Shown one piece after another: positions 1 to 64,000 of a DNA stretch of 64,000 nucleotides. The DNA comes from Bacteroidota bacterium. Its GTDB lineage: Bacteria; Bacteroidota; Bacteroidia; Chitinophagales; Chitinophagaceae. Made by a program: the position numbers and the translations under genes. The notes beneath the pieces were generated by a model. It saw only the letters and a program-made list of their open reading frames with translations, was not told the DNA's origin and did not search any database. The number at the start of each line of letters is the position of its first letter. Position 1 is the stretch's first letter. The stretch is from positions 114,707 through 178,706 of the forward strand of contig CANHGS010000003.1 of assembly GCA_947460595.1 (NCBI GenBank). The letters run 5' to 3'.

Positions 1-8
1 CTAGGCAA

Positions 9-118
9 TAAAAAATCCACCACCGCTTGTTTGCTAATCCTCCCCGATTCACAAACTTTGGTGGTAGATCATTTAGGTTTTGAACTCAGACCTCCATTGA
101 GTTGGTCTGAATTCAAAA
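9..118 (-). other. Two adjacent hairpins, the left one terminator-like on the minus strand
   Basis: Stem TTTTGAACTCAGACC (78-92) / GGTCTGAATTCAAAA (104-118), 14/15 complementary; imperfect stem CCACCA (17-22) / TGGTGG (59-64) with inner GTTTG/CAAAC and AATC/GATT pairs, followed by a T-run on the minus strand. Confidence 0.4.
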
Positions 119-255
119 TTATTTATGTCTTAAAAAAAACTAACGAATTAGGTGAACTTATCAGTTCCATAAAAGGAAATTTCCTATTTTTAATTGTCCG
201 ATGAAAAATAAAAAAAGGTTACTTTCCTTTAATATGTTATGATAATCAATATATT

Positions 256-1638
256 ATGCTTTTTCGCAGCTTTACCTGTCTTTGTCTGATTTTTTGGTCA
301 ACCTGTCTGTTTTCCCAGGAAATTGACAGTATTATTTGGGTGAAAAAAACAGGTTTTATAGAAAAATTATCCCGTAAAAAGGGGGATTTTATTCTTAATT
401 GGGCTCCTCCAAATGCGCTAGCGCTGCCTCTTTCCAAAAAACTACAATCTAGGGGTCAGCAATTGATTCAGTGCAATAGGGGTTTATTGTTGCATTTTGC
501 TGGCGGCGGTTTAATGTATAAAAAGAAAGCCTCAAAGCCAACAGATAGTCTTTGGGCTTTTGAAAGAATTGATCAAAGTGAAAATGACAGTTACAATTTT
601 TCTGCTTATTCCTTTGTGAGCGGTGATGAGGTTTATAATATTGGGGGCTATGGATTTTGGAAATCCAACGGAACCCTGAGAAAATTCAATTGGAAGGATA
701 AAGAATGGGACGTAGCCCCTACTAGCGAAGAAATATTTATACCCGGGCTTCAGGAAATTAATTGGCATGACAACCAGCACCAACAACTCTATATTCCATT
801 TCAACAAGAGATTAATTCAGGTTTGTTGAGAGTTGAAATGAAAAATAAAGTATCCAGAACCTTCTATCGTTTAAACTTAAAAAATTTTCAATGGGAATAT
901 CTGGGCCGAACAAGTGAACAAATCATGAACTTGCTTGAAACATCTAATTTGCATGTAGCTACCGAGCATGGACTATTGTCTGTTTCCAATGACGAAGTCT
1001 ATTTGGTGGATTATGATCATAATAAGGTTGGAATCTATCAAAATAGTTCATTTGCTCAAAGTCTTTTGAGAATGAGCAATAGTTACCTTAGGTATTATGA
1101 CCAAGGTCAATTGTATTTTTTTAACCCAATGAATGGTCAAACAGATTCCGTTTTAATTAATAAGAAAGATTTTAAGGAAGCCGGTTACCCTATATGGAGA
1201 ACCACCCATATAACCTACTGGCTAGTGGGCGGATTTTTGTTATTGATAGTTTCAGGTGGAGGAATTTATTGGTATTTAAAAAGAAAGCCTGCTACTGCTT
1301 ATTCAAGCCAAATAAAATCGTCTCAACCTATTAAAATAAATTTTTCAGAAACGGAAAGCGCTTTAATTGAATTATTATTAAACCAAAGCCAGCAAGGCTT
1401 AACTGCCAGTATACAGGAAATCAATTATGTACTTGGTACAAAAAATAAAAATACCGGTATGCAAAAAAAGGTGAGAAGTGATGTGATTAATAGCATCAAC
1501 GAAAAATATAGCTACCTAACACAGGAGTCAACCCTTTTAATAGAAAGCATTAGAAGCGCAACAGACAAGCGCTATTTTGAATACCTGATTAATCAGGAAG
1601 AAGCAAAGGCTATTCGTGAATTAATGTCTACTAATTAG
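256..1638 (+). CDS. Hypothetical membrane protein: signal peptide, kelch-like extracytoplasmic region, one TM helix, C-terminal winged-helix-like domain
   Basis: 460 aa; hydrophobic N-terminus; kelch-like 'VYNIGGYGFW'; TM 'YWLVGGFLLLIVSGGGIYWYL' then KRK; cytoplasmic tail 'FSETESALIELLL...EINYVLG...KKVRSDVINSINEK'. Confidence 0.6.
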   Translation: MLFRSFTCLCLIFWSTCLFSQEIDSIIWVKKTGFIEKLSRKKGDFILNWAPPNALALPLSKKLQSRGQQLIQCNRGLLLHFAGGGLMYKKKASKPTDSLWAFERIDQSENDSYNFSAYSFVSGDEVYNIGGYGFWKSNGTLRKFNWKDKEWDVAPTSEEIFIPGLQEINWHDNQHQQLYIPFQQEINSGLLRVEMKNKVSRTFYRLNLKNFQWEYLGRTSEQIMNLLETSNLHVATEHGLLSVSNDEVYLVDYDHNKVGIYQNSSFAQSLLRMSNSYLRYYDQGQLYFFNPMNGQTDSVLINKKDFKEAGYPIWRTTHITYWLVGGFLLLIVSGGGIYWYLKRKPATAYSSQIKSSQPIKINFSETESALIELLLNQSQQGLTASIQEINYVLGTKNKNTGMQKKVRSDVINSINEKYSYLTQESTLLIESIRSATDKRYFEYLINQEEAKAIRELMSTN

Positions 1639-1709
1639 CTATTTTAAACGCAGGTGCTGGCTTGCTACCAAAGTCAATCTTACTTTACAATCAAGTAACA
1701 ATAATGTAT

Positions 1710-2945
1710 CTATTTACCCAGTATTTTCTGATACCGTTGTAACGCTTCTAAAAAATAATAGTCGGCATAAATGAGGGGGACGTCTATTTCTACCCCATGT
1801 GCAATACTACCCACACTATGTTTGAGCAAGAAATTGGCATCGGCTCCTTCTGCAGCCCTGTAAGCAGGACTAGCCAAAGATTCCAGAATGGCAATAGCTT
1901 GAGCTTGATACCATGTAGACTTAGTGCCCGCATAATTGGCTAACTCCAATAAGGCAGAAGCGGTAATAGCAGCAGCAGAAGCATCTCTATATGGTTGAGG
2001 GTGTTCCACCGCATGAGAATTTTTTCCAGGATGATAAGCAGAATCGCCCCTATTAAAATCCCAATAAGGCACTTTATCTTTTGGCAGCGTCTTAGCATTC
2101 AAATACCAATCGGCCATACCCATGGCCGTCTTTAAAAATCTAGGGTCTTTTGTTTCTCTATAAATCATGGTAAAGCCATAGATACCCCAGGCTTGCCCCC
2201 TTGACCAAGTAGAATTGTCGGCGTAGCCCTGAGCCGTTTCCCTACCCACTACTTTACCCGTAAGCGTATCATAACAAACTACGTGAAAGCTGCTATAATC
2301 ATCCCTGATTTGATATTTCATAGCTGTTTCTGCGTGTTTGATAGCTATCTCCTTATAAATAGGATCCCCAGTTTGTTTGCTAGCAAAAAACAATAATTCT
2401 AGGTTCATCAAGTTGTCAATGATTACTGGAAAATCATAGGTTTTATTACCGTGCCAAGAAACAAATTTGTTCCAAGACTTAATACTACCTGCTGTTTTGT
2501 TATAGCGTGTACACAATGATTTAGCAGATTGTATAAGAATATCGCGGTAAGCTTTATTCCCTGTAAGGCGATATGCATTACCATAACTGCAGTACATCAT
2601 GAATCCAAGGTCATGGTGCTGGGTGAAGAATTGCAAAGGCTCTAAGCGCCTGGTCCATTCTTGGGCCTTGGCCTCTAGTTCTTTATCATTAAGTGATTCT
2701 GCTGCCAACCACAACTCCCCTGGGAAAAACCCTGTAGTCCAATCGTATAAATTGGTGGCAAGCATATTGCCCTTTGCGTCAATTGTTTTAGGAAAGATAT
2801 TAGGGCGCTTGTCGGCATCTGCTAACATATGTTTTAACTGCACACTGGCAAATCTAAAATTTTCCTTTACAAATGGTTTTCCGTCTGTAAAAGGTAAGAA
2901 AGAGCAGAATGTCATACAGCAGATGACAACAATGGAACTTTTCAT
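1710..2945 (-). CDS. GH88 unsaturated glucuronyl hydrolase
   Basis: Motifs DWTTGFFPGELW, HDLGFMMYCSYG, VIIDNLMNLELL, WSRGQAWGIYGF, YADYYFLEAL. Confidence 0.92.
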   Translation of the reverse strand: MKSSIVVICCMTFCSFLPFTDGKPFVKENFRFASVQLKHMLADADKRPNIFPKTIDAKGNMLATNLYDWTTGFFPGELWLAAESLNDKELEAKAQEWTRRLEPLQFFTQHHDLGFMMYCSYGNAYRLTGNKAYRDILIQSAKSLCTRYNKTAGSIKSWNKFVSWHGNKTYDFPVIIDNLMNLELLFFASKQTGDPIYKEIAIKHAETAMKYQIRDDYSSFHVVCYDTLTGKVVGRETAQGYADNSTWSRGQAWGIYGFTMIYRETKDPRFLKTAMGMADWYLNAKTLPKDKVPYWDFNRGDSAYHPGKNSHAVEHPQPYRDASAAAITASALLELANYAGTKSTWYQAQAIAILESLASPAYRAAEGADANFLLKHSVGSIAHGVEIDVPLIYADYYFLEALQRYQKILGK

Positions 2946-2965
2946 ATTGCTAAATTTTAGAATTT

Positions 2966-4897
2966 TTATCTTTTGGAGATGTTGATGATATATTTTCCTG
3001 CGCCAATAATTTGTTTGGCAGTAAGGCTTAATCTATAGAGTTCTTTGCCCCATACAGATGATAGTCTAGGGTCAGTCTGAGTGACTGTTTCTATTGTTGC
3101 TTGAAACTGGTTTTTATCATAAACCAAGACCAATTTTTTTCCTTCTTTTTCTAGTAGTACTTCTCCTGCCAGACTTATATCGGGTTTGCCCCAAGTCATA
3201 AAATTGAGCTGATTGGGAGCTTCTGCTTTTTGTAATTGAAATTGGTCTGTAATAGTTAATCCCTTTGTTTCAGAAAGTACATAATTTCTTTGCCATTTTT
3301 CCACCGACACCTCTTTTTGATAGGCGGTAGAAAGGTCTAAAGAGAAGGTGTTTTTAACAGAATCAAACTGCACATTCTTAGCCTTATACTGTGCACCAAA
3401 AGATTGTGGTTTGCCATTGATCATGGGTAGGTTGTGATAATTACTTTGCATGGTCCAGATGGTATAGCGTTCACTGCTAAAGGTTTGTCTGGTATAGGTT
3501 CCCACCCCAACATCAATGATCATAGGAAATTTGTCTACATATAAAGAGAATGTACCAACGTCATTGTGGTTATGACTTTCTGCATTGTATCCCGCTTTGG
3601 CTGCAAAAAACAAGCCAGCGCCATTATTCATATAACAGAATTGGGTTTGCGGATACCAAGAATACTTGGCTTCAACAACCGATGGTGAAACCATTGCTAA
3701 GGCTTGATCATAATAAAGATTTTCAAAAGACCTAAAGAGGTCCCTGCCTTCACTCATTTCTGGTTCTTTATTTTGACGGGCTAAATAGGCAGCAAAATGT
3801 TGCATGTCTGAGCTATTAACTGCTTTACCATATCTATAAATTAAGCCCGGATTGCCACCTCCTTTTGCTGATGCATCTGCAAAATTGACTACCCAGCCAT
3901 TGCCCACATAACTACGAGCAATATATTCACCCATGTTTTTTATAATGGGTTGATTAAAAATAGAAACCTTAGCCCCAGTTGCATCGTGTAATAATTGCAA
4001 ATAGTCGTACATTTTCCCAGCAGCATGACCCCAGTAAGAGGGGCCTTCTTCACAAGCGCCGTCTGCATGATTGTAATTGATGAATTTGTCAACAGACACC
4101 ATGGTCTTATAAATAGCCGCTGCCTGTTTGTCTTTATCCGGTTCCAATAATAAAAAACAGGTAAGCATATTAAAATTGCACCAAGGGTTCCAGTTATTTA
4201 CCATAGTGCTTGGCTTAGCGTTCACTGCTTGCCACCAATAGTCATCTCTTGCCATATAAGGATCTAAGATTCTATCCTGCAAATTTTTGCGCAATTTTTT
4301 TGCAATGATGGGATTCTTTTTGTCCATCTCATCTTTTAACAAGATATAGGTCCATGAAAAAAAAGATCCTAGGTCCCCTGCAGTTAGATCAATGATTTGC
4401 TCAGAAAAATCTGGCAAAGACCTAGTAGATTTTTGTGCGGCCATATGCGCAGATAATACCCAAGAAGACATTTCACAAGCATGCCATACACCATTGACAA
4501 TTTGGTTGATAAATCTACCTTTGCCTTCTGAAAGTTCCGCTAATACCAGGGCGCTCAGGGCATTCATATTAGACGTAAAAGGTTTTTCCATGGCAACCCT
4601 ACTACCTGTCCATTCATATTCTAGATAGTCTGTTGCCTTTACCACTCTCCATTCATAGTCTAATTGTTTCTCTCCAGCAGCAATTAACTGATTTTTGTAT
4701 TTGCCAGATAGTTGATCCCATGCTGCGCGATTGTTGTAGGCAGGAATCTTACTCCATTGCGCCATTGGCAACAAAACATTTTTTAAATTTTGTACCGTAG
4801 TTGTTTTCTGCAAAAGGTCTCGATACTCATGTGCTGAAACTTGCACATAAAATAAGAAGGCCGCTAAGGTGAACAAGATTTTTATTCTGGCAGTCAT
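2966..4897 (-). CDS. Heparinase II/III-like polysaccharide lyase (plausibly PL33)
   Basis: 643 aa with signal peptide; NNWNPWCN, GACEEGPSYWGHA, HNHNDVGTF, TMQSNYHNLPMING. Confidence 0.82.
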   Translation of the reverse strand: MTARIKILFTLAAFLFYVQVSAHEYRDLLQKTTTVQNLKNVLLPMAQWSKIPAYNNRAAWDQLSGKYKNQLIAAGEKQLDYEWRVVKATDYLEYEWTGSRVAMEKPFTSNMNALSALVLAELSEGKGRFINQIVNGVWHACEMSSWVLSAHMAAQKSTRSLPDFSEQIIDLTAGDLGSFFSWTYILLKDEMDKKNPIIAKKLRKNLQDRILDPYMARDDYWWQAVNAKPSTMVNNWNPWCNFNMLTCFLLLEPDKDKQAAAIYKTMVSVDKFINYNHADGACEEGPSYWGHAAGKMYDYLQLLHDATGAKVSIFNQPIIKNMGEYIARSYVGNGWVVNFADASAKGGGNPGLIYRYGKAVNSSDMQHFAAYLARQNKEPEMSEGRDLFRSFENLYYDQALAMVSPSVVEAKYSWYPQTQFCYMNNGAGLFFAAKAGYNAESHNHNDVGTFSLYVDKFPMIIDVGVGTYTRQTFSSERYTIWTMQSNYHNLPMINGKPQSFGAQYKAKNVQFDSVKNTFSLDLSTAYQKEVSVEKWQRNYVLSETKGLTITDQFQLQKAEAPNQLNFMTWGKPDISLAGEVLLEKEGKKLVLVYDKNQFQATIETVTQTDPRLSSVWGKELYRLSLTAKQIIGAGKYIINISKR

Positions 4898-4902
4898 CTT
4901 AG

Positions 4903-5715
4903 TTATTTTAACTGATAGTATTTAACATAGTCCACTTTCATGATGGTACTTGTTGATTTTTGGGTACCGTATCCTCCAGCAGGAATAGGACCAGCCCATG
5001 TGCCAGCCGCATAATTCTTCACTTCTGAACTCAAAATGATGAACTCTGCCTTTTGAGAAACAGTTGCAGAGAAATCCCAGGTTTTCACACCGTCTACATA
5101 GAAGCGGTAATAATTGGGAGTCCATTCTAATGTATACAAATGATAGCTACCTGAATTAGCGCCCAGGTCTCCCGTTTTTACACCTGCTGTTTTGTGATAA
5201 GCATCATAGCCATCCCAGTGTAAATTTTGATGCACCCTTCCATCATTACTTAAAGTTTCTACAACGTCTATTTCCATACCCGCTGCTTGTGGATTACCAA
5301 TAGGATTGCCCATGGTGGCACTTTGGAGCCAGAAAGCAGACCATGAACCATACTTGTTACTAAAAGCTATTCTTGCTTCAAATTTTCCGTATTTATATTC
5401 TTTTTTGGTAGCCACCATGCCTGTGTGATGGGTTATTTTTCCAGCAACAGTATCAGAATACACTTTGATGACTAAGTTTCCTTGCCCATCAGTACTTACT
5501 GTTGTGGTATCATTAAAGCCATCGTGTCTAATTCCTGGAATGCGATGATACCATTCAACCGGGTCCATTTGGGTGCCATTAAAATCATCTTGCCAAGCAA
5601 GGGTATATTGTGGCTCTACCACTACCGGAGGCGTTACGGGTGTTACTGGAGCCTCATTTTTCTTACAGGAAAAGAGTAAGAAAGCGGCAATCATATAGGA
5701 CAACATTTTTCTCAT
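4903..5715 (-). CDS. GH16 glycoside hydrolase lipoprotein
   Basis: Lipobox LLFSC; catalytic EIDVVE; YGKFEARI, WSAFWLQ, VDYVKYYQ. Confidence 0.88.
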   Translation of the reverse strand: MRKMLSYMIAAFLLFSCKKNEAPVTPVTPPVVVEPQYTLAWQDDFNGTQMDPVEWYHRIPGIRHDGFNDTTTVSTDGQGNLVIKVYSDTVAGKITHHTGMVATKKEYKYGKFEARIAFSNKYGSWSAFWLQSATMGNPIGNPQAAGMEIDVVETLSNDGRVHQNLHWDGYDAYHKTAGVKTGDLGANSGSYHLYTLEWTPNYYRFYVDGVKTWDFSATVSQKAEFIILSSEVKNYAAGTWAGPIPAGGYGTQKSTSTIMKVDYVKYYQLK

Positions 5716-5758
5716 ACGGGATCTTTATAAGATAATCAAAAGCTACAAAAAGATAAAA

Positions 5759-5783
5759 GGAGTGTTGCTTTTGGCAACACTCC
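5759..5783 (-). terminator. Intrinsic terminator / stabilising hairpin between susD and GH16
   Basis: Perfect 10-bp stem GGAGTGTTGC/GCAACACTCC, 5-nt loop, U-rich tail on the minus strand. Confidence 0.65.
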
Positions 5784-5817
5784 AGATTTGAACTGTTATA
5801 CCTGCTATTAAGAAAAA

Positions 5818-7578
5818 CTAGTTAGGCCAACCTGGGTTTTGTTTCAGGTTAGGATTTCTTTCTATTTCTACTTGTGGAATAGCCCAAGCATTTAAATAAT
5901 CCCCGCCATAGGTATAGCTATTGACATTGGCTCCCCAAACCTGTCTAGAACCATTACCCGTTCTGAAAACCGTATTCTTCCAAGTATTCCAACGCAGTTC
6001 ATCAAAATAATTGATGCCCTCATTAGGAAACTCTACCCTACGTTCATCACGTACCCGGTCTCTTAAATTGGCCTGACTAGAAACATAAGTTCCCTTGGTA
6101 GGATCTGTTTGTTGTAAAGCTGGCATTCCTGCTCTTGTGCGCACTTCGTTCACTTTTAAGATGGCTTCAGGAAGATTGTTTAATTCAACCAATGCTTCTG
6201 CCCACATCAATAATACATCGGCGTAGCGAATCAGGGGATGATCAATAGGACCATAAGACCTGTTCAGGGTTTCAGCATTCCCTTCAGCAACAAATTTGCG
6301 ATAGAGGTAGTAGAAGAAAGTTTGGGTATCTGTTTGCAAATCAAAAGTAGGTGCGTTAATAGTTCTATAAGGGAACCTACTAGTAACAGTTTGATTACCT
6401 GCACCCAATACGCCATTATAATTACCGTAGGGCGTGATCACGTTTGCAGCCAATCTTGAATCTCTTCCGGTCCATGCTTTACTAATTCTAGCTTCATTTC
6501 CAGCAACCAAATACTTACTCATATCAGCACCACGCCCAGCTGCGGCTGTTTGTTCTGCAGCTGTCATGCCATCGCGTAAAAAATAAACTTGTCTAGCAAC
6601 AGCAGACATGGCATTATAACCAGGAATAATGGTTTCCCAGTTAAACTTAGTACCGTCTGCATTTTCATATAAATCTACCAAGTTAGGAGATACCAAATAA
6701 GTATTCCAACATGAACCAAAGCTTGCCCTTGTTCCACAGAAGAATTGGGTAGTAGAACCTAGGTTCACCACGCCTGTATTTTGAATAGAGAAAATCATTT
6801 CATCAGATTGCTCATTAGCTTCTTTGAACAACAGGGTATAGTTAGCAAACAGTGTATGACCCAACTCTTTTACCTTGGCAAAATCGGCTACCGCTTCTGA
6901 CCATTTTTGGGTATACATATATATTTTGCCCCTTAGCGCATAGGCTGCAGATTTGGTTACACGTCCAAATCCAGGATTACCCTTGGTATACTTATTTGGC
7001 AAATTTGGTTCATTAATACAATCCGTTAAATCTTTAATTGCCTGATCCCAAACTGCTTGTTCGGTATCTCTTGGCTTGGTTGCTTCTTCAATTTTAAATG
7101 GAGCTAAATAAATAGGAACCCCTTTGAATACTTGGTTTAAACGGAAATAATAATAAGCACGTAAAAATTTTGCTTCCGCTATTAATTTCCCTTTTTTTAC
7201 TGCGGAAGAGGGAGACTTTAAAGGAATATTGGTAATGGCATCATTGGCCCTAACAATTCCTTCATAAAAATTTTGCCAATTGGAACTAAACAAACCATTA
7301 CCTGGCGTGATGGTTCCTTGCAATAAGGATTCCGCGTCTCGCGTTTGACCAGTAAAAGAAAAACGGTCATACTGGTACATTTCCAAACCAGAAGCGGCAC
7401 CAGTATTCTGTCCTAAACGGAGTGCATTATAAATACCTGTGACACCTAGGTCAGTTAAGTTATCAGAAGTCCACATGGTCTCAGAGGCTAAAGCATCATA
7501 AGGCGCTGTGTCCAAAAGTGTTTTCTTGCAACCTAGTAAGATCAGGGGCAAGCTGCATATCAAGAGTAATTTTTTCAT
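5818..7578 (-). CDS. susD: RagB/SusD family nutrient-binding lipoprotein
   Basis: Lipobox LLGC; EAKFLRAYYYFRL, IRYADVLLMWAEA, ERRVEF.NEG..YFDELRW, QNPGW; directly downstream of SusC. Confidence 0.95.
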   Translation of the reverse strand: MKKLLLICSLPLILLGCKKTLLDTAPYDALASETMWTSDNLTDLGVTGIYNALRLGQNTGAASGLEMYQYDRFSFTGQTRDAESLLQGTITPGNGLFSSNWQNFYEGIVRANDAITNIPLKSPSSAVKKGKLIAEAKFLRAYYYFRLNQVFKGVPIYLAPFKIEEATKPRDTEQAVWDQAIKDLTDCINEPNLPNKYTKGNPGFGRVTKSAAYALRGKIYMYTQKWSEAVADFAKVKELGHTLFANYTLLFKEANEQSDEMIFSIQNTGVVNLGSTTQFFCGTRASFGSCWNTYLVSPNLVDLYENADGTKFNWETIIPGYNAMSAVARQVYFLRDGMTAAEQTAAAGRGADMSKYLVAGNEARISKAWTGRDSRLAANVITPYGNYNGVLGAGNQTVTSRFPYRTINAPTFDLQTDTQTFFYYLYRKFVAEGNAETLNRSYGPIDHPLIRYADVLLMWAEALVELNNLPEAILKVNEVRTRAGMPALQQTDPTKGTYVSSQANLRDRVRDERRVEFPNEGINYFDELRWNTWKNTVFRTGNGSRQVWGANVNSYTYGGDYLNAWAIPQVEIERNPNLKQNPGWPN

Positions 7579-7595
7579 TGTTTGTGGTTTTATGC

Positions 7596-10500
7596 TTAAA
7601 AGTTAACGTTGATGCCCAGTGCATACTGACGCATGGTGGGATATCCAATACCAGCTCCAATTTCAGGATCCAGACCAGGATACTTGGTAATCATCAATAG
7701 GTTTTCGCCAGAAACATATACCCTAGCCCTACTCATCAACATTTTTTTGGCCAATTTTTCGGGGATATTATAACCAATTTGCAGATTCTTCAGCTTAATC
7801 CAAGAAGCATTGTGCATCCACCAATCACTGGCTACTGACGTATTTTGAGGGTCACTAGATTTAAGCCTTGTATATTTTGCATTGGTATTGTTTCTAGGAT
7901 CTTTTGCATCTAAGGGATTGTAGAAATAGTGATTATCCAATACCATATTTGATAAAGCAAATCCGTTTCTAACAGAGCTATTATTATAGGTATCGTTCCA
8001 GTAATAATTGAAACCTGCTGCTCCAGCCCATACCATTGAAATGTCAAATGATTTCCAAGACATTTCTACATTAAAACCAAAAATGTATTTGGGTAATGTA
8101 GATGTGCCTGTAAATTTCTGGTCAAAGCTATTACCATATTGACCGTCACCATTTAGATCTGCATAAATTAAATCACCGTAATAAATGGCATTATTTCTAA
8201 CGGCATTGGATGGTAATAATTTATATCCAGCAGTTATCATAGCTTGTGCCCATGCCAAATCTTCTGGGGTGCGAATCATGCCATCTTTTGGACCGCCATT
8301 AATATTGACCGTACCATCAGCATTATTATAAGTACCAGATCCTTTATATACTTCATAGATTCTAAATTCATTGATTTTTTTGCCTTCTAGAATTCTATTT
8401 GTACCACCTGCAGATACCAAACCTATATTAGATTGATACACTTGTGCGCCAGTAGCGTCTGTTACATACCCTTCTACTAATTGACCTTTGTACTTGGTAA
8501 CTTGATTGGTATTATAAGCATAGTTACCAGATACCCGATAATTAAATTCTCCAGACTTACCCCTATAACCAACAGTAATCTCATATCCACTGTTTTTAAC
8601 TTCTGCTGCATTTACAATGGGTGAAGAAGCAGTACCTACAGTGAGTGGAACTGGCACTGTAGAAAGAATTCCATTTGTTAAACGTTGGTACAAATCAAAT
8701 TCAAAAAACAATTTATTATTCAACACAGAACCATCCAAACCAAAGTTGGTGGTGGTAGTGGTTTCCCATTGCAAGTCTGGATTAGCAATTCTACCAACTG
8801 CCAAACCAGAAGACTGCACATTATTAAAAGAATACAATCTTGTAGAATAGGTAGACTGCCAGTCGTAAACACCAGAAGCATTATTACCTAATTTACCCCA
8901 TGATCCCCTAATTTTCAAATTGCTCAGCCAAGACTTGGTGCCTTCCATAAATTTCTCATCTATGATTCTCCATCCAGCAGAAACTGAAGGAAACAAACCC
9001 CAACGAGTATTGGGTGAGAAGCGTGAAGAACCGTCATAACGCATGTTTGCTTCTAACAAGTACTTATTTTTAAAAGCATAATTTACCCTTCCAAACCAAG
9101 ATCTCATGGCGTAATCAGACTCACCTCCGTTGGTTGTTGTGGGTAATAAAGCAGAACCTAAAGTGGTAATACTATAATCAATTAATCCTTGTTTGCTAGC
9201 ATTGAAATTATAGGAGTTATAATACATTTGGTTGTAACCAGCCAAAGCGCTGATTTCATGATTGGATCCAATTTTGGTAGTATAACGCAACACATTGTCA
9301 ATAGTGGTTTGTGTAACTTTGTCAAAAGAATAATAAGTTGAGAAAGTAGAAGGATCTCCGGGAAAAGTTTTCACTTCATTGGTAGCAAAATTCCATCTTT
9401 CCTGAGGAACTGAATGGCTATTGTATTCACCAAATCGAATCTGATAGTTGAACCTAGATTCAAACGTTAATCCTTTGTACAAATTTACAATTGCATATAG
9501 TGTGGTATTGAATCGGCTTTGCCTATCGCTTCCAGCAGTATTATTTAAGAAAGCTAAAATGGCATTTGCAGTAGAAGATTCTTCCTGTGCATGTGGAAAT
9601 CCGTATTTGCCATCATAAGTTGGTACTACCCCTGGAGTTGTTTGCCCTAGAAAGTTAAAGGCAGATGAAGTATTACCCATGTCATAGGTCTGGGTACTGG
9701 CAAATGTTTGGGTACCCATGGTTAACCATTTGGCTACCTTTGCATCTAAGTTGGCCCTAATTTGATAACGTTTAGTACCGGTATTTTGCATAACCCCTTT
9801 GTTGTCTAAATAACCAACAGAAAGTAAATAGTTTACTTTATCGCTTCCGCCATTGATGCTGATATTATGGTTTTGTACCACTTTGTTGTCAAATAAAGCA
9901 TCACCCCAGTCAGTGTTTGGATAAGCAATTCTGTTGGGAACGCCAATGGCATTCAACTGATCTGGTATTAAGCTGGTAGAATCCCAAGCTCTTATTGTAG
10001 ATGCAGCAAAAATGGAAGGTTGACCAATATTGGTAGTTCCTTCATTGATCATTTGCATATGCCTAGAATAATTAGAATTATAGTTAGGCATATTCATGGG
10101 ATTGGTAGTAGAGAAAATCCCATTATAGGTAACGGTAGTTTTATTGCGTTGCCCTTTTTTAGTAGTTATCAGAATGACCCCATTAGCCGCTAAGCTACCG
10201 TAGATACTAGCAGATGCCGCGTCTTTTAAAATGGAGATAGTTTCTACATCAAGAGGGTTTACAGCGTCCATACTTCCAATAATTCCATCTATGACAACCA
10301 GTGGAGAGTTACTACTTAATGTACCAGTACCCCTAATGAGGATACTTGCACCATCAGAACCAGGTTGACCAGAACCCTGTCTTACATATACCCCTGAACT
10401 CAAACCAGCTAGTGAAGAAGAAAGATTGGTTACTGGCCTGTTTTCAATCTGTTTAGCAGAAATGGTAGCAACTGAACCAGTCATATTTACTTTTTTCTGG

Positions 10501-10865
10501 GTAGCATAGCCCACCACTACAACATCGTTCAGGTTATTAATCTTGGCTTTCAAGGCTGCATTTACGGTATTGCCTTCACCAACCATCAATTCCACCATTT
10601 CATGGTTAATAGAATTAATTACTAGGGTTTGGCCCGTCTGTGCGTCAATGCTAAACCTACCAGCATCGTCCGTTTTAGTGCCGTTAGGCTTGTTTTTAAT
10701 GGTTATAGAAACTTCTGGAACTGGGTTTCCAGCTTCATCTGTGACCGTACCACTGATTTTACGGTTTTGTGCCATCACTAGTGTTGGCATAACTGATAGT
10801 AAGAGAAATACTGCCATGATTCGCATCATGCTACAGGATTTCCCAATTTGGAGGGCTAATCGCAT
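7596..10865 (-). CDS. susC: SusC/RagA TonB-dependent transporter
   Basis: VVVVGYATQKK..MTGSV, SPLVVIDG, ILKDAASASIYG, NPDLQWETT, C-terminal GINVNF; start set at ATG 10865 rather than the TTG at 10934. Confidence 0.95.
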   Translation of the reverse strand: MRLALQIGKSCSMMRIMAVFLLLSVMPTLVMAQNRKISGTVTDEAGNPVPEVSITIKNKPNGTKTDDAGRFSIDAQTGQTLVINSINHEMVELMVGEGNTVNAALKAKINNLNDVVVVGYATQKKVNMTGSVATISAKQIENRPVTNLSSSLAGLSSGVYVRQGSGQPGSDGASILIRGTGTLSSNSPLVVIDGIIGSMDAVNPLDVETISILKDAASASIYGSLAANGVILITTKKGQRNKTTVTYNGIFSTTNPMNMPNYNSNYSRHMQMINEGTTNIGQPSIFAASTIRAWDSTSLIPDQLNAIGVPNRIAYPNTDWGDALFDNKVVQNHNISINGGSDKVNYLLSVGYLDNKGVMQNTGTKRYQIRANLDAKVAKWLTMGTQTFASTQTYDMGNTSSAFNFLGQTTPGVVPTYDGKYGFPHAQEESSTANAILAFLNNTAGSDRQSRFNTTLYAIVNLYKGLTFESRFNYQIRFGEYNSHSVPQERWNFATNEVKTFPGDPSTFSTYYSFDKVTQTTIDNVLRYTTKIGSNHEISALAGYNQMYYNSYNFNASKQGLIDYSITTLGSALLPTTTNGGESDYAMRSWFGRVNYAFKNKYLLEANMRYDGSSRFSPNTRWGLFPSVSAGWRIIDEKFMEGTKSWLSNLKIRGSWGKLGNNASGVYDWQSTYSTRLYSFNNVQSSGLAVGRIANPDLQWETTTTTNFGLDGSVLNNKLFFEFDLYQRLTNGILSTVPVPLTVGTASSPIVNAAEVKNSGYEITVGYRGKSGEFNYRVSGNYAYNTNQVTKYKGQLVEGYVTDATGAQVYQSNIGLVSAGGTNRILEGKKINEFRIYEVYKGSGTYNNADGTVNINGGPKDGMIRTPEDLAWAQAMITAGYKLLPSNAVRNNAIYYGDLIYADLNGDGQYGNSFDQKFTGTSTLPKYIFGFNVEMSWKSFDISMVWAGAAGFNYYWNDTYNNSSVRNGFALSNMVLDNHYFYNPLDAKDPRNNTNAKYTRLKSSDPQNTSVASDWWMHNASWIKLKNLQIGYNIPEKLAKKMLMSRARVYVSGENLLMITKYPGLDPEIGAGIGYPTMRQYALGINVNF

Positions 10866-10959
10866 AAACAATCGTTTTAGGTTGATTTGATTACTTAATC
10901 TACCCCTGCAAAAGCAAGGATAAATACTATTCAAAAATGAGCTAAGAAGTACAATAGGA

Positions 10960-11083
10960 AGGGGGAGATTCCTTTTTAAATAGGGGGGAAATCATAAAAA
11001 TTGGATTTTGGTTTCCTATTTAGGTTTGTTTTACCCAATATTCAGAAAAACACCCCCAATATTTTAGGATTGCCACCCTAGAT
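10960..11083. promoter_or_regulatory. Candidate HTCS operator repeats in the divergent susC/HTCS intergenic region
   Basis: CCCAATATT at 11034 and 11055 and CCCTAGAT at 11076 (21-bp period); AGGGGG at 10960 and 10982 in opposite orientation. Confidence 0.4.
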
Positions 11084-11134
11084 GCGTAAAGCACAGAGCA
11101 ACTATTCACTACTTTTATTCACATTTCTCCTAGA

Positions 11135-14100
11135 ATGCATGTAAAAAGAATCTTTAGTAGCCATTTAGTTTTATTGATTGGCTTCATTTGTATGATTTGT
11201 CCCCCTTCTTTGTTTGGACAAAATCAAGCATTTAGCCATGTAACTACTGAAAATGGCTTGAGTAGCAATGCTATTTTAACCATCAGTCAAGACGCTTCCG
11301 GATTTATTTGGTTGGGAACCGCCAATGGTATTAATAGGTATGATGGGAAAAATGTGAAACAATACTTGGTGCATGGCAAAAACCAAGAAGACAGGAGCTC
11401 AAATAACATTTTTTCCTTACATACTGATTTTGATGGGGTTTTATGGGCGGGCACTTATGGCGGATTACTGCGTTATGCTATTGAAAAAGATGCATTTGTG
11501 AGAGCACCCATCCCCGGCTTCAAGGGCGGAGAAGTTACTTTTATCTATAGCGACCAGAAAAAAAACCTTTGGGTAGGAAGTGCAAGGGGCTTATATCTTC
11601 TTTCAGCAGACCGGGATAGCACTAAAACCCAAGCATTTTTCCATTCAGATGAAAGTCCGTCTATTTCCAATAACTACATTAAATGCATTTACGAAGACCA
11701 TACCGGGGCCATCTGGGTTGGGACTAATGGCGGATTAACCCAAATGCAATATCGTGGTAACAATTGGCAATTCCAACAGTTTAAGCATATCCCAACGGAT
11801 AATAATAGCCTGAGTGCCAATTATATTACTAGCATCATGGAAGATGCACAACAAGGACTATGGATTGGCACACTAAACAATGGTTTAAATAAGTATAGCT
11901 ATAGCACAGGAAAATTTATTCGTTTTGTACATGATAGCAATAACCCTAATAGTATTATCAATAATAATATTAGACAAATTGCCATAGACCATACCGGAAA
12001 GCTTTGGATAGGAACGCAGGAAGGACTAAGCATCCTAAATCCGGTAAACTTACAAGTGGTATGGGTTCAACACAATCCAGCCAATAAAAACGGATTGAGT
12101 CAGAATTCCATTTATAGTGTCTTTCAAGATGCTCAGAAATCCATGTGGATTGGCACCTATTTTGGAGGAGCCAATATAAGTTTCTCTAGCAATACTATAT
12201 TTCAGATTATTCAAAATAATGGCACCCGTTCTATGCTTAGCAATAATGTGGTAAGTGGCATGGTAGAAGATGGTCATGCAGAACTTTGGATAGGCACAGA
12301 GGGCGGTGGATTAAATAGAATTTCAAAAAAGAATGGGAGTCTAACCGTTTTTAAAAACAATTTTAATCAACCCAATAGTATTAGTTCTAATTTGATTAAA
12401 TCTGTTTACAAAGACTTGGATGGACAGATCTGGGCGGGAACCGCGCATGGTGGTGGAGTGAATTTGTTTGACCCTCTAAGTCAAACCTTTAAGCGAATGT
12501 TATATGAAGAGAATTATGAATCTAATGAATCTTCAGCACATACAGAAATACAGTCTATTTATGAGGACCATCAGAAAAGGTTTTGGCTGGGTACCACCCA
12601 TGGTTTAAAATTCTACCATAGAAACGGAAAGGAATTAATAGCACTAGACAAAAATGTACTTACTGGCAAAGACCGGGATAAATTATTCAAGGACTATATA
12701 GTAGCCAAATCATTTTGTGAAGACAAATTTGGAAGATTATGGATAGGTATGAATTATGGGCTTTTTTTAATTGAGGGAAACAAGGTTAGAGAGATTTATA
12801 GTAAGGATGCTATCAATAGTATAGCTATAGATGACAAAGGCAAGCTATGGTTTGGATTAGACAATGGTGGTATTGCTTATTATGATGCTGAATTAGGAAG
12901 CTATGCGCATTATGCAAGTACAAGTGATTGGAACAAAAGAAAAGTGTTTGGCATTTTACCGGACAAAAATGGGAATCTGTGGTTGAGTACAGAAAAAGGT
13001 TTGGTGAGACTAAATCCAAGTGATGGTTCTAGTCAAACATTCACCATAACTGATGGTATTGCAGCAAATGAGTTTAATTATAATGCTTTTTTAAAAGACA
13101 GTCAAGGAATATTTTATTTTGGGGGCTACAATGGTATCACCAGCTTTATCCCAGAACAAATAGAAACCAACAAAACCATTGCTAAAATGGCATTTACTGG
13201 TTTAAAGATTTTTAACACTACTGTTAGAATCAATGATGAAATAGGAGTATTAAAGGAAAATATATCTAGGAGTAAGGAGATAGATCTTAAATATAACCAA
13301 AACGTTTTTACTATTGAATTTGCATTACTCAATTTTATCAAAAGCAATAAAAATAGATACCTATATCAATTGGAAGGATATGATAAAGAATGGATAGAAA
13401 CAGAGAATAATTACATTACCTATAGCAACCTTCCTTATGGCAATTATGTTTTGACCATTAAAGGTGCTAATAATGATGGAATTGGGGGAACGCCTATTAG
13501 CATCAAGATTAATATGCATCCACCTTTCTGGCTCACTTGGTGGGCTTATTGTATTTACGCTTGTAGTGTTTTGCTCATTTTACTCTTGGTATACCGATTT
13601 TATTTTTTCAGGGCCTTACTTGAAAAAGAAGAAGAATTGCACCAGGTGAAAATGAATTTTTTTACCAATGTTTCTCATGAAATTCTAACGCATTTAACCT
13701 TAATCATGGCTCCTATTGAGAAAATCAGCGAGAGCAACCAGCTAGATAGCCAAAACAAACAAAAACTACAACTTGTTAAGTCAAACACCAATCAACTATT
13801 AAGATTGGTTAGAGAGTTGATGGATTTTAGAAAAGCAGAAACCAATCATTTAAACTTAGAGATTGGCGCATATAATTTGATTGAATTCTTAGAGCAGATT
13901 TACCAAAATTTTCAGGAAGCAGCCTTGGCAAAAAGTATTCAGTTAAAATTTCAATATGATAGCACAAAGCTAACTGCCTATTTTGACCCACAACAATTAG
14001 AAAAGGTATTTTTTAATTTACTGAACAATGCCATTAAATTCACTCAGGAGGGTGGTTCGGTTAGCCTATCAGTAATGGAAACAGATAAGAGAATTCATGT

Positions 14101-15226
14101 AGAAGTTGCTGACAACGGAAGGGGTATACATCCTGAATATTTGGATAAGCTATTTACCAATTTTTTTCAAGTAGCAGATCATGGTATCCAAAATACCGGA
14201 TATGGCATAGGTTTAGCCCTTTCAAAGAATATTGTTGAAATGCACCATGGAGAAATTTCTGTAAAAAGTATTCCTGCCAATAAACAAGTTCAAGGGTATA
14301 CCAGTTTTACCGTAATTATAGTAAAGGGAAATAAACATTTTCAACAAAAAGAAATCATTGCTACCCAAACAGAAATTATTGAAGAAGCATCCAATAGGGT
14401 AGCCACAAAAAATTATCTAGAAACCCAAACTAACAACTTAGTAAAAACCAGATTCTCCTTGCTAATTGCAGAAGACAATCCAGACTTAAGTGAATTACTA
14501 GCAGAAACATTTGAAGAACAATATGAAATAATACTTTGTAAAAATGGTTTTGAGGCTTGGGAAAAGTCTATTATTGAAATTCCCGACCTAATATTAAGTG
14601 ATGTGATGATGCCTTTGATGGACGGATTTGAGCTATGCGAAAAATTAAAAACCGATGAAAGAACCTCACATATACCAATCATCTTACTCACGGCCAAGAC
14701 CACTCAGGATGATCAAATTGCAGGTTTAGAGAATGGGGCAGACAGTTATCTAACAAAGCCATTTAGTACAAAAGTATTGGAACTACATATTAGAAATTTG
14801 CTCACGCTCAGAGAAAATATGCGGCAGAAATTTGGCCTTCAGATAAGCAGTATCCCTTCTGCAAATGAACCTGCTGAAGAGAACAAGCACTTTATGAGCA
14901 CTGTAGATAGAGAATTTTATGATAAAGTGGTACAGTTGATTCATGAACATATGGAGGATCCAGAATTTGGCGTAGTTATGTTGTCTAGAAAAGTAGCCAT
15001 GAGTGCCCCCATCCTGTATAAAAAACTAAAAGCGGTATCAAACCTTTCTGTAAATGATTTTATCAAGCTCACCCGAATGAAAAAAGCCGCTGAATTACTT
15101 ATTAAAAAAGAGATGACCATTGCAGAAATTGCCTATCAAGTGGGATACAATGACCGCAAGTATTTTAGCAAAGAATTTAAAAAGCTATACGCTGTAACAC
15201 CCACAGAATTTATGCAGCAATCCTAA
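11135..15226 (+). CDS. Hybrid two-component sensor kinase / AraC response regulator
   Basis: 1363 aa; Reg_prop repeats (LWIGT), YYY domain, TM, HisKA (FFTNVSHE), HATPase (NLLNNAIKF, GYGIGL), receiver (SDVMMP), AraC HTH. Confidence 0.95.
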   Translation: MHVKRIFSSHLVLLIGFICMICPPSLFGQNQAFSHVTTENGLSSNAILTISQDASGFIWLGTANGINRYDGKNVKQYLVHGKNQEDRSSNNIFSLHTDFDGVLWAGTYGGLLRYAIEKDAFVRAPIPGFKGGEVTFIYSDQKKNLWVGSARGLYLLSADRDSTKTQAFFHSDESPSISNNYIKCIYEDHTGAIWVGTNGGLTQMQYRGNNWQFQQFKHIPTDNNSLSANYITSIMEDAQQGLWIGTLNNGLNKYSYSTGKFIRFVHDSNNPNSIINNNIRQIAIDHTGKLWIGTQEGLSILNPVNLQVVWVQHNPANKNGLSQNSIYSVFQDAQKSMWIGTYFGGANISFSSNTIFQIIQNNGTRSMLSNNVVSGMVEDGHAELWIGTEGGGLNRISKKNGSLTVFKNNFNQPNSISSNLIKSVYKDLDGQIWAGTAHGGGVNLFDPLSQTFKRMLYEENYESNESSAHTEIQSIYEDHQKRFWLGTTHGLKFYHRNGKELIALDKNVLTGKDRDKLFKDYIVAKSFCEDKFGRLWIGMNYGLFLIEGNKVREIYSKDAINSIAIDDKGKLWFGLDNGGIAYYDAELGSYAHYASTSDWNKRKVFGILPDKNGNLWLSTEKGLVRLNPSDGSSQTFTITDGIAANEFNYNAFLKDSQGIFYFGGYNGITSFIPEQIETNKTIAKMAFTGLKIFNTTVRINDEIGVLKENISRSKEIDLKYNQNVFTIEFALLNFIKSNKNRYLYQLEGYDKEWIETENNYITYSNLPYGNYVLTIKGANNDGIGGTPISIKINMHPPFWLTWWAYCIYACSVLLILLLVYRFYFFRALLEKEEELHQVKMNFFTNVSHEILTHLTLIMAPIEKISESNQLDSQNKQKLQLVKSNTNQLLRLVRELMDFRKAETNHLNLEIGAYNLIEFLEQIYQNFQEAALAKSIQLKFQYDSTKLTAYFDPQQLEKVFFNLLNNAIKFTQEGGSVSLSVMETDKRIHVEVADNGRGIHPEYLDKLFTNFFQVADHGIQNTGYGIGLALSKNIVEMHHGEISVKSIPANKQVQGYTSFTVIIVKGNKHFQQKEIIATQTEIIEEASNRVATKNYLETQTNNLVKTRFSLLIAEDNPDLSELLAETFEEQYEIILCKNGFEAWEKSIIEIPDLILSDVMMPLMDGFELCEKLKTDERTSHIPIILLTAKTTQDDQIAGLENGADSYLTKPFSTKVLELHIRNLLTLRENMRQKFGLQISSIPSANEPAEENKHFMSTVDREFYDKVVQLIHEHMEDPEFGVVMLSRKVAMSAPILYKKLKAVSNLSVNDFIKLTRMKKAAELLIKKEMTIAEIAYQVGYNDRKYFSKEFKKLYAVTPTEFMQQS

Positions 15227-15264
15227 ACAGATTCTGTTTGTTTTACTTTAAACATAGCATTACA

Positions 15265-16764
15265 CTACAAAGATTTTAGCCGCATATTTCTAAACTTCAC
15301 CACATCTCCATGACCCAAAAAACCAATATGTCCAGTAGTTCTCTTGAGACCAGGATGATCTTTATGGTCCATAGTGCCATTTTTTGATGCTTCAGCAATA
15401 TCGCCTTCTAAAATTATCACCCCATTGACTGTTACTTTTATAGCAGAACCATTGATGCTAATTTCTTCTGTATTCCATTGACCTGTTGCTTTTAAATAAC
15501 CACGCTTAGCAGGAATCACGCCATAGACAGAGCCATGGTATTGGTATTTTTCCAACGCCTTATATTTATCCGCTTCATTGTCCAATACCTGAATTTCCAT
15601 TCCTACATAAGCCGCATCACCTTCTAGTGGCGCGCGAATACCAATGCCATTATTGGCGCCTGCTGTAAGTAAGAATTCAAACCGATACACAAAATTGTCA
15701 AACTCCTCCTTGGTATACAAATTACCACCCTTGATTTCTGGATGAACTACCAAAGCTCCATCTTCTACCAAATAGCCAGCAGCATTACCTATCCATTGAT
15801 TGGTATTGGTTCCATCAAACAAGACTTTAAAACCCGCTTGTTTTTCAGCAGTAGTGATAACGCCAAGGGGAAGATTTCCTGCTGGTTTTACCAAGTCTGC
15901 TTCTACCAATTTTCTAGAAAGAATGGCGCTGTCTACCCCATGTAAAAAAGGAAATGCTTTTTCTAAACTGCTACTTACACTGGCTCCACTAATGCTGCTA
16001 TTCCCCAATGCCAATCTAGCCAAAGCATTAGCCACATCGCCACGCAATTCAGGATCCGCTAAAAACTGACCAATGTATTGAAAGCTTGCGGGATCATTGA
16101 TTTTAGAAGCTGCACTGAGGATATTTCTTTTAGTAGGCAAATCAGTTGTTGTGGTCATTGCTTTTTGCAATGCAGCTAGGTTTTGTTTCTCATAGCTATT
16201 TGAAAGGGCAATGGTTTTTGCAGGATTGACACCTTGATGATTCAAGGCAGCTTGCAATTGTTCTTTAATAGGAGATACCGCTATTGCCAATGCCTTGTTC
16301 AAAGCTGCAGTAGCTGCAGTAGAAGAAATACTTACCAAAGACCTTGCAGCCACACCCGCATATTCATTGTCTTGCAAATATGCTTCTAGTGCTTTAATGC
16401 CAGCGTCATCGCCCAGCAAACCAAGACGCTGAATCAAAAAATCCTTGGCATAGAATCCTTTAACTTGAGCCAAACCGGCAGACAAATTCAAAGCAGTTTT
16501 TTTACGCAAATCCCCATTAAGACTAGCCGCATTTACATAAGCATGCAAAGCATAGCTAGGTTTCAATTTTAGAGAATCAGTGTCAAGCATTACAAAAAAA
16601 TCCTTCCACTGTGCGGATTTCCACTGTTGCATGGTTTGCAAGGCAGGAGCGGCATCGGCCACACGCTGAAAAGGAAATACTGCAAGGGTTTGAGCAACGG
16701 TTTGTTTTTGGGCTTGCACCAATAAGCAACAAAATAATAAAGGAGCTATGAAAAATGTACGCAT
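15265..16764 (-). CDS. HEAT-repeat plus DUF1080 (3-keto-glycoside hydrolase/hydratase-like) protein
   Basis: Signal peptide, HEAT-like helical region, C-terminal FKVLFDG, EIQVLDN, HGSVYG, GQWNTEEI, GHIGFLGHG, FRNMRLK. Confidence 0.85.
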   Translation of the reverse strand: MRTFFIAPLLFCCLLVQAQKQTVAQTLAVFPFQRVADAAPALQTMQQWKSAQWKDFFVMLDTDSLKLKPSYALHAYVNAASLNGDLRKKTALNLSAGLAQVKGFYAKDFLIQRLGLLGDDAGIKALEAYLQDNEYAGVAARSLVSISSTAATAALNKALAIAVSPIKEQLQAALNHQGVNPAKTIALSNSYEKQNLAALQKAMTTTTDLPTKRNILSAASKINDPASFQYIGQFLADPELRGDVANALARLALGNSSISGASVSSSLEKAFPFLHGVDSAILSRKLVEADLVKPAGNLPLGVITTAEKQAGFKVLFDGTNTNQWIGNAAGYLVEDGALVVHPEIKGGNLYTKEEFDNFVYRFEFLLTAGANNGIGIRAPLEGDAAYVGMEIQVLDNEADKYKALEKYQYHGSVYGVIPAKRGYLKATGQWNTEEISINGSAIKVTVNGVIILEGDIAEASKNGTMDHKDHPGLKRTTGHIGFLGHGDVVKFRNMRLKSL

Positions 16765-16780
16765 AAAATAGTTTTGAAAA

Positions 16781-18058
16781 TTAGAAGGTCCAAGGATAAC
16801 GCATGGCAGGATTGATCATACTATTGGCTTGGGCATCGTTGATAAATTCCTGCTTCACCGGATCAAATTCCAGGGTTCTGCCCAATTGCAAGGCAATCTT
16901 ACCCATATTGATAATGGTGCAAGAACGGAACCCATTAGATTCATTAAGCGCAAAGGTTTTGCGGTATTTAACCGATTCTAAAAAGTCTGTAACCTGTGGC
17001 GCAGGATCAGGCATCAATGCTAATTTTTCCTTGAGGTTGGGAATGGTAGATTTAAAACCGTTAAAGAGTTTTCCATTGGGTCCTTCTATATAAGCTGTGT
17101 TGGGGTCTTTGGCTTCCCCATCTAGAATAATCTTACAACCGTCAGCATAAGTGTAGGTGATTTTTCTAAAAGTACCACAAGCATCTGGGTGCTGTTGTTC
17201 TGCATCCACTTCTACTTTTACAGGGCTAGTATCGTCCTTGCCTAAAAAATATTGAATGGGGTCAATATAGTGCTGACCCATATCGCCCAAGCCACCACCG
17301 TCATAATCCCAATATCCGCGGAAGGTTCCATGAACACGGTGCGCGTTATAAGGCTTATAGGGGGCGGGTCCTAGCCAACGGTCATAATCCAATTCTGCAG
17401 GTACCGCCTGCGTTTCCAATTGGGTTTTACCCACCCAATAAAATTTCCAGTCAAAGCCAGTGGTCTTACTCACGGTAACAGTTAAGGGCCAACCCAACAT
17501 ACCAGATTCCACTAATTTCTTAATGGGTTTAACGGTGGTATTCATCCCGTAAAAATTGTCTTCAAAACGGAACCAGGTATTCAACCGAAACATTCTTCCA
17601 TACTGTTGCACGGCTTCTACTACGCGCTTACCCTCACCAATAGTTCGGGTCATGGGTTTCTCACACCAAATATCTTTACCCGCTTTGGCAGCGTCAATGG
17701 CCATCATCCCATGCCAGTGGGGGGGAGTAGCAATATGAACAATATCTACTTCCGGAAGTGCAATCAATTCACGATGGTCATGAAAGGTTTTGATATTACC
17801 ACCCACCATTTGAGCCGCTTGGCTCAAGTGCTTACTATCTACATCGCAAACCGCCACTACCCTAGTTCCTGCATAAGGAATATGTCCGCGGCCCATGCCG
17901 CCTACCCCAATGATTCCTTTGGTTAATTGGTCACTAGGCGGAATAAATCCACGCCCCAATACATGACGGGGCACAATACTAATGCCTGCGGCGATGGCTG
18001 CTGCATTGCGCAGAAATTTTCTCCTGCTATTGGTTTTGTTGTTGATAGAGTCTTGCAT
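16781..18058 (-). CDS. Gfo/Idh/MocA NAD-dependent oxidoreductase with Tat-like signal
   Basis: SRRKFL signal; GIIGVGGMGRGH, ATPPHWH, CEKP, GGLGDMGQHYID; start at ATG 18058. Confidence 0.9.
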   Translation of the reverse strand: MQDSINNKTNSRRKFLRNAAAIAAGISIVPRHVLGRGFIPPSDQLTKGIIGVGGMGRGHIPYAGTRVVAVCDVDSKHLSQAAQMVGGNIKTFHDHRELIALPEVDIVHIATPPHWHGMMAIDAAKAGKDIWCEKPMTRTIGEGKRVVEAVQQYGRMFRLNTWFRFEDNFYGMNTTVKPIKKLVESGMLGWPLTVTVSKTTGFDWKFYWVGKTQLETQAVPAELDYDRWLGPAPYKPYNAHRVHGTFRGYWDYDGGGLGDMGQHYIDPIQYFLGKDDTSPVKVEVDAEQQHPDACGTFRKITYTYADGCKIILDGEAKDPNTAYIEGPNGKLFNGFKSTIPNLKEKLALMPDPAPQVTDFLESVKYRKTFALNESNGFRSCTIINMGKIALQLGRTLEFDPVKQEFINDAQANSMINPAMRYPWTF

Positions 18059-18199
18059 GATGGTCAACCATTCGTTTAATGAATCTGAAAAGCTAGAAAC
18101 AATTATAGCACTACAAAATAGCAAAAAAACAGCTTTATTGGCAGAAAACTATTAGACTAAATGCTAGTATCTTAGTGAGACGATTCTTGAAACTAGCTT

Positions 18200-20362
18200 A
18201 TGAGAAAAAGCCTATTCCCCTTTTTAATTTTTTGTTTGACACAAGTAATCACTGCTAAAGCCGAAGATGGCTATAGATTATGGTTGCGCTATGATAAAAT
18301 CAGTAACCCAACCCTGCTTCAAGATTATCAAAAAATGATGCAACATCTTTGGGTAGACGGGAATAGTCCCATGCTACAATCGGCCCAAAAGGAATTAACC
18401 ATGGGTCTGGGAGGCTTGCTTGGAAATCCCATCAACCAAGTAAACAGTATTCAAAACAATACGGTGATTATTGGCTCTGTGGAATCTTCCAAATTCATTG
18501 CCAATTTACATTTATCAGAAATACCCCGATTGGACAAAGAAGGATATCTGATAGTAAGTCTAACCATTGCAGGAAAAGCCTGTTTAGTGGTGGCCGCTAA
18601 AACAGATGTAGGAGCACTTTATGGCAGTTTTAAATTATTACAAGAATTGCAAACCCATCAATATTTTGGCAAGATGGTGATGGTGAGTAATCCCGCCATG
18701 CAATTGCGTATGTTGGATCATTGGGATAACCTGAATCGCACGGTAGAAAGGGGTTACGCGGGTTTTAGCATTTTCAAATGGCACCTCTTGCCCGGCTATA
18801 TAGACCAGCGTTATATTGATTATGCCAGGGCCAATGCCTCTATAGGAATTAATGGAACAGTAGTAAATAATGTGAATGCCAATTCACTGATGCTGAGCAA
18901 AGACTATTTGATCAAAGTGGCGGTGCTGGCAAACGTTTTTAGAAAATATGGGATTAAAACCTATCTCTCAGTTAAGTTTAGTTCACCCATTGAATTGGGT
19001 AAATTAAAAACGGCAGATCCACTAGACCCTGCGGTGATAGCTTGGTGGAAACAAAAGGCGGATGAAGTATACCAATACATACCAGACTTTGGTGGTTTTG
19101 TGGTCAAAGCCAATTCAGAAGGACAACCTGGGCCACAGAATTATCAGCGCACGCATGCAGACGGCGCCAATATGCTGGCAGATGCTTTAGCACCACATGG
19201 TGGCATTGTTATTTGGAGAGCATTTGTTTACAGTAATGAAACACCCGTTGATAGAACCAAACAAGCCTATCTAGAATTCAAACCCTTTGACGGACAGTTC
19301 AAGCCCAATGTAATTGTACAAGTAAAAAATGGCCCCTTGGATTTTCAACCAAGAGAACCTTTTCATCCACTCTTTGGTGGCATGCCCAAAACTCCTTTGA
19401 TGATGGAATTTCAGCTAACACAGGAATACTTAGGACAAGCCACACACTTGGTTTATGAAGCTCCATTAATGACTGAAGTATTAGATGCAGATACTTATGC
19501 CAATGGAGCTGGATCAACCGTTGCCAAAGTGGTCAATGGTTCCTTGGGAAAATTTGACCTGAATGGCATGGCGGGTGTAGCCAATATTGGAGACGATAGA
19601 AATTGGACCGGCCATCCCTTTGCGCAGGCCAATTGGTATGCTTATGGAAGAATGGCTTGGAATCCCTCACAGAATGCGGATAGGATAGCTGAAGATTGGA
19701 TCAAGATGAGTTGGAATACAGACTCCCAATTTGTGGCAAAGACCAAACAGATCATGATGGATTCTAGAAAAGTATTGGTACAATATATGACACCCTTGGG
19801 GCTGCACCATATTATGGGGGACGGACACCATTATGGACCATCGCCCTGGTCAGACCGTTTGGGCAGGGCCGATTGGAATCCTGTCTATTACCATCGCGCG
19901 GACAGCGCTGGCATTGGTTTTGAGAGAAGCAGCAAGGGTAGCAATGCACTGGAACAATGGGCGCCAGAAATTAGAAAGCTCTATGAAGACCCCAAGACCT
20001 GTCCAGAGGAATACCTGCTTTGGTTTCATCATGTAGCATGGAATTTTAAAATGAAATCAGGCAAGACTTTATGGGAGGAACTCTGTGCCAATTATTATGC
20101 GGGTGTAGAAGCTGTTAGGCAAACACAGAAAAAATGGGCTGCACAAAAATCTTTGGTAGATGAAGAAAGATTTGAACAAGTGCGCCAATTATTGTTGGTG
20201 CAAGAACAGGAAGCTATTTGTTGGCGCAATGCCTGTTTGCTCTATTTTGGCAGTTTCTCCAAAATGCCCCTACCAGCAGGTTATGAACAGCCAGACCATG
20301 ATTTAAAATATTATCAATCACTCAGATTCCCATTTGCACCAGGTAATGGGGGAAGCAATTAA
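18200..20362 (+). CDS. aguA: GH67 alpha-glucuronidase
   Basis: EDGYRLWLRY, RMLDHWDN...ERGYAG, NGTVVNNVNA, VKANSEGQPGP, QVKNGPLDFQPREP, EFQLTQEYLGQ. Confidence 0.93.
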   Translation: MRKSLFPFLIFCLTQVITAKAEDGYRLWLRYDKISNPTLLQDYQKMMQHLWVDGNSPMLQSAQKELTMGLGGLLGNPINQVNSIQNNTVIIGSVESSKFIANLHLSEIPRLDKEGYLIVSLTIAGKACLVVAAKTDVGALYGSFKLLQELQTHQYFGKMVMVSNPAMQLRMLDHWDNLNRTVERGYAGFSIFKWHLLPGYIDQRYIDYARANASIGINGTVVNNVNANSLMLSKDYLIKVAVLANVFRKYGIKTYLSVKFSSPIELGKLKTADPLDPAVIAWWKQKADEVYQYIPDFGGFVVKANSEGQPGPQNYQRTHADGANMLADALAPHGGIVIWRAFVYSNETPVDRTKQAYLEFKPFDGQFKPNVIVQVKNGPLDFQPREPFHPLFGGMPKTPLMMEFQLTQEYLGQATHLVYEAPLMTEVLDADTYANGAGSTVAKVVNGSLGKFDLNGMAGVANIGDDRNWTGHPFAQANWYAYGRMAWNPSQNADRIAEDWIKMSWNTDSQFVAKTKQIMMDSRKVLVQYMTPLGLHHIMGDGHHYGPSPWSDRLGRADWNPVYYHRADSAGIGFERSSKGSNALEQWAPEIRKLYEDPKTCPEEYLLWFHHVAWNFKMKSGKTLWEELCANYYAGVEAVRQTQKKWAAQKSLVDEERFEQVRQLLLVQEQEAICWRNACLLYFGSFSKMPLPAGYEQPDHDLKYYQSLRFPFAPGNGGSN

Positions 20363-20422
20363 AACCATGGAAGCTTATCAATAAAAATTTCTGCGTAATT
20401 TGGTAACTACTAAACTACGCTT

Positions 20423-22369
20423 ATGAAATACTTTCTTGGCTTTTGGGCCGCTTGTTTTTTATTGGTTAATACACAAGCACAACAAACGCAGAAACCACCA
20501 CTGCATGGTAAAAACTGGATGGCTATCACAGGTAAACCCCTTGCAGCCACGGCTGGCTCCCAGATTTTTCAACAAGGTGGTAATGCGGTAGACGCGGCTT
20601 GCGCCATGCTAGGTGCCACTTGCACCATGTGGGATGTATTAAGTTGGGGTGGAGAAACACAGGCCCTCATCTACAATCCTAAGACCAAGAAAGTCATTGC
20701 CATCAATGCCATGGGTGTAGCACCTACTGGCGCCACCGTGGAATTTTTTAAAAGCAAGGGATATGCATTTCCGCCAGAATATGGTCCACTAGCAGCCACC
20801 ACACCGGGCACTGTTGGCGGACTTTGTTATATGCTGAGTGAGTTTGGAACCATGAGTTTGAAACAAGTGTTGCAACCAGCCATGCAATTGGCGGCAGGTT
20901 ACCCCATTGACGCACAAACCGCCAATAGTATGGAGAAGGGCAAAGAGCTAATCAAGGGATGGCCCTATTCCAAAGCCGTATTCCTCACGCATTCTGGAGA
21001 AAAAAGAGAAGCACCCGAAGCAGGAGAAATTTTTATACAGAAAGATTTGCTAGCCACACTTAGCAAATTAGTAGAAGCAGAAACAGCCGCACTCAAAAAT
21101 AAAAAGAGCCGCAAAGAAGCCATCATGGCGGCTTATGACCGTTTTTACAAAGGCGATATTGCCAAGGAATTTGTGCGAGGCGCACAGGAACAAGGAGGAC
21201 TGATTACATTAGAAGACTTAGCCAAATGGAAGCCCCGTGTGGAAGAACCACTACACGTAAACTACAAAGGCATTGAAGTGTACAAACTATCGCAGTGGAC
21301 CCAAGGCCCCATGCTCCTACAAAGTTTGAACATGCTAGAAAATATAGACCTCAAATCTATGGGCTATAATAGCACACGCTATATTCATACGCTGTATCAG
21401 ACCATGAATATGACTTATGCAGACAGAGATTTTTATTATGGCGATCCCTATTTTCCACCAGCAGAACCCATGCAGGGATTGTTGAGCAAGGAATACGCCA
21501 GACATAGGGCCAGCCAAATTAATGCGGATAAGAACAATGCATTTGCCACACCAGGAGATCCTTATCCTTATGAAGGCAAGACCAATCCTTATTTGAGTTT
21601 GTTGCAAAAAAGAGCTGCACTAACCGATACCAGTTTGCAACAAGGAAACGCCATACCCAAACATGATCAAACTTATTTACAAATCAATAGCGGCGCTGAT
21701 TTGGCTAGGTTGTCAACTAACGCTTCTTTTCCCTTTGCTAGTGAAGAGGAAGCCTATCAAGACAGGTTATGGCGCGGCACTACAACGGTAGAAGCTGCTG
21801 ACACATCGGGCTGGGTGGTCTCTATTACCCCTAGCGGGGGATGGCTGCCAGCAACCATAGCCGGAAGAACAGGCCTAGGCATGAGCCAGCGGATGCAGAG
21901 CTTTGTGTTGGATAGCACTATTGATCCCTTTAATGTGGTGGAACCGGGCAAGCGTCCACGCGTAACGCTTACACCAAGTTTGGCATTAAGAGATGGTAAA
22001 CCCTTTTTGTGTTTTGGTGTGCAGGGTGGCGATACTCAGGATCAAAACCTGTTGCAATTTTTCTTGAACATAGTAGAGTTTGGCATGACGGTACAACAAG
22101 CATCCGAAGCGGCTAATTTTAATACCAACCAACTCTGGCTTTCACTGGGTGGTAGCAAACTCAAGGATCGCATACCCCGCGCCGGAAGTATTCTCTTACC
22201 TCGCAATGCTAGCGAAGAACTCAAAACCAGTTTGAAAAAAATGGGCTATCAAATAACCCTTGGTGACCGAACCAGCGGCCCCATCAACGCCATTTATTTT
22301 GACTGGAAACATGGCAGTCTTTGGGGTGGAAGTTCTAACAATGGAGAGGACTATGGGATTGGGTGGTAA
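20423..22369 (+). CDS. Gamma-glutamyltransferase family Ntn hydrolase
   Basis: GGNAVDAACA, TPGTVGG, FYKGDIA, GTTT nucleophile region, GKRPRVTLTP, GVQGGDTQ. Confidence 0.85.
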   Translation: MKYFLGFWAACFLLVNTQAQQTQKPPLHGKNWMAITGKPLAATAGSQIFQQGGNAVDAACAMLGATCTMWDVLSWGGETQALIYNPKTKKVIAINAMGVAPTGATVEFFKSKGYAFPPEYGPLAATTPGTVGGLCYMLSEFGTMSLKQVLQPAMQLAAGYPIDAQTANSMEKGKELIKGWPYSKAVFLTHSGEKREAPEAGEIFIQKDLLATLSKLVEAETAALKNKKSRKEAIMAAYDRFYKGDIAKEFVRGAQEQGGLITLEDLAKWKPRVEEPLHVNYKGIEVYKLSQWTQGPMLLQSLNMLENIDLKSMGYNSTRYIHTLYQTMNMTYADRDFYYGDPYFPPAEPMQGLLSKEYARHRASQINADKNNAFATPGDPYPYEGKTNPYLSLLQKRAALTDTSLQQGNAIPKHDQTYLQINSGADLARLSTNASFPFASEEEAYQDRLWRGTTTVEAADTSGWVVSITPSGGWLPATIAGRTGLGMSQRMQSFVLDSTIDPFNVVEPGKRPRVTLTPSLALRDGKPFLCFGVQGGDTQDQNLLQFFLNIVEFGMTVQQASEAANFNTNQLWLSLGGSKLKDRIPRAGSILLPRNASEELKTSLKKMGYQITLGDRTSGPINAIYFDWKHGSLWGGSSNNGEDYGIGW

Positions 22370-22375
22370 ATGAAA

Positions 22376-22450
22376 GTGAAGAGATAAGAGGGAAGAGGGA
22401 AGAGGGAAGAGATAAAAGTGAAGAGTGAAGAGTGAAGAGTGAAGAGTGAA
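22376..22450 (+). repeat. Purine-rich heptamer tandem repeat, about 11 units
   Basis: GTGAAGA GATAAGA GGGAAGA x3 GATAAAA GTGAAGA x4 GTGAA immediately after the ggt stop codon. Confidence 0.9.
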
Positions 22451-22475
22451 ATTCAAAAAAAATTACCCACTTTAA

Positions 22476-22892
22476 ATGTGGTTAACAAATATGAATCAGT
22501 TTAGTCAAATTGATACTAGATTAATAGCGCTAGCCAAACAAATTGGTGCTTCATTAGAAACAACCGTTGGTGGGCATTCTATTGATGGTATTGATGTACC
22601 AAAAGACAAACTAGCAATAAGACAAATTCAATGGATAGAAGGACCTATTGGAAAAGCAATCATCATTAATCAAAACTTTGAAAACGGCAATCTGGAAGCA
22701 CCTAACTGGGATTTTATAAATATTGCTTGGCTACTGGAAGGAAAAACCCCTGCAAAGGGAAGGCCGATATGGAATAAGTACCTATTAAAAAATATTGATT
22801 TTAGAAAAATTGAAACTGATATTGAAAAACTTTTAAAGCAGTCCTTGGAAAATTTAAATGCAGTCAAGAAAACTGATCTTAAGTATAGATAA
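22476..22892 (+). CDS. Hypothetical protein (start possibly ATG 22491)
   Basis: 138-aa ORF, AT-rich, no recognised motif. Confidence 0.6.
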   Translation: MWLTNMNQFSQIDTRLIALAKQIGASLETTVGGHSIDGIDVPKDKLAIRQIQWIEGPIGKAIIINQNFENGNLEAPNWDFINIAWLLEGKTPAKGRPIWNKYLLKNIDFRKIETDIEKLLKQSLENLNAVKKTDLKYR

Positions 22893-22949
22893 GTGTTTAC
22901 TGGTTCGTTAATCATTAGTTTTGCGCAGCATATGAGGCATACAAAAAAA

Positions 22950-23042
22950 GGCAGCATCCGCACTACCATGCACTACACCCATATAAGCATCAAAAGCCTG
23001 GGCAATATTCAAAGACCCCTAGACAGATTGAATTGGGAGTGA
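22950..23042 (+). pseudogene. C-terminal remnant of a tyrosine recombinase/integrase
   Basis: Reads GSIRTTMHYTHISIKSLGNIQRPLDRLNWE*, matching the box II tail (T-x-x-Y-T-H, then I-x-S/R-P-L-D) of Bacteroidota site-specific integrases; everything upstream of box II is missing. Confidence 0.7.
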
Positions 23043-23263
23043 CTATCAACCATACATCAACAATCTACCCCTCAACCATTCCAAACCTAGAAGTTTCCTA
23101 CCCGCCACCCAGCCCATCATACTCGCGTTTTCTTAATATCTCACTTTAATCTCCACACCTGCGCTTTTCCAATATCTCGCATCCCCTTGCAGATAGCCAT
23201 TAGTCTATCAATTCAAAGACACTCATAAATTTCTTATAGGGTTTATTTTTGATGTGATGGTTT

Positions 23264-23291
23264 TATGTACTTTTAAGCGTTGGTGGCTAGT
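23264..23291 (+). mobile_element. attI-like site / crossover at the start of cassette 1
   Basis: TATGTACTTTTAAGC-GTTGGTGGCTAGT; GTTGGTGGC (23279-87) is the reverse complement (8/9) of GCCACCAAA at 23886-94. Confidence 0.45.
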
Positions 23292-23313
23292 TTAACTCAG
23301 TCACAAATGTTTA

Positions 23314-23832
23314 ATGCATCTTTTAAAAATAAAACTTTGTCTTATGCAGCTTATAAAATTTCGGATAATATTCTTTTTGATAATTTTGTTATGTAGCTGT
23401 ACTACACTGAAACCAGTGACAAGCATAAAGAATGACACAATTCAGAAGTACAAATATTTTTATATTTCTCCTACTAACAGTTTGACTTCAAATTCAGGAG
23501 CTACAATAGGAAGTCAATTTTATTCTTCAAGTAAAAGCATAAACCCAAGTGATCTTATTACAGGTATATTATCAAAAAAGAGGTTTATAAAATTGCCTGA
23601 ACTCAAATCCGAACTATCAGAAGAAACAGTTGTTGTTAATTATGGTGAAAGTGGGAGAAGAAAAACAGGTCTCGGCGGATATACTATTGAGGTGACAATT
23701 CAAATTATTTCAGCTAAGTCAAATAAATTGATTTGTTCCTGTACTGCAGAGGGACAAGGTGAGACAGAAGCTGATGATATTAGACAAGCAATTAATCGGT
23801 GCTTAGCAGAATTATTACCAAATCAAAATTAG
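23314..23832 (+). CDS. Hypothetical lipoprotein (cassette 1 gene)
   Basis: Lipobox LLCSC; 172 aa, start possibly 23344. Confidence 0.75.
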   Translation: MHLLKIKLCLMQLIKFRIIFFLIILLCSCTTLKPVTSIKNDTIQKYKYFYISPTNSLTSNSGATIGSQFYSSSKSINPSDLITGILSKKRFIKLPELKSELSEETVVVNYGESGRRKTGLGGYTIEVTIQIISAKSNKLICSCTAEGQGETEADDIRQAINRCLAELLPNQN

Positions 23833-23885
23833 AAATTAATAAGTTCAAATAAATTGAAACAATAGTTTGGATACCCAAAGTACAA

Positions 23886-24036
23886 GCCACCAAAATTAGG
23901 CTTTGCACAATTTGTGCTTCCACTTTAGCCCTTCAACTTTTGTTATTTCTTATCAACTTCAGTAATTTGGCTTTAGCTAATCGGGGCATTAGAATCACAG
24001 ATTATCCAAACTGAGCAAAGCTCTGAACGTTAGCGG
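23886..24036 (+). mobile_element. Complete attC-like imperfect inverted repeat (151 bp)
   Basis: GCCACCAAA-ATTA-GGCTTTGCACAATTT ... AAACTGAGCAAAGCT-CTGAAC-GTTAGCGG; arms 23899-913 / 24008-022 are 12/15 complementary; inner TTTGTGCTTC / GAATCACAGA 8/10. Confidence 0.62.
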
Positions 24037-24108
24037 TCATGCTTACAGACGCTCTACAAACATGAGAAGATATTTGAAAAAGATTTCAATTTTTCGTAAA
24101 TTCACTTA

Positions 24109-24642
24109 GTGAAAAAGAACAAGCTAATTTATCTGGACTTTGAGGTCGACAAGCTCACCAATTCGATTGAAAATGTAATTTCAGGCGAAGTTTTTGATAC
24201 CTTGATTGTAAAACTAAGACCCGCAGACGGCAAAAGTATTAAGAAAGGAGAATGGGGTTTTAATTGGCACAATGAACTTAAAGACAAGACAAAGCAAGTT
24301 TATAAGTTGTCTACAGTTAATAACCCAACAATTATTCATGGACTTATTAGTTTGACAGACAAAGGTGACCATATTTTTATGGATTTGATAGAAAGTGCAA
24401 AATTCAACAAAGGTAAAAACAAACTTTATAGAGGTGTTGCTGGAAATCTTGTTGCTTTTGGTTGTAAAATGTCATTTGAATCAAATTATGACGGGGTAGT
24501 TTCTTTTGTAGCCAAGACCCAACTTGTTGCTCATTATGAACAAACTTTGGGAGCAAAATTTTTTGGTGGTAATCGTATGTTCATTGACACTAAAGAAGCA
24601 TTTATTTTAACAACAAAATATTTTAAAGACAATAAACTATGA
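24109..24642 (+). CDS. Hypothetical protein with GNAT-like features (cassette 2)
   Basis: GTG start, 177 aa; DHIFMDLIESA, YRGVAGNLVAFGCKMS, LVAHYEQTLGA. Confidence 0.7.
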   Translation: MKKNKLIYLDFEVDKLTNSIENVISGEVFDTLIVKLRPADGKSIKKGEWGFNWHNELKDKTKQVYKLSTVNNPTIIHGLISLTDKGDHIFMDLIESAKFNKGKNKLYRGVAGNLVAFGCKMSFESNYDGVVSFVAKTQLVAHYEQTLGAKFFGGNRMFIDTKEAFILTTKYFKDNKL

Positions 24643-24803
24643 TAAACTTCAAAAAAATGGACGACAAAGACTTTGTGTTTGTAAACAAGCCTTTAAGCGC
24701 CAAAGAAGAAAAAGAATTTAGTGATTTTCTAAAGTCACGCAAGAGGAAAACAAGGCGTATAGGACTACCGAAAAAAATTAAGAAAGAAAAATTGGTTATT
24801 TAA
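24639..24803 (+). CDS. Small 54-aa basic protein, not in the ORF track
   Basis: ATGA overlap with upstream stop; MINFKKMDDKDFVFVNKPLSAKEEKEFSDFLKSRKRKTRRIGLPKKIKKEKLVI*. Confidence 0.6.
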   Translation: MINFKKMDDKDFVFVNKPLSAKEEKEFSDFLKSRKRKTRRIGLPKKIKKEKLVI

Positions 24804-24861
24804 TTGGGAGTCAGAAGCTAGGTTGAAAAACCGAAAAGGAACAAACTTCAAAGCAAAAAGT

Positions 24862-24882
24862 CCTCCCCTAACATAAGGCTTT
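24862..24882 (+). mobile_element. Truncated attC-like left half-site
   Basis: CCTCCCCTAACATAAGGCTTT; 15-mer CTAACATAAGGCTTT identical to 25409-25423. Confidence 0.5.
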
Positions 24883-24912
24883 TCCGTAATTAAAAATAAC
24901 AACCATCAACTT

Positions 24913-25392
24913 ATGAAACCTTTGACTTTATTATTAGCCATTTTGGGATTTTCATTTTATTCAAATGGACAGACAAGTTTTAAAAGAAACGACATTTATT
25001 TAGAAGCTGGCGGTAATGGGCTTTTTTCGTCCATTAATTATGAGAGACAATTGACAAAACAACCTGGGCTTGGGTTTAGACTTGGTATTGGATTTTACGC
25101 TGAAAAAGCATTTTACTTGACAATACCAGTTGGAATCAACTATCTTTTCAAATTAAAAAATAACAAATCTTTTATTGATGCAGGACTTGGAGCAACTTGG
25201 ACTAGAATTGACGGAAACTTATTCGGAGACTCAAAAAATTCTACCGGTGACCATTTTGTAAACTTCGCTCCAAGTATTGGTTACAGAAGACACACAACTA
25301 AAGATGTAATGTGGCGTATTAGTATTACACCTATTGCTAACAAATATGGTTTAGTTCCTTGGTTGGGGTTTTCAATTGGAAAAAGATTTTAA
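24913..25392 (+). CDS. Small outer-membrane beta-barrel-like protein (cassette 3)
   Basis: Signal peptide, alternating beta-strand pattern (IYLEAGGNG, INYERQL), C-terminal Phe. Confidence 0.7.
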   Translation: MKPLTLLLAILGFSFYSNGQTSFKRNDIYLEAGGNGLFSSINYERQLTKQPGLGFRLGIGFYAEKAFYLTIPVGINYLFKLKNNKSFIDAGLGATWTRIDGNLFGDSKNSTGDHFVNFAPSIGYRRHTTKDVMWRISITPIANKYGLVPWLGFSIGKRF

Positions 25393-25402
25393 TAAATAAT
25401 AA

Positions 25403-25433
25403 CCTCGGCTAACATAAGGCTTTGTGCAAATTT
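25403..25433 (+). mobile_element. Truncated attC-like left half-site
   Basis: CCTCGGCTAACATAAGGCTTTGTGCAAATTT, similar to the left arm at 23886-23913. Confidence 0.5.
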
Positions 25434-25519
25434 TAAAATTTTAAATTAAAAAACTGCTTGAATGCGAGGGGCGTTTTGAGATTACCATAAATACAATAGC
25501 CAAAGACTAAAAGAAAAAT

Positions 25520-26104
25520 ATGAAAATGGGAATAATCTTACTTATAGTAGTCCTTATAGCATTCACAGTTGTCCAACTTTATTTTATACTTGGACAAAGA
25601 AATATTGAAACATACCCCTATGTTGTTAAAAGAAAATATAAGCTATTTGAAATAAGGACTTATGCAACTACTTTATTTACCTCAGTCAAACTCTCTACAA
25701 AAGGATATAAAAATTCTTCCAGTAAAGGTTTCTCTATTCTAGCGGGATATATTTTTGGAAATAATGAAAGGAATGAAAAAATAGCTATGACTTCTCCGGT
25801 CTCCATGTCATTAGGTGATTCCACAACCATGATGTTTATGGTTCCTAAGAAATTTAATAAAGACATGCTTCCTAAGCCTAATCAATCAGGTATAGAATTT
25901 AAGGAAGAGGCTTCAAAAACCGTTGCTGCAATCAGGTTTGACGGTTGGGCTAGTGATACTAAAATAGAGAAATATCAACAGCAATTAAAAGCAGCTTTAG
26001 ATGCAGCAGGTATAAAGTATTCTAATCAATTTTATTTTTGGGGCTATAATGCTCCTTTTGAAGTTTTTAATCGAAAAAATGAAGTGATAGTTGAATTGCA
26101 ATAA
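25520..26104 (+). CDS. SOUL heme-binding family protein
   Basis: IETYPYVV, FEIRTY, GFSILAGYIFGNN, KIAMTSPV, MMFMVP, GYNAPF, RKNEV. Confidence 0.88.
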   Translation: MKMGIILLIVVLIAFTVVQLYFILGQRNIETYPYVVKRKYKLFEIRTYATTLFTSVKLSTKGYKNSSSKGFSILAGYIFGNNERNEKIAMTSPVSMSLGDSTTMMFMVPKKFNKDMLPKPNQSGIEFKEEASKTVAAIRFDGWASDTKIEKYQQQLKAALDAAGIKYSNQFYFWGYNAPFEVFNRKNEVIVELQ

Positions 26105-26161
26105 AATACTCTTACAATATATAACTAGGAGTTAATCGTATTACTTATAATTTAAGAGATA

Positions 26162-27487
26162 ATGAAAAGAAGAAGCTTTATTAAAAACGCATCCCTAACG
26201 GCTTTGGGCATAAGCGCCTTTGGCATCATGGACTCCTATAGTAAAAGTTCTGTCTTTGGCAATAATCTCAAAGTGAATGGCAAACGTATTGAAAACCGCA
26301 TTTTTGAATTGGCAAAATTTGGTCTAGATGAAAAGGGTCATGGCACCCGAGTGGCCTATACAAAAGCGGATATGGAAGGCCGTGCCTGGTTTATTGAGCT
26401 CATGAAAAAAGCAGGGCTTAACCCAAGCATTGATACAGCTGGTAATATCATCGGCAAACGCAAAGGAAAAAACAATTCACTCAAACCCATTGGTTTTGGT
26501 TCACATATTGACATGGTGCCAGATGGTGGAAATTATGATGGCACGTTGGGTTCTATAGGTGCATTGGAAGTAATTGAAATATTAAATGAAAACAATGTGG
26601 TTACCGAACATCCTCTGGAACTGATCATTTTTAGCAATGAAGAAGGGGGTACCATTGGCAGTAAAGCCATGGTGGGCGATATAACAAGCGAAGGATTGCT
26701 ACAGAAAAGTCAAATGGGCTTAACCATGGCTGAAGGTATTAAAGCCATTGGTGGCAATCCCGAGCATATTCAAGCCTGCATTAGAAAAAAAGGCGATATA
26801 CACGCATGGGTGGAATTGCATATAGAGCAAGGCGGTGTATTAGAAAAGGAAAACATCCAGATTGGTGTAGTAGAAGGTATTGTTGGAATTGTACATTGGG
26901 AAGTAACGGTAGAAGGTTTTGCCAATCATGCAGGTGCTACACAAATGAACATGCGGCAGGACGCTTTGCTGGCTGCCTCTAAATTTATTATTGCCGTTAA
27001 TGAAGTGATCACTAGTGTAAAAGGAACACAGGTTGGAACGGTTGGAAAAATTGCAGTGCAGCCCGGCGCATATAATGTGATTCCAGGTAAAGCAATCTTA
27101 GGTTTAGAAATCCGCGATTTATCAGCTGATAAAATTGAAATGCTATTTAAGCAAATTGAAAATCGCGCAGCAACCATTGCCAAAGAGTATAAAACTAAAA
27201 TTAGTTTTATACGGCAAGCCAATGAATCAAAACCTGCATTAACGGATAAAAAGTTACAGCAAACCATTAATGCTAATGCCAAAATATTGGGCTTTACCAC
27301 CAAGTTAATGCAAAGTGGAGCCGGCCACGATTCGCAGCATATTGCAGCAATTGCACCGTCTTCTATGATTTTTATTCCGAGTGTGGGCGGCATCAGTCAT
27401 TCACCCAAAGAATTTTCAAAGGCATTAGATATGGAGAATGGAGCCAATCTGTTATTACAAACAATACTGTCCATTGACAGAACTTAA
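26162..27487 (+). CDS. M20 Zn-dependent amidohydrolase (N-carbamoyl-amino acid / allantoate amidohydrolase family), Tat-like signal
   Basis: MKRRSFIK; GSHIDMVPDGGNYDG, NEEG, ELHIEQG, SGAGHDSQ, GGISHSPKE. Confidence 0.88.
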   Translation: MKRRSFIKNASLTALGISAFGIMDSYSKSSVFGNNLKVNGKRIENRIFELAKFGLDEKGHGTRVAYTKADMEGRAWFIELMKKAGLNPSIDTAGNIIGKRKGKNNSLKPIGFGSHIDMVPDGGNYDGTLGSIGALEVIEILNENNVVTEHPLELIIFSNEEGGTIGSKAMVGDITSEGLLQKSQMGLTMAEGIKAIGGNPEHIQACIRKKGDIHAWVELHIEQGGVLEKENIQIGVVEGIVGIVHWEVTVEGFANHAGATQMNMRQDALLAASKFIIAVNEVITSVKGTQVGTVGKIAVQPGAYNVIPGKAILGLEIRDLSADKIEMLFKQIENRAATIAKEYKTKISFIRQANESKPALTDKKLQQTINANAKILGFTTKLMQSGAGHDSQHIAAIAPSSMIFIPSVGGISHSPKEFSKALDMENGANLLLQTILSIDRT

Positions 27488-27788
27488 GGCAAGGATTTAA
27501 ATTAGCCTACGTACTTTAAAAAGTTGGCTACCACCCCAGAGGAGAAGACTTTTTAATGAAAGTGTAGTATAACAAATTGTTTTGTCTACAATTTAAACGC
27601 TTGCAAGATATCTAATACAAACACTAGGGTTCATCTTAGAGCAAATGCTAAGAATGATTTGATTTATAATTAAAAAATAAATATTAAACGGGAAGTTTCT
27701 TTTTTTGTGGAGAAGACTGCCGATTTTACCACCAAAGCAGAAGCTGAAAAAAAGGAAAATTTGCCTAAGATGCCACTTTCTTAATGTT

Positions 27789-27947
27789 GACAAATGGAGA
27801 TTTGTTCGTTGTTTTGGATTAGAACTTTCATCCAACATAAAAGTTGGATTTAGAATACAAGCAAGATTAGGGGAAAAATGTGAAGGTAAGTTTGATTTTA
27901 TAAACTTGACTAATGACAGTGGTAAAATCTTTAGAGATAGTAGTTAA
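27789..27947 (+). pseudogene. Possible C-terminal fragment of a DUF1349-like gene
   Basis: DKWRFVRCF...KVGFRIQARLGEKCEGKFD...FRDSS* recalls the DUF1349 tail; no matching N-terminus. Confidence 0.3.
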
Positions 27948-28125
27948 TACATTGCAATAACTAAACTTGGTAACGATAAATATTAATCATTAATTTTACT
28001 CCAATTGCCAAGAATGAACTAGCAACAATTCTCAGCCTTAGCAAGCACTCCAGCGTATCTGAAAAGCAAAGATAGGAGCAAGAAAAACTGATAAATAAAA
28101 AATATACTGAATTAAATAAATAGTC

Positions 28126-29529
28126 ATGGGTATGAGGTTCCAAATTACTTTTCTTTTGCTTTTAACATTTAACATTTTTGCAAATGCGCAGCAGAAGAAA
28201 CCAAATATTGTTTTCATTCTTACTGATAATCTCGGTTACGGTGAAATTGGTTGCTACGGTGGTGGAGCTACGCGTGGTGCGCCAACACCCCGCATTGATA
28301 AACTGGCAACGGAAGGTATTCGTTTAACGAATATGAATATGGAAACACAATGCACACCAAGTCGCTCAAGTTTATTGACTGGCCGTTTTGCCATACGTTC
28401 CGGCACTTATGCTGTTCCTTTTGGTGGCGTACCAGATGGATTGACGCAATGGGAAATCACTATTGGTGAAGCTTTGTCAGATGCAGGTTATGCAACAGGA
28501 TATTATGGTAAGTGGCATCTCGGTAGTCACAACGGGAGACTGCCTAATGACCAAGGTTTTGATGAGTGGTATGGAATACCACGAACTACTGATGAGGCGC
28601 TTTGGTCAACATCTGTAGGATACTCTCCAGATATAGTTCCCTTAGAAAAAATAATGGAAGGCAAAAAAGGAGAAAAAAGTAGGGAACTTAAAGAATATAC
28701 CGTAGAACAGCGTAGACTAATAGATGCTGAAATTACGCAGCGTTCTGTTTCATTTATTGAAAAGCAATCTAAATTAGGCAAGCCATTCTTTACCTATATT
28801 TCTCTTACGCAACCCCATCTTCCAACTATTCCTAACCCTTCTTTTAGTGGCAAAACAGGCAATGGCGACTGGGCTGACATGCTTACTGAAATGGATTATA
28901 ATGTTGGTAGAATCATAGATGCTATTGATAAAGCTGGTGTAACTGAAAATACCATTATCGTTTTCACAAGCGATAACGGACCTGAATACTTCAAGCCATG
29001 GGATGGCTGGGCAGGACCATGGCGTGGACAATATTTCACCGCATTAGAAGGTGGTATTCGGGTGCCCTTTATAATGCGTTGGCCAGCGAAAATAAAATCT
29101 AATGTTGTAAGTAATGAAATTGTTCATGGTGTAGATATGTTTGCAACACTTGCTTCTTTTGGAGCTGCAAAAATTCCGGTTGATCGTCCTTTTGACAGTA
29201 AAGACCAATCTAATTTCTTTTTAGGCAAGAATGTAACATCAAACAGGGAAGGCTTCCCAATATGGTGCAGTAATACCCTAATGGCAGTAAAATGGAAAAA
29301 TTGGAAAATGCATTTTTATAGACAGAATGATATGTTTGACCCTCCTGTTAAAAATCCTATCCCAGTAGTATTTAACTTATTTACAGATCCTCGTGAAGAG
29401 AAACCAACTATTGATTCATGGGTTGTACATCCTATTTTAAAAATGGTAGGAGAGTTTAATCAAAGTCTTGTCAAATTCCCAATAATACCAATGGGAACAC
29501 CTGATCCCTATATTCCACCTAAACAATAA
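28126..29529 (+). CDS. Formylglycine-dependent (S1) sulfatase / arylsulfatase
   Basis: KKPNIVFILTDNLGYG, CTPSRSSLLTG (CxPxR), YYGKWHLG, SDNGP, EGGIRVP. Confidence 0.92.
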   Translation: MGMRFQITFLLLLTFNIFANAQQKKPNIVFILTDNLGYGEIGCYGGGATRGAPTPRIDKLATEGIRLTNMNMETQCTPSRSSLLTGRFAIRSGTYAVPFGGVPDGLTQWEITIGEALSDAGYATGYYGKWHLGSHNGRLPNDQGFDEWYGIPRTTDEALWSTSVGYSPDIVPLEKIMEGKKGEKSRELKEYTVEQRRLIDAEITQRSVSFIEKQSKLGKPFFTYISLTQPHLPTIPNPSFSGKTGNGDWADMLTEMDYNVGRIIDAIDKAGVTENTIIVFTSDNGPEYFKPWDGWAGPWRGQYFTALEGGIRVPFIMRWPAKIKSNVVSNEIVHGVDMFATLASFGAAKIPVDRPFDSKDQSNFFLGKNVTSNREGFPIWCSNTLMAVKWKNWKMHFYRQNDMFDPPVKNPIPVVFNLFTDPREEKPTIDSWVVHPILKMVGEFNQSLVKFPIIPMGTPDPYIPPKQ

Positions 29530-29535
29530 TGAAGC

Positions 29536-29575
29536 ATGTTCAATGAAGCTTTGAGACATTAACTTCATTGAACAT
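29536..29575. terminator. Hairpin between convergent sulfatase and GH20 genes
   Basis: Perfect 13-bp stem ATGTTCAATGAAG / CTTCATTGAACAT. Confidence 0.55.
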
Positions 29576-29622
29576 TAGCAATATTTAAGTTCAGGGAATT
29601 TCTATTTGTACAAGATTTATTT

Positions 29623-32241
29623 TTAGTTTTCTACACTAAATGTTTTACTGCCTCTACCAAGTTTATTGAATGCCCTTAGTTTTACCTTGCCTTCAACTTT
29701 CACAGGCGCTGTATATTCGGTAGAATTTATGGTAGGTTCAGTACCGTCTTTGGTATAGCGGATGATTAATCCGGGAAAAGCTACGTTTGCTTTCAATAAG
29801 CCATTTTCAATGACTGCACCCGGTGGTGCGATACGGTAATTATAAGTTCCAAATAGAAAATCTAACCGTGAGAATTCCCGCTGTCCTATTTGGTTGGAAA
29901 GATCTGACCAACCTGTCCAGATTGCTTTCACTCGTTTTGAAATATTGGCCTCGCTTTCCCAATCCGGCGCTTTGGCCCAGGCTTTTTCTGCAAAAGCAAA
30001 GAGTTTTGGCGTGAGGTAATACTCCAACATAGCAGGCCCTTTAACAGTCTCACTCCATAACTGTGCTTGTATGCCTACAATGTTTTTTTGTGCTTCAACA
30101 TTCAAGTGTTGTTTTACTATACCGGCATCAATTTTTTGAGATTTACGACCAAAAATTGCTTCTTTTTCAGTTAGACGTCCATACTTATCTAAATTGGTAG
30201 ATTTATACACATCCAACGGAGTCATTACATAGGGGTCTAATGCATCTTGGTAACCCGCCCAAACCAAACCGGGCTCATTAGGGTCGGTGTTGTAAGCCAG
30301 ATCAAAATAAAGATTGGTGGCATTGCATAATACAACCTTGTAACCCATATTGGCAATACGGTAACCGAGGTCAATATTCAAACCGGTGTTATCCCAAACC
30401 AAGGGTAAAACATTTTTATTTTTAAACTTTGTATTTACGGTAGAATTATTAGCAACGTCTTTATTCAGAACTATTTCTTCCCAGCCGGCAACCTGCAAGT
30501 CATATTTTTCAAATATGGCAAGTGCTTTTTCAAGGAAATATCCTTGTAACTGACGGGGATTCTCAATTTCGGGATGCGTTTTCATCAGATTGATACAGAG
30601 AGGCGATTTTGCCCAAGCGCCTTTTGGAACTTCGTCGCCGCCAGTGTTAAATATGGTTAGTTTTAAACCAGCCTCCTGATACATGGCCATCATATCCTTC
30701 ACTACCGTTTCATAGAAATGATACACAGAAGGCCGTGCTACACAAACAATATTGTCTTTATACAATTGAGCAGACAAGTAAACTGACTGATCATTGGGAT
30801 CAATTAAACGAAATTCATTAGCTTTTGCGGTATCTCCCTTTGACATAAAACGATCATATCGTGCTTCCATAGCTTTAATAGCTGCACGAGCATGACCGGG
30901 CATTGAAATTTCAGGAATTACCATGATATGTCTTTGATCAGCATATTTAATAATCTCTTTAAATTCATCACGCGTATAGAATCCCTTTCCGTAATTATTT
31001 TCAGAATCAGGGTTTGGTCCTGAACCATAAGATGGTGTAAGCCAATTTTTAGAGTTATTTGTATGTCCACGTTTACTACCAATTTGGGTCAATTCAGGTA
31101 ACCCGTTTATTTCTATGCGCCAACCTTCGTCTTCAGAAAGATGGAGGTTAAGTTTGTTTATCTTATACATAGAAAGAAGATCGATGACCTTAAGTACGTC
31201 TTCCTTTTTGGTGAAATTTCTTGAAACATCGAGCAAGAAACTACGATAGCCAAATCTTGGTGAATCAAGAACCTCTAAACTTTCAACTAGTATCTGATCT
31301 TGTTTTTTTGCTGGCATCAATGCTAAAAGGCTTTGAATACCGTAAAAAACACCAGCGGGGTCGTTGCCTGAGATTACAACTCCGTTTCCTTCCTTAACAT
31401 TTAGAGAATAGGCTTCTTCAGAAACAGCATTTACAGTTATAGCGGATGTTTTCAGGGTAATGCTATTAGGTTCTTTACCGCTTCCTTCTTTCATTAGCAA
31501 TTTGGAACCTAGTATTTTTTCAACATAAGCTACCAGATAATCTGCCTCTTTTTTAAGGCCATTGCTATAATAAACAACAGTGGATTTATCCAAAGTCACA
31601 CCACCTTTCCCTGGTAGTATTGAATAAGGACTTGGGATAATTTTACCAATAGATTCGCTTGGAAGCACTGGTATATTTTGGTTGATTAGGTATTGGTTGG
31701 ACGCTGTTGGAATAGTAGCTATAAAATCAGCATCAGAAAACATCTTTTGATGATCAGTGAAAGGCGTCTTGATTAGTTCTTTGCTAATGATTGCTTCATT
31801 CTCACCTACAACAAGATAGGCGCCTTGTGGAGCGTATTTTTCATTAAAAAGAATACCCGCAGCTTCAAAATCATACACTAGTGAGTCACCTGGGTTAAGC
31901 GTAAAACTACTATTGGGCACAAAGCGGTACAAATCACCGTTTATATGCTCCAATATTCCTTTTGACAAATCATTTGAAGCGTTTGGTTTCAAAAAACCTT
32001 GGTTAAAATACAACGCCCATTTTCCTGTTCTAATGGTATCTGAGCCATTATTAACAAAAGTAAAGGCAGCTTTGAAAGACCCCGCTTCAGTTTCGGGATT
32101 TTTTAATAATTCCCATTTTACTTTTAGGTTTTCAAATACATTTGTAGTAGCTACTTTTGAAGTGCTGCAGCTAAAAAAAGCGGAAATGCAATTAAAGGCT
32201 AATAATATTAATGCAATTTTTTTGAACTCCTTTATTCTCAT
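29623..32241 (-). CDS. GH20 beta-N-acetylhexosaminidase (chitobiase-type) lipoprotein
   Basis: Lipobox FFSC; DSPRFGYRSFLLDVSRNF, HLSEDEGWRIEI, PEISMPGH, GGDEV; start at ATG 32241. Confidence 0.92.
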   Translation of the reverse strand: MRIKEFKKIALILLAFNCISAFFSCSTSKVATTNVFENLKVKWELLKNPETEAGSFKAAFTFVNNGSDTIRTGKWALYFNQGFLKPNASNDLSKGILEHINGDLYRFVPNSSFTLNPGDSLVYDFEAAGILFNEKYAPQGAYLVVGENEAIISKELIKTPFTDHQKMFSDADFIATIPTASNQYLINQNIPVLPSESIGKIIPSPYSILPGKGGVTLDKSTVVYYSNGLKKEADYLVAYVEKILGSKLLMKEGSGKEPNSITLKTSAITVNAVSEEAYSLNVKEGNGVVISGNDPAGVFYGIQSLLALMPAKKQDQILVESLEVLDSPRFGYRSFLLDVSRNFTKKEDVLKVIDLLSMYKINKLNLHLSEDEGWRIEINGLPELTQIGSKRGHTNNSKNWLTPSYGSGPNPDSENNYGKGFYTRDEFKEIIKYADQRHIMVIPEISMPGHARAAIKAMEARYDRFMSKGDTAKANEFRLIDPNDQSVYLSAQLYKDNIVCVARPSVYHFYETVVKDMMAMYQEAGLKLTIFNTGGDEVPKGAWAKSPLCINLMKTHPEIENPRQLQGYFLEKALAIFEKYDLQVAGWEEIVLNKDVANNSTVNTKFKNKNVLPLVWDNTGLNIDLGYRIANMGYKVVLCNATNLYFDLAYNTDPNEPGLVWAGYQDALDPYVMTPLDVYKSTNLDKYGRLTEKEAIFGRKSQKIDAGIVKQHLNVEAQKNIVGIQAQLWSETVKGPAMLEYYLTPKLFAFAEKAWAKAPDWESEANISKRVKAIWTGWSDLSNQIGQREFSRLDFLFGTYNYRIAPPGAVIENGLLKANVAFPGLIIRYTKDGTEPTINSTEYTAPVKVEGKVKLRAFNKLGRGSKTFSVEN

Positions 32242-32340
32242 TTGTTGGCAATTTAATAATTCAATAAGCAATAAATAATATGCTTTATAAAGTTAATATT
32301 TTATAACCATATATAAATTGAAATAGACAGATTATTTACT

Positions 32341-33687
32341 ATGAAAGAAAGAACTATTATCAAAAATATTAGCATCGTAAATGAGGGGCAAATAATTGTT
32401 ACCAACCTATTAATTGAAGATGGCATTATTCGTAAAATTGGCGAACTCGATGAAGTCAATGTCACAGATACAATAGACGGAACAGGTAAGTATTTATTCC
32501 CAGGTATTATTGATGGTCAAGTTCATTTTCGTGAACCTGGGCTAACACATAAAGGAGATATTTATACAGAAAGTAAAGCAGCGATTGCAGGTGGGGTAAC
32601 TTCATTTATAGACATGCCAAATACATTTCCGAATGTATTAACCATTGATATTTTAAATGAAAAATATCAAATTGCATCTGAAAAATCATTAGCCAATTTT
32701 GGTTTCTTTTTAGGTGTTAATGGCGACAACCTTGATGAAGTTATTAAACTAGATACATCCAAGCTTTTGGGTGTTTCAGATGATGGACTTTATTTTACAA
32801 AAAAAGGTAACCTTCTAGCAGACAATCCTGAAACAATGGAAAAGCTATTTGCGAATTGCAAATCCATTATTGCCATACATTCTGAAAAAGAACAGATTGT
32901 TGAAGAGAATGAACAAGCATACAAAGAAAAATATGGTGAACATGTACCTGTTGAATGTCACCCAATCATTAGAAGCGAAAGGGCTTGTTATGAAGCTACC
33001 AAAAGAGCCATTGAAATAGCTAACAAACACAAAGCCAGACTTCATATTTTACATTTGACCACAGAAGCAGAAACACATCTGTTTCGTAATGACATTCCTT
33101 TAGAAGAGAAAAACATTACAACTGAAGTGTCTGTTCATCACTTGTGGTTTTCTGACAAAGACTATGAACGTCTAGGAACATTAATAAAATGGAATCCGGC
33201 TATCAAAACTGAAAACGATAAAAAAGGACTTTTAAAAGCCTTGTTAGATGATAGAATTGATATTGTTACTACAGACCATGCGCCTCATACATTAGATGAA
33301 AAACAAAAACCTTATTTTCAATCAATGTCAGGCGCTCCCATTATTCAGCATTCGTTGAACATTATGCTTGAGTTTTACAAACAGGGTCTTATCTCTTTAG
33401 AGAAAATAGCAGAAAAGATGTGTCATAATCCAGCGATACTTTACAGTATTGAAAAAAGAGGTTTTATTCGGGAAGGATACTTTGCAGACCTCACGATTGT
33501 TGACTTAAATTTAAGTTGGACAGTTAGTAAAGAAAATATTTTATCTAAATGTGCCTGGTCACCATTAGAAGGCACCCTCTTTCAAACAAAACTGACACAT
33601 ACATTTGTAAATGGCAACTTAGTTTACAACAATGGACAATTTAATGAAAGCTTAAAAGGAAAAGCTTTAATGAAATCAAAACAATAG
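32341..33687 (+). CDS. pyrC: Dihydroorotase-like cyclic amidohydrolase
   Basis: IIDGQVHFREPG, GGVTSFIDMPNT, KWNPAIK, TDHAPH, KCAWSPLEG. Confidence 0.78.
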   Translation: MKERTIIKNISIVNEGQIIVTNLLIEDGIIRKIGELDEVNVTDTIDGTGKYLFPGIIDGQVHFREPGLTHKGDIYTESKAAIAGGVTSFIDMPNTFPNVLTIDILNEKYQIASEKSLANFGFFLGVNGDNLDEVIKLDTSKLLGVSDDGLYFTKKGNLLADNPETMEKLFANCKSIIAIHSEKEQIVEENEQAYKEKYGEHVPVECHPIIRSERACYEATKRAIEIANKHKARLHILHLTTEAETHLFRNDIPLEEKNITTEVSVHHLWFSDKDYERLGTLIKWNPAIKTENDKKGLLKALLDDRIDIVTTDHAPHTLDEKQKPYFQSMSGAPIIQHSLNIMLEFYKQGLISLEKIAEKMCHNPAILYSIEKRGFIREGYFADLTIVDLNLSWTVSKENILSKCAWSPLEGTLFQTKLTHTFVNGNLVYNNGQFNESLKGKALMKSKQ

Positions 33688-33701
33688 TTGAACTAATATC
33701 T

Positions 33702-34532
33702 ATGTTTAAAAATAGGAGATTGCTTATAGCTACAAAGCACAAAAAAGAGCTTGTGATTGCACCAATACTTGAAAGAGAATTAGGGGTTATTTGCTTTGTG
33801 GATGAAATTTTTGATACCGATACATTGGGAACATTTACTGGCGAAATAGAAAGAGAATATGACCCAATATCAACGGCAAGAGAAAAGTGTTTACGAGCAA
33901 TGAAAGCTAATAACTGTGATTTGGGAATTGCAAGTGAGGGGTCATTTGGATCACATCCATCTTTGATTTTTGTAAATGCAGATGATGAATTTTTGATTTT
34001 TATTGACTCTTTGAATAAAATTGAAGTAATAGTTAGAGAATTAAGTGCTTCAACTAATTTTAACGGCAAACAAGTCCAAAGCCAAGAAGAACTTTTTGAG
34101 TTTGCTAAGCAAATTGGGTTTCCTTCTCACGGATTAATTCTTCGCAATTCAAAAGACTCAAATGCAGCTATTCATAAAGGGATAACGGATATAGAAGTTT
34201 TAAAAAAAACATTTGAGCATTTCAACACTAATTCTGTTTATGCTGAAACAGATATGAGAGCCCTTTATAATCCAACACGCATGAATGTGATTGAGAAGGC
34301 TGCACAAAAATTGGTAGAAAAAATTAAATCAACTTGCCCACAATGTCAAATGCCAGGTTTTGGAGTAACAGATATTAAAGAAGGTCTTATTTGCAGCTTG
34401 TGTGGATGGCCAACAAATTCAACAGTTAGCTTTATTTATATTTGTCAACATTGCCAATTCAGTAAAGAAGAAATGTATCCTCATAATAAAACAACAGAAG
34501 ACCCTACTTATTGTAACTATTGTAATCCCTAG
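33702..34532 (+). CDS. DUF6671-like protein with C-terminal CxxC clusters
   Basis: ATKHKKE, DTDTLGTFTGEIER, ASEGSFG, ETDMRALYNPTRM, four CxxC pairs. Confidence 0.7.
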   Translation: MFKNRRLLIATKHKKELVIAPILERELGVICFVDEIFDTDTLGTFTGEIEREYDPISTAREKCLRAMKANNCDLGIASEGSFGSHPSLIFVNADDEFLIFIDSLNKIEVIVRELSASTNFNGKQVQSQEELFEFAKQIGFPSHGLILRNSKDSNAAIHKGITDIEVLKKTFEHFNTNSVYAETDMRALYNPTRMNVIEKAAQKLVEKIKSTCPQCQMPGFGVTDIKEGLICSLCGWPTNSTVSFIYICQHCQFSKEEMYPHNKTTEDPTYCNYCNP

Positions 34533-34577
34533 ATATAAAAATTAATTCTACTACCTTGCATAAAATTTGGTAGATAA

Positions 34578-35135
34578 ATGAAAAGGAACCATCATCTGAT
34601 TAAAGCATTTGTTTTTTATACAGTTCTGGCCATCATCCATCTAAGTTGTGACACTCCAAGAACAGAAAAAGAAACGGTTACAAAAGCCAGTCCGGAAATC
34701 TATCAATGTATTCCCTGTGGCTATGACTGTGACAAGCAGGTTTATGACAAAGCTGGTCAATGCCCCAGTTGCCATATGGAATTGGTCAAACAAAGTTCCA
34801 TCATTTTTAAAACCATTCAGCCCTCTGAGATTTGTGCTTATATCAAAAGCCATCCCAATGTAGTTTTGTTAGATGTTAGAACAAAAGAGGAATTTGAAGG
34901 CAAAGCAGAACCCAATTTTGGTAGCCTTAAAAATGCCATCAACCTGCCTATACAAGAATTTGATACAAAATTAAGCAGCATTGATTCTTTGAAAAACAAA
35001 GAAATCATTGTCTTTTGTTCCCATAGTCACCGAAGTCCTAGGGCCAGTCATTTGCTTACCCAAAATGGCTTTACCAATGTAACAAATATGGCTGGGGGTA
35101 TGAGTGTATTAAAGGATAACAGTTGCAAAAAATAA
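34578..35135 (+). CDS. Heavy-metal-binding domain plus rhodanese lipoprotein
   Basis: Lipobox HLSC; YQCIPC...CPSCHMELV; LLDVRT..EF, active-site CSHSHRS. Confidence 0.8.
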   Translation: MKRNHHLIKAFVFYTVLAIIHLSCDTPRTEKETVTKASPEIYQCIPCGYDCDKQVYDKAGQCPSCHMELVKQSSIIFKTIQPSEICAYIKSHPNVVLLDVRTKEEFEGKAEPNFGSLKNAINLPIQEFDTKLSSIDSLKNKEIIVFCSHSHRSPRASHLLTQNGFTNVTNMAGGMSVLKDNSCKK

Positions 35136-35301
35136 TAAATACTACAAACTAGCTGCACAACGGAAACCAGATAGCTTTCAATAAGCCTATTCAGATGTTG
35201 TACTTTTAGAAGAAAAGAAATAAATAGGCAAAAAAATCTGCACTTTTTCTGACTAAATAGTAAATTGTAATACTCATTTAAAAACAGAAAATCAAAACTA
35301 T

Positions 35302-38300
35302 ATGCGTAAAGTATTCTTGTTCTTACTATTAGTAGGAGTAGCAGTAACTGCCATGGCACAATCCAATGCAACATGGTTGCGTTACCCAGCCATATCTCCC
35401 GATGGCAAAACCATTGCTTTTGGTTATAAAGGAGATATTTATCGTGTAGACGTCAATGGTGGGGTGGCTGTTCCACTCACCATTCATGAGGCCCAAGACA
35501 TGATGCCTGTATGGAGTCATGATGGCAAGTCTATTGCATTTGCTAGTGATAGATACGGCAATTTTGATGTCTTTGTCATACCGGCTACTGGTGGAACGCC
35601 AAATAGGATTACCTATAATAGTGCAGCTGATTATCCCTATGATTTTTCAGTTGATAACAACCAAATTATTTTTGGTAGTGGCCGAAATGTTCAAGCAAGT
35701 AATTTGCGTTTTTATAGCCCCAGACTCTTTCAGAACCTTTATACGGTAAGCGTTTCAGGTGGAACCCCTGTATTGGTTTCTGGCGCTGGTATGGATAGGG
35801 CACATTACAATAGTAAGGGCACCCAACTGGTGTTTGAAGACAGAAAGGGTTATGAAGACCCTTGGCGCAAACACCATACTTCTTCTATTACCAGAGATAT
35901 CTGGGTCATGGACATAGCTTCTAACAAGTATAAAAAAATCAGTGGATTTGAAGGCGAAGACAGAGAACCCGTATTTAGCAGTGATGACCAATACGTATAT
36001 TACCTAAGTGAGAAAAATGGCAACCAGAATATTTACAAAACGCCTTTACTGGCCAAAATTGCCGAACAGCAATTGACTAGTTTTAAAAACAATCCCGTTA
36101 GACATTTGAGTATTAGTACCACCAATACTTTATGCTTTACCCAAGATGGTGAGATCTATACCCTTCAAAATGGCGGCTCACCCAAAAAAATTTCCGTTCA
36201 GATTTATAACGATGGCAGACAAAACGTTGAGAAAAATGTAGCAGTGAACGGGAATGTGGGTGAATTTGCCCTATCGCCCAATGGTAAAGAAATTGCCTTT
36301 ATTACCCGTGGTGAATTATTTGTCACTAGTGTAGAGGGGGGACAAACCAAACGCATTACCAATACGCCACAACAAGAACGTATGGTAGAATGGAGTGCCG
36401 ATGGCAAGACCCTAATTTATGCAGCTGAAAGAAACGACAATTGGGATATCTATACCACAAGCATTGTTCGCAAAGAAGAGCCTTATTTTTATGCAGCTAC
36501 GGTGTTAAAAGAAACAGCACTGATTGCTACCAATGCAGAAGAATTTTTGCCCAAGTTCTCTCCCGATGGCAAAGAAGTGGCTTACTTAGAAAATAGAAAT
36601 GTGCTCAAAGTATTCAATCTTGCCAGCAAACAATCAAGGTCCATTATTCCCAAGGGGCATAATTATAGCTATCGCGATGGCGACTTAGATTTTAACTGGA
36701 GTCCTGACGGAAAATATATTTTGGCTGATGATGAATACTTTGGTTTTGGTGGTTCACATGCTGCCGTAATCAAGGCCGATGGTTCTGGCACTATTGAACA
36801 CCCCATTAACAGTGGCTTTGGTGAAGACAATCCCAAATGGGCCGTTGATGGCAAATTGCTTACTTGGATGAATAACCGCGAAGGCCGTCGATCCATTGCG
36901 TTTCAGGGTAATAGAGAAGTAGATATTTATGGTGCATTCTTGGATCAGGCTGCTTATGATCAATTCAAATTATCCAAAGAAGATTTTGCTTTGTTAAAAG
37001 AAAAATTGGCCACCGAAAAGAAAGATAGTTCTGCTAAAAAATGGAGTCCTGATTTTAGTGATTTAGAAAATAGAAAAGTTAGATTAACCATTAATAGTTC
37101 ATCTATTAGCGATTATGCTATTAGCCCTGATGGTAGTAAAATTTATTACCTGGCTTCTTTTGAAAAAGGCTATGACTTATGGGTTACAGAACCCAGAACC
37201 AGAGAAACCAAGATCTTGGTCAAATTGGGTGGAAGCCCCAGTGGTATTGAGATGAGCAAGGATGGCAAAACTGTTTTTGTAACAAACAATGGTAGTTTGC
37301 TAAAAGTAGATGAAACAGGTAAAGCATCGCCCATTGGCGTATCCAGTGAAATGGTTTTGGATGCTACCAAAGAAAGAGCCTATATTTTTGAGCACTGCTG
37401 GCGCCAAGTAAGGGACAAGTTTTATGACCCTACCATCCATGGTATTGACTGGAAAATGTACAAAGAAAGCTATGCCAAATTTCTGCCGCATATTAGCAAC
37501 AACTATGATTTTCAAGAATTGTTGAGTGAAATGTTGGGTGAATTAAATGGCTCACATACTGGTGGCAGATATAGCCCAATCATGCAAAACCCAGATGCTA
37601 CTGCAGCACTTGGTTTGCTCTATGATGAAACCTACACAGGCAATGGTTTAAAAGTAACAGAAGTGATTGCTGGCGGACCTCTTGCCAAAGCCAATAGCAA
37701 TATTAAACCCGGTGCCATCATTGAAAAAATTGATGGTGAAACCTTGGTGAATACGGAAGATTGGGCCAAATACTTAAATAGAAAAATTGGTAAGAACACA
37801 TTACTATCAGTGTTGGATCCCAAGACCAATACCCGTTTTGAAGAAACCGTCAAACCCATTGCATTTGCTGAAGAATCTAGCTTAATGTACAAGCGCTGGA
37901 CCACCCTTATGTATCAATTGGTAGATAAATTGAGTGGCGGCAAGGTTGGATATGTGCACGTACAAGGCATGAACGATGGCAGTTATAGAACCACCATTGA
38001 TGAAGTCATGGGCCGCAACAAACAGAAAGAAGCATTGATAGTTGACACGCGCTTTAATGGCGGTGGCTGGTTGCACAATGACTTAAACACGTTCTTGAGT
38101 GGCAAACAATACTTGGGTTTTGCACCACAAGGTAATCCAGTAAAACCTACTGAACCCATGGATAGGTGGAGCAAACCAAGCTGTGTGGTCATGAGTGAGG
38201 GCAACTATAGCGATGCCTTTATCTTCCCTTATGTGTACAAAGACAATGGCATTGGTAAACTTATTGGTATGCCTGTTCCTGGAACGGGTACTGCCGTTTG

Positions 38301-38499
38301 GTGGGAAACCCAAATTGACCCCACCATAGTTTTTGGCATTCCAATGGTGGCTACCATTGGTAAAGAAAAGCGTCCAACAGAAAACCTGCAATTGGAACCA
38401 GACATGAAAGTATTATTGCCTTATGAAGATTTTCTAAACGGTAAAGATCCACAAATTGAAGCGGCCGTTAAGGAGATGTTGAAGACCATTGGAAAATAA
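35302..38499 (+). CDS. S41 tricorn-like peptidase (PD40 repeats, PDZ)
   Basis: ISPDGKTIAF, WSHDG, ELNGSHTG, GYVHVQGM, DTRFNGGGWL, YSDA. Confidence 0.92.
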   Translation: MRKVFLFLLLVGVAVTAMAQSNATWLRYPAISPDGKTIAFGYKGDIYRVDVNGGVAVPLTIHEAQDMMPVWSHDGKSIAFASDRYGNFDVFVIPATGGTPNRITYNSAADYPYDFSVDNNQIIFGSGRNVQASNLRFYSPRLFQNLYTVSVSGGTPVLVSGAGMDRAHYNSKGTQLVFEDRKGYEDPWRKHHTSSITRDIWVMDIASNKYKKISGFEGEDREPVFSSDDQYVYYLSEKNGNQNIYKTPLLAKIAEQQLTSFKNNPVRHLSISTTNTLCFTQDGEIYTLQNGGSPKKISVQIYNDGRQNVEKNVAVNGNVGEFALSPNGKEIAFITRGELFVTSVEGGQTKRITNTPQQERMVEWSADGKTLIYAAERNDNWDIYTTSIVRKEEPYFYAATVLKETALIATNAEEFLPKFSPDGKEVAYLENRNVLKVFNLASKQSRSIIPKGHNYSYRDGDLDFNWSPDGKYILADDEYFGFGGSHAAVIKADGSGTIEHPINSGFGEDNPKWAVDGKLLTWMNNREGRRSIAFQGNREVDIYGAFLDQAAYDQFKLSKEDFALLKEKLATEKKDSSAKKWSPDFSDLENRKVRLTINSSSISDYAISPDGSKIYYLASFEKGYDLWVTEPRTRETKILVKLGGSPSGIEMSKDGKTVFVTNNGSLLKVDETGKASPIGVSSEMVLDATKERAYIFEHCWRQVRDKFYDPTIHGIDWKMYKESYAKFLPHISNNYDFQELLSEMLGELNGSHTGGRYSPIMQNPDATAALGLLYDETYTGNGLKVTEVIAGGPLAKANSNIKPGAIIEKIDGETLVNTEDWAKYLNRKIGKNTLLSVLDPKTNTRFEETVKPIAFAEESSLMYKRWTTLMYQLVDKLSGGKVGYVHVQGMNDGSYRTTIDEVMGRNKQKEALIVDTRFNGGGWLHNDLNTFLSGKQYLGFAPQGNPVKPTEPMDRWSKPSCVVMSEGNYSDAFIFPYVYKDNGIGKLIGMPVPGTGTAVWWETQIDPTIVFGIPMVATIGKEKRPTENLQLEPDMKVLLPYEDFLNGKDPQIEAAVKEMLKTIGK

Positions 38500-38510
38500 A
38501 ATGCTATAAA

Positions 38511-39665
38511 ATGATTGCTGCACAATCTGCTTTTTCGGATTCCAAAAAGCACTTACTTATTTTAGACGCATTGCGAGGTATTGCTGCCATTATGGTAGTG
38601 AGTATGCATACTTTTGAAATTTTTTGTGCAGGAGATTATCATAAGTTGATCATTAATCATGGCTATTTAGCAGTTGACTTTTTCTTTATGCTTTCTGGGT
38701 ATGTAATGGCACATGCTTATGACGATAGATGGGGTAGCATGACCATCAAAGATTTTTTTAAAAGAAGACTGATAAGATTGCATCCATTGATTATTCTAGG
38801 AATGGCTTTGGGTGCCACCTTTTTTTATTATCAGCAATCCGCATTTTTCCCAAAAATTGCCGGCACTCCGGTGTCAAGCCTAATCTTGGTAATGTTGATT
38901 GGTTTTACTTTAATTCCCATTCCACCAACCATGGATATTCGCGGTTGGAATGAAATGCATCCTTTGAATGGTCCAGCCTGGTCACTGTTTTTTGAATACC
39001 TAGCTAATATTTTACACGTATTTGTATTGAGAAAATTACCCAATCTGTTTTTGGCATTATTGGTAGTGTTAGCAGGTGCAAACTTATATTACGTGGCAAT
39101 TACCAGCCCTACCGGTGATCTAATTGGAGGATGGTCATTAGAACCCCAACAATTGGCCATTGGCTTCACCCGACTACTATTCCCTTATATGGCAGGCATG
39201 TTGCTTAGAAGAATGGTCAAAACTCAAACAGAGAAAAACACCTTCTTTGTAGCCAGCATTTTATTGATCTTGGTTTTGGCTTCCCCAAGGGTTGGCGATC
39301 ATAGCAATGTTTGGCTCAACGGCTTATATGAAGCTTTGATCTTGTCGTTGGTATTTCCTATGATCATTTATCTAGGAGCCATTGGAAAAATTACTAACCC
39401 CATGATTCAAAAATGCTGTGTTGCCCTTGGCGATATCTCTTATCCGCTTTACATCACACATTTTCCTTTTATCTGCATGTTTTATGCTTGGGTATCTAAT
39501 AATAAAGTTCCTTTGGCATTGGGTGTAAAAGTGGGAATACCCTTAATCATTGCTACCATCGGCATTGCCTACTTGGCTTTAAAACTCTATGACCTGCCCA
39601 TTAGAAAATGGTTGGCAAAAGGTTTTTTGCAACAGAAACTTGCTACAAATAAAATTTCATCTTGA
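38511..39665 (+). CDS. Acyltransferase 3 family membrane protein
   Basis: LDALRGIAA, AVDFFFMLSGY, RRLIRLHP, WSLFFEY, GDISYPLYITH. Confidence 0.9.
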   Translation: MIAAQSAFSDSKKHLLILDALRGIAAIMVVSMHTFEIFCAGDYHKLIINHGYLAVDFFFMLSGYVMAHAYDDRWGSMTIKDFFKRRLIRLHPLIILGMALGATFFYYQQSAFFPKIAGTPVSSLILVMLIGFTLIPIPPTMDIRGWNEMHPLNGPAWSLFFEYLANILHVFVLRKLPNLFLALLVVLAGANLYYVAITSPTGDLIGGWSLEPQQLAIGFTRLLFPYMAGMLLRRMVKTQTEKNTFFVASILLILVLASPRVGDHSNVWLNGLYEALILSLVFPMIIYLGAIGKITNPMIQKCCVALGDISYPLYITHFPFICMFYAWVSNNKVPLALGVKVGIPLIIATIGIAYLALKLYDLPIRKWLAKGFLQQKLATNKISS

Positions 39666-39912
39666 TTAACCAAAATAAAACAGCGCAAATTCAACGTGTT
39701 GCAAAAATGAGTTTTGCATCGGTTTACCCGCTCTATATAGCCAAGGGAAAAAAGATGGAAAAGATTTTACGCTAAGGTTTAGGTTAACTTCCTATAAGAA
39801 TTGAACCATGGATCTAATTCTGTGAATTATCCAAGTTTAATGATTAATTGTGCTAAGACAATTACTAGCCATGTATCTAGCTTTGTTAGATAGTCTCATG
39901 CAATACTATTTT

Positions 39913-40578
39913 ATGAAAATTACACTTCACTATCAGCGTATCTATTTGGTGGTAATATCTTTCTTTATAATTATCGCATGCAATACCAAAGAACCCAATA
40001 CAGCTATGACTACTTCAAAAGAATATGCCGCAGCGGGAATAAAAACCATTGAAAATATGCAGACTGCCTATAAGGGTGAAAAGACTGCCACTGCTAAGTA
40101 TGAGGCATTTTCTAAAAAAGCCGAAACAGAGGGCTATCATTTAATAGCATTACTATATAACGCTGTGTCTGCCGCTGAAAATATTCATGCCATGAATCAC
40201 AAATCCGTGATTGAAGATGCTGGTGGTATTGCGGCAGTGATTGTACCAGAATTCAAAGTAAAATCTACTAAGGAGAATTTGTCAGAAGATATTAATGGAG
40301 AGGCTTATGAAGCAAAAACCATGTACCCCGATTTTTTGAAAACAGCAGAGATAGCTGGTAATCAAATTGCCTTATTAAGTCTAACCTATGCCATGAAAAC
40401 AGAACAGAAACACAAGGTCTTTTTTGAAAAAGCCCTTGGTGATTTGAATAGTAATACCCTGTTGAGTTTGCCACCCAAATACCAAGTTTGTCCAGTTTGT
40501 GGCAATACCTATACAGAAGCTCCAAAACATTGTGACTTTTCATTAACGCCAAGAGAGTCCTTCCTCATTTTTCAATAA
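39913..40578 (+). CDS. Rubrerythrin-family protein with lipoprotein signal
   Basis: IIIAC lipobox; di-iron motifs GE, ENIH, GEAYE, EQKH; CPVC...CDFS; start at ATG 39913. Confidence 0.8.
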   Translation: MKITLHYQRIYLVVISFFIIIACNTKEPNTAMTTSKEYAAAGIKTIENMQTAYKGEKTATAKYEAFSKKAETEGYHLIALLYNAVSAAENIHAMNHKSVIEDAGGIAAVIVPEFKVKSTKENLSEDINGEAYEAKTMYPDFLKTAEIAGNQIALLSLTYAMKTEQKHKVFFEKALGDLNSNTLLSLPPKYQVCPVCGNTYTEAPKHCDFSLTPRESFLIFQ

Positions 40579-40596
40579 AATACCCCATTTTTAAAA

Positions 40597-40770
40597 ATGA
40601 AAATTATGGCTAACGCAATTACAATTGGTATTTTTATTGGAATAGCATTGCTGGTAATTATTTTGCTTTCCCTCAGGAATAAGAAAGACGAACAGCTAAT
40701 AAATCCTGATGCAGAAGATGCTGTTGAAGAACTGATGATGGATCAACAACGTAGAAAGGATAAAATCTAA
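40597..40770 (+). CDS. 57-aa single-pass membrane protein, not in the ORF track
   Basis: MKIMANAITIGIFIGIALLVIILLSLRNKKDEQLINPDAEDAVEELMMDQQRRKDKI*. Confidence 0.55.
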   Translation: MKIMANAITIGIFIGIALLVIILLSLRNKKDEQLINPDAEDAVEELMMDQQRRKDKI

Positions 40771-40834
40771 CCGGCACTATCAGGACGGTTAACTGCGCCT
40801 ATTTTAGTACATTTCAGAACTAAATAGAAGCCTC

Positions 40835-43267
40835 ATGTTAGTCAGATTTTGCGCCGCCATTTTAATCCAATTGGTCTTATTGCAATCGGCCACAGCCCAG
40901 ACCAGAACCGTATTAGAATTAAAAGAAGGCTGGAAGTTTGCTAAGGGTAATCAGAAACAAGCCTATCAAACAAATTTCAATGACAGGGATTGGCAAACAG
41001 TTAATGTACCACATGACTGGGCTATCTATGGACCCTTTGACAAAGAGATAGACAAACAAGTAGTAGCCATTACCCAAAATGGAGAGAAAAAAGCCACAGA
41101 AAAAACAGGCAGAACGGGTGCCCTACCCTATATTGGGGAAGGATGGTATCGGAAAAATTTTGACTTGGCACCACTAAAGCCAGGACAAAAAGTCACGGTG
41201 ATTTTTGATGGTGCCATGAGTGAACCAAGAGTTTACTTGAATGGACAAAAAGTAGGTGAATGGAATTATGGTTACAACTATTTCTATTTAGACATTACCA
41301 ATCAGTTAGCATCCAATGGAAAAAATGTACTGGCTGTTCATTTGAACAATGTGGGCGAATCTTCTAGGTGGTATCCTGGTGCTGGTTTGTATAGAAATGT
41401 GCGCATTGAAATCAAAAATGAAACAGGTATTGAACAATGGGGTACCTATATCACCACGCCTTTTATTTCTGCGGAACTGGCCAAGGTAAAAATCAAAACC
41501 AAGACAGTAGGCAAGGACCTGCAATTGGTCACTGAAATTCTAGACGCCAACAACAAACGGGTTTCTATAGATACTACAACCACCAAATTTGGTAATGAAT
41601 TTGAACAGGATCTGGCTTTAAAAAATCCAATACTCTGGAGTCCAGAAACGCCCTATCTCTACAAAGCCATTTCAAGGGTTTATCTAAAGGGACAATTAAA
41701 AGACCAACTAACCAGCCGGTTTGGGATTCGCCAAATTAGTTATTTACCAAGCACAGGTTTTAGCCTGAATGGACAAAGCAGAAAATTCAAGGGTGTTTGT
41801 TTGCACCATGACCTTGGACCCTTGGGAGCCGCCATAAATATAGCGGCACTTCGCAGACAACTGCGCATTTTAAAAGACATGGGTTGTGATGCTATTAGAA
41901 GCTCACACAATATGCCATCGCAGGAGCAATTGGATCTTTGTGATGAAATGGGTTTTCTATTCTTAGCAGAAACATTTGACGAGTGGGCCAAGCCAAAAGT
42001 TAAAAATGGCTATGCCCGATATTTTAATACCGATGCAGAAAAAGACGTGGTGAATATGGTGCATGCTACCAGAAACCATCCCTGCATTGTCATGTGGAGT
42101 TCGGGTAATGAAGTACCTGACCAACACTATGCAGAAGGAGTAAAACGCGCCAAATGGTTGCAAGAGATTTTTCATAGAGAAGAGCCTACCCGTCCGGTAA
42201 CCGTTGGGATGGATCAAGTAAAAGCAACTATTCAAAATGGGTTTGGTGCCATACTGGATATACCGGGTTTAAATTATAGAACCAAACTCTATGACGATGC
42301 CTTTAAAGCATTCCCACAAGGATTCTTACTTGGCTCAGAAACCGCTTCTACCGTTAGTTCTAGAGGTATCTATCATTTTCCCGTAAAGGAATATAAAAAC
42401 AAACAGTACCCCGATAATCAATCCTCTTCTTATGATTTAGAATACTGTGATTGGTCTAATTTACCCGATGAGCAATTTGCATTAATTGATGACAAGCCAT
42501 GGGTGTTGGGAGAATTTGTTTGGACCGGTTTTGACTACTTGGGTGAGCCCACTCCTTACGACGAACAATGGCCTTCTAGAAGCTCTTATTTTGGCATCAA
42601 TGATTTGGCGGGTCTACCCAAAGACCGTTTCTATTTGTACAAGAGCAGGTGGAATACCAAGGAAAATACCTTGCATATTTTACCGCATTGGAATTGGGCT
42701 GGTAGAGAAGGAGAAACCACACCGGTATTTGTGTACACCAACTATGACAAGGCAGAATTATTTGTCAATGGAAAGAGCATGGGGGTGCAAGAAAAAAACA
42801 ATAGCAGTTGGTTAAACCGTTATAGACTCATGTGGATGGATGTAAAATATGAACCAGGCACTGTAAAAGTAGTGGCTTATGACAAACAAGGAAAAGCTGT
42901 AATGGAGAAAAGCATTGTTACGGCAGATAGTCCTAACCAATTGGTCTTAGAAGCAGACAGAAAACAATTAGATGCCAATGGCGATGACTTAAGTTTTGTA
43001 ACAGTTTCCCTAGTAGACAAAAATGGTAATCCCTGCTCTACTGCTGACAATGAATTGAGTTTTAGTGTAACAGGTGCAGGAAGTTTTAAAGCAGTCTGCA
43101 ATGGCGATGCCAGCTCCTTGGTGCCCTTTCAATCCACTACTATGAAGGCCTTTAGCGGTAAACTGGTAGTCTTAGTTCAGAGCAGTAAGCAAGCTGGAGA
43201 AATGACACTTACCGTAACTGGTAAAGGAATTAATACAGGAAGCATTAAATTGCAATCCATCAAGTGA
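40835..43267 (+). CDS. GH2 beta-galactosidase-like glycoside hydrolase
   Basis: VPHDWAI, SRWYPGAGLYR, GVCLHHDLG, IRSSHN, WSSGNEV, SETAS, WTGFDYLGEPTP. Confidence 0.92.
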   Translation: MLVRFCAAILIQLVLLQSATAQTRTVLELKEGWKFAKGNQKQAYQTNFNDRDWQTVNVPHDWAIYGPFDKEIDKQVVAITQNGEKKATEKTGRTGALPYIGEGWYRKNFDLAPLKPGQKVTVIFDGAMSEPRVYLNGQKVGEWNYGYNYFYLDITNQLASNGKNVLAVHLNNVGESSRWYPGAGLYRNVRIEIKNETGIEQWGTYITTPFISAELAKVKIKTKTVGKDLQLVTEILDANNKRVSIDTTTTKFGNEFEQDLALKNPILWSPETPYLYKAISRVYLKGQLKDQLTSRFGIRQISYLPSTGFSLNGQSRKFKGVCLHHDLGPLGAAINIAALRRQLRILKDMGCDAIRSSHNMPSQEQLDLCDEMGFLFLAETFDEWAKPKVKNGYARYFNTDAEKDVVNMVHATRNHPCIVMWSSGNEVPDQHYAEGVKRAKWLQEIFHREEPTRPVTVGMDQVKATIQNGFGAILDIPGLNYRTKLYDDAFKAFPQGFLLGSETASTVSSRGIYHFPVKEYKNKQYPDNQSSSYDLEYCDWSNLPDEQFALIDDKPWVLGEFVWTGFDYLGEPTPYDEQWPSRSSYFGINDLAGLPKDRFYLYKSRWNTKENTLHILPHWNWAGREGETTPVFVYTNYDKAELFVNGKSMGVQEKNNSSWLNRYRLMWMDVKYEPGTVKVVAYDKQGKAVMEKSIVTADSPNQLVLEADRKQLDANGDDLSFVTVSLVDKNGNPCSTADNELSFSVTGAGSFKAVCNGDASSLVPFQSTTMKAFSGKLVVLVQSSKQAGEMTLTVTGKGINTGSIKLQSIK

Positions 43268-44202
43268 ACATACAACAACTAGAATATATTATTGCCGTTG
43301 ATAGGTTTAAAAGCTTTACTAAAGCTGCGGAGCACTGTCATGTGGCACAGGCAACCTTGAGTGCCATGGTTAAAAAATTGGAGGAAGAGTTGGGCGCCGT
43401 GATTTTTGATAGAAAACAAAATCCCATTCTCACTACAGATATTGGCTTACAGATTTTAAAAGAAGCCCATAGCATTTTAGAACATAGTAGAATCTTAAAA
43501 GAAAAAGCTAGACAGGATCAACCTGAAATTGAGGGGCATATTAAGATTGGGATTATACCAACTATTGCCAATACCCTATTACCCAAGATTATTCAAGAAC
43601 TACTCAACAGTTATCCCAAACTAAGTTTTGAAATTTTGGAGATCAACACCAATGCTATCTTGGAACAATTAAAGGAAGAAAGTATTGATATGGGTATTCT
43701 TTCTACACCCATTGAACACAGTGGTATGGAAGAAGAAATTCTCTATTATGAAACGCTCTTGGTTTATGGTAAAACCGATTCCAAAAAGAAATACTTACTT
43801 CCAGATGAGATAAAGGACCATAAGATTTGGTTACTAGAAGAAGGGCATTGTTTGCGCGAACAGTTTATCAATCTCTGTGCTTTAAAAAAGAAGGAACTCA
43901 AACACAAGAACCTGCAGTTTCAAGCCAATAGCTTTGATACTTTACTAAATATGGTGGATGAATTTGGAGGACTTACCTTGATTCCAGAACTCTATTATCA
44001 AAGTTTGTCAGCAGAGAGAAAATCTAGGATCAGCTTTTTTCACAAGCCCTTTCCGGTAAGAGAAGTAAGTATTTTATACTATCGGCCTTATGCCAAAAAG
44101 CATTTGATCTTGGCCATTGCTACACTGATTAGAAAGCTAGTGGGCAAGCAGTTAAAAGCCAACAAGTACAAGAACAACGAACTCAATATTGTAGAAATCT
44201 AA
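43264..44202 (+). CDS. oxyR: OxyR, LysR-family peroxide sensor
   Basis: LysR HTH (MNIQQLEY...QATLS); LLEEGHCLREQFINLC with both redox cysteines 9 apart; adjacent to katG. Confidence 0.85.
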   Translation: MNIQQLEYIIAVDRFKSFTKAAEHCHVAQATLSAMVKKLEEELGAVIFDRKQNPILTTDIGLQILKEAHSILEHSRILKEKARQDQPEIEGHIKIGIIPTIANTLLPKIIQELLNSYPKLSFEILEINTNAILEQLKEESIDMGILSTPIEHSGMEEEILYYETLLVYGKTDSKKKYLLPDEIKDHKIWLLEEGHCLREQFINLCALKKKELKHKNLQFQANSFDTLLNMVDEFGGLTLIPELYYQSLSAERKSRISFFHKPFPVREVSILYYRPYAKKHLILAIATLIRKLVGKQLKANKYKNNELNIVEI

Positions 44203-44206
44203 CAAA

Positions 44207-44235
44207 AAGAGTCCCCGATATTGTCGGGGACTCTT
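44207..44235 (-). terminator. Terminator between convergent oxyR and katG
   Basis: Perfect 12-bp stem AAGAGTCCCCGA / TCGGGGACTCTT, T-run on minus strand. Confidence 0.75.
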
Positions 44236-44255
44236 AGTTTATCATTAGTAAAATA

Positions 44256-46541
<2,286 letters not shown>

Positions 46542-46555
46542 TTAAATGAACACAC

Positions 46556-46574
46556 CCATAGATGGCGTCTATGG
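46556..46574. promoter_or_regulatory. OxyR-type operator half (ATAG-N7-CTAT) upstream of katG
   Basis: CCATAG-ATGGCGT-CTATGG, ~85-100 bp upstream of the katG start. Confidence 0.6.
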
Positions 46575-48983
46575 CTTCAACAGCATCCTACCTATCTTCT
46601 TTTTCTCTACTTCATTTCTTTGGGTTAGCTCCGGACGCTTGCCTCCCTGTGCAAATAATAATGCTTGGTCATCATAGTGCGGGCTCAAAAAGAAACCGGA
46701 CTGACCAGTAGGATTCACACTCATGGCCCCTGCGGGATTACCAAAATCTATGACCCTGCGCAAAGCTGGTCCGTAGACTACTTTGTAAAGCCCCGTGCTA
46801 TCCAAATTAAAGTCTAGGTTGTTAATGGTTTCTCTACCACCCATCAGTGGAATGGGCCCTACGTTAAACCATTTACCTACAACCGGTAAAATACCCAATG
46901 GGTGTTTGTGTTCTAGGGTATGTACTTTTTTCCACTGCCAGTTGGCGGTATTTTCTCCTAGTTGTTTTACCAATTGATCAGCAGCATCATTCATGGCACG
47001 CGTAAAAATTTGAGCCCTGGTTTCTTTTTCTGGGGTATGAATATTGTTCCACCATTTAGAACTATCGTTTAGAAATAAGCTAACCGTATTGCGTTTTAAG
47101 CTGGCTTGATTTTCAAATTGACTAAAAGTCTCAGCACCCAATTCATCTTCCATGGCATATTTCAAAATCAGGTAATTGAATTTGTAATAGATGGCTGGTT
47201 CAATATTTTCCAATCCATGTGCACCATCCCATTTGCGCAAAATACTTATGGCATTGCGGGCTGCAGGGCTTAGCTTTTCTTGACTCACCAAGGGTAAAAT
47301 CTTAGCCAACAATGGCGGATAGGTGCTACTGGTGACGTCATTAATAGTAGCACGCACACTCTCTTCCTCCCAGTCTTTTTTATCCGTGAAAACCAATTCC
47401 TCAATGCGCTTGGCGCGATTGGCTGGTACATAATATCCCGGCACCAATCCAGTTCCCATGTCTTGTGGTTGGTTATTGGCCGTGTACAACACACCACGAG
47501 GGGGATTGAGGATTTGTGGGTTCTGTTTAAAGTCAAGCCAACCTTGTGGATCATCCAATCCAGTGGAACCATCTAAGATGAGTTGTGGATTTACATGCGC
47601 GGGTCTAATGGGTAATTTACCCGCAGCCCACCAAGCAATATTTCCAGCCGTATCGCCCCACATAAAATTCAAACCAGGTGCGGTCAATGGTTCTACCGCA
47701 ACAGCAGCATCGGCTGCATTATTAGCATGACTTAAATTATAGAAGACTTGTAAATGCCTGGATGGAAATTGGTGATAGACCCACCAAAGTGCAATAGGCT
47801 CTGCCATCTCTTTAACCCCATCAAATGCGCCATTCATAATATAGCCATGTCTGGATTTTTTTACTTCAAAAACTGCATCAGGGTCGCCCTTTACCTTAAT
47901 GATTTCTTTGCGCACTGTCAAGTCTTCCCAATGGTCTTTATACCAGACCTGATTGGCATTGGCGGGATTGGCTTTCTCTTTGAAAAAATCCGCGTCATCA
48001 TTTTCAAACATGGTCAGCCCCCATCCTCCTTTGTCTGAATGACCCAGTGCTGGAACAGGTGTGCCTGCTAGAAAATTACCATAGACTTTATAACCAGGGC
48101 ATTCTAATGCGGCTTCATACCAAACCGATGGTTGTGCAAATGCAATATGCGTATCGTTTGAAAGAATGGGTTTGCCAGACTTGGTTTTGGAACCCGCAAT
48201 CACCCAACCATTAGAACCAAAGAAGGGCGGATAAGGTAGGTTCTCTTGTAACCTACCCACTTGTGCAGCCATGCTGGTCAGGTTCTTAGCAGATGCTTGC
48301 AGCGATGCTTTTTCAGAAGCTTGCACTGGAATCAACTGGGTGCTATCGGGCCAATTTTGTAAAACATCATTAAAATAGTCCATGCCAAATTTACTAGCAA
48401 TGGTAGTGGCTACTGCTTCTGCACGGAAGGCGCCCACAAAAGTATAACCCATGAATCCCACAATAATCTCCATGTCTTCCATGGTGAATTCCGTTTTGGG
48501 AATTCCTGCAATAGTATATTCAATTGGTGTCTTGCCCGCCTTGATATATTGGTTAATGCCTTTTAAATACGCTTTGGCTGCTTTTACAAATGGCGCATTG
48601 GGATCTTTGTATACTTCCGCCAAAGTAATTTTTGCCTGCTCTCTAAAACTGAGCATTCTAAAAAACTTGTCCGAGGCCAAAGCCTTGTCACCAAAGAGTT
48701 CAGCCAACCTACCATCGGCCAAGCGACGTAGCATTTCCATTTGAAACAAACGGTCCTGCGCGTGTACATAACCAAAAGCATAGAACAGGTCTTCTTCATT
48801 CTGCGCATAAATATGTGGTATGGCATAGTTATCATACAACACTTCTACTTCTGCGCTCAAACCGGGTAGTTGCAAGTTGGCGTTATAATCCGTTTTCAAA
48901 GATTTCAAATAAAAATAACTGCCTGCTCCGGCAACAATAATCAGGATCAACAAGGTAAGTAGAATGCGTTTGAACAGTTTCAT
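46569..48983 (-). CDS. Penicillin acylase family (S45) Ntn hydrolase
   Basis: IPHIYAQNEEDLFYAFGYVHAQDRLFQM, GSNGWVIAG..TKSGKPILSNDTH, TGQSG...SPHYDDQ. Confidence 0.9.
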   Translation of the reverse strand: MKLFKRILLTLLILIIVAGAGSYFYLKSLKTDYNANLQLPGLSAEVEVLYDNYAIPHIYAQNEEDLFYAFGYVHAQDRLFQMEMLRRLADGRLAELFGDKALASDKFFRMLSFREQAKITLAEVYKDPNAPFVKAAKAYLKGINQYIKAGKTPIEYTIAGIPKTEFTMEDMEIIVGFMGYTFVGAFRAEAVATTIASKFGMDYFNDVLQNWPDSTQLIPVQASEKASLQASAKNLTSMAAQVGRLQENLPYPPFFGSNGWVIAGSKTKSGKPILSNDTHIAFAQPSVWYEAALECPGYKVYGNFLAGTPVPALGHSDKGGWGLTMFENDDADFFKEKANPANANQVWYKDHWEDLTVRKEIIKVKGDPDAVFEVKKSRHGYIMNGAFDGVKEMAEPIALWWVYHQFPSRHLQVFYNLSHANNAADAAVAVEPLTAPGLNFMWGDTAGNIAWWAAGKLPIRPAHVNPQLILDGSTGLDDPQGWLDFKQNPQILNPPRGVLYTANNQPQDMGTGLVPGYYVPANRAKRIEELVFTDKKDWEEESVRATINDVTSSTYPPLLAKILPLVSQEKLSPAARNAISILRKWDGAHGLENIEPAIYYKFNYLILKYAMEDELGAETFSQFENQASLKRNTVSLFLNDSSKWWNNIHTPEKETRAQIFTRAMNDAADQLVKQLGENTANWQWKKVHTLEHKHPLGILPVVGKWFNVGPIPLMGGRETINNLDFNLDSTGLYKVVYGPALRRVIDFGNPAGAMSVNPTGQSGFFLSPHYDDQALLFAQGGKRPELTQRNEVEKKKIGRMLLKP

Positions 48984-49033
48984 AGCAAGAATTTATAGGG
49001 AAGTAAGTTAGAAAAAAGCACGCAAAGACTTTG

Positions 49034-50455
49034 TTAGGATTTGGTTGTTTTCTTTTTAGACAGAAAATAAATAGGAATACCCATGGCTGTGATTAACAAT
49101 CCTAACAAAGAATTTATAATAGGTGCAGTTCCAGCTTGGTACTGTTGAATATCTGTAATCAGGGTACTGCATAAAAAGAAAGCCACAAATGATACAAAAC
49201 AAATGGGCACTAAAGGATAGCCCCAAACCTTGTATTGGCGGGGAAAATCTTTCATTCGGCTTCTCAACAAAAATACCCCCAGGCCACTCATGCCATAAAA
49301 AAACCAGCTCACAAAAATGAGCATATCGGTAAGCATATCAAAAGAACCACTAATAATCAACACAACAGTCCAAATGGCATTTAGCCAAAGTGCATTCCCA
49401 GGAGTTTGAAACTTAGGCTGAGTCTTTCCTGCCCATGCAAATAATTTATTTCCATCGCCCATGGCATAAGTTACCCTTGAAGTTGCCAATACATTGGCAT
49501 TGGTAGAACCCAGTGTAGAAAGAATGATCATCAATGCAATTAAGGCGCCACCTATCAACCCCCAAGTAACGGTAGCGGCATCTGATGCCACTAAGGATGA
49601 TGTTGCTAATTGTCCAAAGGGCAATACATAGATATACGCTAGGTTCACCAAGGTATATACCAGTATACAAAAGCTCAATCCTAGAAATAAACTGCGCGGA
49701 ATATTGCGCTGTGGGTTTTTTACTTCACCCGCTACAAAACAAATGTTGTTCCAGCCATCGTATCCCCAAAAAGCGCCTGAAATAGCCGCCATATAAGCAC
49801 CTACCATGGCCCATCCTTGTGGCATAGTGGGTAATGTTTCATGCAAGTGTTGCATAGATCCCTTACCTGAAAACAGAATTCCTCCAATTAAAACAACAAT
49901 AGCAACCGCTTTTAAAATAGTGAGAAAACGTTGCAAAGCACCGCCATAGTTTACACTGAAATAATTGATAGTGGTGAGTATTAAAATCAAAAAAATGGTT
50001 ACTGATTTTACCCCTAAATTTTCTAATGGATGAATATCACCCACATAAGGAATATGCCAAATGGTTGCAAGTTCAACAGCAGGTGCTAGTCTTGGCAGTT
50101 CTACAAAATAATTGATATACTGAGAGAAAACCCATGCTATAGAAGCGTTTCCTGCGGTATTGAATACGGCAAATGCACTCCATCCATAGAGAAAGGCAAA
50201 TCCATTGCCATACATTTTTTGAAAGAACACGTATTGCCCACCGGTCTCTGGAAACATGCAGGCTACCTCTGCATTGCTGAGTGCCCCAAACAAAGTAACC
50301 ACACCTGCCAATACCCATGCACTTAGTAATAACCAAGGAGATCCCACTTGAGAAGCCATAATTGCTGGCTTCATAAATATACCTGAGCCAATAATCCCTC
50401 CGATTACTAAGGCAATAGTAGTATTAGCTGATAAACTGCGCTTGAGTTCACTCAT
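49034..50455 (-). CDS. APC-family amino acid permease
   Basis: IIGSGIF, PETGGQY, WGYDGW, EVKNPQRNIP, about 12 hydrophobic segments. Confidence 0.9.
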   Translation of the reverse strand: MSELKRSLSANTTIALVIGGIIGSGIFMKPAIMASQVGSPWLLLSAWVLAGVVTLFGALSNAEVACMFPETGGQYVFFQKMYGNGFAFLYGWSAFAVFNTAGNASIAWVFSQYINYFVELPRLAPAVELATIWHIPYVGDIHPLENLGVKSVTIFLILILTTINYFSVNYGGALQRFLTILKAVAIVVLIGGILFSGKGSMQHLHETLPTMPQGWAMVGAYMAAISGAFWGYDGWNNICFVAGEVKNPQRNIPRSLFLGLSFCILVYTLVNLAYIYVLPFGQLATSSLVASDAATVTWGLIGGALIALMIILSTLGSTNANVLATSRVTYAMGDGNKLFAWAGKTQPKFQTPGNALWLNAIWTVVLIISGSFDMLTDMLIFVSWFFYGMSGLGVFLLRSRMKDFPRQYKVWGYPLVPICFVSFVAFFLCSTLITDIQQYQAGTAPIINSLLGLLITAMGIPIYFLSKKKTTKS

Positions 50456-51536
50456 GCTTGAATGATTGTGCTATCAGGGAATGAAAATGATGAGTACCCT
50501 GTTCTCTGTGCACCGCATACCTTCCGTGTTTGTAAAACCTAGACTTAATGCCTTTTTGAACGTTCTGCACCACTTCCTCGTCTTCTGCTTCTACAGAACT
50601 CAAACCAGCACCAGCGCCTTGATCCAATTTGCTTTTGTCATACACAAAACTGAGGAATCTAACTTTGGTAGTAGCGGGTGTTAATGGTTCAATCAGATTG
50701 AGAGACAATCCCCAAGGATAAAAATTAAACATCAGATTGGGATAGACCCAGAAATAATAAGCAGCCACCTGTTTGCCGTAGTCCGGCGATGAGGCAGGAA
50801 TATCAAAAACCGTATCTGTATCCTTAGCTATTCCTAGTTGCAAATTGGCGTAAGGAAATAATTCGGTGCTATAATTTTTAAAATCAATCACCGCATTTAA
50901 AGCGGGATGCACAAAAGGTATATGAAATCCTTCTAAGTAATTTTCACAATACAATGCCCAATTGGCTTGCACTTCAAACTCTTGTCCCAAGTCTGGGCGA
51001 TGGACCAATTTGTCTAATGGCAACCACGCAACCCGATTCATCATTTCTTGAAAATAAGCCGCAGCAGGCATTACTGGATTCAAACTGGTAAAATACAAAC
51101 CTGCCCATTCAAACAGGGGCAATTGGGCCAGGTGATTGTTTTCTGGAATAAAATTTTCTACATCCCTAAACTCAGGCATTGAAATAAATGTCCCATTCAA
51201 ATGAAACAGTCTTCCATGGTATTTACAACGCAACTGTTTGGTGTTGCAGGCGTCATAACAAAGCAGGTTTCCCCGATGGTTACAGACATTGGGTAAGCAA
51301 TGCGTTTTACCTTCTTGGTCTCTTGTTAATAATAAAGGCTCGTCAAGGTATTTCTCCAACAAGCATAGCGGCTGCACTTGTCCAGGAATGGCAATCTGTT
51401 TTTTATGTCCAATATATTGCCAGCTTTGCGCAAAGATTTTTTCCTTAGACGCTTCAAAATAGGAGGCGTCTAAATAGAATTTCTTGGCAATGGTTTTGGC
51501 TCTGGCAATATTTGGATCTACCTGAAAATCCGACAT
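50448..51536 (-). CDS. Rieske non-heme iron oxygenase alpha subunit (choline monooxygenase-like)
   Basis: Rieske CNH...CKYH; mononuclear site ENYLEGFHIPFVH and EDEEVV. Confidence 0.88.
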   Translation of the reverse strand: MSDFQVDPNIARAKTIAKKFYLDASYFEASKEKIFAQSWQYIGHKKQIAIPGQVQPLCLLEKYLDEPLLLTRDQEGKTHCLPNVCNHRGNLLCYDACNTKQLRCKYHGRLFHLNGTFISMPEFRDVENFIPENNHLAQLPLFEWAGLYFTSLNPVMPAAAYFQEMMNRVAWLPLDKLVHRPDLGQEFEVQANWALYCENYLEGFHIPFVHPALNAVIDFKNYSTELFPYANLQLGIAKDTDTVFDIPASSPDYGKQVAAYYFWVYPNLMFNFYPWGLSLNLIEPLTPATTKVRFLSFVYDKSKLDQGAGAGLSSVEAEDEEVVQNVQKGIKSRFYKHGRYAVHREQGTHHFHSLIAQSFKHE

Positions 51537-51629
51537 GGAGATTTTTTTTAAATGTACTGTTTTTGAATTAGAACCAAGTTTACAAAATCATCATATTGGT
51601 TTACATTTAGAAAACCCATTTTTGCTTTT

Positions 51630-52892
51630 ATGAAAAAGGCTTTTAAGATTGTTTGTTTTTTAGGGCTACTGATTGCCATAACTTATTGGCCCAATAGTTT
51701 GTTTGCTCAAGCAAAAAAACGCAAAGTAGTTTTTGTTATTGCCGATGGCATTCCAGCAGACTTGTTAGAAAAAGCCAGCAAGCCCAATATAGACAAAATC
51801 ATTGCCCAAGGTTTTTACAAACGCGCATTTGTGGGTGGCATCAAAGGATCTTATAATCAGACCCCCACTGTTTCTGCGCCAGGTTACAATAATTTAATTA
51901 CCGGAACCTGGGCCAATAAACACCAAGTAATCAACAATGATATTAAAGATCCTAACTACAACTATTGGAGTATTTTTCGCTATTTTAAAAACCAATACCC
52001 AAATAAAAAGACGGCCGTTTTTTCTACCTGGCTAGACAATAGAACCAAATTAGTGGGCGATGGTTTGCCAGCAACTGGTGGTTTTAAGGTTGACCTTGCT
52101 TTTGACGGCTATGAATTAGACACGCTTAGGTTTCCGCATGACAAAGGTTCTATCTACACACATTTAATAGATGATTATGTAGTGGCCAAGGCAGATAGTT
52201 GCATTAGGGCAACTGCTCCAGATTTATCTTGGATTTATTTAGAACACACAGACGATATGGGTCATAGATATGGCGATAGCCCAAAAATGGAAGAAGCCAT
52301 TGGCTATCTAGATCAAGAGATGGGGAAGATTTGGGATGCCATTCAATACCGTGAGAAAAATTTTAAAGAAGAATGGCTGATCATCATAACTACGGATCAT
52401 GGGCGCGACGCCGCAACTGGCAAAAATCATGGTGGACAATCTGAACGAGAAAGAACCACCTGGATAGTATCCAATTTAAAAAATACCAATACTTATTTTC
52501 AAGCCAATCATCCAGCCATTGTAGACATTCTTCCCACCATTGCAGGTTTTCTAAAAATAGACCTGCCAAAAATCAATCAAGAAGAATTAGATGGTGTGAG
52601 CATCACGGGACCTGTTGCTATTTCTCACCCACGTGTGGAGCAACAGGGAGATAGTTTGATTTTATACTGGAAATCTTATACTAAGAAAGACAGGGTAGAA
52701 ATTTTACTGACCAGTACTAATGAATTTAAAAAAGGGAATGCAGATTCATACCAACCCATTGCCAGCATTGCAATTGGTCAAGAAAGACTGGCATTTAAAA
52801 TAGCGCCTTCTTTGAGATTTGCTAAAATCATCTTGAGAACAAAAAGAAATTCCGTGAATACCCAATGGAGCAGTACCATAACCTCGCAATAA
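51630..52892 (+). CDS. Alkaline phosphatase superfamily / type I phosphodiesterase
   Basis: VVFVIADG, PTVSAPGY..LITG, TDDMGHRYG, TTDHG. Confidence 0.85.
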   Translation: MKKAFKIVCFLGLLIAITYWPNSLFAQAKKRKVVFVIADGIPADLLEKASKPNIDKIIAQGFYKRAFVGGIKGSYNQTPTVSAPGYNNLITGTWANKHQVINNDIKDPNYNYWSIFRYFKNQYPNKKTAVFSTWLDNRTKLVGDGLPATGGFKVDLAFDGYELDTLRFPHDKGSIYTHLIDDYVVAKADSCIRATAPDLSWIYLEHTDDMGHRYGDSPKMEEAIGYLDQEMGKIWDAIQYREKNFKEEWLIIITTDHGRDAATGKNHGGQSERERTTWIVSNLKNTNTYFQANHPAIVDILPTIAGFLKIDLPKINQEELDGVSITGPVAISHPRVEQQGDSLILYWKSYTKKDRVEILLTSTNEFKKGNADSYQPIASIAIGQERLAFKIAPSLRFAKIILRTKRNSVNTQWSSTITSQ

Positions 52893-52957
52893 TAAAAGAA
52901 AGCAGCAATATCAGCGGAATACAGGTATTTCTTAAAACCTGAGAGCAAATCCAACTA

Positions 52958-53176
52958 CTAGACTATCTGTATGGTGATTGGCTGTTGCTGCTTACTAGAT
53001 GGAATGCCATTGATTTTTTTGAGATATGCTGAACTTGGTAAATAACCGTAGGCTTGTACAGGTTTTCCCAAAGGCATACTGGCAATACTAAAATTATGGT
53101 TCACAAAATCAATTAGAAACTGAAACAGGTTTCTATAAGCGCCTTGTTGTCCGTTGCTGTAGCTGTAGTTTGACAT
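52958..53176 (-). CDS. Hypothetical 72-aa protein
   Basis: Fills the gap between phosphatase and ROK genes; no motif. Confidence 0.35.
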   Translation of the reverse strand: MSNYSYSNGQQGAYRNLFQFLIDFVNHNFSIASMPLGKPVQAYGYLPSSAYLKKINGIPSSKQQQPITIQIV

Positions 53177-53425
53177 GATTTTAGGTTGCTTTTGCGCTAT
53201 TTAAGTACTGTTTTTTGCTCGCTTTAAACAATACAAAGCAAATGCAACGCGCTTCCCTAGACAATCAAGCAAACTTGATATCTACTGTAGTACCCTTTGA
53301 CAATATGTAGTATGGTTCCTACAATACAGCCTTTCTTTAGGCCATTTAAATAGCTGGACTTTGGCTAACTAATTAATATTTATATGGCCTCAATGCCTTA
53401 ATTTGGAAAATAAATTGAAGAGTCC

Positions 53426-54640
53426 ATGAGCTTTTTAAAAAATATCAATGAAGTTTCCTTGGCTGGTGTCGCTTTTAAGAACATGACGCTGAAAAAAAGC
53501 ATCATCCGCTACTTAGATGCCCATGAAACTGCTACAATTGCCGATTTGGGTCAGACTTTAAATATAAGTACCCCAAAAATTACTTCTACTGTCAACGAAC
53601 TGATAGAGGAAGGCCTCATGAAAGAGATTGGAAAAATTGATAGCACTGGTGGCAGAAGGGCCAATATGTTTGGCCTGGGGGCCGATTCCGGCTTTTTTAT
53701 GGGAGTAGAAGTTACCAAGAACCATGTGACCATTGGACTCATGAACTTTACCAAGCAATTGGTAAAAGTAAAGGAGAATATTCCCTTCTTATTGCAAAAC
53801 AACCAGGCTTCTCTTGACAACCTTATTGAAATTATCAAGGACTTTATCAAACAAACTGGTGTATCTATGCCCAAGATTTTAAGAATTGGGATTAACCTAA
53901 CCGGCAGAATTGACCATAGCACCGGATATAACTATAACTTTTTTCATTTTTCAAAATATCCACTTGGTAAAATCATTGAAAATGAAACAGGAATCCCTAC
54001 TTATATAGATAATGACTCAAGAGCCATGGCATTTGGTGAATATTGTTGCGGGGTGGTTGAAAAAGAAAAAGATATTCTCTTTATTAATATTGATCATGGG
54101 GTAGGATTGGGTATTATCATTAATGGAGAAATCTATTATGGTAAATCTGGTTTCTCAGGAGAGTTTGGTCATATTCCCTTTTTTGACAACGAAATCATTT
54201 GCCATTGCGGCAAGAAAGGTTGTCTAGAAACAGAAGCCTCGGGCGAAGCTTTGGTTAGTCTTTTGCAAGAAAAATTGACTGCTGGTTTTGGAAGTATTCT
54301 GCTGAATAATAAAAAAGACCTTAAGCAAATTAGTCTAGAAGAAATTGTGCAAGCTTGTAACCAAGACGATATGTTGGCCATTGAATGCATGGCTGTGATT
54401 GGAGAGAAATTGGGTAAAGCCATGGCATCGCTCATTAATATTTTCAATCCTGAATTGGTTATCCTAGGAGGTCTATTATCTACCACTAATGATTATTTGC
54501 GATTGCCTATTAAAAGTTCTTTGAACAAATACAGTTCAAGTTTAGTGAACAATGATACCCCATTGAAAACTTCAAAACTAGCATTGTCTGCCGGCATCAT
54601 GGGTGCTTGCCTATTAGTTAGAAACAGTATACTACAATAA
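53426..54640 (+). CDS. ROK family transcriptional regulator (XylR/NagC-like)
   Basis: N-terminal HTH, STGGRR, IDNDSRAMAFGE, GEFGH, CHCGKKGCLE. Confidence 0.9.
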   Translation: MSFLKNINEVSLAGVAFKNMTLKKSIIRYLDAHETATIADLGQTLNISTPKITSTVNELIEEGLMKEIGKIDSTGGRRANMFGLGADSGFFMGVEVTKNHVTIGLMNFTKQLVKVKENIPFLLQNNQASLDNLIEIIKDFIKQTGVSMPKILRIGINLTGRIDHSTGYNYNFFHFSKYPLGKIIENETGIPTYIDNDSRAMAFGEYCCGVVEKEKDILFINIDHGVGLGIIINGEIYYGKSGFSGEFGHIPFFDNEIICHCGKKGCLETEASGEALVSLLQEKLTAGFGSILLNNKKDLKQISLEEIVQACNQDDMLAIECMAVIGEKLGKAMASLINIFNPELVILGGLLSTTNDYLRLPIKSSLNKYSSSLVNNDTPLKTSKLALSAGIMGACLLVRNSILQ

Positions 54641-54686
54641 TCAATCACCAAGGTAACTGGATAGTAGGAACAAAGCCCTAGACGCT

Positions 54687-54722
54687 AAAAAAAAGAGTAG
54701 TAGGGATCCCGCCCCACTACTC
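54687..54722 (-). terminator. Intrinsic terminator of the T9SS-protein gene
   Basis: Minus strand GAGTAGTGGGG-loop-CCCTACTACTC (one G-U pair) followed by a run of T. Confidence 0.75.
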
Positions 54723-54743
54723 AACCCTTAACCAAAAACATTT

Positions 54744-57248
54744 TTATTGCTGCACAAGCATTTTCTTAGGTAGGAATTTTACCCCTTCCCCTTCAATACT
54801 TAGGATATATGCAGTGGTATTAATAGTCTGACTGATTTCAATGGGAACCGTATTGTCTCCTTTAACTGTTTGTACCTGTTTGCTATACATGGGTCTACCC
54901 GTTACTGCGTCAAACATTTTAATGGTCACAGTCATATCTTTATCTGTTTTGAAACTGGCATGGAATCTGCCCTTTGAAGGGTTTGGATACAATTGCACAT
55001 CTTTGGTTTCAATGGTAGCTGCTGCAACTACTGCTTCATCTTTACTAAAAACCACTTTACTTATATCAACAGTAATATTGGTAGACTTTCCCGTACCCAC
55101 TTCAAAAGCAAATACGGCAGTAGTTAGGTCATTTGCATAGAATATGGATGGATTGACACTAGATGTAAAATCTTCTAGTTTAATACTGTATTCTTTACCC
55201 GCTTCAGTCATGGGTAAGTAATAGCTATATTGCTCATTCCAATTGCTAACGCTACTCTTTACCAAAGTGATGCGCAGGTTTGCGCCACTAGCAGCGGCTT
55301 TAAAATTCAAAGTTTTATAGCCAGTCACATTAAGTTCTGCGCCACCGCCTTTTAGCAATTTGTATACAGAAACAAAATCGCTGGTGGTAGCACGCATCTG
55401 TACATTTCTAAACAGAGGAATTTCGGTTGCTTTTACCGAAGCGGCAGTAGCATCATTGCTTACTGTGAACTGTTTGAGCACAGTGCTAGATTTGTTATAG
55501 TCTACATTCCAGCCACCATCTGCCATAAATACCAGGTCTTGTAATTGGTTATTTAGATAAAGACTTAAAGTGGCTTCATAGGCATCACTAACTGGAATGG
55601 TTAAAGCTGATGTTCCATTTGAACTTAGTGTTACAGGTACATTTCTTTTGGTAATAACCGTGCTATTCTCATTGGCTTTCTCTTCTATCTGCACATACCC
55701 TGTTCCTGCTCCATTGTTATTCTTTAATACCAGTTGTAAATTGGCTCCTTCTCTTTTACCAGAAACAATATAGGTTTTAGGCAAGGCCTCCGTAACTTTT
55801 GAGGTATTTACCGGCATAATAGCTTTTAACCTAGAAAGAATTTCTAAAGTCATGTCTATGCAGTAATAAGGAGCTGCTCCCCAAATTTGGTAATTATACA
55901 AGGTATCTTCTGCCTGGTAATTTTGGCTTAACCACTGAGATTGGAAAGAGAAACTATCTCTTCCTTTTTTCTTACCAATGGTAAAACTAATAGCGTATTC
56001 AATATTACCCTTTGGTTGTTTGAGGGTATAGCGTACAAAGTTCAAGTTATTAATTTGGAAATTTTCCATACCCATTAATGCTGCTCCTTTTAAGCGGTCA
56101 CAAACGGGTTTGCTGTGATCATACATGACAGCAATAGTCTTAGTAGCAAATGCAACGGCCCTACATTCTTTATTAAGGGTAAAGTCTACGGAACGCACTT
56201 CTACTGCATTGGTAATACTAGTAATATCAGATGCCGTACTCACAAAAGCGGTATAACCACTATCCAACATCTTTGTAGGCATAATATCTCCCAATGAAAG
56301 ACTACTATTGGCACTTACTCCATTTGCAGTGTATCTTATATTAGTTTGCTGTACCTTGGGCAATTTGTCATAGTTCAATGGACCTTGTGTACTGGTTATA
56401 GCTTGGTTAAAGATTCTTTTGGCAACCGCATCGCCCAAGCTCTTGCTTTCTAATCCTCCTGTATTACCAGAAAAAGAAATGGAGCCGTCTTTGGTAAGAA
56501 TAGGAATACTATCTAAATTCTTGATAGCAGTAGGATTACTAATGGTAGTAAAAAACAACAAGTCATTAAAGTCTTCATCACTATTATAGCCATCTCTTCT
56601 AATATCTTCTACACCAATCAAAATACGATTACTGCTGGTATCATTTAACATAACGGTATGCCTGCGCAAACTGGCGTCCGCTTCAGGATTGAAACGGCTG
56701 TCAGAATAAATGCGCCATTTACCTTCTGTGATGGTACTGCTATGTTCATCCCAACCATGGGCCAACAAAACAAAACCAATACTGGTATTTGCCGGAAAAT
56801 TCCCTAGGTATACTTTATCGCCTACATTCAATTCTCCTCCATATCCAGCTTTACTGGCATTGGGGAAAATAATGAGTACTTGAGAAGGTATTGGCGCAAT
56901 ACCCAGAGGTGAATTGGTTGGAAAGGTATAATACCCTAGAATATTTCTGTATTCGGCTCCTTCATCTACAAAGCTGATCCAAACATCTGATGTGGCAGTT
57001 AATGCAATGGTTTCAGGTCTTCCTGCTGCTATTAACCTAGGATTGTAAATGGGAATAGGACGGCGTTCAGGCAATGTAGCTGCAATATCAGTTCTACAGG
57101 CAACACTAACAAGATCAGGTTTGTTTAGTAGATAGGTAGGGGTGCCAAAGTTGTTAAATGTTCCTATGGCTTGGTACTGGGCTGAGGCCGAGCTTGCACA
57201 CAAGGACATAGAAATAACGGCAGCCATGCTGATTAAAAGATTTTTCAT
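54744..57248 (-). CDS. DUF4114/LruC-like secreted protein with T9SS C-terminal sorting domain
   Basis: Signal peptide; FVDEGAEYRNILGYY, GVEDIRRD...DEDFNDLLF; C-terminal LYPNPSKG...YILSI...KKMLVQ. Confidence 0.72.
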   Translation of the reverse strand: MKNLLISMAAVISMSLCASSASAQYQAIGTFNNFGTPTYLLNKPDLVSVACRTDIAATLPERRPIPIYNPRLIAAGRPETIALTATSDVWISFVDEGAEYRNILGYYTFPTNSPLGIAPIPSQVLIIFPNASKAGYGGELNVGDKVYLGNFPANTSIGFVLLAHGWDEHSSTITEGKWRIYSDSRFNPEADASLRRHTVMLNDTSSNRILIGVEDIRRDGYNSDEDFNDLLFFTTISNPTAIKNLDSIPILTKDGSISFSGNTGGLESKSLGDAVAKRIFNQAITSTQGPLNYDKLPKVQQTNIRYTANGVSANSSLSLGDIMPTKMLDSGYTAFVSTASDITSITNAVEVRSVDFTLNKECRAVAFATKTIAVMYDHSKPVCDRLKGAALMGMENFQINNLNFVRYTLKQPKGNIEYAISFTIGKKKGRDSFSFQSQWLSQNYQAEDTLYNYQIWGAAPYYCIDMTLEILSRLKAIMPVNTSKVTEALPKTYIVSGKREGANLQLVLKNNNGAGTGYVQIEEKANENSTVITKRNVPVTLSSNGTSALTIPVSDAYEATLSLYLNNQLQDLVFMADGGWNVDYNKSSTVLKQFTVSNDATAASVKATEIPLFRNVQMRATTSDFVSVYKLLKGGGAELNVTGYKTLNFKAAASGANLRITLVKSSVSNWNEQYSYYLPMTEAGKEYSIKLEDFTSSVNPSIFYANDLTTAVFAFEVGTGKSTNITVDISKVVFSKDEAVVAAATIETKDVQLYPNPSKGRFHASFKTDKDMTVTIKMFDAVTGRPMYSKQVQTVKGDNTVPIEISQTINTTAYILSIEGEGVKFLPKKMLVQQ

Positions 57249-57620
57249 GTAAAACGGTTAAGGGTGTAATTGCCAGTTCCATGAACAATGCTTTTAAATC
57301 TTTTACAAAGCTCCGGATGGGATTAGGCCGGGGTTGCAAGTGCAGCTACAGAATTTCTATAGGGGATATCCTACACAGGATTTAAAAGTTTTTCTTGTTT
57401 GGTGACTATTAATTTATTGATAGATCAAAACTATACCCTTAACAACTTATAGAAAATACCAGTGTGTTTGTATTTATGAAAATTGGGTAAGAAATTTAGA
57501 ATTCAAAATGAAAATAATGGTCAGATTATCATTCAAGATCAATAGTTCATATAGATATTTTCACTACGTACCAAGTTCTTTGTATATTTAATAAGCCCTA
57601 AACTGCAGTACTGCTCTACC

Positions 57621-58262
57621 ATGGAAACTGAAGAAAAAACAATTATCAAAATAATGCTTGCAGACGATCATCCTTTATTCATTGAAGGACTCACGCTCAT
57701 GCTCAAAAGGGAAACAGATTTTGATTTGTGTGGTATTGCTAACAACGGCAGAGAAGTATTAGATATGCTACCCGTTTACAAACCAGATTTAATCTTGTTA
57801 GATATTAATATGCCCAAGATGAATGGGCTTGAAACCATTAAGTATATTAAGCAATCTTATCCCAATATTAAGATTTTGATGCTCTCTGGATATTTTGATG
57901 ATGCAATTATCAAAGAAGCAAAATCCAAAGGTGCCAATGGTTATTTATTAAAGAGCAGTCAGAAAGAAGAATTGATACAAACCATTCGTATGGTTTATTC
58001 AGGAGCAAATTTTTCTACCCCAAGTCATGGAGATGCTGAAACAAGTGATTTCAATGATGCTTTTATTCAGCAATTTAATTTGACCAAACGCGAGCGCGAG
58101 ATTATTCAATATATTAAACAGGGCCTTACCAATCAGGAAATGGCGCAAACACTGCATTTGAGCGTATATACGGTTGAAACACATAGAAAAAATATCATGC
58201 AGAAATTGAAGTTAAATTCACCAGGCACATTGATGAAATTTATTATAGAGAATCAGATTTAA
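57621..58262 (+). CDS. NarL/LuxR-family response regulator
   Basis: ADDH, LLDINMP, GYLLK; LTKREREI...TVETHRKNIMQKL. Confidence 0.92.
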   Translation: METEEKTIIKIMLADDHPLFIEGLTLMLKRETDFDLCGIANNGREVLDMLPVYKPDLILLDINMPKMNGLETIKYIKQSYPNIKILMLSGYFDDAIIKEAKSKGANGYLLKSSQKEELIQTIRMVYSGANFSTPSHGDAETSDFNDAFIQQFNLTKREREIIQYIKQGLTNQEMAQTLHLSVYTVETHRKNIMQKLKLNSPGTLMKFIIENQI

Positions 58263-58369
58263 GTTTTACGCTTATTCTGCTTTTACAACTACTCATGTAG
58301 AATATCGGTTTTGTTCTCTGATTTGTCTTTTAACAATTCCCGGCGTTTCAAGTTGGTCTTTCAAAAATA

Positions 58370-58403
58370 TAGCCTGCTGAACAGCTATTGGTTCAGCAGG
58401 CTA
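58370..58403 (-). terminator. Terminator of the ilv operon
   Basis: Perfect 13-bp stem TAGCCTGCTGAAC / GTTCAGCAGGCTA with T-rich tail on minus strand. Confidence 0.75.
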
Positions 58404-58409
58404 GGTACT

Positions 58410-59894
58410 TTATGATACAGTGCTAATGGTCTTCATGTCGGTCATGGCCCTGCGCAATTCAGCACCCACCAATTCTACTTGGTGATAACGAATTACTTCA
58501 TTTACCGCAATCAAGATTTTATTGTCAACACCTGCATCAATGCCGTTGTTGAAATTTTTACCAATAATATCGGTGTCTACTTTTTTCATAAAGTCAGCCA
58601 ACAGTGGTTTGCAAGCGTGGTCAAACAAGTAGCAACCATATTCAGCTGTATCAGAAATTACGCGGTTCATTTCAAAGAGTTTCTTGCGCGCAATAGTGTT
58701 AGCAATCAACGGCGTTTCATGCAAAGACTCATAGTAGGCTGATTCAGCTTTAATACCAGACTCTACCATGGTTTCAAAAGCTAGTTCTACACCTGCGCGT
58801 ACAAACGCAACCAATAACAAACCATTGTCAAAAAATTCTTGCTCAGCAATTTTCACATCGCCGGCAGGTGTTTTTTCAAAAGCAGTTTCACCAGTGGCGG
58901 CTCTCCAAGTAAGTAGGTTCTTATCATTATTAGCCCAGTCTTCCATCATGGTCTTAGAGAATTCTCCGCTCATGATATCGTCTTGGTGTTTTTGGAATAA
59001 GGTGCGCATGATGTCTTTGAGCTCTTCAGATAATTCATAGGCTTTGATCTTGGCAGGATTTGACAAACGACCCATCATAGCCGTAATTCCACCTTGCTTT
59101 AGCGCTTCGGTTACCACTTCCCATCCGTATTGGATTAATTTAGAAGCATATCCTTTGTCAATACCTTTCTCTATCATTTTGTCAAAGCATAGAATAGAAC
59201 CAGTTTGTAACAAACCACAAAGAATGGTTTGTTCACCCATTAAATCTGATTTTACTTCTGCTACAAAGGAAGATTTTAATACACCCGCTCTGTGACCACC
59301 CGTACCAACACAGTAAGCTTTGGCTTGTTCCCAACCCTTTCCTTCTGGATCATTCTCAGGGTGTACCGCAATTAAAGTAGGTACCCCAAACCCACGCTGG
59401 TATTCGGCACGCACTTCAGAACCTGGGCATTTAGGCGCTACCATAATAACCGTAATGTCTTTTCTAATCTGCATGCCTTCTTCCACAATATTGAAACCAT
59501 GGGAATAAGAAAGGGTTGCTCCGTGTTTCATCAAAGGCATCACTGCATGAATCACAGAAGTATGTTGTTTGTCTGGTGTTAAATTAATCACCAAATCAGC
59601 TGTTGGAATCAGTTCTTCATAAGTTCCTACGGTAAAATTGTTTTCGGTAGCTGATTTCCAAGACTGACGTTTAGCTTCAATGGCTTCTTTGCGCAATGTA
59701 TAAGACACGTCTAATCCAGAGTCGCGCAAATTCAAGCCTTGGTTAAAGCCTTGTGCACCACATCCTACAATCACAATTTTCTTACCTTTTAATTTTTCTA
59801 CCCCATCAGAGAATTCACTTTTATCCATGAATTCACAAACGCCTAACTGATTCAGTTTCTCTCTAAGTGATAGCGTGTTAAAATAATTTCCCAT
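58410..59894 (-). CDS. ilvC: Ketol-acid reductoisomerase (long form)
   Basis: MGNYFNTL start at 59894; [30 protein letters not shown]. Confidence 0.96.
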
Positions 59895-59963
59895 TTTCTT
59901 TTTTTTGCTTGTTTCTAAGAATGTTTTGTTTATTAAATCAGATAAATAATTAAAGTTTTCCAT

Positions 59964-60560
59964 TTACATGGTGAATACTTCATTTTGTTTATCTAGGAAC
60001 TCATTTTCAACTTGATCTTCACCTGGTTCTGTCTCTTCAAACTCTTTTAATTTTTCATGAAAGCCATGACTTGCTTTAATAATAGCTACTCTTGCACTTC
60101 TTACAAATTCAATTAATCCATAAGGGGCCAATACTTCTACCAATTTATCGGTTTCTTCACGGTGACCACTGGTTTCAAAAATGGTATAGTCTTTTCTGAT
60201 CACTACCGCACGAGCCCCATTTTCTCGTAATAATCTTTCTACTTTTACTTTTTCAGCAATCTCATCAGTTGATACTTTATATAAAGCCAATTCCTGCCAA
60301 ACAATCTCGTCATTTGTATTATAGTAAGCTTTCAATACTTCTACCTGCTTTTCAATCTGTCTAGCCAATTTGCGCACTACTTCTTCAAATTCATTGATCA
60401 CAATGGTAAAGCGGTGAATGCCTTCTGCTTCTGAAGGCGATGTATTCAAACTTTCAATATTGATCTTTCTTCTGCTGAACATGGTGGCAATTCTTACCAA
60501 GAGTCCTATATGGTTCTCTGTGTAAACCGTTATGGTAAATTCCTGTTTTTGCATATCCAA
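59964..60560 (-). CDS. ilvN: Acetolactate synthase small subunit
   Basis: ACT domain ENHIGLLVRIATMFSRRKINIESL; QELALYKV. Confidence 0.92.
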   Translation of the reverse strand: MDMQKQEFTITVYTENHIGLLVRIATMFSRRKINIESLNTSPSEAEGIHRFTIVINEFEEVVRKLARQIEKQVEVLKAYYNTNDEIVWQELALYKVSTDEIAEKVKVERLLRENGARAVVIRKDYTIFETSGHREETDKLVEVLAPYGLIEFVRSARVAIIKASHGFHEKLKEFEETEPGEDQVENEFLDKQNEVFTM

Positions 60561-60586
60561 CCCCGCAGGGTATTTATTAAATGATA

Positions 60587-62323
60587 TTATTTTAATCTGA
60601 TTTCACTTACGCTACAACCCTGAGGTACCATGGGAAACACATTGTTTTCCTTACCTACCATCACTTCCAGTAAATAGGATCCATTGTGGTTCAACATGGT
60701 TGTAAGCGCCCCACGCAAATATTCCCGTTGACTTACTTTTTGTCCTTCTATTTTGTACGCTTTTGCTACTGCAACGTAATCAGGACTGGCAATGTCTACA
60801 AATGAATAACGCTTGTCGTGAAACAACTGCTGCCATTGACGAACCATTCCAAGGAATTCATTATTCAAAATCAAGACCTTAATATTCACTTCACTCTGCA
60901 TAACCGTTCCTAATTCCTGAATGGTCATCTGAATACCCCCATCGCCAATAATGGCAACTACGGTTCTTTCAGGAGCTCCAAATTTTGCACCAATAGCTGC
61001 AGGAAGCGCAAAGCCCATTGTTCCTAATCCTCCTGATGTTACATTGCTTTTACTCTCATTGAATTTAGCATACCTACACGCTACCATTTGGTGTTGACCA
61101 ACATCGGTTACTATTACTGCATTACCGCCTGTTAATTCATTCAAATTCCGAATCACTTCTCCCATTGTTAAAATATCGGTTGATGGATTCAGCTCTTCAT
61201 GAATTACTTCTTTCTCTTCTTCTAATTGGTATTCCTTGAATCTATTCACCCACTGAGGATATACTTTTGATTCAACTAATTTGGTAAGCATCGGTAAAGT
61301 TTCTTTACAATCGCCCCATACACCAACTGTTGCTTTCACATTCTTATCAATCTCTGACGGGTCAATATCTAAATGGATTATTTTTGCTTGTTTGGCATAT
61401 TTATCCAATCGGCCAGTTACCCTATCATCAAACCTCATTCCTACAGCAATCAATACATCGCAATCATTGGTTAATACATTTGGACCATAATTGCCATGCA
61501 TTCCAAGCATACCCACATTCAAAGGATGATCTGTAGCAAGTGCACTCAATCCTAAAATAGTCCATGCAGCAGGAATGCCACTCTTCTCTACAAAGGCTTT
61601 GAATTCTTTTTCAGCTTTACCCAAGATCACACCTTGGCCAAAAATGATAAATGGCTTTTCTGCCTTATTAATCAATTCAGCTGCAGCAGCAATATATTCT
61701 TTACGGATGATTGGTTTTGGACGATAGCTCCTAATATGTGAACAGGGCTGATACCCTTCATAATCGAATTGTTGCAGTTGTGCATTTTTTGTGATATCTA
61801 TCAATACCGGTCCTGGTCTACCGCTTTTGGCAATATAAAATGCTTTTGCCAATACAGCAGGTATTTCAGTAGCGTCTGTTACTTGATAATTCCATTTAGT
61901 TACCGGTGTAGTTATATTAATTACGTCAATTTCTTGAAACGCATCGGTACCCAATAAATGGGCATATACTTGTCCGGTAATACATACCAATGGGGTACTA
62001 TCAATCATGGCATCTGCTAATCCTGTTACAAGGTTGGTTGCACCAGGACCGCTTGTTGCAAAAACTACACCACATTTTCCGGATGTACGTGCATAACCCT
62101 GACCGGCATGAATGCCGCCCTGTTCGTGTCTGACCAAGATATGTTTCAATTTGTTATGATAATCATACAACGCATCATAAATGGGCATGATGGCGCCACC
62201 AGGATAACCAAAAATGGTATCTACTCCTTCTGCAACAAAAGCCTCCAACACGGCTTGGGAACCGCTAAGGGTATGCGTTTTTTTGGTAGCCATTGCTGCT
62301 TGTTCTACTACTAAAGTTTCCAT
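60587..62323 (-). CDS. ilvB: Acetolactate synthase large subunit
   Basis: FGYPGGAIMP, RHEQGG, TSGPGATN, DVGQHQM, GGLGTMG, GDGG, GMVRQWQ. Confidence 0.96.
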   Translation of the reverse strand: METLVVEQAAMATKKTHTLSGSQAVLEAFVAEGVDTIFGYPGGAIMPIYDALYDYHNKLKHILVRHEQGGIHAGQGYARTSGKCGVVFATSGPGATNLVTGLADAMIDSTPLVCITGQVYAHLLGTDAFQEIDVINITTPVTKWNYQVTDATEIPAVLAKAFYIAKSGRPGPVLIDITKNAQLQQFDYEGYQPCSHIRSYRPKPIIRKEYIAAAAELINKAEKPFIIFGQGVILGKAEKEFKAFVEKSGIPAAWTILGLSALATDHPLNVGMLGMHGNYGPNVLTNDCDVLIAVGMRFDDRVTGRLDKYAKQAKIIHLDIDPSEIDKNVKATVGVWGDCKETLPMLTKLVESKVYPQWVNRFKEYQLEEEKEVIHEELNPSTDILTMGEVIRNLNELTGGNAVIVTDVGQHQMVACRYAKFNESKSNVTSGGLGTMGFALPAAIGAKFGAPERTVVAIIGDGGIQMTIQELGTVMQSEVNIKVLILNNEFLGMVRQWQQLFHDKRYSFVDIASPDYVAVAKAYKIEGQKVSQREYLRGALTTMLNHNGSYLLEVMVGKENNVFPMVPQGCSVSEIRLK

Positions 62324-62351
62324 CAGTTTCTATTAATTGGATTAGACTATT

Positions 62352-64000
62352 TTATGCTTCATCGGTTACACAACCTTCTGAAGCGTCTTTTACACATTGT
62401 GCGTATTTAAACAATAAACCTTTTGTTGCATTTGGTGCAGGTTTTACCCATTTTGCTTTTCTTGATGCAATAATTTCTTGTGACACTTTTAAAGTCATTT
62501 TTTTGGTGGCAACATTCAACTCAATGATATCATCATTCTCCACCAACCCAATCAATCCACCACTTACTGCTTCTGGAGTAATATGCCCTACAACAAAACC
62601 ATGTGTTCCGCCACTGAATCTTCCGTCAGTGATAAGTGCAACAGACTTTCCCAAACCTGCGCCAATTATGGCCGATGTAGGCTTTAGCATTTCAGGCATA
62701 CCAGGTGCGCCTTTTGGGCCCACGTTTCTTATAACTACAACATCACCTGCTTTAATCAAGCCAGAATTAATTCCTTCAATCAATGCTTTTTCTCCATCAA
62801 AAACCCTTGCAGGGCCTTCAAATAATTCTCCTTCTTTTCCACTGATCTTTGCTACACTTCCTCCTGTTGCTAAGTTTCCAAACAATATTTGCAAATGACC
62901 TGTAGATTTAATGGGTTGCTCAATTGGAAGAATCACTTTTTGTTGATCAAAATCTAGATCAGGGATATCAGCCAAATTTTCAGCAATGGTTTTTCCTGTA
63001 ACTGTTAAGCAATCTCCATGCAACATCCCTTTACTCAATAAATATTTCATTACTGCAGGAATGCCACTGTATTGATGAAGATCTTGCATTAAATAAGTAC
63101 CGCTTGGTTTGAAATCGGCCAATACTGGTACTTTATCGCTGATGCGTTGAAAATCGGCCAAAGTAATTTCAACATCAACACTTTTTGCCATGGCAATTAA
63201 ATGCAATACTGCATTGGTACTTCCACCCAAAACCATTACAATGGTAATTGCATTTTCGAATGCCTTAAAAGTCATGATGTCTTTTGGACAAATATTCTTT
63301 TCCAATAAAACTTTGATGGCTTTACCTGCAGCTAAACATTCATTTTGTTTATCATCACTCAATGCGGGATTAGAAGATGAATAAGGCAAACTCATACCCA
63401 ATGCTTCTATAGCCGAAGCCATAGTGTTAGCCGTATACATTCCACCACAAGCACCAGCTCCAGGGCAAGCATGTTGTACAATGCCTTTAAAATCTTCTTC
63501 ATTTAAATTGCCGGCCAACTTTTGACCCAATGCTTCAAATGCAGAAACGATATTTAAATGTTGTCCTTTATAATGACCAGCGGCAATTGATCCACCATAA
63601 ACCATAATGGCTGGTCTATTCAATCTGCCCATTGCTATCAAGGAACCTGGCATATTTTTATCACAACCAGGCAAAGCAATTAATCCATCATAATATTGAG
63701 CACCGCAAACAGCCTCAATAGAATCTGCAATCACATCTCTACTCACTAAGGAATAACGCATTCCATCAGTTCCATTACTAATTCCATCACTTACACCAAT
63801 TGTATTAAATATCAAACCCACTAAATCATTTTCCCAAACACCTTTCTTCACCACTTTAGCTAAGTCATTCAAGTGCATGTTACAAGTATTGCCATCATAG
63901 CCCATACTTACTATTCCCACTTGAGCTTTTTTAAGATCTGATTCGGTTAATCCTATGCCATACAACATTGCTTGCGCTGCAGGCTGCGTAGGGTCTTGTG
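62352..64000 (-). CDS. ilvD: Dihydroxy-acid dehydratase, 5' end outside the window
   Basis: [14 protein letters not shown] at the edge; [35 protein letters not shown]. Confidence 0.96.

Follow-up and report, generated by a model that had tools for sequence, protein, structure and literature searches.

The segment 22936-25480 of the 64,000-nt stretch of DNA analysed here (the window), perhaps extending to 26104, is interpreted as a defunct copy of a gene-cassette platform resembling an integron, and we put the probability of this reading at about 0.88. Integrons are the model system of bacterial gene capture. The locus consists of the last ~35 codons of a recombinase gene, 236 bp of conserved non-coding DNA, an attI-like core and three co-oriented AT-rich cassette units, and carries one complete (150-bp) and two deletion-damaged attC-like sites (Table 1). 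Its G+C content is 30-35% within the block 22400-26150 versus 42-50% in the flanks. The interpretation is built on the observed anatomy of the locus, its homology to related loci, the boundary rule of the cassettes, covariation in the stem of the sites, the linkage between sites and recombinase genes, and non-synteny between relatives. A preliminary description of this DNA had read it as what is left of a cassette-capture system of Bacteroidota, the integrase lying upstream and co-oriented, and had listed a recombinase tail, ~235 bp of non-coding DNA, a G^TT site and three co-oriented AT-rich units. Each of these parts was found again in its place, and the proposal is backed by the homologous gene, attI region and array of genome G130. 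A full repeat at 23886 and left halves at 24862 and 25403 had also been reported; the first two stand, but the segment 25403-25480 turned out to be a chimera with a right end, not a left half alone.

Table 1. Features of the locus, with coordinates in the window (a caret marks the crossover point)
Feature	Position	Strand	Remarks
Recombinase gene remnant	22936..23042	+	..KKGSI piece fused to last 27 codons RTTMHYTHISIKSLGNIQRPLDRLNWE; stop 23040-23042
attI-like platform region, conserved non-coding, from recombinase stop to insertion point	23043..23278	+	Aligned to G130 L037:7222-7410, long identical runs
Two direct repeats, CTCGCGTTTTCTTAATATCTC and CTGCGCTTTTCCAATATCTC	23118..23178	+	Both copies kept in G130
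attI core and crossover, GTACTTTTAAGC^GTTGGTGGC	23267..23287	+	G at 23279, TT at 23280-81
Cassette 1: ORF 23314-23832 and attC-like site	23280..24029	+	Start GTTGGTGGC versus site start GCCACCAAA
Complete attC-like site 1 (type A)	23886..24038	+	R'' GCCACCAAA; L arms GGCTTTGCACAATTTG, CAAACTGAGCAAAGC; R' G^TTAGCGGTC
Cassette 2: ORF 24109-24642 (177 aa), overlapping ORF 24639-24803 (54 aa), truncated site	24030..24886	+	Start GTTAGCGGTC
Site 2, left half only	24862..24886	+	CCTCCCCTAAC ATAAG GCTTTTCCG; remainder deleted as far as next ORF
Cassette 3 gene, 159 aa	24913..25392	+	Signal peptide; weak outer-membrane beta-barrel signal
Site 3, chimeric and deleted	25403..25480	+	Type A left arm GGCTAAC ATAAG GCTTTGTGCAAATT; type C right end AACTGCTTGAATGCGAGGGGC^GTTTTGAG
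SOUL haem-binding family gene	25520..26104	+	PF04832, E 3.9e-46; within same low-G+C block

The recombinase tail (22950-23042) is translated as GSIRTTMHYTHISIKSLGNIQRPLDRLNWE followed by the stop, and retains the region of the catalytic Tyr and an SPLD-type tail, all else being lost. It is homologous to a gene of G130, a genome of the same genus (L037:6487-7221), the product of which ends in ..IRTTMRYTHVSIKSLGNIQSPLDRLKWK. By alignment, the homology begins at ~22936, and an internal deletion was located after 22959, between two AGCATCC repeats. Throughout the alignment of 22860-23330 to G130, long identical runs were observed and the mean column identity was 76%. The attI core, GCGTAyWTTTAAry^GTT, was found 90-240 nt past the recombinase stop in about 10 genera, and the first cassette begins there, as in the window; an attI with a G^TT crossover thus adjoins the recombinase gene. 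The core motif has 3 matches in the window's genome versus 0.33 in shuffles. The direct repeats in the attI-like region may be accessory binding sites for the recombinase, comparable to DR1/DR2 of attI1, and GCGTTTT-type repeats occupy the corresponding place in other genera.

In G130, the homologous recombinase gene and attI region head a 28-kb co-oriented array, in which every cassette starts with GTTnnnnnn and ends with its exact reverse complement, nnnnnnAAC. The start/end pairs are GTTGGTGGC/GCCACCAAC, GTTGCACGT/ACGTGCAAC, GTTGGGCGTC/GAACGCCCAAC and GTTAGCGGTC/GAACCGCTAAC, and the rule continues further along the array. This rule is the signature of integration of circular cassettes at G^TT. 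The same layout with intact recombinases was found in other genera (G099, G101, G190, G204, G231 and G117), and the boundary rule was observed there as well; for G101 it holds from attI to the first site (GTTGCCAGC/GCTGGCAAC). An intact integrase next to arrays of such sites, which the preliminary description had suggested looking for, is present in these genomes. The cassettes are bounded by R''(RYYYAAC)-spacer-L''...L'-spacer-R'(GTTRRRY), with R' completed by the neighbouring cassette. Site 1 of the window conforms to this organization except for a single C>A change: its start GCCACCAAA is otherwise the reverse complement of the cassette start GTTGGTGGC, AAC having been mutated to AAA, and its end reads GAAC^GTTAGCGGTC. 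Sites 2 and 3 are truncated, and the R'' of cassette 2 matches its own start only in part (CCNCTAAC).

Site 1 shares ~76% identity with the G130 sites and 80% with G000:C2:59946-60135. A second full copy was detected in the window's genome (nhmmer E 8e-62), which holds only these two full copies, and matches were found in 36 of 301 genomes of the family. The left-half pieces at 24862 and 25403 are identical at 19 of 21 bases. The arms of site 3 are not complementary, and its type C right end occurs also in G130 and in G000:C2; in site 3, an internal deletion has fused parts of two site types, the left arm of one and the right end of the other. The AAC-ATCGC-GCCAGC motif following genes of the C2 island was considered as a complete mini-site and rejected, because it has no GTT partner and shows no boundary rule; these copies look like left halves. 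An Rfam scan of 22300-26200 (E<=1) gave only a chance snoRNA match, and Rfam appears to hold no attC family.

Single-site folding energies were no better than those of shuffles (z -0.2 to -0.4), so that energy alone is not evidence, and the support comes from cross-genome comparison. RNAalifold analysis of 19 bottom strands from 10 genomes yielded an R box of AAC/GTT, a spacer and a 15-bp stem, in which 11 pairs were changed on both sides. Of the two strands, the bottom one is the better folder (-25.0 versus -23.2 kcal/mol; 45 sites versus 16), and the top strand carries 82 A.C versus 22 G.T mismatches; as the sites behind these strand and covariation statistics are related copies, their p-values overstate independence. 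Two conserved G.T wobbles in the stem become A.C on the top strand, and the sites have an uneven spacer of 4 versus 6-8 nt. Bulged extrahelical bases of the classical kind were not seen in the L box of these sites.

In a structural scan tuned on sites of this family, the 333 kb of DNA that follow 18 recombinase loci yielded 58 same-strand sites, or 3.5 per 20 kb, against a background of 0.17 per 20 kb in the window's genome, indicating about 20-fold enrichment downstream of recombinases. For recombinase homologues that are more distant, from other families of Bacteroidota and from other phyla, the downstream scan was near background, the exceptions being linked pairs at L112, a Winogradskyella locus, and at L120, in an unclassified Bacteroidota MAG; our own data therefore carry no phylum-wide claim. 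Cassette content varies between related genomes. The array of the window is absent at the GGT locus of G130 and G241, in which different genes follow the conserved GGT gene, and the 28-kb array of G130 is missing from the syntenic site in the window's genome (G000:C11:12511-12888). Repeats unlinked to integrases, or a fixed syntenic gene order, had been named beforehand as grounds against a cassette array; the opposite was observed, namely the 20-fold linkage and the non-synteny of G130 and G241. Arrival of the platform at the GGT site by translocation from the nifU site was also considered, but was not supported, because both places retain a copy of the direct-repeat motif.

Among six island proteins compared with Pfam, NCBIfam and PADLOC, the SOUL protein alone was recognized. 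The product of cassette 1 is predicted to be a lipoprotein of 172 aa; it has an LLCSC signal (probable true start, 23344) and gave only weak matches in Pfam, and for the cassette 3 protein the PF13505 match (E 0.012) was below cut-off. The cassette 2 unit (177+52 aa) recurs in other Bacteroidota contigs, ending there in GAACCGCTAAC, the complement of the cassette 2 start GTTAGCGGTC, and the gene pair was found again in other arrays. Its identification as a known toxin-antitoxin or defence pair received no support from Pfam, NCBIfam or PADLOC. No attC-like site was found after the SOUL gene, which may be either the last cassette minus its site or flanking island DNA.

Intact recombinases of 370-400 aa were found in 126 of the 301 family genomes, at 1-7 copies each, and none in the other 175. 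The protein is composed of an extra ~85-residue N-terminal domain, a SAM-like core-binding domain, an Xer-like catalytic domain and an IntI-like SPLDxL tail. Alignment of 17 full-length relatives (A1) revealed the catalytic residues as invariant (R241, KGKKDR, H330, R333, H356 and Y365). The IntI-specific insertion (I2) is missing from all 17. Against VchIntIA (2a3v), residues 117-291 of the query correspond to 11-185 and residues 310-383 to 247-320, leaving 18 residues where IntI has 61. This additional domain, around patch III, is described as needed for attC recombination (Messier & Roy 2001, cited in PMC4889954; PMC4792948). The intact 385-aa protein of G101 scored below the IntI cut-offs of both TIGR02249 (189.1 bits; cut-off 265) and PRK15417 (132; cut-off 435), and also below those of the Xer equivalogs NF040815 (218.7/220), TIGR02224 (202.3/335) and TIGR02225 (193.7/329.6). 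The best structural and sequence matches were archaeal XerA (5hxy, 4a8e). A fold search with the N-terminal domain (pLDDT 93) against PDB gave no significant match; the best, the HARP domain of SMARCAL1 (E 0.15, TM 0.44-0.54), is a lead only. No description of this insertion-less recombinase family was found in the searchable literature.

The platform resembles the sedentary chromosomal integrons of the 'inverted integrase' group (Treponema, Chlorobium and others) in having a recombinase gene, an attI and an array of promoter-less, AT-rich small genes, mostly of unknown function. Shared with chromosomal integrons are also the imperfect palindrome RYYYAAC...GTTRRRY at cassette ends, the G^TT crossover, by which R' is inherited from the neighbour, within-array site families like the VCRs of Vibrio, toxin-antitoxin cassettes (here in the C2 relic), the bottom strand as better folder, draft assemblies broken by arrays, and the occurrence of decayed integrase-less, CALIN-like arrays. 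The co-orientation had been thought to depart from the usual divergent intI; it is real, but not unprecedented, since 'inverted integrase' integrons are known (PMC4889954), and orientation is therefore not the novelty. The real departure is the recombinase without the IntI-specific insertion, which falls under the TIGR02249 cut-off and carries an N-terminal domain of unmatched fold. Unlike those of chromosomal integrons, moreover, the sites are long, mostly 190-200 nt and some 130-165, and their strand asymmetry lies in the uneven spacer and the wobble/mismatch positions. The host, too, belongs to a phylum with almost no integrons in IntegronFinder surveys: for Bacteroidetes, IntegronFinder 2.0 gave In0 elements and one Salinibacter integron only (PMC9024848). 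With XerA, XerC and XerD the family recombinase shares the size of the catalytic domain and the catalytic residues; unlike these single-copy conserved housekeeping enzymes, it varies in copy number or is absent, has the IntI-like tail and extra N-terminal domain, and its gene adjoins attI and a cassette array. The window itself resembles a CALIN as defined by IntegronFinder, being a short site array with no working integrase nearby that is read as a degraded integron, but differs in keeping an integrase remnant and attI, in the truncation of two of its three sites and in a parent system that is not a classical integron.

In its working form, the platform would encode a 370-400-aa tyrosine recombinase upstream of the array on the same strand. 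The enzyme would join a circular cassette to the platform through exchange at G^TT, both in the attI core and in the folded cassette site; as a consequence of exchange at this point, cassettes would start with GTTnnnnnn and end in a 130-200-nt hairpin site beginning with nnnnnnAAC. In the folded site, the R box would be followed by an unpaired spacer, then by an L stem of ~15 bp and a long, variable loop, with the bottom strand as the better folder, as for attC. We infer that the insertion-less recombinase moves the cassettes by acting on this folded bottom strand. Going further, we lean towards regarding the relic as a member of a second, insertion-less integron class, in which a Bacteroidota-wide recombinase lineage would capture cassettes by recombining folded single-stranded attC-like hairpins at G^TT without I2, the domain seen as the main innovation of IntI enzymes. 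Strand choice would then depend on the uneven spacer and the wobble/mismatch asymmetry rather than on bulged bases, and the N-terminal domain might aid recognition of structured DNA.

An Xer-type reaction on double-stranded sites, like that of the dif modules of Acinetobacter plasmids, would make the hairpin potential incidental. The recombinase is indeed as near to XerA/XerC as to IntI (NF040815 218.7, TIGR02224 202 and TIGR02249 189 bits) and is without the IntI domain that holds extrahelical bases, and IntI itself is described as retaining an ancestral double-strand activity (PMC4792948). We nevertheless judge this reaction improbable: two-sided changes have preserved the stem as a structure, and the G.T wobbles and the top-strand A.C excess favour folding of one strand, for which a pure duplex site would not select. 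The sites are, in addition, single imperfect palindromes of 130-200 nt at one cassette end, not paired 28-bp dif-like sites flanking a module, and the G^TT crossover with the R' half swapped between neighbours is that of attC.

Descent from a classical integron with a true, I2-bearing IntI, its likeness to the I2-less family being secondary, could be argued from the surviving tail (TTMxYTH...RPLD), which resembles the IntI C-terminus and of which 30 codons alone cannot reveal an insertion; true IntI genes also exist in the family (TIGR02249: G086 397 bits, G251 287 bits). The tail and the 236-bp attI are, however, homologous to those of G130, where only ~55 residues separate KGKKDR from HMLRHS and the fragment scores 144.5 bits in TIGR02249 against the cut-off of 265. 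Since the full-length relatives uniformly lack the insertion and true IntI occurs in only 2 of the 301 genomes, we give this origin very little credence. Equally far-fetched is the view that ordinary intergenic repeats (REP- or MITE-like, or terminators) lie by chance after small genes, next to an unrelated mobile-element remnant. The shuffle-like energies of single sites, the two full copies in the genome and the lack of an Rfam match would fit it, but it is opposed by the exact reverse complementarity of cassette start and site start, seen in several genera along many successive cassettes, by the conserved attI core after the recombinase gene, by the strand-specific enrichment and by the compensatory stem changes.

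About 40% of the genomes of one Bacteroidota family carry the insertion-less recombinase, which heads arrays built by all the structural rules of integron cassettes. The IntI insertion is considered to make it possible for folded attC sites to recombine. Should the enzyme act as we infer, cassettes could recombine without this insertion, soil and water Bacteroidota would contain far more mobile cassettes than censuses suggest, and a second integrase profile and models for longer sites would have to be added to detection tools. An insertion-less class, if true, would also explain the near-absence of integrons in surveys of the phylum.

The window copy is itself a fossil that illustrates the death of such a platform by recombinase loss, deletions within and between sites, and dispersal of fragments, with ordinary-looking small genes left behind. 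Decay here involved loss of the N-terminal part of the recombinase, the deletion between the AGCATCC repeats and the cutting down of two of the three sites, and has left three or four cassette genes frozen as ordinary chromosomal genes. Elsewhere in the window's genome, neither a recombinase of the insertion-less family nor a TIGR02249 match above cut-off was found, so that the array is frozen; separate Xer-like genes are present. The recombinase gene is damaged in both copies from this genus, that of the window and that of G130.

The window contains a block of low G+C content (30-35% in 22400-26150 vs 42-50% in the flanks), in which every listed element lies on the + strand by the sequence and the ORF list. 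The array noticed in the preliminary description, consisting of a recombinase tail, a spacer, a G^TT site, small genes and related repeats, was confirmed by the sequence, the ORF list and the 19 of 21 bases shared by the short repeat pieces 24862-24886 and 25403-25480. The latter had been described as a left half alone; its left arm is of one site type, and the right end of another type, with GGGGC/GTT, is also present. This piece is the product of deletion between two neighbouring sites. The 138-aa ORF, with a family match in none of the libraries searched, may have arisen as a cassette that was displaced or as a gene inserted there. About 11 tandem 7-mers (GAAGAGG, GAAGAGT or GAAGAGA) are located at 22370-22450, directly past the stop codon of the gamma-glutamyltranspeptidase gene (GGT) and exactly at the end of synteny (22383) with the same-genus genome G130.

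Features of the window (upper rows) and of other loci in the host family
Feature	Location	Strand	Remarks
Gamma-glutamyltranspeptidase gene	20423-22369		left neighbour of low-G+C block
138-aa ORF, low G+C	22476-22892	+	directly 5' of recombinase remnant, at expected place of recombinase N-terminus
Recombinase C-terminal fragment	stop at 23042	+	ends in GSIRTTMHYTHISIKSLGNIQRPLDRLNWE
ORF-free stretch, 236 bp	23043-23278	+	attI-side region
172-aa predicted lipoprotein gene	23314-23832	+	
Imperfect palindrome, ~150 bp	23886-24038	+	site 1, type A
Overlapping gene pair, 177 aa + 54 aa	24109-24803	+	
25-bp repeat piece	24862-24886	+	same repeat as site 1
159-aa gene	24913-25392	+	weak outer-membrane beta-barrel signal
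Repeat-derived piece, 78 bp	25403-25480	+	
SOUL-family gene	25520-26104	+	
M20 amidase gene	26162-27487		right neighbour of low-G+C block
Intact site, type A	L006 9955-10121		C2 relic
Intact site, type C	L006 10725-10921		C2 relic
IntI gene	L177 = G086:C202:116-1048		TIGR02249 397 bits
IntI gene with stop codon	L178 = G251:C24:31071-31796		TIGR02249 287 bits

The long repeat was matched in 36 of the 301 genomes of the host family, and one further full copy was detected in the window's own genome, G000 (C2:59946-60135; nhmmer E 8e-62). Several copies lie within one region (L037) of G130. There, a tyrosine recombinase gene with the C-terminal end IRTTMRYTHVSIKSLGNIQSPLDRLKWK is followed by about 190 bp that align as homologous to window 23043-23278, where the core GTACTTTTAAGC/GTTGGTGGC and a pair of direct repeats are present. 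Small co-oriented genes then follow in a run, with a site of 165-200 bp after each. Cassettes 1 to 4 start with GTTGGTGGC, GTTGCACGT, GTTGGGCGTC and GTTAGCGGTC, and their own sites start with GCCACCAAC, ACGTGCAAC, GAACGCCCAAC and GAACCGCTAAC, respectively; the pattern goes on further down the array. This boundary rule is the decisive point: it is the remnant expected from insertion of circular cassettes with crossover between G and TT, the footprint that defines integron cassettes. The rule is kept in the window, where attI ends in AAGC/GTTGGTGGC and site 1 starts with GCCACCAAA, with C>A as its one change, and has GAAC/GTTAGCGGTC at its end.

The window recombinase remnant is homologous to the G130 gene from about 22936 on; past 22959 it lacks a stretch that in the G130-type sequence lies between two AGCATCC repeats. 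The alignment thereby shows the way in which the window gene died. Neither IntI, the classical integron integrase, nor any member of the insertion-less recombinase family was found in the G000 genome, and the six-frame search (E<=1e-40) detected no homologue of the G130 recombinase there. The window copy of the array is frozen. The reading as a relic of cassette capture was borne out by the G130 architecture, the boundary rule, the linkage of sites with recombinase genes and the dead local recombinase gene; by sequence comparison, the window contains a dead representative of a family of integron-like platforms. The G130 gene (L037 6487-7221) is itself N-terminally truncated, with an open frame of 246 aa that lacks the N-terminal domain and retains the core-binding domain only in part. 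G130 has no other copy; the boundary complementarity of its array is nonetheless perfect, and its inactivation was probably recent.

The attC-like sites, which end each cassette, are selected as structures. For 19 non-redundant sites from ten genomes, aligned as bottom strands, the RNAalifold consensus had an AAC/GTT R box followed by an unpaired spacer and then a stem of 15 bp, with pair-keeping changes on both sides in 11 of 19 predicted pairs and conserved G.U wobbles at two positions. The two sides of the spacer differ in length, being mostly 4 nt and 6-8 nt, and classical bulged extrahelical bases were identified in none of the sites examined. Among 62 scan sites folded with DNA parameters, the bottom strand was the better folder in 45 and the top strand in 16 (mean -25.0 vs -23.2 kcal/mol), and top-strand A.C mismatches, equivalent to bottom-strand G.T wobbles, outnumbered top-strand G.T (82 vs 22); since these sites are related copies, independence is overstated by the nominal p values, 1e-5 and 3e-9. 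Even so, the direction of this asymmetry fits the folded bottom strand being the substrate, as in attC.

By six-frame search of the 301 family genomes with the G130 protein (E<=1e-40), homologues with open frames of 370-440 aa were detected in 126 genomes, representing 79 of 151 genera. Many of them are located some 1 kb from the end of a contig that cuts off the array side, a pattern that assembly breaks at repeated sites would produce. In G099, of another genus, an intact 379-aa recombinase gene precedes attI (TTTTAGA/GTTAGCGGT), after which five or six cassettes keep the boundary rule, one being a ParD/ParE-like pair; in G101, attI GTTGCCAGC is paired by the first site start GCTGGCAAC. In twelve recombinase loci of different genera, the 330 nt 3' of the gene share the core GCGTAyWTTTAAry/GTT, at which the array starts. 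A structural scan (AAC, 4 nt, 12-nt arm, interval, complementary arm matching at >=10/12, 5-8 nt, GTT), applied downstream of 18 recombinase loci (333 kb in total), gave 58 sites on the recombinase strand and 16 on the opposite strand; shuffled sequence gave 0-3 per 20 kb with a looser version. Random placement of repeats away from integrases, considered in the preliminary description, is not what was observed: the rate was 3.5 per 20 kb on the recombinase strand vs 0.17 across the whole of G000. The attI side of G233 (L046 2116-2300) carries about six tandem units of ~20 nt (GCAATTTGGCAACGYGAATT) in place of the two direct repeats; these may be expanded accessory binding sites.

The recombinase family is, by its sequence, not IntI. 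With the full-length protein of G101 (385 aa), NF040815 (XerA / 'integron integrase') gave 218.7 bits against a cut-off of 220, XerC gave 202 bits, and TIGR02249 gave 189 bits against a cut-off of 265, with the match to IntI in two pieces. It aligned with VchIntIA (2a3v) over residues 11-185 and 247-320 of the latter, with only 18 residues at the position of the 61 that make up the IntI-specific domain. The same replacement was found in all 17 aligned members, all of which keep the catalytic residues and the S-P, invariant among them, of the SPLDxL tail. The nearest folds are XerA (5hxy) and archaeal Xer (4a8e), followed by IntI4. According to Escudero et al. (PMC4792948), the extra domain of IntI serves the single-strand pathway specifically. 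At its N-terminus the recombinase family bears an additional domain of some 85 residues (L044 955-1209 and relatives; model pLDDT 93), ordered beta-beta-alpha-beta-beta-alpha-beta-alpha in the model. Against PDB it had no significant match; the best, the fork-binding HARP domain of SMARCAL1 (E 0.15), can serve as a lead only.

Both kinds of integrase exist in the host family, because G086 and G251 carry classical IntI. True IntI genes above the TIGR02249 cut-off were found in only 2 of 301 family genomes, and therefore a classical integrase acting in trans was ruled out as the source of the arrays. With IntegronFinder 2.0, only In0 elements and one Salinibacter integron were reported in Bacteroidetes (PMC9024848), and reviews count Bacteroidota among integron-bearing phyla without detail. 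Our full-text literature search found no description of Bacteroidota arrays run by an insertion-less recombinase. The platform family is provisionally a variant of integrons, in which the insertion-less recombinase would be the enzyme that moves the cassettes. Co-orientation of integrase and array, as previously noted, holds in the window as in G130, but is not a departure from known integrons, since it is shared by the 'inverted integrase' integrons, in which intI is co-oriented with the cassettes (PMC4889954).

The cassette proteins of the window gave no PADLOC or NCBIfam match and only weak Pfam hints, as is usual for integron cassettes. For the 177-aa protein, 2812 relatives were counted at E<=1e-5, many of them 80-92% identical and many on contigs of ~1 kb. 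On a 26.7-kb metagenome contig, the same pair (177+52 aa) has GAACCGCTAAC at its end, complementary to the window cassette start GTTAGCGGTC, and in G228 a copy, 54% identical, lies beside a type A site. The pair acts like a mobile two-gene cassette. The unit is very widespread, without any family annotation.

Identity between window and G130 is 88% up to 22383, and synteny returns only at 34594. The gene order 23314-25392 is not fixed among relatives: the genes after GGT differ in G130 and G241, and the M20 gene is in neither. The 12.2 kb after GGT (22384-34593) are specific to G000 relative to G130, which has an unrelated 6.2 kb there, and the relic thus lies within a larger variable region. 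The G130 integron, its recombinase gene included, takes up 28 kb, with nifU on one side and a conserved flank on the other. In G000 these two flanks are 377 bp apart (C11:12511-12888) and still have between them 23 nt left over from the attI-region direct repeat, GCGTTTTTCTAATATCTCATTT. Therefore, G000 once had a platform there too. A second integron-like relic of G000, in which no recombinase gene was found, adjoins tRNA-Leu(gag) (L006 9300-17900 = G000:C2:59300-67900). It retains an attI core in which the crossover is mutated, GCGTACTTTTAAGT/GTAAGTGGC (GT-A-AGTGGC), a first-cassette site starting with GCCACTAAC, and a run of small toxin-antitoxin-type genes in pairs (DUF433-like, RelE-like, HTH+PIN, nucleotidyltransferase and Fic) with decayed half-sites. 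Six consecutive gene units are each followed by the short motif (A)AC-ATCGC-GCCAGC (L006 10950, 11313, 12490, 12896, 13786 and 14820); these copies have no right-hand partner and no boundary rule, and look like surviving left halves of sites. Left halves persist in both this relic and the window.

Follow-up and report, generated by a model that had tools for sequence, protein, structure and literature searches.

Our analysis indicates that positions 23280-24029 of the window (the whole stretch of 64,000 nucleotides analyzed here) constitute a gene cassette that was once circular and was inserted at the attI G/TT site of a now-dead integron-like platform, a reading to which we assign a probability of about 90%. 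The two junctions of this unit, the membership of its recombination site in an attC family and the offset pairing rule, with its covariation, among relatives are all observed in the sequences compared below. The unit belongs to a low-GC island at 22.4-26.1 kb (0.32-0.34 vs. ~0.45 upstream), which contains small co-oriented genes and is flanked by the genes for a gamma-glutamyltranspeptidase and an M20 peptidase. Its features are the following.

22893-23042, + strand: tyrosine recombinase stub, last ~43 codons, in the same direction as the cassettes
23043-23279, + strand: decayed attI region, with core ATGTACTTTTAAGCG (23265-23279) ending in the crossover G
23280-24029, + strand: cassette 1, complete, 750 bp; the R' tail and the lipoprotein gene are followed by attC as far as the crossover G
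23280-23291, + strand: R' tail TTGGTGGCTAGT of cassette 1, which pairs with the R'' of that cassette (9/10 without the triplet)
23344-23832, + strand: lipoprotein gene, 162 aa, lipobox …LLCSC; ATG at 23344 is the preferred start, the mechanical ORF beginning at 23314
23882-24035, + strand: attC1, with R'' ACAAGCCACCAAA at 23882-23894 (AAA for AAC) and spacer ATTA at 23895-23898
23899-23914, + strand: L'' of attC1, GGCTTTGCACAATTTG, followed by a branched centre with an 18-nt deletion
24006-24021, + strand: L' of attC1, CCAAACTGAGCAAAGC, followed by spacer TCTGAAC at 24022-24028
24029/24030, + strand: crossover G/TT of attC1, with hybrid R' GTTAGCG
24030-24885, + strand: cassette 2, starting with TTAGCGGTCATG, with a two-gene unit (24109-24642 and 24639-24803)
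24860-24872, + strand: R'' GTCCTCCCCTAAC of the attC2 stub of cassette 2, then ATAA and GGCTTTTCC to 24885
24886-25431, + strand: cassette 3, cut at both ends, with an intact beta-barrel-like gene (24913-25392)
25400-25412, + strand: R'' AACCTCGGCTAAC of the attC3 remnant, then ATAA and L'' GGCTTTGTGCAAATT to ~25431

The complementary ends of cassette 1

Offset complementarity is the classical footprint by which integron cassettes were recognized as circles opened at G/TT. The window reads …ACTTTTAAGCG/TTGGTGGCTAGT… at 23269-23291 and …ACAAGCCACCAAA/ATTAGGCTTTGC… at 23882-23905, and a complementarity of 11/13 between the two ends, claimed in an earlier sequence-only reading of this DNA, is borne out: GTTGGTGGCTAGT (23279-23291), once reverse-complemented, equals ACAAGCCACCAAA (23882-23894) at 11 of 13 positions, and at 9 of 10 when the GTT/AAC triplet is set aside. 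We then scanned each GTT on both strands for at least 9/10 complementarity to ACAAGCCACC, excluding the triplet, and found a single such site among the 2,199 of the window, namely that at 23279, and three among the 126,704 of the whole genome. The complementarity of the two ends is real, not a product of chance. Of its two mismatches, one sets A against A in the third column counted from the outer end, and the other lies in the triplet, with AAA in place of AAC; since the A/A column is Watson-Crick in none of 12 attC family members, the AAA triplet is the only real defect of the pairing.

To reconstitute the site of the circle in silico, as the sequence-only reading had proposed, positions 23880-24029 were joined to 23280-23292 (24029 to 23280) and the bottom strand was folded. 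The circle site reaches -24.2 kcal/mol and forms an R stem of 9 bp, an asymmetric spacer and an L stem, vs. -15.9 kcal/mol for the in-array hybrid with the tail that actually follows, in which the R stem is absent. When this tail is replaced by each of 600 other GTT tails of the window, the fold averages -16.2 kcal/mol (sd 1.3), only one of the 600 being as low as the cassette's own tail. The minimum free energy fold of attC1 as it stands in the array gave no signal against shuffled sequences (z = -0.46 to -0.76).

The events behind this arrangement would be as follows. A tyrosine recombinase would join the folded site of a circular cassette (G/TT, R' box) to attI (…TTTAAGYG/TT), so that linear cassette 1 would begin with its own R' tail TTGGTGGCTAGT and present, toward its end, the R'' that belongs to it (…AGCCACCAAA), then L'', the centre and L', closing with the crossover G; the TT and tail past this G would be those of the next cassette. 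A single-strand mechanism, acting on the bottom strand, is probable, and the adjacent Xer-like recombinase is the likely enzyme. The earlier proposal that a circle opened between G and TT leaves R' at its start and R'' at its end is supported for cassette 1 along four independent lines, namely the attI junction, the membership of its site in an attC family, the offset pairing in 10/10 cassettes of a congener with covariation, and the same ends around a homologous gene in two metagenome contigs.

Junctions, sites and the offset rule in relatives

On the left side, the window core GTACTTTTAAGCG/TT lies 238 nt past the stop of the recombinase stub and, as TTTAAGCG/TT, matches the GCGTATATTTAAGTG/TT of recombinase-bearing relatives. 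The latter is found 120-210 nt past the stop of the intact recombinase in 11 of 13 Sediminibacterium-type loci, with a different sequence after each, and identity across the attI G/TT of nine loci drops from 0.92 left of the G to 0.39 at +3..+9 and 0.30 beyond. The conserved core, the break of identity at G/TT and the position of the window core behind the stub together mark 23279/23280 as an attI-cassette junction.

On the right side, the site family emerged only when relatives' genomes were searched with positions 21500-27500 of the window, for a direct-repeat search within 22300-45000 did not find it, its sites there being too diverged or truncated. Positions 23878-24059 match at least 14 co-oriented sites, 0.6-1.1 kb apart, in the complete genome of a congener (a Sediminibacterium MAG, hereafter G018). 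The family repeat has ~170 nt, running from …AAC-AWAA-GGCTTTGCGCAATTTGG… to …CCAAACTGCGCAAAGCC-TGGGAC-GTT, and 13 copies in G018 have an anchor spacing of exactly 153 nt, with variable bases before AAC and after GTT. Alignment and consensus fold of the family define R'', L'', L' and R' boxes with AAC…GTT triplets, all of which boxes are present in attC1 with AAA for AAC; the latter aligns along its entire length apart from this triplet and the 18-nt central deletion. A profile of the family (nhmmer) scores attC1 at 129.8 bits (E=1.5e-37), and at 180 bits a copy that is intact and lies on contig C2 of the source genome; it also finds copies downstream of a recombinase gene in four more Sediminibacterium records, as well as weak matches in Lacibacter. 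The records L038, L045, L047 and L079 have copies of the family. Compared with 14 family members, attC1 shows an identity of 0.80 over the 30 nt before G/TT, 0.55 in the tail and 0.39 beyond, and on the 5' side of 0.80 inside vs. 0.30 outside. Breakpoints of similarity at 23279/23280 and 24029/24030, which the sequence-only reading expected of a mobile cassette, thus exist and coincide with the G/TT junctions in the attI and attC family comparisons. (Rfam returned nothing relevant on the locus, its one sub-threshold match being a snoRNA at 25438-25519, E=0.79).

These attC sites are long (150-195 nt), with an R stem of 10-14 bp, an L stem of 18 bp and a branched centre, and the reconstituted sites form both stems, at -30 to -39 kcal/mol. 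Their predicted folds have a continuous 18-bp L stem with zero single-base bulges; the predicted asymmetry lies in a 4-nt/2-nt internal loop and in two columns, one per stem (R and L), whose top-strand bases never form a Watson-Crick pair. There an A/C mismatch of the top strand corresponds to a bottom-strand G/T wobble, in most members for the R-stem column and in all for the L-stem column. The A/A mismatch of cassette 1 falls on the R-stem column.

The offset pairing holds throughout the G018 array, the first cassette of which follows …GCGTATATTTAAGTG/TTAGCAGCC and carries an R'' (GGCTGCTAAC) that is the exact complement of its start. In all ten adjacent pairs, the R' tail of one site is complementary to the R'' of the next at 6-9 of 10 positions, vs. 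1-6 for the R'' of the same site, and in 10/10 cassettes the bottom strand gains 4-11 kcal/mol of stability when the hybrid is replaced by the reconstituted site. We then aligned 12 reconstituted sites from the window, G018, contig C2 of the source genome and S. salmoneum to evaluate covariation: 85.9% of the cells in the 13-bp R stem pair, eight of its 13 pairs change on both sides, and the covariation score is reached by none of 500 shuffles, while sliding the partner by 1-3 columns lowers pairing to 21-42%. Across 27 loci, strict offset pairs (at least 11/12) number 86 downstream vs. 31 upstream, at least one being present in 25 of the 27; a looser count (9/10 including the triplet) does not separate downstream from upstream regions.

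The lipoprotein gene of cassette 1 belongs to a widespread Bacteroidota family (1,334 homologues, mostly of 162 aa, the best 76-77% identical) and bears a faint resemblance to Pfam DUF4136 (E=0.029, under the cut-off). The homologue check proposed with the sequence-only reading, namely that similarity should stop at the G/TT junctions, gives a divided answer. Most homologues are uninformative, for their similarity ends inside the coding sequence: in the closest relatives of the gene (L033, L036 and L028; 76-77% nucleotide identity), which lie in ordinary chromosomal, non-cassette contexts, it is confined to 23353-23830. The metagenome contigs L034 and L035, instead, carry a 77% identical lipoprotein gene with both cassette ends, GTTGGTGGC... 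and ...CCACCAAC; as in cassette 1, the GTTGGTGGCAAGTTTAG start precedes the gene, the flanks being …TTTTTGAG/TTGGTGGCAAGTTTAG before it and …CCCACCAAC-ATTA-GGTTTGCC… after it. Their R'' retains the canonical AAC, and their attC is of a different family, also found in the G018 array and L115. Hence the lipoprotein gene appears to travel with the same two R boxes, even if L034 and L035 could be orthologous to the window locus and not a separate insertion. Presence/absence polymorphism of cassette 1 was not found, its nearest homologues being non-cassette copies.

Two other explanations of the paired 13-mers have to be weighed against a cassette history. Inverted repeats around a single gene are also what a small transposon or MITE-like element with the lipoprotein gene as cargo would show at its ends, yet the right repeat lies inside a 150-nt site whose family members follow one another head to tail instead of forming inverted pairs, the left one abuts the conserved attI core, and neighbouring units display an offset pairing that transposon ends do not give; neither a transposase nor a target duplication is seen at the locus, and we consider such an origin highly improbable. 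Equally remote is chance complementarity beside an ordinary intergenic repeat (REP-like or terminator) that never had a cassette history. It would accommodate the non-significant fold of attC1 in the array, the many weak matches that AT-rich DNA yields and a looser 10-mer statistic too noisy to distinguish downstream from upstream; it is countered, however, by the rarity of comparable GTT sites in the window and genome, by the single null tail in 600 that folds as well, by the covariation in relatives and by the same gene with the same ends in L034 and L035.

The sequence-only reading had also paired the R' at 24029 with the end of the next unit; the 7/8 match of GTTAGCGG (24029) to CCCCTAAC (24865-24872) is present, but it falls to 7/13 across 13 nt and is at background level, since 7/8 is reached by 23% of non-cognate R'/R'' pairs in the family, whereas cognate pairs are 8/8 in 9/10 cases. 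The R'' at 24860-24872 is a candidate for cassette 2's own. In L051, 4.3 kb downstream of the recombinase, lies a 57%-identical counterpart of the two-gene unit of cassette 2, and the first cassettes of that locus follow the offset rule. The cassette 3 gene shares 79% amino acid identity with the first cassette of the platform of Sediminibacterium salmoneum NBRC 103935 (L079, 7103-7579), and similarity to the latter extends from GTAATT (24886) to the start of L'', with none past ~25431; this alignment shows that the 3' part of attC2 and, with it, the first ~6 nt of cassette 3 are missing from the window. Folding of attC3 by minimum free energy gave no signal. A candidate for its L'-R' at ~25455-25474 (…AAACTGC…GGGGCGTT) was rejected, as it neither pairs with L'' nor has an S. 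salmoneum counterpart. The island has three copies of the motif AAMATWAGGCTTT, each right after a gene (23892, 24870 and 25411), against only eight in the whole 3.66-Mb genome.

The recombinase of the platform

The stub at 22893-23042 (…AQHMRHTKKGSIRTTMHYTHISIKSLGNIQRPLDRLNWE, then stop) displays the features …AQHMRH…TTMHYTHI…RPLDRL… and so keeps the box II His, the catalytic Tyr and an IntI-like S/RPLD tail. Its sole NCBIfam match is the integron integrase model TIGR02249 (positions 290-315 of 315, E=0.059), and in tblastn residues 288-313 of the intact G018 recombinase match 22953-23030 of the window with 50% identity (E=0.012). In G018, an intact gene for a 321-aa tyrosine recombinase lies just upstream of the array in the same orientation, and its stop is followed by four copies of a 21-nt motif, CGACAATACAAAATRTATAAC, and then by the attI core; of 80 related loci, 50 have this motif. 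The recombinase family spans these 80 loci with 67-95% identity, and in many of them the contig stops right after the gene; its hosts comprise Sediminibacterium, Ferruginibacter, Lacibacter, Flavisolibacter, Niabella, Terrimonas, Ginsengibacter and other Chitinophagaceae. In the loci examined, a recombinase of this family always stands ahead of an attI core and cassette arrays.

No catalytic residue is missing from the relatives' recombinase, which has an IntI-like SPLD tail and scores 201 bits with the XerA model, 180 (179.8) with the integron-integrase model and 174 with XerC. TIGR02249, the cut-off of which is 265 bits, covers it at model positions 2-179 and 240-315 only. In comparison with VchIntIA (2a3v) it is ~40 aa shorter exactly at 182-246, where it has 25 residues opposite, whereas its alignment with XerA is colinear. 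The IntI-specific domain is thus absent from the intact relatives' recombinase, and cannot be read in the window stub, which preserves only the last ~43 codons. The predicted structure (pLDDT 68.9, i.e. mediocre, and ~80 in the domain segment) has only short strands between the helices at 204-216 and 237-250, and a fold search with it returns XerA first and then IntI4, with low TM. Public annotation names the relatives' recombinase XerD or tyrosine recombinase, never integron integrase.

Segment 182-246 of VchIntIA reportedly holds, according to its structure study, the residues that read extrahelical bases. The bulge-free folds predicted for the attC family would fit a recombinase without the IntI-specific domain.

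An additional domain around patch III, specific to IntI, is considered defining for integron integrases (10.1101/2022.02.06.479319), and the same definition is applied in the IntegronFinder 2.0 paper, which reports a single complete integron in Bacteroidetes, that of Salinibacter ruber. Reviews list Bacteroidota among the integron-bearing phyla without giving detail, and full-text literature searches for integron with Chitinophagaceae or Sediminibacterium did not find platforms of this kind.

Could the window instead be a relic of a canonical integron, whose lost recombinase was a true IntI with the additional domain and of which the short enzymes of relatives are not counterparts? The stub itself leaves room for this, because its sole family match is to the extreme C-terminus of TIGR02249, its S/RPLD tail is IntI-like and the part that would bear the domain is deleted in the window. 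Against it, every intact recombinase beside the same attI core and attC family has a conserved part of 290-321 aa and is ~40 aa short at VchIntIA 182-246, and proteins over the TIGR02249 cut-off are found in none of G000, G018, G010, G019, G022 and G024. We therefore regard a canonical ancestry as improbable and favour a platform with the short, Xer-like enzyme. From sequence comparison, cassette 1 seems to work like an integron cassette, yet the recombinase of the intact platforms lacks the domain by which integron integrases are defined.

One of the closest known parallels is offered by the superintegron of Vibrio cholerae with its VCR-type attC, which likewise has a recombinase gene adjoining attI and G/TT crossover, the same long arrays of co-oriented and mostly single-gene cassettes with species-homogeneous R''-L''…L'-R' attC sites, the same complementarity of a cassette start to its own R'', and a similar cargo of toxin-antitoxin and hypothetical genes. 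The Chitinophagaceae platform differs from such sedentary chromosomal integrons in its host phylum, Bacteroidota, in its recombinase without the IntI-specific domain and in its attC sites of 150-195 nt, which have no predicted extrahelical bulges and show the A/C to G/T columns instead. As in the 'reverse orientation' integrons of Treponema denticola and others (an orientation typical of Spirochaetota IntIs), the recombinase points toward the array and attI lies past its 3' end, but the enzymes of these integrons are IntIs with the additional domain. With Xer systems the platform shares an enzyme that scores as well against the XerA, XerC and XerD models as against IntI; dif sites of Xer dif/pdif, by contrast, have ~28 bp, are double-stranded, lack a long folded hairpin and offset complementarity, and are not arrayed behind attI. 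We rejected the possibility that the platform is a Xer/dif dimer-resolution system, since the source genome has separate XerC/D-like genes and the enzyme family lies before the attI core and arrays.

State of the locus and significance

Decay is evident throughout the window locus, which retains one complete attC and two stubs: attC1 has its 18-nt deletion, only the initial ~25-30 nt of attC2 and of attC3 are left, and an intact recombinase is absent from the window. A tblastn search of the source genome returned no orthologue of the recombinase, the best matches being XerC/D-like proteins with 28-29% identity. With only a recombinase stub, no orthologue and decayed attC sites, the window array is therefore frozen, and the locus is a relic whose mobility lies in the past, not in the present. 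The view of the sequence-only reading that offset pairing argues for real mobility consequently stands for the past of cassette 1 and not for its current state, in which the recombinase is absent and the AAC of R'' is lost. A possibly comparable condition is that of CALIN (Cury et al. 2016, IntegronFinder), defined by two or more attC sites that have no integron integrase within reach; the window locus, a short cassette cluster without a working integrase, is of the sort read as a degraded integron, yet it keeps a recombinase stub and the attI junction, and only one of its three attC sites is complete.

Two more relics are present in the source genome. On contig C2 (59313-60119), …TTTAAGTG/TAAGTGGC… introduces a toxin-antitoxin-like cassette with an intact attC, adjoining a tRNA gene; this cassette corresponds to the first cassette of L038. 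The other is a solitary attI core on contig C1 (312892).

We regard it as an evenly balanced possibility that Chitinophagaceae harbor a widespread, undescribed integron-like lineage, characterized by a recombinase without the I2 domain and with an IntI-like tail, by long attC sites without extrahelical bases, and by strand choice through bottom-strand G/T wobbles and an asymmetric spacer. Because its enzyme is annotated as XerD and lacks the defining domain, standard searches would report integrase-less clusters at best. The value of the window copy lies in a clean attI junction with a complete first cassette, and the offset footprint, together with the covariation across the array of a congener, indicates that the logic of integrons works in Bacteroidota too. 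The platform also offers a test of whether the I2 domain and extrahelical bases are needed for cassette recombination. If such a lineage is confirmed, the window would carry one of three decayed relics of it in its genome, cassette recombination could do without the I2 domain now regarded as essential to it, and the platform would represent a sister or ancestral form of integrons, or else a convergent invention from Xer.

Flanks of the decayed locus

Upstream of the recombinase stub, immediately after the gamma-glutamyltranspeptidase gene, is an array whose tandem 7-mers are rich in purines (GAAGAGG or GAAGAGT, with a 14-nt super-period; window 22370-22450), copies of which, 83-88% similar, are present in the same genome on contigs C2, C17 and C18, as well as elsewhere on C3. 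The interval between this array and the stub is occupied by an ORF of 138 amino acids (22476-22892), for which family searches returned no match. This ORF ends exactly where the frame of the stub begins, which argues that it either marks or fills the deletion that took most of the recombinase gene.

At the opposite end of the locus, one entry concerns the flank:
25520-26104, SOUL haem-binding family gene (E=3.9e-46)
This gene, which may or may not once have been a cassette, sits just 3' of the truncated attC3, within the same low-GC stretch as the cassettes; no attC was found 3' of it.

The attI region and its core

The Bacteroidota -7 promoter element is TAnnTTTG, and the conserved attI core of relatives, TATATTTAAG, is similar to it, the window version being TACTTTTAAG (23265-23279). 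Judged from this resemblance, the core is a candidate promoter that could serve the first cassette. The attI region of the window also contains a pair of 18-nt direct repeats, GCGTTTTCTTAATATCTC at 23125-23142 and GCGCTTTTCCAATATCTC at 23161-23178, which by eye are identical at 14 of 18 positions.

In relatives, the interval from the recombinase stop to the attI core carries the 21-nt motif CGACAATACAAAATRTATAAC, whose central part, ATACAAAATGTAT, is a palindrome; the motif is found in one to four copies per locus at 50 of the 80 loci, across genera (for example at 6982-7108 of the related locus L037, and at 49 others). This motif may be a binding site of the recombinase or of a regulator. The decayed attI of the window lacks it.

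Cassette arrays of relatives

The array of the complete congener genome (G018) contains identical attC copies separated by about 13.2-13.4 kb (C1:989890 and 1003069, 992631 and 1006047; L018/L019), indicating that part of this array has been duplicated. In the groundwater MAG L051, inspection by eye of 8560-9500 shows a gene on the opposite strand breaking the cassette array inside an attC-like site; this gene looks like an insertion sequence.

Further platform relics in the same genome

Two additional relics lie outside the window:
C2:59313-60119, second relic of the platform, adjoining a tRNA gene
C1:312892, solitary, well-preserved attI core

The C2 relic presents, in order, an attI core (TTTAAGTG before and TAAGTGGC after the crossover point, with GTA in place of GTT), a cassette of two toxin-antitoxin-like genes, an intact attC of 167 nt (180 bits) and a further cassette; the start of its first cassette resembles that of the first cassette of the related locus L038. 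Around the C1 core, which reads ACGTATATTTAAGTG before and TTGTAGCC after the crossover, neither recombinase nor attC was found nearby. This core is the third remnant of the platform in this genome, from which recombinases of the platform family are absent.
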